Source: Eledone cirrhosa (taxonomy: Eukaryota). Taken from it: a stretch of DNA of 64,000 bases. Positions 1 to 64,000 of this stretch are shown in pieces. Position 1 is the first letter of the stretch; every line of letters starts with the position of its first letter. The DNA is taken from the NCBI GenBank assembly GCA_964016885.1, contig OZ024740.1:139624001-139688000 (forward strand), given 5' to 3'. The translations under genes and the position numbers were made by a program. Below the pieces are notes generated by a model, which saw only the letters and a list, made by a program, of their open reading frames with translations, ran no database searches and had not been told where the DNA came from.

Positions 1-118
1 CATAGAAATTAACTAGACAAATAATCAATTAAACAGAGCTAAGTCTAAAATATAAGTTAGAAGAAAAATGCATATAAACTTTACCAAAAATTCATATATA
101 AATATATATATATATATA

Positions 119-496
119 TACAATATTAAATAAATGGAAAACTATATTTATAAAACCATATATATTTCATTATATATATTTCGGGGATATCATATTAACA
201 ATATGCTATGCCTTCATCAGACAAAATACAATATAAACAGTTTTATAGATAAATATATTCGACATACCGTAATAAACATCAACATCATTTGAAGAGGTTC
301 ACTCTAGCTAGAGTGAACCTCTTCAAATGAAGTTGATGTTTATTACGGTATGTCGAATATATTTATCTATAAAACTGTTTATATTGTATTTTGTCTGATG
401 AAGGCATAGCATATTGTTAATATGATATCCCCGAAATATATATAATGAAATATATATGGTTTTATAAATATAGTTTTCCATTTATTTAATATTGTA
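119..496. mobile_element. 378-bp near-perfect palindrome next to (TA)n, with one hammerhead per arm; probable Penelope-like element (PLE) terminus
   Basis: The arms are reverse complements about a centre at 307/308 (ctctag|ctagag) with no spacer; one mismatch was noticed. (TA)n lies at 103-120 and 584-662. Confidence 0.85.
386..453 (+). ncRNA. Minimal type I hammerhead ribozyme (mirror copy on - at about 162-229)
   Basis: gtattttgt-CTGATGA(395-401)-imperfect stem II with a catatt/aatatg hairpin-GAAA(433-436)-palindromic TATATA-TA^-atgaaatat. Stem I pairs using G-U wobbles. Confidence 0.7.
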
Positions 497-580
497 AATA
501 TACTCCAAGTATTTGTCGAGTGCTTTTATATCAGTTATAAATATTTACTAGTTGTAACCCAACAATTTTAAATATAACTT

Positions 581-661
<81 letters not shown>

Positions 662-663
<2 letters not shown>

Positions 664-1160
664 TGATCAATGTTCAGAGCCATCCTCAGCACCCATCCAC
701 CATCTGAGTGAGTTTCTTGGTCAGCGTCCAAGTCTCAAACCCGTACAGCAGCATAGACTCCACTTCAGCAATGAAGAGGCGGATTTTCACGTCTTTACGA
801 AGGTCCGACTTCCACACCGATCTCAAGCTGTGGCACGCCGCCTAGGCTTTGCTCTTCCTCTCAACCACATCATCTTCCGTATTCCCAATCTTTGCTCCCA
901 AATACAGGAAGTCCTCAACCAATTCTAGCGGCTTCCCGCCTACATTAGCGATCCTCTCTGGTTTCTCATAATTCTCTACCAAATATTTTGTTTTAGTCTC
1001 ATTCATTCTCATCCCCACACTCATCGACACAGTCTCAACCTCCTGCATCAAATCCTCTGCCTCCTTCACTGTATTTGTCACCAAAACTATGTCGTCGGCA
1101 AATTCAGCATCCGATATCTTTTTCGCCTTAACTCTCCTGCTCTGAGTATACACTGAGGAT
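662..1160 (-). mobile_element. RTE/RTEX-like LINE reverse transcriptase fragment (inverted 5' segment)
   Basis: ORF 842-1192 contains ISDAEFADDIVLV...GMRMNETKTKYL...VEDFLYLG. A downstream frame gives LRMALNI. Confidence 0.85.
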
Positions 1161-1455
1161 GAAAAACTCAGAGCTGTATGGGAGCCTCCCAAAAGTCAGC
1201 TCAAAAGTGACACAGAGGAGACTGAGGTTAGCTGACATGCTCACCGACATCCAGAGTTGACATTGCACTCAGTGCTCCTGTGGAAGCCCCTGCATGGATA
1301 CACTGGAAGAGGTAGACCGAGGTTACCATATGTTGATGCCCTAAGGACAGACACTGGTCTGTTGGAGACGCAGGACATAGCAGCGATAATGAGGGACAGA
1401 GACCGCTGGAGAGAACTCGTCCATGGATCTCGGGAATTTTACCCGCCCTAGAATA
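1160..1455 (+). mobile_element. 3' segment of the same RTE/RTEX-like LINE
   Basis: Translates as KNSELYGSLPKVSSKVTQRRLRLA*HAHRH..VLLWKPLHG..GRGRP..YVD.L..D..MRDRDRWR, a typical RTE C-terminus. Confidence 0.8.
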
Positions 1456-1586
1456 TATAACAAATTAAGACGCCAGACAAATTCTTACATCATTTAATAA
1501 TAACAAGTTTCGACATGGGAATTGTAAATAGAAACTGTGACGGGTTTTAAAAGAGTTGATGATTGAGCCTATACAGAAGATTTTGA

Positions 1587-1679
<93 letters not shown>

Positions 1680-1894
1680 ATAGTAAGGCACTCATACACA
1701 CACTCAGTGTTTTGCCCCATATGCAACTTTCCAGTAGCTTGTTGTAAGCAGTCGTGCAAACATGTCAGAATATTATGCATTACCACCCAATTGCACAAAA
1801 TTACATTGACCAGCTTTGATAGAATATGGAGACGGATGCTTTTACTTATTTGTCTCGCGTATTTCAATTCTTTTATGTGCGACTTTGGTATGTT

Positions 1895-1934
<40 letters not shown>

Positions 1935-2111
1935 CCGTTTATTTAATATCATTGAATATTTACTCCAGAAAACTGTCGAGTGCTCTGAAACAGTTATAAA
2001 CATTTATATTTGTTGTATTTCCAACGAATTAAATATCCCTTCTACTTATATATATATATATATTCAAAATGTGAGGCCACGAGACATGCATAATAGAAAA
2101 AACGGACTGTC

Positions 2112-2143
<32 letters not shown>

Positions 2144-2146
<3 letters not shown>

Positions 2147-2700
2147 GATAAATCTACCAAGAGTTTACGGTAGTGTCCAATCCGTATGAAGAACTCAATA
2201 TAATCCGGATATCATGGAAAGAAGAGATGCATTCAAAAATCACTTTCGGTGAAAGATAAACGGAATACAGAGTCAAGATAAAATATTTAAAAAATAATGA
2301 ATAAAACAATGAAACAGTTCCTTATATTAAACAAAAAAAGTTCATTATTTAACGATCGTTTCTAGGACATATATGTGTTAGAATTGGTATGCATATTCAA
2401 CAGATCTATGTACAAAATTATACAAAATTATACAAATTATCAAATATAATATACATACCAACACATACATATGCCGTCTTCAGAAAAAAATTTTCTGAAG
2501 ACGGCATATGTATGTGTTGGTATGTATATTATATTTGATAATTTGTATAATTTTGTATAATTTTGTACATAGATCTGTTGAATATGCATACCAATTCTAA
2601 CACATATATGTCCTAGAAACGATCGTTAAATAATGAACTTTTTTTGTTTAATATAAGGAACTGTTTCATTGTTTTATTCATTATTTTTTTAATATTTTAT
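2144..2700. mobile_element. (TA)n-flanked element containing a 423-bp palindrome (2278-2700); related copy at 47593-47910
   Basis: The arms mirror about 2489 (cagaaaa-aaa-ttttctg). The leader tgtagataaatctaccaa...gtagtgtccaatccgtatgaagaactcaa recurs near 47594. Confidence 0.85.
2491..2631 (+). ncRNA. Hammerhead with a very long stem II (mirror copy on -)
   Basis: tttt-CTGAAGA(2495)-about 115-nt stem-loop (catatg..tgtgttggtatg/cataccaa..aacacatatatg)-GAAA(2616)-CGATCG-TT^aaat. The sister copy near 47833 has GAAA-CGATCG-TA^aaat. Confidence 0.6.
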
Positions 2701-2749
2701 ATATATATATATATATATATAAATGTAATCTGAGTTTTTCGAATATTAA

Positions 2750-2820
2750 TAATTGTTTCTACTTTAGGCACAAGGTCAGCAATTACCCAGTGCATTACTA
2801 GTACTTTATTTTATCGACTA
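2750..2820 (-). mobile_element. tRNA-derived Nin/Deu-domain SINE, 3' fragment
   Basis: Matches the reverse complement of the 3' end of the family at 13817-14000. Confidence 0.7.
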
Positions 2821-2953
2821 TTAATAATAATATTCTATTCGTTTGCATTAATGCAAACAGTCTCTTTTAAGCCATGTCAGTAGAATGAGCCCCTCATTCT
2901 TGCTCTTGTGTTTGGCATGTAAACAGAATTGCAGACACTAATGATTACTTTTT

Positions 2954-3003
<50 letters not shown>

Positions 3004-3746
3004 ATAAAGAACCCATAATTCCTTAAGGAGTCGTAGAGGCATCGTCAAACAGCGTGTCTAGGGCACTTTTAAACTTGGCGGAACCCAACTGTTTCCAGGT
3101 CTGAACACAGCCGATTTTTTCTATATAGGTTGCATCGAGCCCACTACTGGACTGGTACTTTCTTATCGACCTCGAAAGGATGAAAGGAAAGTTGACCCCG
3201 GTGGGATTTTAACTATATGTTATTCGTCGGCTCGGGTACCCATTATTCAATACACACCTACTAAAAGCAAATGGAATGAGACATTTATTCGTAATAACAT
3301 CTCATTGCTTAACCATTAATCAGTAGACTTCTACTGTAACTCACACCACGTCAAGTTTTAGGAGAAAATTTAAAGAGATACTATATTATGTAATATGTGC
3401 ATCGGGTATTTCTGCTAGTATATATATATAGTGTGTGTGTGTGTATTTGCGTGTATGTATGTGTGCAGGGGGGGGGGGGGGGGGGGGGGATATATAAAAT
3501 CTAAGTTGCATATCGGCACTATATGACACTATATGAAAGAATAGCCGAAATTGCTTATACCGCATTCTTTTAGAAGCCTTCAGTTCTACTTCAAATACTG
3601 TAGTTATATCTACATTATATTTTCCTTGAATCTTCTAATATACCCGGTTTTCTTGCATGAGGGGGGGGGGGCGTATGTATGCCTTTATGAATTGTACAAG
3701 TACATTAAATTGTATAAGTACAAGTACATATGTATGTATATCACAC

Positions 3747-3813
<67 letters not shown>

Positions 3814-4268
3814 TGTGTGTCTATATACATATATATGTGTATGTATGTATATATATATATACTATAATAGTGTGACTGTGAACGGGCATACATTCTTTAC
3901 ATTCGTGATCTGTTTACGACATTCAAATACACAAACACACATGTCAAACATATGCGCACTTGCGAGCACACACATACACATGCACACACACACACCCATA
4001 CGAATATACATACATACATACTCACATAAATATAATGTCACACACATGTCCTCACACATACATGTATGCATACACATTTCTAATATTTATGTACTTTACG
4101 CACATAAATAATTTCTTTATTGACTACGCAATCCCTTTGCCAGTTTCAGTATAAGCATATAAGCATGTGCATGTAACTCACACATACACAGCAAATATAA
4201 AATACAGATGAGAATGCGCGCACATACACACGAACATACACACGAACATACACACGAACGCACACACA

Positions 4269-4347
<79 letters not shown>

Positions 4348-4719
4348 GCACGCACTATAAGGGAGAGAGAGATAAGAAACGGGCTAAACTTTTCGACTGA
4401 TAACGAAACTCCCGCAAAATACATATACACACACAATTAACTACAAAAACATATGTACAATAAAGAAGCGTGATAAAACTCCCTTCAATGCCAGACAAGA
4501 TTCAATAAGGAACTCGTATTAAAGTCGTTTGACGTCCTAGAAGCAGTAGTAAAGTTTCTCTTAAACGTTAAGCCACCAGAACCATAACAGAAATCAGAAG
4601 TTATTTTGGACATTTGTAATTCTAGATATATAAAAAAAACAAAAAACCTAATAATCATAGCTAGAATCGGTGCGTGAGTATTTGGTGCCCTATGATCTTC
4701 GACCCCTTCTTCCAATTAT

Positions 4720-5010
4720 GCGCTCTTTCACCCAAATTCCGCTTACAGTTTGTTAAGCTGACGAATCTAACGGTGGTCACGCTAAGGAAATTACTATGAC
4801 TGCATTTTCTACTCCACAGTCCAACTTACCCATGCCAACTCAGTTGACAGGTCATAATATCATACGACCCTCTCTACCGCTTTATATGTTTCTACAACGA
4901 TGCTATGCAACAAAGATGTTTAGCAGTTAATTTATTGATCGCGGGAAATTATTATATATGTAAGATAATTACAAAATTTGTATAAAACTGTCTTACTTTA
5001 AAGTTCAGTA
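4720..5010. mobile_element. Old non-autonomous DNA-transposon-like repeat (second copy about 32590-32930)
   Basis: Both copies share tttattgatcgc..tatat..attacaaaatttgtataaaact. Confidence 0.45.
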
Positions 5011-5229
5011 ATGAACCGCTCAAAGTTCTGCGCCCTAAGCGGCTGCCTAGTTAGACAAATCGTAACGCCGGCACACAGAGACAAATGGCAAACTTATGGG
5101 GCTATCAAACATGCAATACACACACAAACATACACATATGTGTCTTGGACCTCAGTCAGTTCCGACGACGAGCGCTTCAGTTGTTTGATGAGTGGCATTC
5201 TACAGACACATATATTCTTAAGATAGTTT

Positions 5230-5400
5230 GCAAGGAGATTTAGCGCGACACAATGTGTAACAAGGCTGGCCTTTTAATCCACAGGTACATGTAAATTTTT
5301 ACAGCTGAGTGAACTGGAGCAACGTGAAATAATATGCCTTGCTAAAGAACTCATTACTTTACGATCCTAAGTCGAACACTCGAACCACTAAGCCATGCGC
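5230..5400 (-). mobile_element. Degenerate CORE-type tRNA SINE
   Basis: cagctgagtgaactggagcaacgtgaaat...cttgct and aaccactaagccatgcgc are reverse complements of the family at 31357. Confidence 0.55.
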
Positions 5401-6698
5401 CGTTACACACACACACACACATACACATACACACGCACACACGCATTGAAACTCATCTCGCACTTGTGTAAATGTCTTAAGTTCGATCAATTGGAAATAG
5501 CAAAGCAAACGATAACCAGCAAAAGAGAAATACAGGTAAGGATTGGAAAGTATGAACCTCAGTCTGTTTCGATAACTTTTACCGTCGTTCGATCAATGGA
5601 ATAGCCAGTTCGGGGAATGTACAAGCAAGTGGTTGAGCATGTCACAGGCGTGTACCTTTAATGTAACTCTAAGGGAGATTCAGCGTGGAACAGTGTGTGA
5701 CACGGTCGAACCTTTGGTATCGTTAATCAGACATGCATCCAGACAATTTCCGACTATGGAAAATGACACTTGCCACATATACCAGGCTGTGAATCGACCC
5801 AAGACCTTATCATTGCGAAGCAAACTTCTTAACCTTTCGACTATACTGCATTCAAAGACATTGAATACTAAAGTATTACATACTCTGTCTGGATAAAAGA
5901 CTGGATGGCCATGGTTTGACAGCCGTTCATTAAAGTCCTGCTCAACTATGGCTCACCTGGCTCTAAATAATATAACATACACACATAGAACACACTTCTA
6001 CACGTGATAGTCATACATATAAACAAAAAGAAGAGAAAGAAAAGAGAATGCAAAGATAAATTATTTAGAATATTCGGCATTTTCTTTTATATAATTAAAA
6101 ACATGAAATTAATTTTATTTTTAAAATGTCAGAATGCAATAAAAAGAACAAACATAGTAATAGAAAGAAACTGCAGTTTAGTGTTCCCACCCGACTTTAG
6201 TTCTACATAACTTCAGTGCAATTATTATTATTTTTTTTTTTTTTTCTTTAAATTTTGTAAGATACTATTTCCATAGAAATAAAAACGAGATTTAACTTGT
6301 TTTTAATACTTTCGTTATTGTATTTTCCGTTCATTAATGCTTCTTTCATTTACTGAACATTTTCAATTTGTGTTTGTAGTCAGCTAAATGAAAGTAAACA
6401 ACAGATATTTCGTTCATCATGCCTTCCAATTTCATGTTGACAGTGAACAATAGCAATCAGTACAAGAAGTGGAAATTTTTACTTTTCTTTTAAATTTAAT
6501 CGACATAATCGAAATCTACACCTTTGAAAATATACATCTGAAAAAAATGTATTTAATAAATTCGCAATATTAAGAACGTTATGAAGAAACGATTGTGGGT
6601 AGGTGGGGTACTAAACTAATGTTGTACTCTTCTACTAGTTTTAGTCATTAAACAGTGGCCATGCTGGATCACAAAGACACACACATACACACACACAC

Positions 6699-6740
<42 letters not shown>

Positions 6741-6778
6741 TGGGAGAGAGAGAGGGAGAGACAGAGAGATAGAGATAG

Positions 6779-6816
<38 letters not shown>

Positions 6817-6821
6817 GGAGA

Positions 6822-7477
6822 TAGGTAGATAGGTAGGTAGGTAGGTAGGTAGGTAGGTAAGTAGGTAGATAGGTAGGTAGGTAGGTAGGTAGGTAGGTAA
6901 GTAGGTAGGTAGGTAGGTAGGTAGGTAGGTAAGTAGGTAGGTAGGTAAGTAGGTAGGTAGGTAGGTAGGTAAGTAGGTAGGTAGGTAGGTAGGTAGGTAG
7001 GTAGGTAGGTAGGTAGGTAGGTAGGTAGGTAGGTAGGTAAGTAGGTAGGTAGGTAGGTAGGTAGGTAGGTAGGTAGGTAGGTAGGTAAGTAGGTAGGTAG
7101 GTAGGTAGGTAGGTAGGTAGGTAGGTAGGTAGGTAAGTAGATAGGTAGGTAGGTAAGTAGGTAGGTAGGTAGGTAGGTAGGTAGGTAAGTAGGTAGGTAG
7201 GTAGGTAGGTAGGTAGGTAGGTAGGTAGGTAGGTAGGTAGGTAGGTAGGTAGGTAGGTAGATAGGTAGGTAGGTAAGTAGGTAGGTAGGTAGGTAGGTAG
7301 GTAGGTAGGTAAGTAGGTAGGTAGGTAGGTAGGTAGGTAGGTAAGTAGGTAGGTAGGTAGGTAGGTAGGTAGGTAGGTAGGTAGGTAGGTAGGTAGGTAG
7401 GTAGGTAGGTAAGTAGGTAGGTAAGTAGGTAGGTAGGTAGGTAGATAGGTAAGTAGGTAGGTAGGTAGATAGGTAGA
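6822..7477 (+). repeat. (GGTA)n microsatellite, about 650 bp
   Basis: Read directly; occasional AGTA/GATA variant units. Confidence 0.98.
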
Positions 7478-7570
7478 TTTAAAAGAGACGAAGTCAGTGT
7501 TGCAGCATATGTACAAACTTTATTGGCAAATTACAATTATTTCGATATCGATCAGTTCAGGCTACATACA

Positions 7571-7672
<102 letters not shown>

Positions 7673-7791
7673 ATATTCTTTATTAGTGATGATCCGTGTG
7701 ATTAATTCGACGTATGTTGCCACCTGGCAGTAAACAGCTGTTAATTTCGAAAACACGACATGTGTGTATGTATATATATACACATATATAT

Positions 7792-7920
7792 ATATTTAAT
7801 ATAGAAATGGCTTCTACAGTACTAGAACTGTTTCATTCGGGAGAAATCACAGGGCTTCCTGATGATTTCTCTCGAATGAAACAGTTCTAGCCCTGTAGAA
7901 GCCATTTCTATATTAAATAT
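7792..7920. mobile_element. Inverted repeat between (TA)n tracts carrying a hammerhead
   Basis: The left arm (atatttaat...gagaaatca) is the reverse complement of the right arm, with a short spacer. Confidence 0.8.
7853..7903 (+). ncRNA. Type I hammerhead ribozyme with all three stems
   Basis: GGCTTC-CTGATGA-T.TTC-tctc-GAA.T-GAAA-CAG-ttctagcc-CTG-TA^-GAAGCC. Stem I is 6 bp, stem III is CAG/CTG, and the cleavage triplet is GUA. Confidence 0.85.
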
Positions 7921-7951
7921 CTATACTTTGCTATGTATTGAACCCGGGATA

Positions 7952-8036
<85 letters not shown>

Positions 8037-8439
8037 TATACAACGGAATTCTGCAGTTTCGTCTCCCAAGTTCCACTCACAATATCATCGGTCAAACCCA
8101 GACTGCGTGTTGGTACTTAACCTGTAACATGAACCACTTTGTTGCAAAGCGAACACCTTAACCACATAACCATGACTACACCTATATGCCGAATGTTTAT
8201 TGTATATAATTAGTGATTTTGAACTTTGAAAGGGGACCGCCACTTCTGGAAAGGGAGAGGTCTAGTTTGATTGAATTGATCCCATGATGAAAAACCGACA
8301 CCATCTGAATTTGAACTCGACATATAAAGGAATATTAAAACGGGGGATTTTTTTTCCGACATTCCATCCATTCTGCTCATGATAACTTGCCTCGTATTTT
8401 AATTAAAGTGTGTTTATCTTTGATGTAGTTTGTGCAAAT

Positions 8440-8810
8440 GTACGCATGTATGTATGTGCATATGTATGTATGTATGTATGTTCATATGTATGTATGCATG
8501 AATGTATGTTTGTATGTATGTTTGAATGTATGTATGCATGAATGTATGTATGTATGTATGTATGTATGCATGAATGTATGCATAAAGTATGTCTGTATGT
8601 ATGCATGCAAGTATGTATGTATGTATGCAAGTATGTATGTATGCTTGTTTGCATGCATGAAAACATGCATATACATGTACACATGTATGCTTGCATACAT
8701 ACATACAAGCATACATACATACATACATACATAAATACTTGCATACATACATACAAGCATACATACATACATACATACATACATACATACATACATACAT
8801 ACATACATGT
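8440..8810. repeat. Degenerate (TATG)n switching to (CATA)n
   Basis: Read directly. Confidence 0.85.
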
Positions 8811-9471
8811 GATTAGTTTTAAAAACATATTGTTTTGACAAATACAAATATACACACCCATACACACATTGACGTATGTTCGCATGCACAAATATACAAA
8901 GGCCCAAATATACAAATGCATACACACACATACACACACACACATATGCATACACGTACAAACTCACTGGCAATAGCTTAAAGTCACACAAAAACACAGA
9001 CACATGTTCAGACTGAGACATTCTACATACCCTTACACATGTAAAACAGTGAGAAGATACAAAGATACACACACCCGAGACAGCCCACTGACAATATAGG
9101 GAGAGAGATAGACAGAAAGTAGGAGAGTGTAGGAGAGAAAGTAAATTCAGTGTACAGGCGTTGTCTTAATTTCTGTGTAGTGTATTTTTGTTTATTCACA
9201 GAGATACTGAGATCGAATAAACTTATAATCATAGACATTTCAGTCGTGACCATCGCGTCTTTTCAGGATTATCTAACACTATGTTATGTTTTTCATCCAT
9301 TTTTTAAAGATGGTTATTGTGAAGTACTTCGGCTACTATTTCTAACTGTTCTAGTGACCATGTACAGTCCTTGCAACTTGTTTTATGTTTCTGTTTGTTT
9401 ATGTGTATGCGTGTGTTTACATGTATTTTTTTATGCTTGTATATGTGTGTGTCTATAGCTGTGAATCTGTA

Positions 9472-9518
<47 letters not shown>

Positions 9519-9769
9519 AGATCCACAGCTATAGACACACACATATACAAGTATTAAAAAATACATGTAAAACAATATATATATATAGATATATTGGCTT
9601 TTTGCTACAATATGTTCTATACCTTTCATTTATATATATATATATATATACATACATACATATATATATATATACAAACATATATATATATATATGTGTG
9701 TATATATATATATATATACATATGTGTATATCTCAACCCTCTCTCCCTCTCTCCCTCTCTATCTCTCTC

Positions 9770-9822
<53 letters not shown>

Positions 9823-9994
9823 GTGTGTGCACGGGTATGTGTATTCGTGTCTGTGTGTGCAGCCGCAGGATAGTGATGTTTACATACATTTATTGACAAA
9901 CAGTTCACATTCTTGTATCCACAATAGTTCGTTAAAGAACTTGTAGTTGGACACACAGACACACACACATATATGTGTGTGTGTGTGTGTGTGT

Positions 9995-10848
<854 letters not shown>

Positions 10849-10906
10849 AGGAAAAAGTATGACCCCGACGACAGAGCTCAAGCCGTTTCGACGGCTTGGG
10901 CGTGCT

Positions 10907-10963
<57 letters not shown>

Positions 10964-11068
10964 CGAAGGAAATGTGGTAAGGAACCAGATATGAACCATA
11001 ACGCACCAAAGTACTCAATACTTAGGGTAGTAGAGTGGGTAATAGGAACAAGTAGGGTCCTACTTGTT

Positions 11069-11072
<4 letters not shown>
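10849..11072 (-). mobile_element. Two fragments of the about 200-bp half-hammerhead palindrome family
   Basis: gaccccgacg..gagctcaagccgtttcgacggct (10861-10897) and aacgaaggaaatgtggtaaggaacc...taggaacaagtagg|gt|cctacttgttccta (10962-11072). Confidence 0.8.
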
Positions 11073-11132
<60 letters not shown>

Positions 11133-11439
11133 CACGCTGAGTGAATGCAATAAAATATTTACTCACCTGCGGTAGGTAAAAAGCCTCAGGTTTGCTATAG
11201 GTAAAGCAAACACTTGAAACCGTGAACTCCTGTTTTAGTGTACTTCCAATGGTCGGCATTGTCCTTAAGATCGTACTTCCAATATCAGTAGTAAGAAGTT
11301 ACCAGCCAGTCTTAAACTTAAGACCTCCCTCTACTTTTACCTACCATCCTCAATAGTCTAACAATATTTTGTGTTCAACGTATAGTGATGATGATGATGA
11401 TGATATATTATTTCTATTGTCGTTATAGTAGTAGTTTTA

Positions 11440-11825
11440 GTGGAGATGGTGGTGGAAGTGGTAGTGGTGATAGGTGTGTTAGTGATGGTGGTGGTGGTGG
11501 TGGTAGTGGTGATAGGTGTGTTAGTGGTGGTGGTAGTGGTGGTGGTGGATATGGCAGTGGTGATAGGTGTGTTGGTGGTGGTGGTGGTGGATGTGGTAGT
11601 GGTGATAGGTGTGTTGGTGGTGGTGGTGGTGGATGTGGTAGTGGTGATAGGTGGTGGTGGTGGTGGTGGTGGTGGTGGATGTGGTAGCGGTGACAGGTGT
11701 GTTAGTGATAGTGGTGGTGGTTCTAGTAATAGTGGTGAATGTGGTAGTGGTGATAGGGGTGTTAGTGGTGGTGGTGGTGGTGGTGCTGGTGGTAGTGGTG
11801 GTGGTGGGTTGGGAATTAGTGGTGG
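11440..11825 (+). repeat. GGT-rich array with an about 39-bp higher-order unit (ggtagtggtgataggtgtgtt...)
   Basis: Read directly. Confidence 0.85.
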
Positions 11826-12155
11826 TCAAAGATCCATCCTCCCTAACCGGTCCTGTTTGGTTTGAACTACTTTAGCCCCGGTCCTAGTCGGTAATCCGGT
11901 CATATCAACAGTGATCCTACGGTCTGGTCAAGTATAGTGGCCCGACTGAACGCTGTGGGGAGCAAGGGAGCACCCATCTTCGCCGACGGCATACTACTTA
12001 GATTTAATGAACCTGCCACCCACTACAACTTCCACCGCCACCACCACCACCACCACCACCATTACTAGTAACACACTATCACCGCCACCACCACTAGTGC
12101 TTATCTACATAATATATATATATATATATAATATATACTACAATATATATATATT

Positions 12156-12231
<76 letters not shown>

Positions 12232-12791
12232 TGTTTTACAATCTGGGTGTGGTAGCGGTTACAGTTCAATGTAGTTATGATTGTGGTGATGTGAGTTAAA
12301 AGTGTGTTACTATTGTTGTTGTTTTTGTTGTTGTGGTAGTAGTGGTTGTGAAAATACTGTTGTTGCTGTTGTTGCTGTTCTTGTTGCCCGTGTAACAAAT
12401 GTGATAATGTTGTGGTAGTGATATTTTGTTGTGGTGGGTGGTACTAGTGGTGTGATTAGTGGTGGCTGTTGTGAGATTAGCGGCGATGCTGGTTGTGGTG
12501 ATGTTGGTGATGTTGATAGTGTTGATACTACTGTTGTTGCTCTCCTTGCTGAAAGTGTTGTCCGTTTTGTTGTTGTTGTGGTAGTGGTAGTGGTGGTATA
12601 GGTGGTAGTGGCGATGTTAGAGATATTTTCATTGCGAGTGTTGTAAGTATTATTGTTGTTGTGGAGCTGACGATGTGGTTGTTCTTCTTTTTGTTGTTGC
12701 TAGTATTGTCCGTATCGTAGTTGCTGTTGGTGTGGTGGTTGTGGTGCTGACTTTGGTGGTTGTGTTGCTGCTGCTGCTACTACTATTGCTC

Positions 12792-12834
<43 letters not shown>

Positions 12835-12959
12835 TGCTGTTGCTGCTGGTGGTGGTGTTGGTCCTACCGTTATAAATTTAGTGGTGTTGTAGTTTTGTTA
12901 ATGATGTTATTATAAAACTACGTGGTATTGTAGTAGTGTTGTTGTTGATGTTATAAAGC

Positions 12960-13680
12960 TATGTAGTTCTGTTGTCGTGGTCGTGATGGTGGTGCTGCTG
13001 TGATAGTGGTGGTGGTGCTGTAGTGGTGGTGGTGGTGCAGTAGTTGTGATGGTGCTGCTGCTGCTGTAGTCGTGGTGATGATAGCAGTTATGATGGTGGT
13101 GCTGCTGTGATAGTGGTGGTGGTGGTGGTGGTGCAGTAGTTGTGGTGCTGCTGCTGCTGCTGCTGTAGTCGTGGTGATGATAGCAGTTATAATGGTGGTG
13201 CTGCTGTGATAGGGGTGGTGGTGCTGTAGTGGTGGTGGTGTGGGTGGTGGTGCTGCTGCTGCTGCTGCTGCTGTAGTCGTGGTGATGATAGCAGTTATGA
13301 TGGTTGTGTTGCTGTGATAGTGGTGGTGGGGCTGCTGCAAACGTGGTGATGATAGCAGTGATGGTGGTGTTGTTGTTGGTGGTGGCGGCGGCGGTGCTGC
13401 AAACGTGGTGCTGATAGCAGTGATGGTGGTGTTGTTGTTGTTGGTGGCGGTGGCGGTGCTGCAAACGTGGTGCTGATAGCAGTGATGGTGGTGTTGTTGT
13501 TGTTGGTGGCGGCGGCGGTGCTGCAAACGTGGTGCTGATAGCAGTGATGGTGGTGTTGTGGTTGTTGGTGGCGGCGGCGGTGCTGCAAACGTGGTGCTGA
13601 TAGCAGTGATGGTGGTGTTGTGGTTGTTGGTGGCGGCGGCGGTGCTGCGATGGTGGTGGTGAGGGTGGTATTGCAATGAT
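12960..13680 (+). repeat. Compound GGT/GCT/GTT minisatellite with 57-63-bp units
   Basis: gctgcaaacgtggtgctgatagcagtgatggtgg... repeats about 5 times and tgtagtcgtggtgatgatagcagtta 3 times. Confidence 0.85.
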
Positions 13681-13816
13681 AGTTGTAGTGGTGGTGGCGG
13701 TGCTTCTGCTACTACTGCTGCTGGTCCTACTGTAATAAACTTAGTGGTGCTGTAGTAGAGTAGTGGTGGTCATGGTGGTATTTCTCAGTGACAACTATTT
13801 GATATTATTACCATAG

Positions 13817-14001
13817 TGGATTGGCACTATCGGTAGAGGGTCGGACGCCATGCTTTCCAGCATAGTTACGTCCCTTTACAGTCTGAGTTCAAATCCCGCC
13901 GAGGTTGACTTTGCCTTTCATCCTTACGGGGTCGATAAAATAAAGTACCAGTAATGCACTGGGTAATTGCTGGCCTTGTGCCTAAAGTAGAAACAATTAT
14001 T
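13817..14001 (+). mobile_element. Full-length tRNA-derived SINE with a Nin/Deu-like central domain
   Basis: A-box-like tggcactatcggt, B-box gagttcaaatccc, central gcctttcatccttacggggtcgataaaat, tail gtagaaacaattatt. Confidence 0.85.
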
Positions 14002-14113
14002 ACCGTAGTTTCCGCAGATAATACTATAGTTTCGTGTAATATCAGCGAAACATCGAAGTAAACAGTCACTCATAATAACAAGTATTACATGTATGTGTGG
14101 GGGGGGGGTCTTA

Positions 14114-14185
<72 letters not shown>

Positions 14186-14284
14186 GTGTGTGTGTCTTAA
14201 TGTGTGTGTGTTAGTGTGCGCACGCTTACCTCTCTGGCTTCTACTGACGTCACGTACCGGCGTAACCGGCGAAATAAATAACTA

Positions 14285-14333
14285 TGTTGATGGTGGTGGT
14301 TGTGGTGATGGTGATGGTGGCGGTAGTGGTGAT

Positions 14334-14364
<31 letters not shown>

Positions 14365-15233
14365 GTAGTGGTGATGTTGGTGGTGGTGGTGGTGGTGTTG
14401 ATGCCGGTGTTGGTGTTGGTGCCGGTGGCGGTTGTTGTTGTTGATGTTGTTGTTGTTGTGGTGGTGGTGGTGTTGGTGCCGGTGGCGGTTGTTGTTATGG
14501 TGGTGGTGGTAGTAGTGGTGGTGGTGGTTTTAGTGGTTGTTGTTGTGATGGTGGTGTGGGTGGTGGTAGTGGCGGCTGTTGTTTTTGTTGTTGTTGTTGT
14601 CGTGGTGGTGGTGGTGGTGGTGGTGGCTGTTGTTTTTGTTGTTTTTGTTGTTGTTGTTGTTGTTGTTGTGGTTGTGGTGGTGGTGGTGGTGGTGGTGGTG
14701 GTGGTGGTGGCTGTTGTTTTTGTTGTTTTTGTTGTTGTTGTTGTTGTTGTTGTGGTTGTGGTGGTGGTGGTGGTGGCGGTGGCTGTTGTTTTTGTTGTTT
14801 TTGTTGTTGTTGGTGGTGTTATTGTTGTGGTGGTGGTGGTGGTGGCTGTTGTTTTTGTTGTTTTTGTTGTTGTTGTTGTTGGTGCTGTTGTGGTGGTGGT
14901 GGTGGTGGCTGTTGTTTTTGTTGCTGTTGTTGCTGTTGTGGTGGTGGTGGTGGCTGTTGTTTTTGTTGTTTTTGTTGCCGGTGTTGTTGTTGTTGTTGTG
15001 GTGGTGGTGGTGGTGGTGGCTGTTGTTTTTGTTGCTGTTGTTGCTGTTGTGGTGGTGGTGGTGGCTGTTGTTTTTGTTGTTTTTGTTGCTGGTGGTGGTG
15101 GTGGTGGTGGTGGTGGTGGTGGCTGTTGTTTTTGTTGTTGTTGTTGTGGTGGTGGTGTTGACGGTATGTGGCATGAGAGAGTGTGTACCTATTAAGTTAG
15201 CTGATGTTAAACGGTAAAGAAACAACAGTGATG

Positions 15234-15285
<52 letters not shown>

Positions 15286-15287
15286 TG

Positions 15288-15329
<42 letters not shown>

Positions 15330-15720
15330 TTCTTGGCAGTCGTGGTGTTGTTTATTGCAGTGGTAATGCTGTTGCCAGTGGTAGTATTGGTCACAGTGGT
15401 GGTGGTGGTGGTGGTGGAGATGGTGGAGTGGTGGTGGTGATAGTTGTAGTTGAGGTGACAGTGGTGGTGTTGTTATTGGTGGTAATGGTGGTGGTAGTGA
15501 TAGTAGTGGCTGTGGTGATAGTGGTGGTGGTGATAGTGGTGGTGGTGATAGTGGTGGTGGTGATAGTGGTGGTGGTAGTGGTGGTGGTGGTAGTGGTGGT
15601 GGTGGTAGTGGTGGTGGTAGTGGTGGTGGTGGTAGTGGTGGTGGTAGTGGTGGTGGTAGTGGTGGTTGTAGTGATAGTAGTGGTGGTGGTGATAGTATGG
15701 ATGGTAGTGGGGTAGGTGGC
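14285..15720 (+). repeat. Compound (GGT)/(GTT)/(GTA)n array with higher-order units
   Basis: Read directly. Confidence 0.95.
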
Positions 15721-15971
15721 GGCGACGGGGTGTGAGATGGTACTGCCATGCTAACGTATTTACTGTACAGTAATATGGCTGTAGTGTCGCAGAAGAAAGG
15801 TTCTAAATTTAGTAGCAGGGACGACAGGGTGTTGTAGGTGCGGAGAGGGGTTAGATAACTGCGCCGAGTTCTACAAGCACTCATGCACGTAAATACGCAC
15901 ACACATACATGTATACATGCATATACATAAATGCATGTATACATACATATGTGCATACAACATACAAACAT

Positions 15972-16005
<34 letters not shown>

Positions 16006-16173
16006 GTATATGCCTGTGTGTGTATACTTATATATATACATGCATGCGTACATACATATGTGCATGCTCACACACATGTGTGTGTGTAAAAAAATAAAGA
16101 GAAATAACAAAGCAAACGACACAGTACAATGGAGAAATGTATTAGTTTAAAGCTTGTAATAATAGGAAAAGCG

Positions 16174-16209
16174 TCTTAACGTTTCGTACACTAATTCTTC
16201 ATCAGAAGA
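16174..16209 (-). ncRNA. Minimal hammerhead of the (TG)n-adjacent family (element about 16085-16270)
   Basis: Reverse complement: TCTT-CTGATGA-agaattagtgtac-GAAA-CG-TT^-AAGA. Stem II is decayed relative to the 63173 copy. Confidence 0.55.
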
Positions 16210-16384
16210 TAGAATAAGAAATAAAAGATGAAATAGAAAGATAGAGGGTGGGAAGAGGAAGGAAGAGCAAAAAAGAAGATGAGGAAGAAATACACGTGCG
16301 TATTCAGTTGGAGAGATGCCGGCAAACATACATACATTCATATACACACACACTCACTCACACACATACACACACACACACACA

Positions 16385-16443
<59 letters not shown>

Positions 16444-16827
16444 AGAAAAAAGAGAATCAGTGTTGCCACGAATGGAATTTATTGGACATATTACAATCGT
16501 TTCTCTGGCGACCAGCTCGAGGCACGATCGATGTGATGATCGAACCTAATTCTGAAAATCGCAAGGTCCTTAGATACGTCTTGATTCTACGAAACAGATT
16601 TTCCTAATACTCTGCTCTATGAGAGCATTGAGTGCTCAAACGGCCTACCGCATACGGACGCTTTAAGCATCCAACACCAATTATATATATATATACTGTA
16701 TATATATTTCACTTCCTGTTCGCATTGTATTCTACGACTACCAGCATGCATCAACCAGCACGTACAATCTGTGACTTCTCTCTTCTTATATATACCACAA
16801 TATCAACGGTAGCTGCTCCTCTCAAAT

Positions 16828-17272
16828 AATTGTTTCTACTTTAAGCACAAGGCCAGCAATTTGAAGCGGAGGGGAAAGTCGATTAAATCGACCCCAGTCC
16901 TTACTGGTGCTTTATTTTATCGACTCCGTAAGGACGTAAGGCAAAGTTAACCTCGGCGATATTTGAACTCAGATAGCAAAGAGCCGTAACTCTGCCACGA
17001 AGCATGATGTCCGACGCTCTACATATGCTGCCAATCCACCGCCCTAAATAATGCTTTCTAGTATAGGCAAAAGGCTAGTATTTTTTTTTGGGGGGGGGAG
17101 AAGTCGATTAAATCGACCCTAGTACGTTACTGGTGCTTTATTTTATCGACCCCGTAAGGATGAAAGACAAAGTTAACCTCGGTGGGATTTTAATTAAGAA
17201 GGTAAAGAGCCGTAACTCTATACTGCAAAGCATGATGTCCGACTCTCTACCGATACTGCCAATCCACCGCCC
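16828..17272 (-). mobile_element. Two tandem Nin/Deu-domain SINE copies
   Basis: ttatcgac..gtaagga..aaggcaaagttaacctcggc...gccaatccaccgccc occurs twice. Confidence 0.8.
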
Positions 17273-17656
17273 TCACTGCCCTAAATAATACAAAGCGTAT
17301 CACATCCACCCATTGTTCAATCAATGTAGCACTTGTCGATCTTCCTACACACTATCTCATCGTTTTCATCAATCAGACTAAACCCCTTCACAAAACTGGA
17401 ACTTTCTAGAACTCTTTATCTACAGCTATTTTCTGTACATCATGTTATTCCGGCATCTTGCATTCTGAGTACAAATCCTACTGAGACTCACTTTACCTTT
17501 TACAGTTCAAGTAATAATAAGTGAAATTCTTTTTCTGTTATTGCTAAAAGAACTCATTTATTCATTCATAAAATAAAACGTGTTACAAACAGGATTTCCA
17601 TGACATGTGGTGAAGAACCAATATGTAGGGGTGAGACAAGACGTTTATACAATATA

Positions 17657-17760
17657 TAGGGTGACCCCATAAAATGTATACACACACTTCAACAGCATTC
17701 TAATAAATACTGCCTGTTCAGGTAATCAAAGTGTGTATACACTTTTGGGGGAACACCCTG
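17657..17760. mobile_element. Tc1/mariner-type MITE
   Basis: TIRs (c/t)agggtg.cccc..aaaatgtatacac and gtgtatacacttttgggggaacaccctg, with TA on both sides. Confidence 0.7.
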
Positions 17761-18328
17761 TATACACACACACACTGAAGATCCGTAATTTGACTACTTT
17801 GAGTTTACGGATTAATGGTGAAATATATTTCCTTAATGAAATATATACAAGGAAGATTAATTATTTTAAAAGGTATCTATATTTGAAGTTCTAGATAAAA
17901 TTTAATTAGTTACCTACCTAGCTGTGTGTGCTTACACACTTTACAAATTATCCCCTGTGATTGTTTCATGTTTATCATTATCTATAAAAGGCAGATTGTT
18001 GTTGTGTGTGTGCATGTTCCATGTTTATACATTTGCACAATTTCAAACCGATTCGACTCAAAGTCTGTAAGATTGTTGTGAATGGTCTAACTTAGGTCAA
18101 CAACTATTTCTTTCAAACTCACCCACAAATACGGAAATAATCAATAAAACTAAATACATGACGCTTTACACCTCTAATACCATCTGATTAACTCTCTCTA
18201 CTCCCCTTAAAATTCGATAAGACTACATACATGCTGCAACTTTCTCTTATATACGCTTAAACTTACAAACTTCCTTTAGGAACGCCGAAGAAAGAAGAGA
18301 GAAAGAAATGAAGGAGAGAGAGAGAAGA

Positions 18329-18421
<93 letters not shown>

Positions 18422-18981
18422 CGTTTGCTTTTGAGAGTGTGGAACCGTCAAACATTTATTTACTTCAATGACAACGAAGAGAACTTATTACATTTCATAC
18501 AAAACAACAATTATTCAAAAGCAACAGATAAATTTATTCAACAACAAAAATAGCGATAAATCTTTTTTAGAACATCTCTCAACAAACGTGGAAGAAAGAA
18601 GTATCAGTTTATATACACAATAATATCCTCTTTGAAGTCACTAAACCTGCTAGAAACAGCAACTAACTCTCCCCCATATCACACCCCTCCCTACTCTCTT
18701 AAATTTAGAAAACACACATTAGACAACCATCCAGAACAACTCCATCGCAGCTCTGTTGTTCGGCTGGCATCGTCTACGCGCGTGTTGCGCAAGTACTGTG
18801 AGACAATAAATTTCAACACTTCTTTGCACAGAGATAATATCCAAAGCGAAACTACAATTGTCACTGCTGGCGCAGCTCCTGCTTCGGCAGTCCAAGTCTG
18901 CAATCCATTCACCCAGTGCCTGGCAGACAAAAAGTAGTGCCATAAAATGGGTGGTGCAACCTAACTTTGGTAACTTACTGA

Positions 18982-19011
18982 CCCCGAGCAACGCCGGGCT
19001 TTAATGCTAGT
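18982..19011 (+). mobile_element. Helitron-like 3' terminus
   Basis: GC-rich hairpin cccgagcaacgccggg followed within about 8 nt by CTAG and then T. The 5' end was not located. Confidence 0.6.
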
Positions 19012-19340
19012 TTTAGATAATAATATGTGTCAATTAATTTGTAGTTGATATATATATATATACAGGTACTCTTCGGCTTACGGCGGTTTTTCTTAATATC
19101 ATATGGTAAAAATAATCGTCTTAAGTCGATTGACTCAACTTTACGTCGGTCTGCCAAAATATTAAAGCATAAAAAACACGAAAAAAACGTATAAAATCAC
19201 ATTTCAATAAAAGATAAAATATACAGGATAAAATGATTTACAATCATTTATAGGGGGTTCATTCGACATTTGTCGTTTTCGATTTAAGTCTGATATCTGG
19301 AATCAATTAACGGCGTAATGTGAGGTATATATGTATATAT

Positions 19341-19545
19341 GAAAATGTTTGACCCTCGACGGCAGAGCTCAAGCCGTTTCGACGGCTATTTCTGGACCCG
19401 AAATTTGCGTCCAGAAATAGCCATCGAAATGGCTTGAGCTCTGCCGTCGGAGTCAAACATTTACCTGCTACCCACTCTACTACACAAGGTATTGAGTACT
19501 CTGGTGCGCTATGGTCTATCTGGTTTCTTACCACACTTCCTTCGT

Positions 19546-19546
<1 letters not shown>
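19341..19546 (+). mobile_element. Half-hammerhead palindrome family copy
   Basis: Palindrome about 19343-19462, then a unique tail ending ttccttcgt(TA)n. Confidence 0.85.
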
Positions 19547-19577
<31 letters not shown>

Positions 19578-19578
<1 letters not shown>

Positions 19579-19725
19579 TAGGATATGGTAAAAAAAAACA
19601 GGTGGACCATAACCCACCAGAGTACTCGATCCTTGGGGTAGCAGAGTGGGTAATATGAAAAGATTCTGTGTTCGGATCTAGCTGTCGAAACGGCCGGAGC
19701 TCAGCCGTCGGGGTCCTGAATATTT
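19578..19725 (-). mobile_element. Diverged copy of the same family
   Basis: ggtggaccataacccaccagagtactcga...gtcgaaacggccggagctcagccgtcggggtc. Confidence 0.65.
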
Positions 19726-19796
19726 TCATATATATATATATATATGTGTGTATGTATGTATGTATGTATGTATGTATGTATGTATGTATGTATGTA

Positions 19797-19884
<88 letters not shown>

Positions 19885-20199
19885 ATGTATTTGTATGTTA
19901 AGTGTTAAACAACTTTAACTATGGAACGAAATCAAAGAATAATCGAAATCTAATATAATGAAAGAATGTTATGAAGAGCTATAAATTGATGCATCAAAAT
20001 AGAATACAGCCCAACACCAATTAAAGTGTGTGTGCGCCCACACATACATACATACATACATACATACATACATACATACATACATACATACATACATACA
20101 TACATACATACATACATACATACATACATACATACACAGATACACACATACACAGATACACACATACAGACATACATACATTTATACAAACACACACAT

Positions 20200-22260
20200 A
20201 TGGCTACAGTCTGGCTGGACTCGAGCAAAGTATTTGATTCCCCCACTCTTGGGTGATAGAGGCCCTCCGTCTTGGTAAAGTCCCAGACACTATTATCAGA
20301 GCCATAGAGAACCTATCTTCTTCTTGGGCTAGTATCCTAAAGTTAAAAATAGAGAAGGAAGTCTCTATTTTCATTGATAAAATAGAACATAACAGGAGTA
20401 TATTTCAAGGAGACAGTCTCTCTCTGTGCTACTATTTATTGTATCATTAAACCTCTTGTTCTTTCAAGAAATATGAAAGATACATACTTAGCTCACAAGA
20501 GAAGAGAAATATGAACCTAACCCGTAATTTCTTTGTGGATAACCTGAAACTCTATGCCAAGAACATAAATGGGATGAAGAAAATTGTCGACCTGGTTACG
20601 TTATTCTCAAAGGATATAGGAATGGAGTTTGCCCAGGATAAATGTTCATATATGATTGTAAAACAGGAAGAAACTACAAGCCAATCTAGCAACATTTATA
20701 TCAATGGCCTAACTGTTTCAACGATATCTGAGGAGGACTGCTACAGATACCTAAGGGATAGATGAAAATATATCCTATGTTGGTATCTGTACCAAGGAAC
20801 GCGTAACCAGGTAATATTAAATTCGATTAAGAAAAATATGGCAATCTGAAATCTCTGCGCACAAAAAAACATTGGCTCACAATGTATTTGTTGTTCCTGT
20901 CCTAAAAGCAACGTTTGGAATATTCGATTGGACAATAGAAGAAATCCGAGCAATTAATGTTAAAACCCAAAAATGTCTAAACACCGGAAACTTCCACATC
21001 AACAGTGACATAGACCGCCTCTACTTAAAACGTAAGCAGGGAGGCAGAGGCCTAACATCAGTCCAGACAGCATCATATCCTGCGATAACATTTACGAACC
21101 TCCAAGTGTAGGAGTCCATCTATTGAGCAAGTCTATTTGCATGAAACAGATAAGATCATGAGAGTTTGGAAGGAACTCCTTGAAAGATACTCACTGCATG
21201 ATAATCGAAACCTCACACCCAGGGACATTGCCCAGCCATACCGCAGGGAATCAATGAATGAAAAACTGCTTGCTTATCAGCAAAAGATCATGCATGGATA
21301 TGTTGCCAGGAAACTCCAGAATTAGAGTAATATGGATTGGACTAACAACCGAGAGCTATATTGGCTCCCACTTTAAAGGATATGCTTTTGCAATCCAAGA
21401 ACAGGAAATCAACACAAAATACCTGATTCAGAAAAGAGATAGGGATGCAGGCAAAACACCTAGATGTGACAACAAATGCAGACTCTGCAGAATTAACATC
21501 GAATATGTCACCCATGTCGTAAGCAGATGTCCAAAGATGTCATCACGGTACTATCTACCTATGAGGCATGATGTAGTGGCCAAAACACTGTACAATGCAA
21601 TCGGTAGAAAATATAGCCCCACAATAAACATATCAAAAGTTACAGCAATGTGGAAGACATAATATGAAAGAGTGCTGGTGGAATGTTCCAGTCAAAACGC
21701 CAATTAAATGCAAGTATAACAGACCAGATATAATGATTTGGGATAGGGAAAAGAAGACATGCAGAGTAGTAGAAGTTAGCTGCCCAGCAGATGCCAATAT
21801 AATATTAAAGATTAGCGAAAGGGAGAATATTTATGCAGAACTAATGAGAAATCTGCAGATACTCCACCCTGACCGTACATTCAGATTTAGGCCTGTAATT
21901 ATTGGGGCACTGGGATATGTTAGTAACTGCCTCAGTCCAAACCTTGAAAAGCTGGAATTCATAGAACCAGAAAGAACTCGACGAGTTAGGGTTTTACAAG
22001 TACAACAGTAAAAATATGTAAAACATTTCAAAAATTTTACATGTAATAACTGCATGTACATATGTACAGTTACAAAACATATACACATGCACACATACAA
22101 TAACATCCATACCAGCACACATATGCATGCATGCAGACATTCATACATATCTACCTAGTTAATGTTGTCTAAATTCTGATGAAAGAGACTTATGTCTATG
22201 TTAGAAGCCGACTCTCCCTCTATTGGTAAAGATTTATAAAATTATAACGCCAGAAGAACA
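20200..22260 (+). mobile_element. 5'-truncated, frameshifted R4/Dong-type LINE (RT + CCHC + RLE endonuclease) in (CATA)n
   Basis: IFQGDSLS, FFVDNLKLY, GMEF..DKC, RLYLKRKQGGRGL, AIQEQEINT, CRLC...VTHVVSRC, RHD, NRPDIMIWD..VEVSCP, PVIIGALG. The 3' end is ccagaagaa|catacatac. Confidence 0.92.
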
Positions 22261-22383
22261 TACATACATTCATACATACATACATACACATATATATATA
22301 TCGCATATACATATATATATATAAATACATTTATATCCATACATATTTACATGTATATATATATATATATATATGCATACATG

Positions 22384-22430
<47 letters not shown>

Positions 22431-22539
22431 GTATACTTCTTTCCAGATTCCCACAGCCATTCATGTTGGAAACAAAGAAAAGAACCTGCAAATCAGGAGT
22501 GAACTGTAACTTTAGATCACACATCCTTTCTCCCCCCTC

Positions 22540-22588
<49 letters not shown>

Positions 22589-22879
22589 CCTCTCTCTCTC
22601 TCTCTCTCTTTCTCTTTCTATCTATCTATCTATCTATCTATCTATAACTATCTACGTTACATTGTGATTTGTAATCCAACTCCTACATAACAACGCAACA
22701 CTGGAGGAAATAATAGAAAGAACATTCCACTATTTGGCAGCACACCTTATTGTATGTCTCTCTATTGATGTGTCTCTCCCTTTCTCTTACTCTCTGTATT
22801 TCTCTCTTTCCCTCTCTCTCTCTCACATACGTACACACACACACACACACACACATACGCACATACGCACACACAAACA

Positions 22880-23227
22880 CACACACCATACAACAGCACA
22901 CTTATCTCTCTCTCTCTATCTATCTATCTTTTATACTCCACAGCAGCACACCCTGTTGTCTCTTTTACTCTATATAACAGCACCTCTTTCTCTGTTACAC
23001 TATATAACATCACAATTAACGCTCGCTCTCTCTGTCTCCCCCACTCTCTCTCGCTCCCTCTTTCTCTTTTTCTATCTCTCTCTTTATCGATCTATCTCTT
23101 TCTCTCTCTCTCTCTATCTCTTTATCGCCCTATTTATATAGAGAAATATATATATATATATTTATTTATCTTTATATATATATTTATATATATATATATA
23201 TATATATATACATCGTCATATATATGC

Positions 23228-23272
<45 letters not shown>

Positions 23273-23520
23273 TACACTATACAATAGCTCACCCTGTTGT
23301 TTCTTTTACACTATATAACAGCACGCCTTTCTCTAATACATTATTTAACATCACACCTTACTTTCTCTCTCTCTTACACTATACAACAGCACGCCCTACT
23401 GTCTCTCTTACACAATATAACAGCACGCCTTCTCTCTTACACTATACAGCAGCACGCCTTACTGTCTTTCTTACACTATACAACAGCCCACCTTGCCGTC
23501 TCTCTTACAGTATACAATAA
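22880..23520 (+). repeat. About 32-bp minisatellite (actatacaacagcacgccctactgtctctcttac), interrupted by CT/TA tracts
   Basis: About 8 diverged units at 23270-23520, with further units near 22890-23010. Confidence 0.75.
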
Positions 23521-23770
23521 CAGAAGTGGACTGGCTATAATGGCATTTGGGAAATGCCCGGTTGGCCGTTGGCGATGTAATGAAAATCAGCTGAAAAATG
23601 TCACGAAACACGAATGTCTTAGATACTGCACAAAATTGAAACGAAAATGGAATGTGTTGTAACTGATAAACATTTCTTTATTTTCTCAGTTAAACAACAT
23701 ACTAATGAACAATGAACCGACCTGTTAAACAACGGGTGTCCGGGATAGTTTATGACCCAGTCTGATTCTG
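23521..23770. mobile_element. hAT-like MITE
   Basis: Ends cagaagtggactgg and ccagtctgattctg. The flanks tacaataa and tacaaaag resemble a decayed 8-bp TSD. Confidence 0.55.
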
Positions 23771-24324
23771 TACAAAAGCACATCTAACTAAACAACGGGG
23801 ATACGTGGTTGTCTTTCTTACACAACATAGCAGCACATATTATTGTCTCTCGTTGTCAATGAAACACGATTTATGTAACAATTTACGTTGTTCTATGTTC
23901 TCATGGCGGAAAATAAAATCTGTGTAGAGAAAAATACGCTTAGAAAAGACAGTACTTGATCACATATATATACAAGTGCATAGTCTTGCATGAATGCACA
24001 ATTGCAGACACGTACACACATCACAGGAAGTACTCACTCACTGCACATAATGGTGGCGACCGTGTTTTGTACCAGCCCGCCTACGTTCGACCAGAATACT
24101 ATGAAGACGAGCAAAGTATTTATATGTAACTAGCAGAAATACAGCTCTTCAGGCAGTTTTCTGCGAGTGGGTGTATATTCGTGGCCACAAGTTAAAGATC
24201 ACACAACAATTTTTAACAAAAATATAGGTAACGTCTTATAAAATGAAAATATCATATAATACTCACATTAAAAGCATTAATTGTACTGAAGAGATGTTTT
24301 CAGGTATCAGTTTCACGATAAAGT

Positions 24325-24700
24325 AGAATTTTATATTACATATTTTGCCTTAATGGCTACTTGAATACGACGATGCATGCTGGAAATAAGTGCCTGGCAA
24401 TATTCCTGTGAAAATTCTCTAATCCATATGTCCACTAAGGCCCTTATACTGGATTCCTTGTTTGCCATCATATTCTTCATGTATTCTCACAAATTTCTAA
24501 TGCGATTGAGGCCTGGGATATTTCCAAGCCATTCTAGTGTTGTGACCTTATCCTTTAAAAGGCATTCTTGCACAATCTTTCCACATCATTGCATATTCAA
24601 ATGTATTTCCAGGTGGTCCTTCAACGCATCTAACTACTTTTAGCTATTCATAATTGTCTAAGGATCAAAGAAATGTTGCCCCAGATCATCTGACTAAGTG
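24325..24700 (-). pseudogene. Tc1-family transposase C-terminal relic
   Basis: The minus strand gives MIWG, LEWLGNIPGLNRIRNL*EYMK (compare WPxxSPDLNPIENLW) and MHRRIQVAIKAK (compare SMPRRxxAVIxAKG). Confidence 0.7.
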
Positions 24701-25129
24701 CGGTGTATTTTTCATCATAACAAGGCCTCCTGATATGATGCTGGATTATGATGATCTTTTTGCCAATTGTTCAAGCATATAAAATTGGCAATAACAATGC
24801 CTTAAAACAAATAGTTTTTAAGCTAGCATTGAACTTTATTATAGATATTTCAGTAATGAGGATTATGCAGTAGATTGGAACTATTTCAAATATTATGCAA
24901 AATGTTTGCTAGAAGATTTAAACTTTTGGCCATGGCTGTATATTGTTTGTGACTGAATAGTGAAATACATTAAAAAAGTGAACATTACATTCTGATGAAC
25001 AGTGTTATGAATTTGTTACGATGTAATTCCATTTCTTACTTGAATCTAATAGGACCGATACGTAATTTCTCACGGTTGTCAAGCAGAAGTGAATAGATAC
25101 GCAGACAATGTACTGTATATATAAATAGA

Positions 25130-25460
25130 TAATTGTTTCTACTTTAGGCACAAGGCCAGCAATTACCCAGTGCATTATTGGTACTTTATTTTATCGACCC
25201 CGTAAGGATGAAAGGCAAAGTTAACCTCGGCGGGATTTGAACTCAGATAATGGTGTCTAATTCGGCCTCAAGACCAGTAATTTCAGGGTGAAGGAATGAG
25301 TCAATTACATCAACCCCAGTATCTGACTGGTAATTAATTATATTGATACACTAAGGGATGAAAGGCAAAGTTCACCTCGGTGGTATTCGAACTCTGAATT
25401 TAAAGAACCAGAAAAAGTATTGCAAAGCATGTTGTTCGACGCTTTAGCAATTCTGCTAAT
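25130..25460 (-). mobile_element. Two Nin/Deu-domain SINE copies (one young and partial, one old)
   Basis: ttatcgaccccgtaaggatgaaaggcaaagttaacctcggcgggatttgaactcag. Confidence 0.8.
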
Positions 25461-25895
25461 CATCAAATTATATAAATCATTTACATAAGTAATAATACAA
25501 ACTTTTATATAAAAAAGAAATTCTAATGCATATCTCAATATGATTGTAATGTTACAAAAATAAAAGAGAATATGCCGTGAAAAATGTCAACGTCTACAAA
25601 AGAGTTACAGAAACTCGACGTTCACACACACACTGTATATAGTGGAATAGAAGCCAAGGACTGTGACCACAACATCGATTGTAAAATAGGAGGTTGGCTT
25701 ATTTATGCCATCTAAATAATGTGTTGTTTAGTTGCCTCGGTTTATAAACGGGGTTTGAATTTTCGCCTATTTCTCAGATATAAACGACTTATATACGAAT
25801 CAACGTATATTCGAGTGAGGGAATATGACACAGCAGAAATAATCAGTGCAGTGATAATGTATGTTAATTTAACGCTTGATATAATAGGAAAAGAG

Positions 25896-26637
25896 TCTTA
25901 ATGGTCGAATCTTTCCACACCAACATGAAGTGGACAGTGCAGTTTAACGGGGGCACCTCGTAGCCCTTCAGCATTCGCAGCAGCGTAAAAAAAAGGCTAC
26001 GTCCTTGCGCCCACATTCTTTGGGATCTTCTGTCCTCTGCTCTTGAGGCATGCAGTCGGCACTGCATTAGAGGGGATCTTCCTACATACCAGATCAGACG
26101 GCAAGCTGTTCAACCTCGCCCGCCTCAGTGTGAGGACAAAGGTACGTAAAATCCCCATTAGAGACATGCTGTTTGCTAATGATGCGGAGGTTGCGACGCA
26201 CTCACAGCAGGAAATCAAGATGCTGATAGACCACTTCCTCCAGGCCTGCAGGGATTTTGGACTGACCCTCAGCATTGGGACAGGACACAGAAGCACCACC
26301 GGTCATCAAAATCGATGACTATGAGCTTGACGTCGTCCATCAGTTCACCTACCTCGGTTCTTCCATCACAGACAACTTCTCCCTGGACACAGAGCTCAAC
26401 AGGGGGATTGGGAAGGCAGCCACAACATTTGCTCATTTCACAACCTGAGTGTGGACAAACCCCAAGCTGGTGGTAAAGACCAAGATTGCTGTGTACAATG
26501 CTTGTGTCATCGGCACACTGCTGTGTGGCAGTGGAACATGGTCCCCATATACCAGAGAGGAGATGCGACTCAATACCTTCCATCTAAGCAGCCTACGCTG
26601 TATCCTGGGTATATCCTGGCCAAACAGAGTGACCATT
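25896..26637 (+). mobile_element. RTE (BovB-like) LINE RT fragment
   Basis: GIFLHTRSDGKLFNLARL..KVRK..IRDMLFANDA, FTYLGS, TKIAVYNACV..LL.GS.TW, LRCILGISW. Confidence 0.9.
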
Positions 26638-27116
26638 CAAGTGTTTATGTGTTGTAGTTCCGATGTATGTGCATAAAATCACCTATCTAACTCTATCACG
26701 TGCTTTGCATTACCCCTTACATAACAAATACCTATATTATCACCACACGCCTCTCTAACAAATTGCACACTATCTTAAATATTTATAACAATTATAACAT
26801 TTAACACCCCACACAAAATACGTTTATTTCAACTGCATCATAACTCTTTCCTCATACATGCATTATTGACTGTATTGACTCCTGCATTGTACACCAATTT
26901 TCCTTGTTTATAACTTTTTGCCTGTATTTTCTTAACTGTGCTTTTCGCTTGTACATCTTACACTTTCAACCAGTGCTGCCTGTAATTGTGTTCTTTCAAG
27001 AAGAACATCTTTTTAACTCCTGAATCTCCACATGTTACCATTGAAAATAACAACAATTATGTACACTAAATGTTCTAAATGACTAGGATTTTAGTCACAT
27101 GTTTCGACATTCCCTA

Positions 27117-27163
27117 TGCTCCGATGATTCCAGACTTCGCTCGGGAAGAAACAATTATCAGCA
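27117..27163 (+). ncRNA. Minimal hammerhead, CCGAUGA core variant
   Basis: TGCT-CCGATGA-TTCC..GGAA-GAAA-CAATTA-TC^-AGCA. Confidence 0.7.
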
Positions 27164-27687
27164 AATAAATGTTCTAAACTAAAATTTGATCGTTCTAACA
27201 CTTTGTATCTCGGCTCTGTAAAATTTGCATTGAGCCTTTTGTCATACCGGTAACCGGCTAGTACTTAGTACTACCCTCCATATTTATAGTTGTATCAAAT
27301 ATATATAAATATAAATATAAATATTCTTATTCCATATATATATATATACAGTATTTATTCATCTATATATGCATAATATCTTTGCTTGTCTGCTTCTCAT
27401 GTATATGACTAACACAGTTGCACTCTCCACACGCCTGCATATGAATTGTTATGGTACTCTTCCTTTCTCAAAACTACTTTCTCAATGCCTCTTTAATGAT
27501 TGGATTATTCTCTTCTTTTATCTGTTGCATGTATTCCACTCCGTGCTTTTGATTTTAATTAAATATTAATTTTAACATCCATTCCACCCTGTAAATACGA
27601 AACTGTTGCTCACAACATCAATTTATATGTATCTATATTATTGTTCAGTTGAATATGAGGTTAATTATATGTGCAAACATTGATAAT

Positions 27688-27732
27688 GCTCCGATGATTC
27701 CAAAAGTGAGTTTGGAAGAAACGATTGTCAGC
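27688..27732 (+). ncRNA. Minimal hammerhead, CCGAUGA core variant (paralog of 27117)
   Basis: GCT-CCGATGA-TTCCAAA-agtgag-TTTGGAA-GAAA-CGATTG-TC^-AGC, with (TA)n about 45 nt downstream. Confidence 0.75.
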
Positions 27733-27776
27733 TATTAAATGATTTGAACACAACTTTGATAATTGTATAATTTATT

Positions 27777-27873
<97 letters not shown>

Positions 27874-27986
27874 GTATATATATATAAATATTATATTTAT
27901 ATATATATATATATAAATTATACAATTATATAATATGAATGTATATGTCTATATATTTTCATACAGATTGTAATCGGCAAAATCAG

Positions 27987-28105
<119 letters not shown>

Positions 28106-28140
28106 TGTTAGAAAAACCACAGACCCTCCATCTCAACTCT

Positions 28141-28179
28141 ACTTTTGAAAAGCAGAAGAACTGCGAAAACCGGTAAAGG
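28141..28179 (+). ncRNA. Hammerhead variant with a UUGAAAA (U3/A8) core; element about 28102-28260
   Basis: ctt-TTGAAAA-GCAG-aagaa-CTGC-GAAA-(A)CCGG-TA^-AAG. Same family as 47289-47573. Confidence 0.6.
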
Positions 28180-28331
28180 AACCAAATAAATATATATATA
28201 TTTTTTTAAATAAGAATCCAGTTGCTCCAGTTGCATTTTCGATTTCATCTTTTTTTCTTTATATATATATATATATATATATATAAATTAAAGTATAGAA
28301 ATTGTTGTGAGCGTGAAGCCAACAGTATTTC

Positions 28332-28384
<53 letters not shown>

Positions 28385-28602
28385 ACAGAAGTGAAAAATG
28401 AAATTTCGTTTCATTTTTTCCGTTTATATAAACACATTTATATATATCATCATATATGAAACGCCAACACTGGATTGAGTTTTTCAATCAGATTCGGAAA
28501 TATTGATTTTGCCGATTACAATCTGTATGAAAAAATATAGACATATACATTCATATTATATAACGCACATTCACATATCCACCCGCACGCCCACACACAC
28601 AG

Positions 28603-28648
<46 letters not shown>

Positions 28649-28652
28649 ACAC

Positions 28653-28686
<34 letters not shown>

Positions 28687-28788
28687 CTGTGTGTGTGTGT
28701 GCATAAAAAGGAAAGGTAGAGAGACAGTATCATATATTCAACATCATTTTTTATTGCATCATCCCGATGTACATACAGGAAGTTCGGA

Positions 28789-28824
<36 letters not shown>

Positions 28825-28825
28825 C

Positions 28826-28868
<43 letters not shown>

Positions 28869-29268
28869 ATGTATGTATATATATATGAGGGGGTGTTTTA
28901 GTAACGTCTTATCCACGCAAGCTTATTGATATGTATACATATATATTACAGAAGTCACTATATGACTCTGTATGCGTATGTGTTGTATGCGAATGTGTAT
29001 ATGATATGTATACATATATATTACAGAAGTCACTATATGACTCTGTATGCGTGTGTGTATACGTGTACTTATGTACAAGGACAGTAGACGGTTGCAGAGC
29101 TATAAATAGCGCAAGCAGCTTCAGGGAGCTTTCGGCTTCTGCTAATGTCCGTTGATTAAACGGTTAATGAAAAAGTATGTTAATAACCTATCAGATTTAG
29201 CTCAAATGTTTACACACGCATATATCCACATACACACATAAATACCCGCACACGCACCTGTGCTAATG

Positions 29269-29302
<34 letters not shown>

Positions 29303-29321
29303 CAATCACATACATACACAC

Positions 29322-29376
<55 letters not shown>

Positions 29377-29420
29377 TTATATGAATTATAAGAATCAAAG
29401 AACTGTTCAAAACATTTTTA

Positions 29421-29467
29421 TGCTTACAACTGTTTCCTCCAAACCGAGGTTTGGTTTCTTCGGAGCA
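29421..29467 (-). ncRNA. Minimal hammerhead at the PLE 3' end
   Basis: Reverse complement: TGCT-CCGAAGA-aa-CCAAAC-ctcg-GTTTGG-ag-GAAA-CAGTTG-TA^-AGCA. Confidence 0.75.
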
Positions 29468-30881
29468 ATTTATTATTGAATGAACACTTATATGACCTCC
29501 TTTTCACCCAAGATACATATGCAAATATTGTGGGTCAACATTCATTACAGCATTTAGTGTGGCAGTACACATTTAGAGATTACATTCATATTAAAGGATA
29601 CAATCAAAAATACAGGTTAAAATACAACATGAAATTAAGCGGTTATTGAGTGCAATAGTTATACGTGTAGCAAGCACGTGCGTCTTGTTTATATAGTGTG
29701 GCAGAGAGTTACGTGTAATAGAAGCACTTAAATAGGTGATCAAGAGTGTTAAGGGGGTTGATCTGGTAATGAATTCTTTATATGATTGTTATAGCCTGTG
29801 CGTGGAGAAATAATATAAGCATTAAAAATAATGTAAGCATTAAAAATATTGGAAATGCGTAGCGAAGCGATGATATGGATTTCATGCACTGCGACATTTT
29901 CATAGTCTGGGGAGCGTATTTTTCAGATTATATGCCCCTCACATAATCCACGACGATTCGATATTGGGCGTTTGACAATCCTGTTAGAGAATCGTAGTCT
30001 GATGGTCTTTAGCTCAATACAGCAGGTTGTTACGCTGCGAGAATCGACATCGAAATATTACCCGGAAGTGTGTGTGTGGCTAAGGGGAGTTAATGCATGA
30101 GGGGAGGTAACTCAGTGGTTTCTATTACTAACTATTAAATTGTGTCTCAAAATAGTTCCTAACTTAAATGGTTATACGCAGTTTCTAAAAATTTAAAGTG
30201 TCTTAACTATAATGTAGTCTATTAAGCTGTGCTGAAGGTGTTCCTATTATGGTGATTATCCTCCATCGTAGAGTGCCACAAATGAATATTATACACGACG
30301 AGCGAGATTTCTAAATTAATGATCATTGTGATTGTAGTCTACTCATAGAACCTGGCAGGGTGATTATAGAATCACTTCAACATATAATGATCCCTGGTAA
30401 GTTCCGGGTCAGTGCATGCTATATTGGATGTCGAAAGACAATCATCACTAGGGCAGACCAGAGGTCAATCCACACTCCTCATGTCACTAATCTGACCATC
30501 AAATCATACATATATGTACAACCCATACGCCACTTGCAATACATTCACTGCACTCAGCATACCGGTCGTACAGCTCATCAACGTTACTAGATTAATTAGT
30601 CTTCCATTTATTCAACGATGGCACTTCCTCCGCATAGCACCAACAATACAATCAATTCAATGCTTAAATTTTACATTAACTATAAAGTGGTGTAGTGCAG
30701 TTCAAGCAACTGGATGTAGTCACACCTAAAGTAGAAGTACAAAGGGGTATTCCTACTGTGAAGGGTTCTAGAGGGATGTCCCGATTAGTGTTATATTAGA
30801 TCAATGAGTGTGGGGATGTGGTATAAGGTGTGCCCCTGGTGTTTGATGCTAGAGGTTGTGTCTGGTTCAAGTCCGACATTG

Positions 30882-31193
30882 CTATATATTGGGCTTAAAG
30901 TTTTGGAAGGAATGTCTGAAGCGGTGCTGGTAAGTTGCGAACACTTCAGATTTTTTGTTAAGTAGGTTACGGTTAGAGAAGATAATAGTGTGGGTCTCTA
31001 GTATACAGAGGTTACAAAATTTATTAGGTGGTTTGTACGAAGTCGCGCTACCTATCACTTCCCATTTGAGTGTGTAAGGTTTATTTTTAGTTTTTAGATA
31101 GTGTATGTAGCTAGATAGTGAGGTGGAGCTGGCTAGACTGTGCTTTTTGAACGAGTGGATGTGCGAATTATAACTGCTCTGTAAATCATCTGA
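30882..31193 (-). pseudogene. GIY-YIG endonuclease C-terminal fragment of a Penelope-like element (Naiad/Chlamys-like); not in the ORF track because it has no start codon
   Basis: 103 open codons: ..SYNSHIHSFKKHSLASSTSLSSYIHYLK..KPYTLKWEVI..SYKPPNKFCNLCILETHTII..LLNKKSEVFATYQH..*. Confidence 0.75.
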
Positions 31194-31356
31194 TGTTATT
31201 ACATTGAGCGATTTAACTTACTGGTAATAAGGTAGTAATATATTACTGCCTACCACTATTTAGGGTTTGTAAAAATATATATAACTACAAAAGGTTTTTG
31301 TATTTGCATAACCATAAATAGTATACTTAATACTATATATATATATATATATATAT

Positions 31357-31475
31357 GAAGGCGTGTGGCTGAGTGGTTAGAGAATTGGATTCGCAATCGT
31401 AAGGTTGTGAGTTCGATTCCTGGACCAGGCGATGCGTTATGTCCTTGAGCAAGACACTTTATTTCACGTTGCTCC
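31357..31475 (+). mobile_element. CORE-type tRNA SINE (5' part)
   Basis: A box tggctgagtgg, B box gagttcgattcc, CORE-like tgtccttgagcaagacactt. Confidence 0.8.
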
Positions 31476-31780
31476 TTCTACATGTAGTCGCGACCGATAG
31501 ATAGTATTAGCAATTGGAAAGACCAACGGAAACATTGTTCCCTCGGTCCGATTTGACGAAAGTCGATCGTCTTTAAAATATATATATATATTTATTAAAA
31601 CCACAGATTAAAGTTTAAGCAAAGAATCGCTGCTTTCACCGTTAACGGGATTCAATGAGTACATCAAAGAATGAGTTTTACAGTAGATTGGAAGCACTCT
31701 ACAATTAAATATTTTCCAGAGTTATTAATATAATATTAAATTCAAATATTAATAAAATAGATGTTCTTGCGATCAATTAA

Positions 31781-31846
31781 ATTTTATTATACATATTTCA
31801 GAAGTACGTGAATCATGTTCAGCAGTACGTCCTCATCAGATAAAAT
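31781..31846 (-). ncRNA. Minimal hammerhead
   Basis: Reverse complement: ATTTTAT-CTGATGA-gga.GTAC..TGAA-catga-TTCA.GTAC.tct-GAAA-TATGTA-TA^-ATAAAAT, with a 7-bp stem I. Confidence 0.75.
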
Positions 31847-31958
31847 AAAATGATACATGACATACCCTGAGATATTAAATGGTTAAGAATTAATCAACGT
31901 ATAATCAAGATTTAATCAATGTATATATATATATATATATATATATATTCACATACAT

Positions 31959-32027
<69 letters not shown>

Positions 32028-32080
32028 AGATGCAACCGGTCCTAGAATTGATACCTATGCTGGGTCCGTCAACTCCTTAT

Positions 32081-32109
<29 letters not shown>

Positions 32110-32112
<3 letters not shown>

Positions 32113-32308
32113 GGAACGAGTAGGACCCCGACGGCTGAGCTCAAGCCGTTTCGACGGCTAATTCTAGACTCAGTTCAGAGTTAGCCGTCGAAACGGCTTG
32201 AGCTCAACCGTCGGGGTCCTACTCGTTCCTATTACCCACTCTACTACCCTAAATATTGAGTACTCTGGTGCGTTATGGTCCACCTGGTTCCTTACCACAT
32301 TTCCTTCG

Positions 32309-32310
<2 letters not shown>
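32110..32310 (+). mobile_element. Half-hammerhead palindrome family copy in (TA)n
   Basis: Palindrome 32110-32232, then a tail ending ttccttcgt(TA)n. Confidence 0.9.
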
Positions 32311-32374
<64 letters not shown>

Positions 32375-32932
32375 CTCTCTCTCTCTGTCTTTTTCTCTCT
32401 CTCTCTCTCTCTCTCTCCCTCTCTCTCTCTCTCTCTCGCTCTCTCTCAATGTCTGTATTTGTGTGTGCGTATATGTGTGTGTATATACTTATAGTGCTAA
32501 GCACTTTAAAATTAATGAATGGGAAGAATAGTAAAATAAGAAAAGAATCTGGAAATACGAATGTTGTCGAGGATGTTTCTGGTCAGTGCCTTCGTCAGTT
32601 TTACATTATGACTCACCTTCTCCCAGTTTTGTACCCCATTCTTCCAATTAAATTAATTTCAACTCACAATTTAGTGAGCTGGCGAAACAAACATTTGACT
32701 TCTTGCTCTGACCACATTAAGAAAATTACTAGGTCTGAGTTTTCCACTACACTGTCCACATTCCCTCATGTCACATCATGTTACCGGTCATAACACTATA
32801 TGACTGTCTTCACTGCTTTGGATATTTCCATGGTACACGACAAACATATTTAGCGATCTATTTATTGATCGCAAGTAATGATCATATATTTGAATTAATT
32901 ATACAAATTTGTATAAAACTTTGATATTTTAA

Positions 32933-33363
32933 CCCTTTAGCATTTACATTACTCTATATTTACTGTTGTATTTTCACATAATTATCTCAAATAATATCAA
33001 ATCTATGAGATTTTGTTATTATGTATTTTGAGAACAATATCTTAATGTTAGCATGAGCAGCCGGTCATGACCGGTTTGAACAGAAAGGGGTGAGAGAATT
33101 CTGGCCGGATACAGCCAGTTTAAATGCTAAAGGGTTAACCCTTTAGCATTTATATTACTCTATATTTACTATTGTATTTTCACAGCAAAGGCTGTGAATT
33201 ATCTCAAATAATATCTCACATGATATCAAATCTACAAGATGTTGTTATTATGTATTTTGAGAACAATACCTTAATGTCAGTATGAGCAGCCGGTCATGGC
33301 CGGTTTGAACAGAAAGATGTGAGAGAATTCTGGTCAGATACGGCCCGTTTAAATGATAAAGGG
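32933..33363. mobile_element. Tandem dimer of a piggyBac-type (TTAA) MITE
   Basis: TTAA|ccctttagcattta...taaatgctaaaggg|TTAA|ccctttagcattta...aaatgataaaggg. Confidence 0.85.
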
Positions 33364-34019
33364 TAAAGGTGCGTATCTGAAGTATGTACTCTAAGTTGGG
33401 TGCTGTCATTAAGCCGTGAAAGGTTTAATGACAGCTGTTAGCAGAAACAACTTTTTGATTTTGTATTGTTACTTTCTTCTTTCATTGAAGTAGTCTACGT
33501 AGAGGTGAGTTATGTTTCAAATACTGGAGAGTCATGAGTTCGCTTCCTGGCGGTGGGTCGCGTCCTTGAAAGAGATTTTTTATTTCCCATTGCCCCAGTC
33601 TACTTAGCTGGCAAAAATGAGTTATACATGTAAGTCAAGGAGCCAATTTAACACCTTGTGTCAGGCTGACACTCCATGATATCTACGTTAAGAGACACGA
33701 ATCTGTGAAATGTTTCGCCACTTTCACGTTAATTTCACAAGCAGGTTATTCCGTTGTTCAAACAACTGGAACAATCAACGTCGGAACTGAGGAGGATGTA
33801 AGGGGGGAAGCAAAGGAGGAGAGGTGGAAGAAGAGGAGCAGAAGGAGGGGAGCAGGAGGAGGGGAGCAGGAATAGGCGGAAAGGAAAGAATGCTGTTTCT
33901 TCCCTGTTTCTTCATTGAGAGTTTTATCTACTGTCTATTGTTCATTTGATGTGTGTGCGCATCTTGTTTGATCACGTGACACGCTGTCATCTGCTCAGTA
34001 TTGTTGATAGTAATATATA

Positions 34020-34082
<63 letters not shown>

Positions 34083-35263
34083 GAGAGGGGGGGTGAAAGA
34101 GGGATATGGTTAAAATATAGGCAGACAGATAAATAGTGTAAAAAGGTTTACACCTCACTCCATGAAATAACCAATGCGGAAAACTCTAGTTGAACTATAA
34201 AACATATAATTCCGAAACAAAGTGGGTTTAGTGCATATTTAAATAGTTCGAGTTTAGTTAACACATTTGTTAAAGGTTTGCACTCGCACTGACGTTAATT
34301 ACCGCCTTTTAAAGTCAACTCTCGGACAAACGAGATTCAAGCAACTGGAGCAAGGTTATTAGATGACAATTATTTATAGTCTGTTAAGATCCCGTATTCT
34401 GTATGTATGTATGTCAGCAGAGATAGGTAGGATGGATACAGTAACGTCGTTAATTTCCGTCTTGAAAGCCGATAGTTACAACGATTTTGAAGAGAAAGAA
34501 GTTTAGTTTGTATGCAACGTTGGCATTGCCTATTCAAACGTCATTCAAATATGTGAGTCTGTGGTTTATGTACTTGTGTCTTTATTTGTGTGGGTCCGTG
34601 TGTGTGTATGTGAGTGTGTGCGTGTATATGTGTGCATGTGTGTTTGTCTGTGTGTGTGTGTGTGTGATGATTCCTCAAGTTGATGTTTATTTACAGGTTA
34701 TTTTTTACAGATCTATGCTGAAATACATTCCGGCCGCGATCATCCTGTTTATCTCCTGTGTACAAGGAGTAGGGACCTATGTTATCCAGCATGTGCTTTC
34801 CTTCCTAAGATGACGAGGTGTAACTTGAGGGAAATATGGTCACTATTTCTAGTAGATCAAGGGACCACATAGAAACTCATTGTTCAAAGCCGCATGTCGT
34901 TTCTGATTCCTGGCTACTAGTTACTGTTTAGTTTCACGAGGAATGTCAGTGAGGAAATTATCAGCTCCTGCATCAATATAGTTTCCACCATAAAATTTCG
35001 TACGATAAAAATATTCTAGCTCTCTTTCTACGCCATGAAAAACACATGATTCTTTAATTTTACAAATCCATGGTTATACTTCATGGCGGCTAATTGGCAG
35101 AGACATTAGAATTTCGTGGGGTATGATGTTTTACAGCATTCATTCCGGCACTCAAATCCCACTGAGGTTAACTTTCTCCACCATCCAGTCTTTACTCATG
35201 AAGATTGTATCGCTGTTAATCAGGTCATACATGCATAATACTTACATACATATGTATGTATGC

Positions 35264-35348
<85 letters not shown>

Positions 35349-35355
35349 GTGTGTG

Positions 35356-35600
<245 letters not shown>

Positions 35601-35731
35601 AATGATAAATTAAAAAAATAGACAGGACGGGCAGGTTAGGACAGGTGTTACGTTTACTGACGTCGAGTGCTTTTTTGACTGCTTCGCGGCGTTACAAAGT
35701 AAGCTTCACGGATAAATACCGTAATTATCTG

Positions 35732-35795
<64 letters not shown>

Positions 35796-35938
35796 GCCTC
35801 AGCCAGATGGCTGAAACAGGTAAAAGAGTATATATATATATTCAGAGAGAGAGTGGGGGCTTCCATTGAATTAACAATTTCATTAATCAAAGGAAATAAA
35901 TTTAATGAGAAAATATTAAGGCCTTCAAGATGCTTCCG

Positions 35939-35979
<41 letters not shown>

Positions 35980-35991
35980 CGTGTGTGTGTG

Positions 35992-36076
<85 letters not shown>

Positions 36077-36752
36077 TTTTGCGCGTGTGTGTGTGTGCGT
36101 GTGTGTGTGAGTGTGTGTGTGTGTGCGTGCGTGTGTGCGTGTGTGCGTGTGTGCGTGTGTGTTTGATTATGTGTCTGTAATACAATAAATAACAATTATA
36201 TAGCTGCTACTTGAAGTTTTCCCAAGTGAATTACATGATACAAGATAGATCATCACCAACTTCTGGGCTCGTGTGGGCCAGGATTGTCATCTATATCATA
36301 TTCACCATGCCACCATTACTAAGTTTTACTTTTATCTCAATTTTATATAGATTTTAATCATATTTCTCCTTGATATTTGATTGTAATAATAAAATCCGAA
36401 ATGCATCATCAAAGCATTTAAACCTTTTAGACTAGAAGAAAAGACACAGAAAGTCTAACAACATTGATGATGTAGATTAAGGATTAAGTAAATTAATTTA
36501 CATATTTAGCGGAAATTTGATTGGAGGAAAAAATATGGGCGAGTGCGGCTGGAATGCTTTTGATCATAAGTATCCTGGACTTAGACTTAAATAGGTGATA
36601 AACAAAAACATCATTAGACGCATACTTTCACTAGCTTACAATCAGACAGATAAACGAACGGTCAACACGGCATTAGATAAGTGGACATGAGACAAACAAT
36701 CGGGAATATACATACATACATACATACATACATACATACATACATACATACA

Positions 36753-36992
36753 AGTGGAGGCACGTGAGTTCGATTCCTGGGTTACGTGTTGTGTTCTTGA
36801 GCAAAACAATTCATTTCATGTTGCTCCAGTATACTCAGCTGAAAATGAGTACCAGCAATAGCTAGGGGTTTAACCCTGCTATGGACTGTGTCCTGTCCAG
36901 GGGGAAGTCTTTTACTCTCAGTCGCTTCAAGCCATGAAACCGGGATAAGCACCGGCCAAATGAGCCTTCTGGCTTAAGACAGACTTTAGACT
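36753..36992 (+). mobile_element. CORE-type SINE inside (CATA)n
   Basis: gagttcgattcc, tgtgttcttgagcaaaaca, actcagctgaaaatgagtacc. Confidence 0.75.
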
Positions 36993-37076
36993 AGACATAC
37001 ATACATACATACATACATACATACATACATACATACATACATACATACATACATACATACATACATACATACATAG

Positions 37077-37671
37077 AATGTCATCTCGCTACTACCTCCC
37101 CATGAGACACGATGGGATAGCTAGAACCATCTGGAACGCACTTCGGAAAACAAAATTAACAACAAACGAGGAAGAATATATTGAGACAGATGGCACTAAG
37201 GAATACTGGTGGAACCTGAAAATAAAAACTGCCACCAAATTAAAGCACAACCGGCCTGATATTGTAGTTTGGGACCACACATTGAAAACGTGTTCTGTTG
37301 TGGAGATCAGCTGCCCACTTGATGTAAACGTTGTCAGAAAAATACAGGAGAAGGAGGACATCTACGGACCATTGATGAGGAGTTTACAAATCCAGTATCC
37401 AAGATACACCTTTAGCTTCATACCCATTATTATTGGAGTTACGGGTTATATACCAACCAGCTTGGACCAAAGTATGACTGAACTTGGATTTGCGGACAAA
37501 GAGCGCAGCTCCCTAATTCATAGTCTACAAATGGCTGCGATAGCTGGCACCTTCAAAATTTGCAAAACATTCTTGCGATTCAAGAGATGACAATTTCTTT
37601 TCTTTTACAAACTTGCCACCAGGAAGGTGGCCGGTCAAAATAATATACTCGAAATTAAGAGAACGAGATAT
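37077..37671 (+). mobile_element. R4/Dong-type LINE 3' end (second subfamily) with an uninterrupted RLE domain ORF
   Basis: ORF 37078-37590: MRHD..EYWWN..HNRPDIVVWD..VVEISCP..KEDIY..PIIIG. (CATA)n lies on both sides. Confidence 0.9.
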
Positions 37672-37769
37672 CATACATACATACATACATACATACATAC
37701 ATACATACATACATACATACATACATACATACATACATACATACATACATGCATACATACATATATGAT

Positions 37770-39160
37770 CATCGGAACTCTCTGCGCACAACAAAACAGT
37801 GGCTCACAATGTGTTTGCTGTGCCTGCCCTAACACCAACGTTTGGAATACTCAATTGGACGATAGACGAAATCCGAGCAATTGATGTTAAAAATCGAAAA
37901 ATTCGAAACAACACCGGGAACTTCCACATCAACAGTGACATAGACCGCCTTTACTTGAAACGTAAGCAGTGAGGCAGAGGCCTAACATCAGTCCAAACAA
38001 CATTTGAATGTCGCATCATATCCCTCTGACAATATCTACGAACCTCGAAGCGTAGGATCCTGTCTCTCGAGCAAGTCTATCTGCATGAAACACATAAGAT
38101 CATGAGAGTTGGGAAGGAACTCCTCGAAAGATATTCCCTGTGTGATAATCAAAAACTCACACCCAGGGAAGTCGCTCAGCAGTATCGCAGTGAATCCATG
38201 GATGAAAAACTGTATGCTTATCAGCAAAAAATCATGCATGGATATGTTGCCAGGAAGCTCCAGAGTGATAGTAATATAGATAAGAAAGTACTCTACCTTG
38301 GACCAACAACCGCTATATTGGCTCCCACTTTGAAGGATACGCTTTTGCAATCCAAGAACTCAATACGAAATACCTGAAGAAATCAATACGAAATACCTGA
38401 TTCACAAAAGAGATAGGGATGCAGGCAAAACACCTAGATATAATAACAAGTGCAGCCTCTGCAGAATTAACATCTAAGATGTCACCCATCTCATAAGCAG
38501 CTGTCCAACGATGTCATCGCAGTACTATCTACCTATGAGGCATGATGTAGTGGCCAAAACACTGTGCAATGCAATCCGTAGAAAAGATAGCCCCGATAAT
38601 AAAACATTAAAACCTATAGCAATGTGGAAGACATACATATACATAATATGAAAGAGTGCTGGTAGAATGTTAGGTAAAAAAAAAACAATAAAATGCAGGC
38701 ATAACAGACCAGATATGGAACAGGGAAAAGAAGGCATGCACAGTAGTAGAAGTTAGCTGCCCAGCAGATGCCAATATAATATCAAAGATTGTCGAAAAGG
38801 AGAATATTTATGCAGAACTAATGAGAAATCCTCTGATACTCCACCCATATTTTGCTTGTGATTATTGGGGCACTGGGATATGTTAGTAACTGCCTCAATA
38901 CAAATCTTGAGAAGCTGTGCTTCACAGGAACAGAAAGAACACAAAAATGTTGCATCTAATAACTTCATATAAACATGTACAGATACAAGCGTATACACAT
39001 GCACACATACAACTCAAAACATCCACATCCACACATACAATAACATCCATACCTACACATACATGCATGCATATCTACCTAGTTGATGTTGTGTAAATTC
39101 CAATGAGAGAGTCTTGTAACTATTGGCAAAAATTTGTGAATTTATAAAACCAGAAGAACA
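37770..39160 (+). mobile_element. R4/Dong-type LINE 3' part (same family as 20200-22260)
   Basis: Collinear with 20850-22260 and ends ccagaagaa|catat..catac. Confidence 0.9.
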
Positions 39161-39185
39161 TATATACATACATACATACATACAT

Positions 39186-39745
39186 GGTGGCTGCCAACTC
39201 GTTTTCGAGTACGGCCACCTACTTTATATCCATGTAAGAGAACCCCTACCGATACGCTGAACGAGTGTGACTTTTTAGTCCAGCCAGCGACTTGAAAACT
39301 CTGGTACAAACACTACACTTGTGACAATTATTGACACATAGTGCTGGGCTCATGTTACCATATGACGACAAGTGTAGAGAGATCTCCAGATATAAAGCAA
39401 TGCCTGTGCCGTGAAGCTTTTATAGTGAGCAAAGGCACTGCACAAAGCCAGTCCCACTCTCTTAACCAAGATGATATTTACCAAAAAGAAGAACAAGTCA
39501 ACATCATTGGATACCATCAGGGTTGCAGGTGTTATATCAGAGTTTTCCTTCTCCTAGAATTCTGCCTTGACAAAAGCTAAAGGGTCATCTCTTCTGGTGA
39601 TTTTGGATGGCCATTGACTCTTAAGAGCTCCTTTGGCCTTTGACAGGTTTTTTTTTTGTCCTGCAGGATGTCCAAAGTCACCCTCCTCACCAAGAAACCT
39701 TGGTGGGGTTGCCAGTTTAGTCGCCAACGACCCGACCATGAGACA
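39186..39745 (-). mobile_element. Bipartite non-autonomous RTE-like element, copy 1
   Basis: Reverse complement of 48145-48690, flanked by (CATA)n. Confidence 0.8.
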
Positions 39746-39842
39746 TACATACATACATACATACATACATACATACATACATACATACATACATACATGC
39801 ATACATACATACATACATACATACATACATACATACATACAT

Positions 39843-40100
39843 GGTGGCTGCCAACTCGTTTTCGAGTACGGCCACTACTTTATATCCATGTAGGAGAACT
39901 CCTACCGATGCGTTGAACAAGTGTGACTTTTTAGTCCAGCCAGCGACTTGAAAACTCTGGTACAAACACTACACTTGTGACAATTATTGACACATAGTGC
40001 TGGGCCCATGGTACCATGTGACAACAAGTGCAGAGAGATCTCCAGATATAAAGCAATGTTTGTGCCGTGAAGCTGTTATAGTGAGCAAAGGCACTGCACA
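39843..40100 (-). mobile_element. Same element, 5'-truncated copy 2
   Basis: Same fixed end (catg|gtggctgcc), truncated at the other end. Confidence 0.8.
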
Positions 40101-40185
40101 TACATACATACATACATACATACATACATACATACATACATACATACATACATACATTCACACATACATACATACATGCATACAT

Positions 40186-40640
40186 GGTGTCTGCCAACTC
40201 GTTTTCGAGTACGGCCACTTATTTATATCCATGTAGGAGAACTCCTACTGATGCGCTGAACGAGTGTGACTTTTTAGTCCAGCCAGCGACTTGAAAACTC
40301 TGGTACAAACACTACACTTGTGACAATTATTGACACATAGTGCTGGGCCCATGGTACCATGTGACGACAAGTGCAGAGAGATCTCCAGATATAAAGCAAT
40401 GCCTGTGCCGTGAAGCTTTTATAGTGAGCAAAGGCACTGCACAAAGCCAGTCCCACTCTCTTAACCAAAATATTTACCAAAAAGAAGAACATATCAACAT
40501 CATTGGATACCATCAGAGTTGCAGGTGTTATATCTGAGTTTTCCTTCTCCTAGAATTCTGCCTTGACAAAGGCTAAGGGGTCATCTCTCCCGGTGATTTT
40601 GGATGGTCATTGACTCTTAAGAGCTCCTTTGCCCTTTTGC
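40186..40640 (-). mobile_element. Same element, 5'-truncated copy 3
   Basis: Same fixed end, with a different truncation point. Confidence 0.8.
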
Positions 40641-40728
40641 ATACATACATACATGCATACATGCATACATACATACATACATACATAAATAAATAAATCC
40701 GTACATAGAATCGTTATTATTATTAGCA

Positions 40729-40913
40729 TGGATTGGCAGTATCGGTAGAGAGTCGGACGCCATGCTTTCCAGCATAGTTACGTCCCTCTACGGTCTGAGT
40801 TCAAATCCCGCCGAGGTTCACTTTGCCTTTCATCCTTACGGGGTCGATAAAATAAAGTACCCATGCACTGGGTAATTGCTGGCCTTGTGCCAAAAGTAGA
40901 AACAATTATTATT
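40729..40913 (+). mobile_element. Full-length Nin/Deu-domain SINE
   Basis: Nearly identical to 13817-14001. Confidence 0.85.
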
Positions 40914-40914
40914 A

Positions 40915-41510
40915 GCATCCGTCGATCTCGAAAGACCATGGATCTGCGCCTGAAGAATTTTGTTTCAACTACTGATGGTGGTGCAACATCTGTCGTGGCA
41001 GTCCAGGCCCTCATGTGGAAGTGACAGTCTCGTATGGTGCAACTGCATTTGAAGATGCTCTCGTGAGGTACTACTCTGTTTTTCATTCTTCGAACTTTTC
41101 GTCGGCTGCAAGTTTCAGTTTCTTTTTCACTCGCTCCATCCCTTTTCTTAATACTCGTCTTCGGCGTGAGCGATCGTTTGCGATCTAGCTCCTCTATGAC
41201 GGGTCGGCGGGTAGGTGTTCCAAGGTGCACACTATCCGAGATGCTGTTTTCCCTGGTGTAGAGTTCGGAGTGATGCTACCCCCATCTCTCCATCAGCTCT
41301 CTTTTGCTTTTGATGATCTTGCCTGTCCTGGATTTGAGAGGAGCTATCTCGCTCTGTGTTGGGCCGATGGCTTTCTTGATGCCCTCATATATTCCGTGAA
41401 TGTTACCTGTTTCAACTGACAGCTAAATGCTTTCATATAGTTGTAGCCAGTAGTCATTTTTACAGCGTCTCGCTCTCTTCTGTATTTTGTTTCTTACTCT
41501 CCTCAATGTT
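40915..41510 (-). mobile_element. Internally deleted RTE LINE (EN-RT linker joined to the C-terminal zinc finger and 3' UTR)
   Basis: HHSELYTREN..EELD (linker-like) is followed soon after by FKCSCTIRDCHFH and an RTE-like tail atggtctttcgagatcgacggatg. Confidence 0.6.
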
Positions 41511-41559
41511 TGCAGCGTTGCACAGGTATGTTGGTATTTGTGCTTCAGCATACAATCAT

Positions 41560-42688
41560 GCAAACATAACCTAAAAGTGAAATGCATAGAAGGATGACTA
41601 TATTGTCACTGATAAAATAGAGTATCGCAGGTGTATATTTCAAAGAGAAAGGCTATCTGTGATGCTATTTATACTTTTTCCTTTATTCTAAGGAAATATG
41701 AAGAATGCGTAATTGGTTCACAGGAGGCAACAAACCTTACACATGGTTTCTTTGTAGACCATCTGAATATCATGAATATAGGAACGGAGTTAGGCCAAGA
41801 TAAGTGTTCCTCAATGATGGTAAAGTAAACAAAAACTATAAGTAAGCTAATCTAGTAATATCAATGTCCTGACTATTTCACCTGTATTTGATGATGACAA
41901 CTACATATAATTATGGAGAGATGAAAATATGCCATATGATGGAGTTTGTAACAAGGATCGAGTAACCAGGGAATATAACACCTGGATAAGAAAACTATGG
42001 GCTTCGGAACTCTCTGCGCATGATAATTCAGTGGCCCACAATGTTTGCTATGCCTGTGCTGATATAAACCTTTGGACTACTTGACTAGACGCTAGATGAG
42101 ATCCGAGCCATTGATGTAAAAATCTGAAAAGTTCTAACTGTCACCAGAAATTTCCACAGTGACATAGACCACCTCTACCTAAAATGTAAACAAGGACGCA
42201 GAAGTTTAACACCAATCCAAACAGCATTTGTGTGTAGCATCATATCCCACCGATATATCTACGAACTACCTAGCGTAGAAACCCATCCATAGAACAAGTC
42301 TGTCTACATGAGGCAGATAACATCAAGGGTGTTGGAAAGGTGTTCCTTGAGAAATACTTCCCGCATCATAACCAAAAACTGACATCCAGGGAATTTATAC
42401 AAAATACTGCAACGTAAAAATATGAAAAACATTTCAGAAATTCAGCATGTAATAATTGTATATACACACGTATAGATACAGAAACATGCACGTATACACA
42501 TATAACTCAAAACATACATATCCACACAAGCAATAACATCCATACATGCACACAAACACATACAGACTTGCATACGTATTTACCTAGTTGATGTCTAAAT
42601 TCCAAGGAAAGGGTTTTGTTTCTGTGCTAAAAACTGGCTCTCTCTCTCCCTAGTAGTGAAAATATATTAAATAATGTAACCAGAAAAA
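41560..42688 (+). mobile_element. Old, deleted R4/Dong-type LINE copy
   Basis: HGFFVD..IGTELGQDKC; similar to 20380-21240 and to the 3' UTR. Confidence 0.8.
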
Positions 42689-42785
42689 TATACACACAAA
42701 CAGGCAGACAGACAGGCAGATAGATATTTAGACAGACAAACTGACACACAGATGCACATACATCAAAATAGTTAGACAAAAACGA

Positions 42786-42820
<35 letters not shown>

Positions 42821-43039
42821 GAGTGACAGACAGACAGACATAAAGGCGTACATAATACCAACTGACATACATACTGACTGACAGAGAGAAAGGCAGACAT
42901 ACATACTAACATACATACAGACTGACAGACAAACAGGCATAGAGGGTTCTTTCAATAGAATCAGGCGTTGGTAAGCTCATTACTTACATAAACACTTTAC
43001 TATTGTCTTTGTTTAGAGTTATTGTGGTTTCATCAATCA

Positions 43040-43480
43040 TCTGCTGTTGCTGCTGTTGTTGTTGATGCTGCTGTTCTTGTTGTTGTTGTTGTTGTTGTGG
43101 TGGTGGCGGTGGTAGTGGTGGTGGTGGTAGTAGTGGTAGTGGTGGTGGTGGTGGCGGTGGTAGTGGTGGTGGCGGTGGTGGTTGCGGTGGTGGTTGTGGT
43201 GGTTGTGGTGGTCGTCGTCGTGATGGTCGTCGTGGTCGTGATCGTGGTGGTTGTGGTGGTGGTTGTGGTGATGGTGGTAGTAATGGTGATCGTGGTGGTT
43301 GTGGTGGTGGTTGTGATGATGGTGGTAGTAATGGTGATCGTGGTGGTTGTGGTGGTGGTGATGGTGGTGGTAATCGTGATCGTGGTGGTTGTGGTGGTTG
43401 TGGTGATGGTGGTAGTAATGGTGGTGGTGGTGGTGGTGGTGGTGGTGGTTGTGGTGATGGTGGTGGTGGTGGTGGTGGTG
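43040..43480 (+). repeat. (GGT)/(GTT)-rich low-complexity array
   Basis: Read directly; similar tracts at 43760-44095 and 44830-45160. Confidence 0.9.
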
Positions 43481-45684
43481 AAGGCGTTGGGTTAGGACTG
43501 ACATTGATAGATGTAGATAATAGTGGTTGGTTGCTCTTTTCGTTATTGTTTAACACCAGGTCAGGTCTCATCATGACCATCTCGTCTTTTCCTCATCTAC
43601 ATGTAGGTCACGACCACATTATCAAGGTTCCCTCTCCTTTTGCTTTGAGGAAGATTTGGCTGCTATTGCTAGCAGGTCGTTGAAGACGACACAGGCTACT
43701 TTTTAATTTAGGCTGTTGTTGGTCGTGAAAATGACAGGTACTACTTAGGAAGGCAAGTAGGTGGTGCTGATGCTGGTGATGGAGATGGTACTGGCGCTGG
43801 TGCGTTCGGTGAAGGTGGTGGTACTACTTCTGCTGCTGGTTGTGATGGTGGTGGTGGTGGTGCTGGTGGTTGTGGTGGCGGTGGTGGTGGTGGTTGTTGT
43901 GGTGGTGGTGGTTTACGGTGGTGGTGGTGGTCGTCGTTGTCGTCGGTTTGGTGATGGTGGTGGTGGTGTTGGTAGTGGTGATGGATGTGATCTAAAATAG
44001 AGTTGTTAGGGAGAGATATCGTCGATTTAACGGTTAAAGAGTAAACCTTGGTGGTGGTGGTGGTGGTGGTGGTGGTGGTGGTGGTGGTGGTGGTAGGGTG
44101 TCATGATAATACACATTAGTATTTCCCTCGAACTCACTACCAACATCACCCCCACCAACACCAACACCTCCACCAACATCACCCCCACAACTACCACTAA
44201 AATTAATCAATCAAACAAGAAATCAAACAAACAAGCTAAGATATAAAATATCGAACAAGAGTCATACACAACAACAACAAACAACAACAGTGACTACCAC
44301 AATAACAATATTAAAATTAACAATAATAGCAATAACATGAACAACAATGGCAACAACAATAACAACAAGAGAAGCAACCAGAAGAACAACACCGATAACA
44401 AGTATAACAATAACATCAACAACAATAGCTGTAACAGCAACGATTACAATAACAAAAACAAATACAAGTTATGACAGTGTTCAGTAAATACTGAATAACA
44501 AAAGGAAACCCAACAACAAAATCCAGGCATTGACTGAATTGTTGTCGTTGAAGGATGGTGGACTAAAGACGGAACAGGGTTTAGGGAAGTGGGGGAAGTT
44601 GTGCCAGGGTGGGGAAGTAGGGTGGGGAGAGACTGAAGAAGAGTAGTGAGGGCAGGACAGGGAAGCAGTGGGGAAGAGGGGGTCAGAATAGACGTTCAGG
44701 GTGGGGAGGAGCGACAGTGAGAAAGTAGGTGGGGGGGGGCAACGCGGGAAATGTTGGTATGCCGTATGAAGCCATAGAGTGTAGTTACATGATCTAGAAA
44801 ACAAGGACGTTGATAATGATGTTGTTATTGATGATGATGGTGGTGGCGGTGGTGATAGTGGTGCTGGTGGTGGAGGTGATGGAGTAGGTGTTGGTGGTGG
44901 GGGGTGTAGGTGTTGGTGGTGGTGGTAGTGGTGGTGTAGGTGGTAGTGGTGGTGTAGGTGGTGGTGGTGGTGTAGGTGTAGGTGGTGGTGGTGGTGTAGG
45001 TGGTGGTGGTGTAGGTGGTGGTGGTGTAGGTGGTGGTGGTGGTGTTGGTGGTGGTGGTGATTGTCATAGTCATTGTCGAAGTCTTAGTGGTGGAGCATGA
45101 GATATTGGAGGTGGTGATGCTGATTGGAGTGGTAGATGGTGGTGGTAGTGGTAGTAGTGTTGACACTGAAAGATGGGGCACTTATAGTCGCTGGAATCGA
45201 ACCCAGTGCATTATATATAACCACAGTGATCCTTTAAAGTGACACGTGTTTACATATTTGCTCATTTGGAATTGGGAACGTATAATTGTTATGATTGTTG
45301 ATGTTATTGTGGTTGTTGTTGATGTTCTTGAAGGTGTTGTTCATGTTGTTAGTGTTGCTACTGTTGTTAATATCGTTGTTGTTGTTGTTAACGTTGCTAT
45401 AGAAGTTGAGGTCGTTGATATTTTGATGGTGATGCTGTTGTTGTTGCTGCTGTTCGAGTTGCTGTTGATGAGGGTGGTGTTGCTGAAGCTCTTTTTACTT
45501 TATTGTTGAAGATATTGTTGTTGTTACTGAGGTTGCTTCTACCGTTGTTGTTTTTGCTGTTGTTGATGTTGATGATAATGATATTGATAATGTTGTTCTT
45601 ATTGTTGTTGATCTAGTGAATATTTTTGCTTTTTTTTTTTGTCGTTTAACACGAGTTCAAACATGATCCAATATCTTTATAATC

Positions 45685-46125
45685 CTTAGATCAGTAGTTC
45701 TTTAGCCTCGGGTTAGTCTCTGATTCAGTAGCTCTCTAGCACAGGTCAGCCCTGAACCAGTAGCTCGATAGTCCCAGTTCGGTCTCTGATTCAGCGATTC
45801 TCTAGCCCCGGTCGGTCTCTGATCCGGTAGCTCACTAGCCCCTCGTCAATCTCTGATCCAGCAGCTCTAAAGCCCCAGGTCAGCTTTGATCCAATAGCTC
45901 TATAGTCCCAGGTCGGCTCTCCTCAAGCAGCTCTCTAGCCCCAAGTCAGCTTTGATCCAGTAGCTCCACAGATCCTGGTCAGTCCCTGATCCAGCAGCTA
46001 TATAGCCCCAGGTGAGTCCCTGATCCAGTATCTCTATAGCTCCAGGCCAGTCTCTGATCGGGTAACCCTGACCCTAGGCAAGTCCCTGATCCAGTAGCTC
46101 TATAGCCCAGGCAAATCTCTGATCT
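45685..46125 (+). repeat. About 31-bp minisatellite (ccctgatccagtagctctatagccccaggtcagt), about 14 diverged units
   Basis: The tgatccagtagctc motif recurs about every 31 nt. Confidence 0.85.
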
Positions 46126-47006
46126 CAACAACATTTCGTTTTGCCTTATATAACTTATCCAAAGAAGAAAATGGACTTCCAGTGATTTTTATTAATGCCT
46201 TCGAATCTGGAAGCAGAAATGGAGCAAAATCTTGATTTCTTTAAACAAGAAATTTGTTCCGAATCTTTACAATACACTAGACTTTATTAGATACCTAAGT
46301 GGTACATAAAGATGTTAAATCGAATGAAATGTAGGTCTGGTAGACGAGAAGATGTATCATGAAAATGACAGACATCCATACAATTTTCGTCAACCAAATT
46401 CTTCTCATAAGGGTTGTAAAATAATCAGGGCTATAGTAAGCGCTATTTGTCAAAGTTGCCGCACAGTGGGATCAAACCAGAGACCACGTGATTGCGAAAT
46501 GGATTTCTGAAGTAAATGACTTATTTATAAATATGTTTTCACCGAATTGACAACGTGGAAATTTGCCTGTGCAATAATCGTCCACTTACAGTTTAATTCA
46601 ATGAGTATGTAGTTCAGTTGATCGAACAACTGGTATATCCATCGTCACAATCGACAGAGAACCATTTATTAATATTGGTGGCTCCAATGGAAATCGGAGA
46701 ACGTTGATGTTGTTGGTATAATATAAACTCGTTTCGACGTTCAATTGCTTATGACATGATGTGTGACAGCACAGTAAAGGCATGTTCCTTTCCTTCTGAA
46801 ACTGTCTCATCTATTTTATGGTGTTGGTAGTTATGATCATTTTATGGATAATAGAAGGACGCAGCTGCGCTTCGCCAATTCTTATGTTCTGTCGTCTTTC
46901 TTGGACATAAACTATCACATTATAACACACAGATAAAGTAAGGACAACTGGACAACTGAACAAGAATAACCAACTACTCCCGGGCAGTATATAATATAAT
47001 ATAATA

Positions 47007-47191
47007 TAATTGTTTCTACTTTTTGGCACAAGGCCAGCAATTACCCAGTGCATTACTGGTACTTTATTTTATCGACCCCGTAAGGATGAAAGGCAAAGTT
47101 AACCTCGGCGGGATTTGAACTCAGTCCGTAAAGAGACGTAACTGTGCTGCAAAGCATGGCGTCCGACCCTCTACCAATACTGCCAATCCAC
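47007..47191 (-). mobile_element. Full-length Nin/Deu-domain SINE
   Basis: Reverse complement of the 13817 family. Confidence 0.85.
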
Positions 47192-47288
47192 ATAATATAA
47201 TATAATATAATATATATATTATTAGAGAGTGAGGTTTTTTTACAAAAGGAAAAATAACCGAGGTGTCCTACACGAGTGAAAGTATAAA

Positions 47289-47573
47289 GAAAAAAAGATG
47301 AAATCGAAAATGCAACAGGAATCTTATTTTATTTTTAAATATATGTATTTATTTGGTTCCTTTACCGGTTTCGCAGTTCTTCTGCTTTTCAAAAGTAGAG
47401 TTGAGATGGAGGGTCTGTGGTTTTTCTCACATCTGATGTGAGAAAACCACAGATCCTCCATCTCAACTCTACTTTTGAAAAGCAGAACTGCAAAGCCGGT
47501 AAAGGAACCAAATAAATATATATATTTTTTTAAAATAAGACTCCAGTTGCATTTTCGATTTCATCTTTTTTTC
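47289..47573. mobile_element. About 285-bp palindrome with a U3/A8 hammerhead in each arm
   Basis: Centre at 47434 (cacatc-t-gatgtg). The HHR is intact on - at 47359-47396 and degenerate on + at 47471-47505. Confidence 0.8.
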
Positions 47574-47592
47574 TATACATATATATATATAT

Positions 47593-47905
47593 ATGTAGAT
47601 AAATCTACCAAAATATATGGTAGTGTCCAATCCGTATGAAGAACTCAATGTAATCCAAATATCATCAAAAGAGAAGATGCATTCAAAAATTTTCGATTAA
47701 AATCATAGGAGAACAGAGTCATGATAAATTAATAAAAACAATGAATAAAAACAAAATTCATCATTTTACGATCGTTTCTAGGATATATATATGTGTTGGT
47801 ATGTATATCATACCAACACACATATATATCCTAGAAACGATCGTAAAATGATGAATTTTTTAATATAAGGAACTTGTTCTTTGTTTTTATTCATTGTTTT
47901 TATTA

Positions 47906-47910
<5 letters not shown>
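47593..47910. mobile_element. Second copy of the 2144-2700 family, with the palindrome centred inside HHR stem II
   Basis: Arms ..cgatcgtttctaggatatat..gttggtatg-tatat-cataccaac..atatatcctagaaacgatcg; the CTGAAGA half is absent. Confidence 0.8.
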
Positions 47911-47949
<39 letters not shown>

Positions 47950-48109
47950 TCCGGGAGTATATAATAGATAGATAGATAGATGTATATGTATGTATAAATA
48001 TATATGTATGAATATATGTATGCAAATATGCATATATGCATGCATAAATGTATGTATGCATGCATATATGTATGAGTGTATGTGTGTATGTATGCATCTA
48101 TGCATGTAT

Positions 48110-48690
48110 GTTGTTGCTACTGGTAACATGTATCCCAGTACAACCTGTCTCATGGTCGGTTCGTTGACGACTAAACTGGCAACCCCACCAAGGTTTCTTG
48201 GTGAGGAGGGTGACTTTGGACATCCTGCAGGACTAAAAACAAAACCTGTCAAAGGGAAAAGGAGCTCTTAAGAGTCAATGGCCATCCAAAATCACCGGGA
48301 GAGATGACCCCTTAGCCTTAGGAGAAGGAAAACTCTGATATAACACCTGCAACCCTGATGGTATCCAATGATGTTGACTTGTTCTTCTTTTTGGTAAATA
48401 TCATCTTGGTTAAGAGAGTGGGACTGGCTTTGTGCAGTGCCTTGCTCACTATAAAAGCTTCTCGGCACAGGCATTGCTTTATATCTGGAGATCTCTCTGC
48501 ACTTGTCGTCACACGGTACCATGGGCCCAGCACTATGTGTCAATAATTGTTACAAGTGTAGTGTTTGTACCAGAGTTTTCAAGTCGCTGGCTGGACTAAA
48601 ATATCACACTCGTTCAGCGCATCGGTAGGGGTTCTCCTACATGGATATAAAGTAGTGGCCGTACTCGAAAACGAGTTGGCAGCTACCAAG
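48110..48690 (+). mobile_element. Longest copy of the bipartite RTE-like element
   Basis: RTE 5'UTR-like ggagaaggaaaactctga, C2H2 finger CSVCTRVFKSLAGLKYHTRSAHR* (48557-48628), 3' hairpin actcgaaaacgagt, then an ATGT tail. Confidence 0.75.
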
Positions 48691-51419
48691 CATGTATGTA
48701 TGTATTTGACCTATTACTATTCAAATAGAATCGAGCCGTTAAGAGTTATACAATGTGACAAAAACTCCTTTTCAAAATAGATAACGCAAGTTACAATAAG
48801 TTTTCTAATTGTTTTTGCAAAAGTGAAAATGTGAGGTTAGCAGTGCATAAAGTTGTTCATAGTAATTCATAATAATTCATCTTCAAAACCCAGTAAGGAA
48901 GTCTATCACTAAAGTATCAGTGTATAACTTCAAAAACAAATTAAAAATGATATAGCACTGTCTAGCTGATGAAAGTTATGTCTTCGTCATTTACGCTCGT
49001 GTCACATTCCCAGAAATTTGAAGAAGTCATTATGAGGTGTCATCTGCTTATATCAGCTAGAAAGACACGAGAGAGAGGGAGAGGGTGAAGAGAGTGCGAA
49101 AGGTAGAGTGAGGTGGAGACGGAGAGAGTGATGGGTATAATGAATGTCACATCTGGGAATGTCTATTGCATGGCAAACACGATTTTCTGCAAGTTTACCA
49201 TTACTAACTTCATCACCATCACCATCACCATCACCATCATCATAAAACAACAACAGCACCAATAACATTACCAGCCACAAATAATACCATCACCAACACC
49301 AAAAGAACGCTACAACCAACACCTTTCGAGGGAGCAGATACCGTGTGCACGATACAAGGCAAAGCACTGAATCGACATTTCCGTTGGTTTTACAAAACAA
49401 AAAAAGATGAAGCAGACAATAAGTTCATTTGAGTCAGGAATGAAAGTTTGTTTTAGTGCTGTTGATAGTACATTAGGCAGTTACACCATAAAAGAGTCAT
49501 TTTTTCCACTCATAATTCACACAAAAACTGTTAACTTTACTTTAAATACAACATTTATTTTTCGGTGTCAAATGTTTTGTTGCACTCTTTTCGACCTGGT
49601 CATTGACCCAGTTCCGCTGTGTGACGAATATTTTGACACTGAGAAATACATGATAAATGCAAAGTGAAGTTAATATTTATTTTCTGTGCGTTATTTGAAT
49701 AGCTAAAGCGGCAGTTGCACACTTTCTTTGTTTTAATTTCAACATAAAGTCACAGATCATGTCACTTGCCAGTCACGTACAACTCCAAATAGGACAAACA
49801 CGTTTTATTTTTAAATTAAAAATATAGAACTGGAAAGTATATTTTAATTTAAGAAACTATCCTTTCGAGGTCGATAAATAAAGTAACAGTTCCGAGTAAT
49901 GAATTGGCAGTAATCAAAGCCGAACACCTTAACCATTAGACCACGTGCATTTACAAAAAAAAAGTCAATAAAATAAGAACTAATGAAGAAGTAGCTCCAT
50001 TTAACCAATTATAACCTCTCACAAAATGTGCGACCTTGGAAAATATATATGAAATCAATATCATCAATATTATTCTAGTAGTCATAGAGTACTTTTACTA
50101 AACAACCGAGCACTGCTCAGTGTGCCTTGTGTATATGATATGTTTGGTCTTTTAAGTGCTTTTATTTCTATTGCATCAAAATCTACAGAATGTAATATGT
50201 GTGCTGTGCCGTCTAATGCTATTTCCATATGTTGTGTTTATGTACTCTACGTAATATGTTTGTCGTAGCTTGTGGAGTTATTTTCTGTATGTTGTGCACG
50301 TTCTGAATTTTTTTCTGGCTTTTTGGGGTGGTGGGAGGCTTTTTGCTTCTAACGTTTTTAATCTAATCCCTCTTTGAATTTCAAGAAATAAAGTGTTGTC
50401 CTGCCCTTAGAAACATGTTGTATTCCAACTAAAAAAGAAACATTAACCAACTCAACAAAAATAATAATAAAATTATATTACCTCTGTCTAAAAGTTTACT
50501 GAATAAATTTGCAAATTCACATATTCACTCATTCACTCGATCACATCCACACATCAGCTTATTCCCATATTCACACAAACACATATTCATACAATCCCTC
50601 ATTCCCACATTCATGCATTTACACTATCACTCATTCCCATATACCTTTAATGGAAATGAAAGGGAAATATATAAATACACTAAGCTAGCAATACAAACAA
50701 GTGCTGGATGCTTAAAAATTGAGTTAATGTTTAAACGTGAATAGTTTGGAAGAATCGATTGATATGGCTAAAATGTGAAATGTGTACACTGCATGGAACG
50801 TGAAAAATCTAAACAAACCTGAATCTGGATATTTTAAGTCAGTCAACCATATCAATGAAGTAATCAATCAATCAATTATCCATTCAATCGTTTACTCAGA
50901 TAATGAAGCAAGCAAATATGTTGGCACCACGTCTGTTTCTCGCAATCGAGGATGACTTGGTATCAGCATTTGTATAACATACGTTTGCTAATTATTTTAT
51001 GTTCCCATGTAGTCGGAGACAGACACGGACAACCACTCGACTAGGATGTGCCAGCTAGAGGGAGAGAGACCTGCAACCTGTCAGCATCGGGCTATCACAT
51101 TTCTTTTTATCGCCCTTGAAAATATGAACGGGTAAATTGAACTTGACGAGATTTAAAGTCAGCGCAAAGAGCCGGAATAAATATCGCAAATGCATTCTTT
51201 TTAACGCTTTAGCAACTCTACTAATTGTCTTAAATATTTTACATAGGCTAGAAATAAATATCACCCTGGTGATAAATATCACCCAAGATATATTTTCCTG
51301 TTGAGTCGTGACCACAACAATGTTTCTATATTATTTCTTGATACAAATTTACTTCACTGTATTTCACTGTACTTCAAAAAATATAGTGTTTACGATCCGT
51401 ATAGAAAAACAACAGGAGA

Positions 51420-51503
<84 letters not shown>

Positions 51504-51867
51504 TACAGTTTAGTTTCGCTTCAATTCGAAATTAGACACTTCCGGTATTCCCGTATGAAGCTAATAAAGTAGGTACTCGTGCCACCAACTATACGTACTA
51601 CTTTTCCGTACCTTCCCTTTCTCTTTTCATACATTTCCCACGCCCTAACACTTCACCCATGTCTTAACACTCCATACTTCATCCACAGCATATCCCAAGA
51701 ACCACAGTGCTTTATATGTATAGTATGTATAGTTCTACTAGATCTACCACTAGATCTACCTCTCCGATCCCCATGTACTACCCCACCCCAGTCCCCGGTC
51801 CACAATGTAAAATGGTAACTTTAGTGCCCCAATAAAAAGCACCCAATATATATATATATATATAGAT

Positions 51868-53804
51868 ATGTTCCGTTATTAACCACAGGGGCACAAAAGA
51901 ATGGGACATATACAAAGGGGAAAGTTTACATACAATAAAAACGTGTAAAATACTATCACAAATGCGATTTAAAAAACAATCGATTTTCCCCAATAGGGGG
52001 AGACATTACATATGGGTAACACATACCCCCCGAAAAAATGTGCAACCTTCATCTCCAGCAGTACGAAGAGTGAGTACCCCTTTCCTCTCTTCCGCTTTTT
52101 CCTCAACCTACAGGCTGATATAGAGAGAAGGCCCATTCACTCGGGCCATTCTCGCCACTTTCATCCACCTTTCATGAAACTTGCTGAGGTACAGCACCTC
52201 TCTCTCCATCCTGATTCTTCTTCCAAAGTGGTATTTGAAAAAAAGAATCAGTTGTTGGCCGGATAGAAAGGTGTCTGACCTCAGCCCTTGTAAATATCGT
52301 CCACCATACAACCTCTTTCGCCATAGCTATCACACAGAGGAGAACCGCCTCTCCTTCGTTTTTGAAGGAGGGTGGCGGTTTAATCATGACAATGGACTAC
52401 AGTCGGTCTACATAGCCCCACAGGTTGGTAACGCCTGGGCTGTGTACGAATGCGTGGGCGACGGTTTGTTCGTCTCGCACGCATCTCTTCTTCGAAGGGT
52501 CTCTGCCCGGGCGCCCGTGTCTGTAGAGCTAGTCTCGAACTGGTAGAGCTCCTCGGTAGCACTGTCAGGCCAGGAGTTTTGGAGGTTGTCCATCGGTCCC
52601 GGATGGAAGGTCCTACCGAACAGACTGGCCAGTTCGTCTTCCTCTACGCCTAGAGTTTCTCCGAGCGCGTCGTCGCACTTGCTGCGGACCAGCATTCGAT
52701 GTGCCAGTCACCCATTTTCCTCGGTCTTTGCTTGACCCAGGACTGCAGCTCGGTCAGCGAGACGAGTCGTGGGAAGGCTCGCCTCACGAACGGAGCCCAC
52801 ACCGGTTGTCCGGTGAGGAATACGTGGAGGTGCCGCAGCCTGAGCGCGTGTTTGCGCATCGTCAGCCACAGCATCCCCAGCCCTCCGTTGGAAGGGTGTT
52901 GGCAGCAGATGGATCTTCTCACCAAAGGAGCCCGCTTCTTTCAAAGGAATTGGAAGAGCGCGCGCTCCATTTTGGTGAGCGTTTTGGCTGGACAAGGCAC
53001 GACGGTCAAGCGGTACTAGATGACGGACGCTATAAAAGTGTTCGCCACCTCCGCTCGACCTTTCAAGGATAGTTTGCACTCGGCCCACTTTTGGGTGAGT
53101 GCAAACACCTTGGCCGTCACCTCGTTCCAGTTATTCTCCACCTGGAGGTCCGGACCAAACCAGACCCCGAGCGGCTTCACCGCTCCTTCCGTCCAGCTTC
53201 CGACGACGCCATCGGAAGGCATCGGTTTGCCTCTCCACGTTTCGAGTTTCAAACCGATGGACTTGTCCCGATTCTGCTTCGCTCCTGTGAACCTTTCGTA
53301 TTCCTTCAGTAAGGTGCCAACTTCCTCGATTTGCGAGGTGCTCGACACCATTACTGTCACGTCGTCGGCGTAGGCCGACGCCGTTTTCCACGGTCCCTGT
53401 TCCAGAAGGATGCTCTGTAATAGCTCCAACTGCCGCAATAGTGGCTCGAGAGTCAGTACGTACAGAAGGGAGGAGAGAGAGCATCCCAGTTGGATGGATC
53501 GCGTGATATGGAACGGCTCCGAGAGGTAGCCGTTCACCTTGACCCTTGAGCAGATGTTGCTGATGTGCATTGCAGCAATGCAGCCCCTGAACACGGGTCC
53601 GAAGCCTGTCGCCTCGAGCACCGCATCCAGGTAACGATGGTCAACACTATCGAAATCCTTAGACTGATCCAAGTTGATCAGGGCCCCACCGTAGCCGGGT
53701 TTACACCCAACCCTCTCTACGATGTATCGCATGAGGTGGAGGTTGTCGCGTATGGACCTGGTCGGGATTGCGCATGTCTGCGCTTCTCCCACCAGGTTTT
53801 TGAC

Positions 53805-53807
<3 letters not shown>
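51868..53807 (-). mobile_element. 5'-truncated Tx1/L1-clade LINE (RT domain plus 3' UTR)
   Basis: QTCAIPTRSIRDNL, LINLDQSKDFDSVDHRYL, GCSLSSLLYVLTLEPL, SAYADDVTV, LSLKGRAEVAN, NGGLGM. The 3' end is gtggttaataa and (TA)n lies at both ends. Confidence 0.92.
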
Positions 53808-53835
<28 letters not shown>

Positions 53836-53837
<2 letters not shown>

Positions 53838-54033
53838 CGGAGGAAATGTGGTAAGGAACCATGTGGACCATAACGCACCAAAGAACTCAATACTTAGGGT
53901 AGTAGAGTGGGTAATAGGAACGAGTAGGACCCCGACGGCTGAGCTCAAGCCGTTTCGACGGCTAATTCTGGACTCTGAGTCCAGAATTAGCCGTCGAAAC
54001 GGCTTGAGCTCAGCCGTCGGGGTCCTATTCGTT

Positions 54034-54038
<5 letters not shown>
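53836..54038 (-). mobile_element. Half-hammerhead palindrome family copy in (TA)n
   Basis: 125-bp palindrome 53914-54038 centred on 53976, with one mismatch. Confidence 0.9.
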
Positions 54039-54102
<64 letters not shown>

Positions 54103-54271
54103 AATGAGTTATATGCTTTGTTGATGAATATTCAACAGAATTATGTTCATAACAGACTCGAAGCACTCTACAATGAAATTTTATCTGGAGTATTATAACA
54201 TTATTAATAGTAATACATGGAAAATATCACTATATATGATGCTATAGTAATATTTTCCATTTAATGCTATT

Positions 54272-54346
<75 letters not shown>

Positions 54347-54875
54347 TATCCAAGGAGTGTAACGTGGTGAGCATTCGATGTTTAGGTTCACGTCAGTGGC
54401 GAGGTGTAGAGCTAGACAGAGTGTAATGTAATCGATCTAAGCTCATCGACGAGCTTTTGATTCCAGAGTCGGGCTAGATCGATACAGATCGAACCTTGAG
54501 CTGATAAATAGCTAAACGCGCGTCACCAATCAATAAACGCAATGGAGCCTTAACAAATTGTCCATGTATCATTATACATACATATATCATTATACATACA
54601 TGTATATCATTACCCTGTTGTATCTTATTCGGATGACATAATTTGTGATATTAGACTTAATTGCCATCTAACAGAAACCTTTATGACATTTTTCTGGGTC
54701 TTTCTTAAAAAAAATTCCATTTCATTCTTTTCTGCTACTACTAATACGGCTTCTTTGTAGTAACAAGTCTTCTCACTCCTTCTTCTTTCTTCTCTCTTAA
54801 GTCTAATATCACAAATTATGTCATACATACATATATATATATCGGATGCAACTCCAGGTAGAAGGAGCAACTTGA

Positions 54876-55063
54876 AATAACTGTTTCTACTTTTGGCACA
54901 AGGCCAGCTATTACCACAGTGTATTACTGGTACTTTATTTTATCGATCCCGTAAGGATGAAAGGCAAAGTAAACCTCGGCGGAATTTGAACTCAGAATGG
55001 CAACGGCCGTAACTCAATGCGTCAAAGCATGGCGTCCGACCCTCTACCGATACTGCCAATCCA
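54876..55063 (-). mobile_element. Nin/Deu-domain SINE followed by a CORE-SINE tRNA head (55085-55140)
   Basis: Family motifs, plus ggaatcgaactctctaaccactcacccacgcgcc. Confidence 0.8.
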
Positions 55064-55163
55064 ACTTGAAATAACGTTAAATAAAGTCTCGCATCACCCG
55101 GTCCGGGAATCGAACTCTCTAACCACTCACCCACGCGCCTGTATATATGAATGTATGTATGTG

Positions 55164-55303
<140 letters not shown>

Positions 55304-55559
55304 GAGAGAATGAGAAAGCGAGAGAGAGAGGGGGACACTGGGAGAAAGAGAGAGAGATAAACAATCAAACAAGCAAATAGATAGACAGACATCTAGATAA
55401 TGATTAACTAGGATCAGACTATTGACGCTATATATACGTAGAGGGGGGGGGGTGAATACAAATAAACAATCTTATCAAAGAACTGAAACATTTTGGGAGG
55501 AAGCGAAAGTTATTATTATTGTTACAATTGTTGCTGTTGTTTCCATTCTTTTTCTTCTT

Positions 55560-55750
55560 TTGATTGGCAGAATCAGTAGAGCGTCAGATAACAAGCTTAG
55601 CGGCATAGATTACGCTCCTTTACATCTGAGTTCAAATCCCACCGAGGTTAGCTTTGCCTTTCATCCTTACGGGGTTGATACAATAAGTACCAGTCACACG
55701 CTGGAGTCGATTTAATCGACTTTCCCCTCCTCCAAAATTGCTAGAAACCA
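55560..55750 (+). mobile_element. Nin/Deu-domain SINE
   Basis: gagttcaaatcccaccgagg..gcctttcatccttacgggg. Confidence 0.8.
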
Positions 55751-56005
55751 TTATCATCATCATCATCAGCCGTGGCTAAAATATCTCAAGATTTCCTCCA
55801 GTTCTATGTTTTCTCAGCTTGATCTTATTATTTCTGTCATGTTGTTCACAGGAGTGGCTATATTCTCATGTTGATCATGTCTTTTATATTAATATTTGAT
55901 ATTTTTAAGGTTATTTGATATCGTTAATGGTTAATACTCTCGCATTTTTTTATGTTCCTTGTTACTATGGCTGTGATTTGATTATTTTTTCTCATGATAA
56001 TAATA

Positions 56006-56165
56006 CGGTGGATTGGCAGTATCGGTAGAGCGTCAGACACCTTTACGTTCTGAGTTCAAATCCCACCGAGGTTAACTTTGCCTTTCATCCTTACGGGGTC
56101 GATAAAATAAAGTACCAGTAATACACTGGGGCAATTGTGCCAAAAGTAGAAACAATTATTATTAT
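56006..56165 (+). mobile_element. Nin/Deu-domain SINE
   Basis: Same family motifs with an (ATT)n tail. Confidence 0.8.
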
Positions 56166-56187
56166 TATCATTATCATTATTATTAAG

Positions 56188-56432
56188 ACTGGAAGAGGGC
56201 GCCTGCCCTAGCGGTCAGGGCAGCCGTGGCTTTCTCCAAGAGTGACCCTCACAAGTCTCCTCCCACCTCAATTGGGGAATTTTTCCTTGTTTCTTTTTAT
56301 ACATATAATGTTTTTTTTTTGTTTATTTTTTTTTTACACGCAGAAATGCCCATTTGTACCGTCCTGTGTTGCCCTGTGCTGTCCTTAATGTTATACTTTA
56401 TGTCAACCCTTGTGGTTAATAAAGAAAGCATT
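56188..56432 (+). mobile_element. Probable 3' UTR of a Tx1-like LINE within (ATT)n
   Basis: Ends cccttgtggttaataaa, like the 3' end of 51868-53807 (cccctgtggttaataa). Confidence 0.45.
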
Positions 56433-56841
56433 ATTATTATTATTAGTAGTAGTAGTTTCTCAAATAGTCGTTCGGCATACATTTACTCTGCAAATCTTGT
56501 TGACTTTTAGTTGTTTGCTTAAGGCTCCTTGGTGACATGTTTGTTATAAACTGCAAGTAAGGGCGCCATACATCGCTCTCAGTAAAGGTGAACCCATAAT
56601 ATTGGGGCCGGCCGAAAGCCACTTGTTTTATCTCCCTTCGGCTGTCATATCTATTTCCTCATAAATACGATTATCTAACACCTGTCTTAATGTTATTTCA
56701 TAACCTCTGTTATCTCCACCTTACTCCTGGAGAGATACAAGTGACCTGAGGTGCTCTTATCTGCTTACACCTTTAATGAAACATCTTAATACTTTTACGG
56801 ATAAACAACATAGTAATTAGAAGTATATGTATATATATATA

Positions 56842-58725
<1,884 letters not shown>

Positions 58726-59233
58726 TTCTAATTATTATTGGTTTCTCAGACAGTCGCTCCGCATATATATAGTTAAAGAATAAACAAAACAAACACAGAG
58801 ATGCAAAAACACGCTTGGGAATGAAGATAAAGAAAGAAGAAAAAAAAGCAAGATGTTTCAGTGTACCGGACATTTGTCCTTCATCGGGAAAGTGCAAATT
58901 TCGGAGAAAGAGAGAGAGGCGGCCGGAAAAACGGAGGTTGCAAGGTTGGAGAAAATATATATATACCAACGGAATCATTGGAAATGTATAGTCATAGGTA
59001 CATTATGCCTTAAATTAACAAACAAATTATAAGAGAGAATAGGTCTAAGTTACAGCTGGAACATTTGGTCTTGGGTCTGTTCAACCAGAGATGACCTGAG
59101 GCTATGTAATTTGATCCTTCCATAAGTTTCTCTATCTTAAGTTTTTCTAACAAAACATTATTCTATAGACCATTCACTTCTACTTTTAGTATCGAACTTG
59201 GCTACACTTTAAAAAAGGCATTCTTTGACACCT

Positions 59234-59274
<41 letters not shown>

Positions 59275-60511
59275 TTCTTGTTGATAATGACGATGATTCT
59301 GATACTGTTGATGCTGTTAAGATTTCAATGTTTTTAAGACAGAGTCGTAAACGTGTTGATAAAATACTTCACGGGTTTTTTCCCGGCTCTCGAAGACCTG
59401 AGTTCAAAATTCACTATACATATAAAGCACTGTGGTTCTTGGGATATGCGATTTTCCCCCAAGAACTTCCTGTATAATTGTGTATATATGTGGCGAAATC
59501 TGTCCACAGCTTGACCCTTGGGTGGCATTTAACGGACATTTTCGGGCGTAAACAAGTCTGAGAGTGGACGACCAGGGGACAGAGGAAACGATAGATATAA
59601 ATAACCTGTCTTAGATCAAGCAGTAAGCAGTTCGAAGCAGTTCCTGATAGAGTAAACATGTAAAACATTTGCTTTCTACAGGCCCTTTGGGGTCTTACAG
59701 ACTCTTACTCTCTCTCGCTCTTTCAATCAATCTCTATCTTTTGGTCTCTTCCTTAATCAAGCCAGTGAAGTTCATAAAGTTTTCTTGGTAAATACAATTT
59801 AATTTTACAAACAAACAAATAACATCCATAATTCTTGTGTATTTTTTGTATAGCTCCGGCGTGAGCTATTTTCAATAAATTAATAATATAGCAGTTTGGT
59901 GACATCGTGGTTCATTTATATATATTCATTTTCTGTGTGATCAAGGAACTATCATATCATCATCATCTTATTGAACACTTACTCACTTACCTGCACAAAT
60001 GCAACCTCTGGTCACACTATCACACAACAGTGACCACATGACACAGCAAGCTACAAGTGAGCAACAAATGAATCAACACCACAACACAATCAACTCACCA
60101 ACACGACCATCCATAATAATCACTATATATATATACGTGTACCTATACATACATATACTCTTTGATATTTGTCAGTAGTTGGACCATGGCCATATTGGGG
60201 TACTGCATTCGAGGGCTTATTTAGTCGATCATATTGAGCTTAATACGTACTCTAGTATGGTGCTTGTTTTATCGATCTTAATTTTCCAAACTGCTAGATC
60301 ACGTAAAATGAAGGGACACAATATGAAAAATAACATTTTTACACCATTTTCATTCGATAAGTTTCAATGTTTCAGAAACCTCAGATTTTAGTCGAATATA
60401 TTTCTTCTCTTTATTTTTACTTGTATATCTACTGCATCCAGTAGGCGACATCTGTTAAGTTTACAAAACGTAAAATGATTTGGTTTTAAATACAGATTAG
60501 TTTCAGTGAGA

Positions 60512-60741
60512 TTAACCCTTTCATTACCATATTTCTCACGAAAGCCTGCTTATGATTTTTAAATAATTTTGAAATAATTAAGAATTTCGAGGGATTTGAT
60601 AACATAACTAACTTCTCATTATTAAGCTTGTGTTAGGAATATAACTTCCCAATCTCTTACATGAAATTATGATGGAGGAGTTTACAACAGTTTTCCTGCG
60701 TTGAACCATGGACTCTTTCAGGCTGATATCGAAAGAGTTAA
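60512..60741. mobile_element. Old piggyBac-type MITE
   Basis: ttaa|ccctttc ... gaaagag|ttaa. Confidence 0.5.
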
Positions 60742-61044
60742 GTGAGATTAAAATTTATTGATGAATTAAGGATATTTTTCGTATTTTTAATCAAGATAAG
60801 CTATGATAATTTAGATTGAGAACATAACATAACGTCATTCTAAACTACACCTGAAATGAAATACATTATATATGTCCCAAGTGACAATCAATCAAGCATA
60901 TGTGATAGGTACTCGTCAGCAGTCACACCACACCAGCACTACTATAATTAACAATCCACCTGGCCATTTCTCACACCATTTGAAGAATATAATAGGTTAA
61001 GCGTCAAATGTCTCCAGTTAACATGGAAAGAAAACAAACTGTGT

Positions 61045-61305
<261 letters not shown>

Positions 61306-61318
61306 AAATATATACATA

Positions 61319-61362
<44 letters not shown>

Positions 61363-62345
61363 AACAGATATGTGTATATATATATATACACAAATTTGTA
61401 TATATCATACGTATATCTATCTAACACTTACTCTATTACGTGTTCCAGCCGACAAGCTGAGGCCATGCTGGGGTACCGACATTGTACATTAAGATACTTT
61501 TAATCAGGTGACAATATCACAGACAAACACACGAGTAGACAGGTGACAATGCAAAATTACAAATATCAACACATTCATATCTATGTAGACACATACACAT
61601 TTAACTCTAACAAACACAAGCACACACATTTGTATGCATGTTTATATACATATTTATGCGTGCGAGTGTGTATGTGTGTGTATGTATGTATTTGTGTGTG
61701 TCTGCAGCTATGTGTGCATGTATGGGTGTTTATGTGTGTGTGCGTGTGCCTGTGTGTGTGTGTATGTGTAAACAGTCAAATGAATATACCATTCTTATGA
61801 AAATTGCAGGCTAAACACACACACACACGTACACGCTCAGGCATGCACATAAGTATACACGTATACAAGTATACCAATATAACCCAACACACACATGGAT
61901 CTCGGTTTACTAGTATTATTTACTACATTGGAAACCTGATGTAATGCTTTTGTTTTTTGTGTTTTTTTTTTTTTACTATAACCATAATTACAGCTACTGT
62001 TGCTGCTGTCGTTGTTTTCTTTTGGGCGATGAGGTTGAAGGTCTATTTTGTCTTTTCCGCTTCTTTGCCTCTGATAAGTTATTGGTTTTCAAATTGTCAG
62101 TTTAAGTAACTAACAGCAAACATATGGTTCCCTTACTAAATAACAAAAAAAACGAACTTATAACTAAACCACCGTTCACCGGTTTCCATTTCTTAACTGC
62201 GTCCTCTGCCCATTCCTCATCCTGTTAAAAAAAAAAACGGTAGCCAGTTTGTCTGCCATTTTTAAAAATTAATCAAGTAAAGGAAATCTATCATTTGATA
62301 TATATATATAGAAACACAGACACATGCACACACACGCACACATAT

Positions 62346-62444
<99 letters not shown>

Positions 62445-62925
62445 TAAAAAATTTAATATCTTAAAAGTACATAAAATACTTATGAAGAATAAAACCTAGT
62501 GTTTTATTCAAAGTGTTCAGTCTTAGAAGACTTTCGTCAGTGAGTCGGTAAAAGATTTTTTCTTTTCCATTTCTTTCCTTTCAAAGAAGTTTTTTTTTGC
62601 ATTGGCTACCAGTGGGACATGCAAACTTCTATTTAGACTACAGTCTATTCCATACCCGTACGTTTTGAGTGAGTGTAACTGATGACAAATTAACCAAATG
62701 TGAAACAACGCAATGTCTGAGATTCTCAAAACATACTGGCAACTGGGTAATGTATTCACTAAGGAATATAGAGAAAAACAAATTTTTTTTTCGTTTCGTT
62801 ACGAAAAAATATTTTTCTTCAGCAGTGAAGCTGACCATATGTGTTTATTATATATATTCATATATTCATATATGTTTTCATATACACCTCTGTTGTGCAT
62901 AATTGCTATCTTAGTGCTACTACCT

Positions 62926-63082
<157 letters not shown>

Positions 63083-63172
63083 GTGTAAAAGGTAAACAGG
63101 AATAACAACACAATCGGTTCAGTATATGGAAGGAATATATTAAGTTAGCGCTTGAAATAGCAGGAAGAGGGC

Positions 63173-63206
63173 CTTTACGTTTCGGACGCTAGTCCTTCAT
63201 CAGAAA
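63173..63206 (-). ncRNA. Minimal hammerhead of the (TG)n-adjacent family (element about 63085-63215)
   Basis: Reverse complement: ttt-CTGATGA-a-GGAC-tagc-GTCC-GAAA-CG-TA^-aag. Confidence 0.7.
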
Positions 63207-63220
63207 TTAGAAAGATTGAA

Positions 63221-63277
<57 letters not shown>

Positions 63278-63363
63278 TAAATGCTCTACGGTTCTTATAT
63301 ATTTGATATATATTTATCCTTATCGAGCCCTCTTTGGATTTAAGTCTTCAAATTTATTATTAT

Positions 63364-63411
<48 letters not shown>

Positions 63412-64000
63412 GTATGTAGTGATATAGTTCTATTTAGATGTAGTGGGAGATGAGTTGGTCATGTTAGTAGGTACTGTGGTTCGTAGTTCACTTGTGGATT
63501 GCTTTATGGTGAGGTCATGTTATGTAGTGTGTAACTAAAAGAAGATAGATGTACCTGTGCGTGTATGACAAGAGGTTGTGGGAGTGCAAGTGAGTTACAG
63601 TGTTGCTTATAATGATGATGATGTGACGATTCCTTGGGTAAGTGATTTACTCTGATCACATAGGTAATGAAATAAAAACCAAATCGCTACTTAAATATAT
63701 TTATTAATTTAACAACCTGCTACGAAGCTATTGTTGACAATATATGAAAACATATTGTTGTATATGTGTGTGCAATAATGTGTGGACTGACTTTTGTTGA
63801 AGTACCAGTGGAAGAATTTATGGATAGCCCTTGTGGAGAGGGACAGAATATTTGACTAAGTGCTACATCTCCGTGCTTGCTGAAATAAACCGTTTTTGGT
63901 GTGTCTCCTTTGAGAGACGAGAGAAGAATGTATTGAAGAAATGTTATCTTAAATAAAGTTCAGTTGGCCATTTTCTCGGGTCTAACTGGCGACAGTTCGA

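What the first reader, a model, noticed from the sequence alone, without database searches (positions are those of the whole stretch)
32110..32310. About 200-bp family that folds back exactly at the hammerhead stem II loop
Copies at 19341, 32110 and 53836 share a fixed 3' end (ttccttcgt|TA-repeat). Each has GAAA-CGGCT-loop-(A)GCCG-TC^-GG(G/A)GTC, the 3' half of an HHR, preceded by a long hairpin (GACGGCTA..TAGCCGTC). Where CUGAUGA and the stem I 5' strand should be there is instead an inverted copy of the 3' half. Arms within a copy match each other better than they match other copies (aatgtttgac/gtcaaacatt versus gtaggac/gtcctac). Inference: the cDNA snaps back on the ribozyme hairpin and self-primes, creating a new palindrome and disabling the ribozyme at each insertion. 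This would be a retro-route to MITE-looking elements.
Basis: partly seen in the sequence, partly recalled or inferred. Interest (0 to 1): 0.8.

Follow-up and report, generated by a model that had tools for sequence, protein, structure and literature searches.

The report
Palindromic stubs of a Penelope retroelement
These 200-base mirror-image repeats are stubs of an abundant Penelope-like jumping gene that carries an unusual predicted hammerhead ribozyme; they most likely form when two short DNA copies of the front end of its RNA are joined head to head in a TA repeat, rather than by one copy folding back on itself.

Summary
The family is real: six pieces in the window and over 30,000 exact motif matches in the genome. 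Its parent exists: a Penelope-like element with an intact 719-aa RT/GIY-YIG ORF bearing Hydra-clade motifs (L127). The stubs are the 3' end of its pseudo-LTR. Arms end sharply at one place, just 3' of the stem II apical loop, but snap-back is disfavoured: centres rarely keep the loop, the tailless arm is often the longer one, and lone arms end at the same place. Best model: two cDNAs primed at two internal RT start sites likely run off an RNA 5' end (possibly a transcription start inside the ribozyme) and are end-joined. The inverted-plus-tail architecture and the U3:A8 core are each in print; the nested start and mass MITE-like output are inferred and untested.

The parts
32113..32170 (-). 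Tailless inverted arm: copy of parent positions +1 to +58 (+1 = A at L127:4549); outer end meets (TA)n at the first TAT site
32171..32171 (.). Centre of the palindrome: one base not templated by the parent (G on the minus strand)
   Evidence: against L127
32172..32229 (+). Forward arm, +1 to +58: 3' half of the hammerhead (stem II 3' strand, GAAA 32190-32193, stem III, putative cut after C32212, stem I 3' strand)
32230..32309 (+). Tail, +59 to +138, between the two inferred RT start sites (both at TAT); continues in the parent into the 5' UTR and ORF
32090..32112 (.). Left (TA)n target tract
32310..32339 (.). Right (TA)n target tract
53836..54035 (-). Second full palindromic stub; centre CAG (53975-53977, minus strand), a G next to +1 on both arms; interrupts a LINE-type RT frame
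19341..19545 (+). Older stub of another subfamily; 11-nt centre 19398-19408
19575..19725 (-). Divergent stub: tailless arm joined to a tail whose own arm is mostly missing
10960..11071 (-). Short stub whose tailless arm begins at +43, one base past the predicted ribozyme cut
10849..10896 (-). Lone tailless arm (to about +12) with no mirror partner

Best explanation
The 200-bp palindromes are extremely 5'-truncated insertions of a Hydra-type Penelope-like retrotransposon, most likely made when its protein cuts both strands of a (TA)n tract, primes one cDNA at each of two internal RNA start sites, and the two short cDNAs are end-joined head to head. Shown: the parent element, the two fixed outer ends (+61 and +141, both at TAT), the sharp 5' limit near +1 and the variable junctions. 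Inferred: both strands are primed separately (as shown in vitro for a lizard Penelope protein); both cDNAs stop because they run off the RNA 5' end, likely a transcription start (TATA-like box at -29, initiator-like TYAGT at +1) that lies inside stem II of the U3:A8 hammerhead, so this RNA would lack the core and not self-cleave; junctions are sealed by microhomology-type end joining. Long insertions (12 of 133 tail-bearing arms reach beyond -100) would come from uncut read-through RNA of tandem copies.
For: Parent: 19 of 87 arm hits run on into a shared upstream sequence; L127 holds an inverted tail-bearing copy, a partial tandem and an intact 719-aa ORF with 2,054 relatives at E<=1e-30 among 8,000 scored. 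Outer ends: tailless arm ends at +61 in 60 of 66 palindromes; 89 of 101 tails are followed by ATATAT; loose TA ends at L127:4609 and 4689 in contigs of two runs. 5' limit: 67 of 133 tail-bearing arms and 71 of 91 tailless arms end between -8 and +8, only 2 and 1 between -100 and -9 or beyond -9 respectively; summed contig depth steps about 20-fold at +1 in run X1 (may be the assembly's own sample). Independence of the two arms: tailless arm longer by >10 nt in 20 of 66, e.g. L111 (-61 versus +98); 7 independent lone-arm loci, 6 ending at -3 to +2 (L132 misclassified and the three L141 repeats counted once); arms fused at +1 to +14 to stubs of other hammerhead-bearing families; centres with T or A runs and templated patches. 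G at -1, absent from 31 long arms, occurs at 11 of 88 arm ends against 5 for A (by eye), as cap copying would give. Literature: PAc cleaves and extends both strands from two internal start sites that bound the tail (PMC11167929, parts 1-2 of 4 read).
Against: No RNA data could test the start site. The G excess is weak (11 versus 5). The TATA-like box is not kept in every subfamily (L167). The 5' limit also coincides with a U-rich tract and the stem II loop, so drop-off or a nuclease cut would look alike. Later deletions at a cruciform centre could shorten either arm and so mimic the arm-length asymmetry. Arms nearly always share a subfamily (28 of 38 identical at +46..+56), which fits one RNA or one source locus but equally fits snap-back. 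No directional arm asymmetry was found. About 5 of the 100 listed loop-spanning centres have the form that snap-back on the distal hairpin would give.
Confidence: 0.6

Rival explanations
1. Two separately primed cDNAs, but the 5' limit is set by RT drop-off on the U-rich tract at -1 to -11 or by a nuclease cut in the stem II loop of read-through RNA, not by a transcription start.
For: The limit lies at the 3' edge of the predicted apical loop and of a U-rich run; rU:dA hybrids are weak (established knowledge); promoter motifs are only consensus look-alikes; about one arm in six reads through (5,768 versus 33,083 matches).
Against: Non-templated G next to +1 and -4, initiator-like sequence at the limit in the subfamilies aligned, almost no ends between -9 and -100.
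Confidence: 0.2
2. One reading: one cDNA copies past the stem II loop, snaps back on the hairpin and self-primes, making the mirror arm (a variant of the self-priming model of Arkhipova et al. 2013).
For: Arms end beside the apical loop; arms share subfamily within copies; a few centres keep the loop (about 5 of 100 listed); self-priming was proposed for Penelope palindromes (PMC3846280, passages).
Against: Loop-keeping centres are rare; the form expected for the L127 subfamily is 0 of 100 listed; tailless arm often longer; lone arms and cross-family fusions end at the same place; a mirror copy has no reason to stop at +61 in 60 of 66 cases except by separate priming or TA pairing.
Confidence: 0.1
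3. Perfect palindromes are inserted and their centres are later cut as cruciforms and repaired, which makes the variable centres and unequal arms.
For: Centres show deletions and templated patches typical of end joining; centre-break repair of palindromes is known (recalled, no call).
Against: It cannot explain a fixed 5' limit shared with lone arms; inverted pairs with longer arms persist (L113, L167/L168). It may contribute without being the origin.
Confidence: 0.07
4. A MITE or Helentron-type DNA transposon that targets TA repeats.
For: Small size, high copy number, uniform outer ends.
Against: Inverted repeats are not at both termini; the sequence is the end of an RT-coding element; 5' ends vary per copy.
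Confidence: 0.02

Closest known systems
Hydra-clade Penelope-like elements (Craig et al. 2021, PMC8557442; section 11, passages, and Files S1/S2 part 2 read)
   Same: C-terminal GIY-YIG; RW(K/R), DKT, CxCx5C linker, no CCHH, CxxC and CxH around E/N; (TA)n target; hammerhead near the 3' end; inverted 5'-truncated copy and one-sided tail.
   Different: Unit about 3.6 kb with a long 3' UTR; tail 80 bp, not 30-40; all 26 Hydra rows of File S2 have a CTGA core and short stems, here UUGANAA with a 5-bp stem III and long stem II; the listed octopus family Hydra-1_Obim has a different ribozyme.
U3-A8 minimal hammerheads of Schistosoma Cercyon PLEs (Cervera and de la Pena 2014, PMC4209133; parts 1-2 of 4 read)
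   Same: U3-A8 in place of C3-G8; unpaired base after G10.1 region; pairs of motifs on opposite strands noted there too.
   Different: Those have no real helix III and need dimers; this one has a full helix III and a large stem II insert, and a C3:A8 mismatch subfamily (3 of 16 arms).
PAc (Poseidon) two-site internal RT initiation (Frangieh et al. 2024, PMC11167929)
   Same: Both strands cut and extended, two start sites bounding the tail, AT-rich target, ribozyme cleavage not needed for insertion.
   Different: In PAc the start sites lie inside the ORF and are not homologous to the target; here they lie in the 5' UTR at TAT triplets that match the TA target.
Adineta vaga Penelope inverted pLTRs with junction palindromes (Arkhipova et al. 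2013, PMC3846280; passages)
   Same: Head-to-head inverted pLTR, optional tail, TATA/Inr-like motifs in the pLTR.
   Different: Explained there by self-priming; the end map here favours two primings.
MITEs
   Same: Short, palindromic-looking, tens of thousands of copies, no ORF.
   Different: No terminal inverted repeats at both ends, no transposase parent, per-copy centre.

Membership tests
EN+ Penelope-like element | Single ORF with RT and GIY-YIG endonuclease | tested here: met
   719-aa ORF with YRDDG and VIYQ..AYIG; relatives carry PF26215 and the best hit also PF01541. Direct Pfam scan of the ORF gave 0 families.
EN+ Penelope-like element | Partial tandem (pLTR) and inverted 5'-truncated copy | tested here: met
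   L127, L099, L113, L116, L153
EN+ Penelope-like element | Tail on one end only | tested here: met
   54 of 58 palindromic arm hits pair a tailed with a tailless arm
Hydra clade | RWK, DKT, CxCx5C, CxxC and CxH motifs; CCHH absent | tested here: met
   RWR (K to R), DKT, CNCPDRSIC, CNLC, CKH; one Cys only in the GIY-YIG core
Hydra clade | Insertion into (TA)n | tested here: met
   89 of 101 tails followed by ATATAT
Hydra clade | Length generally under 3 kb | tested here: not met
   about 3.6 kb per unit from L127
Hydra clade | Canonical (CUGANGA) hammerhead | tested here: not met
   UUGANAA in 12 of 16 arms, CUGANAA in 3
Hydra clade | Groups with curated Hydra families in an RT tree | not tested
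   curated sequences were not loaded
Hammerhead ribozyme, type I | Three helices around the core with G10.1-C11.1, GAAA and NUH | tested here: met
   MFE fold of L127:4495-4600 (energy not better than shuffles, z -0.25); 94% of cells paired in 22 copies; L153 and L116 copies prefer a rival hairpin in MFE
Hammerhead ribozyme, type I | Core conserved with N7 free; 3:8 pair kept | tested here: met
   pairwise identity 93% core, 95-98% stem 5' strands, 34% N7, 62% upstream UTR in 16 arms chosen without the 5' half
Hammerhead ribozyme, type I | Compensatory base changes in stems | tested here: inconclusive
   0 pairs changed on both sides; stems nearly invariant
Hammerhead ribozyme, type I | Rfam hammerhead model match | tested here: not met
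   no hammerhead hit on L127:4400-4800 at E<=10
Hammerhead ribozyme, type I | Self-cleavage after GUC | not testable with these tools
   indirect only: 5 of 50 mid-range ends at +41..+43, p=0.023 uncorrected, but 7 at +36..+38
MITE | Terminal inverted repeats at both ends and a transposase parent | tested here: not met
MITE | Target-site duplication | tested here: inconclusive
   both flanks are (TA)n, so none can be read; no empty site seen
Non-LTR retrozyme | Tandem units each with a complete type I hammerhead | tested here: not met
   stubs are inverted pairs lacking the core

The most novel reading that the evidence does not exclude
This retroelement hides its transcription start inside its own ribozyme: the mRNA begins in stem II and escapes cleavage, read-through RNA from tandem copies carries a slow U3:A8 hammerhead, and because RT starts internally 58 and 138 nt from the cap, most events yield two strong-stop-like cDNAs that are ligated head to head. 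The tens of thousands of stubs are then a genome-wide record showing that Penelope inverted repeats arise by twin priming, not self-priming, and a retro-route that mass-produces MITE look-alikes and perfect hairpins.
Probability: 0.4. Interest if true: 0.65.

Novelty: new variant of a known kind. Interest (0 to 1): 0.45.

Why it matters
How Penelope-like elements make their inverted repeats and tails is stated as unresolved in the papers read (PMC8557442, PMC11167929). This family offers tens of thousands of natural junctions, an intact source copy and a small RNA region on which twin priming, snap-back and the start-site idea can be told apart in vitro. It also warns that TA-flanked palindromic 'MITEs' can be retroelement stubs, and that CUGANGA descriptors and Rfam miss a ribozyme present in over 5,000 copies here.

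Tried and rejected
Predicted CTGANGA parent: 43 matches (30 read were chance centres or fusions with other families) and 18 matches (all read, none a parent). Linked arm asymmetries seen in best-hit loci (14 of 30 at +36) were a selection artefact: 2 of 38 in the unbiased set; in 30 loci with that variant it sat on 17 tailed and 13 tailless arms and never on the partner arm. Naiad clade considered from the (TA)n target and rejected: the endonuclease is C-terminal. Splice acceptor at TTTAG (+1/+2) considered and rejected: many arms keep those bases and no fixed upstream exon appears. Pile-up of ends at the ribozyme cut: inconclusive in 133 arms; a larger sample was not obtained, so in vivo cleavage stays open. 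No RNA holder listed. One search used a mis-indexed structure; one search is the corrected count. Random 200 kb gave 5 pieces, too few for statistics. Paper searches for a printed description found none: Penelope+octopus+palindrom+transposable element (1 paper, irrelevant passages), strong-stop/twin priming/pLTR, Penelope+MITE+palindromic+hammerhead (0); subscription journals and Repbase entries were not searched, and bioRxiv supplements were not visible.

Full report
Observation. The three copies are as described. Each is (TA)n, an inverted arm of about 58 bp, a short centre, the forward arm, an 80-bp tail and (TA)n. BLAST finds three more pieces in the window. The window lies in a 3.0-Gb animal genome (G000:C1:139624001-139688000). 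Exact motif counts are 33,083 for the arm and 32,002 for the tail end, with 0 for the reversed controls, so the family has tens of thousands of copies.

The parent. I fetched the DNA around the first arm matches on C1. Of 87 arm hits, 19 continue into a shared upstream sequence. L127 shows the whole arrangement: an inverted tail-bearing copy, a 5'-truncated unit, then arm and tail running on into a 5' UTR and an intact ORF (4780-6939, 719 aa), a 3' UTR and a tailless arm ending in (TA)n. [quoted passage not shown] All window pieces align to L127 positions +1 to +141, with +1 = A4549. Inverted truncated copies with a one-sided tail and (TA)n targeting are described for Penelope-like elements.

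The ribozyme. The real upstream half reads ACCCC-UUGANAA-G(N)UCGGCUA, 5,768 exact matches. L127:4495-4600 folds as a type I hammerhead with stem I ACCCC/GGGGU, a long stem II and a 5-bp stem III (energy no better than shuffles). In 16 long arms chosen only on the 3' motif and upstream alignability, pairwise identity is 95% for the stem I 5' strand, 93% for core positions, 98% for the stem II 5' strand, but 34% at N7 and 62% in the upstream UTR; A8 is in 16 of 16, U3 in 12, C3 in 3. That is the selection pattern of a hammerhead with U3:A8 replacing C3:G8, a variant reported from Schistosoma PLEs but absent from the 26 Hydra rows of File S2. No compensatory pairs were seen because the stems hardly vary, Rfam finds nothing, some copies prefer a rival hairpin in MFE folds, and activity is untested. 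Ends at the predicted cut are only weakly enriched (5 of 50, p=0.023 uncorrected).

End map. In 101 copies anchored on the tail end, 66 are palindromes; the tailless arm ends at +61 in 60 of 66 and 89 of 101 tails are followed by ATATAT. Both outer ends are TAT triplets of the RNA, matching two internal RT start sites bounding a tail, as shown in vitro for PAc, which also cuts and extends both strands. Adding 32 bystander copies, 67 of 133 tailed arms and 71 of 91 tailless arms stop between -8 and +8, 12 tailed arms run past -100, and only 2 tailed and 1 tailless arm stop in between (ends at -5 to -8 are partly alignment overshoot). Contigs of run X1 show the same step at 4549 and loose TA ends at 4609 and 4689 (this run may be the assembly's own sample).

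Snap-back or two cDNAs. Snap-back needs the cDNA to copy past the loop and would leave the loop in the centre. Palindromes whose arms both reach +1 within 10 nt number 4,147, with 32 different centres among the 50 listed; matches passing the loop number 283 with some loci counted twice (a stricter pattern, so the ratio is rough), and only about 5 of the 100 listed have a snap-back form. A mirror made from the tailed cDNA cannot be longer than it, yet the tailless arm is longer by more than 10 nt in 20 of 66 cases against 9 the other way. Six of 7 independent lone-arm loci end at -3 to +2, and arms are found fused at +1 to +14 to stubs of other hammerhead-bearing families, often through 1-6 nt of microhomology (these were picked by a CTGANGA pattern and could also be deletions between neighbours). 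Within-copy arm identity is real but explained by subfamilies, and a seeming directional asymmetry was an artefact of best-hit selection. Later deletions could mimic part of the arm-length signal, so I put two separate primings at about 0.75.

Why the limit. A TATA-like box starts at -29 and initiator-like sequences cover -4 and +1; Drosophila Penelope has its promoter and start in the pLTR (passages). G, never seen at -1 in 31 long arms, is the commonest base there that no parent or arm explains (11 of 88 ends against 5 for A, plus 5 of 6 single-base centres that are G/C; by eye), as copying of a cap would give (recalled for L1). This is suggestive only, and a U-rich drop-off or loop cut is a live rival. 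If the start is real, the mRNA lacks the ribozyme core and the stubs are run-off products akin to retroviral strong-stop DNA (analogy, inferred).

Verdict. Real and abundant, a new variant of a known kind. The Penelope origin is near certain; architecture and core variant are each known; the sharp limit inside the ribozyme, the case for twin priming over self-priming and the MITE-like output were not found in the searches made. Papers seen: PMC8557442 (passages, section 11, supplement part 2), PMC11167929 (parts 1-2 of 4), PMC3846280 (passages), PMC4209133 (parts 1-2 of 4), PMC2377424 (passages), PMC5625713 (passages), bioRxiv 10.64898/2026.07.22.740005 (part 1 of 5). Earlier scan notes on similar stubs in other genomes agree but are unchecked and not counted as support.

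Noticed in passing
window 63203 (-) and 16205 (-): Two copies of another repeat with a canonical minimal hammerhead (CTGATGA, short stem II, GAAAC), next to microsatellites; a similar CTGATGA motif at 31839 (-).
   Followed up: partly
window 56839-58422: Tandem and inverted copies of a roughly 490-bp repeat, each with a CTGATGA..GAAA motif (57118 -, 57655 +, 58143 +); likely another Penelope-type insertion.
   Followed up: no
window 47334-47560: Another long palindrome family beside TA tracts, also seen flanking L089 and L093.
   Followed up: no
window 30891-31199 (-): Fragment of a related Hydra-type endonuclease (36% identity to the L127 protein).
   Followed up: no
window 53016-53806 (-): LINE-type RT frame cut off by the 53836 stub; the other flank is unrelated.
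   Followed up: partly
L031, L040, L045, L047, L050, L053, L055, L060: Arms of this family fused at their 5' ends to stubs of at least five other families with the same arm-plus-tail layout and canonical hammerheads.
   Followed up: partly
L153, L103 and L167: Subfamilies with C3:A8 (mismatch) or U3:G8 cores that still spread, suggesting cleavage rate is not limiting.
   Followed up: no
L127:4492-4501 with 4590-4609: Stem I can extend to the first RT start site, with subfamily-specific sequence on both sides, so the ribozyme fold may present that start site.
   Followed up: partly
L116:3891-5249 (-): A second, more divergent Hydra-type ORF nested inside a copy of this element.
   Followed up: no
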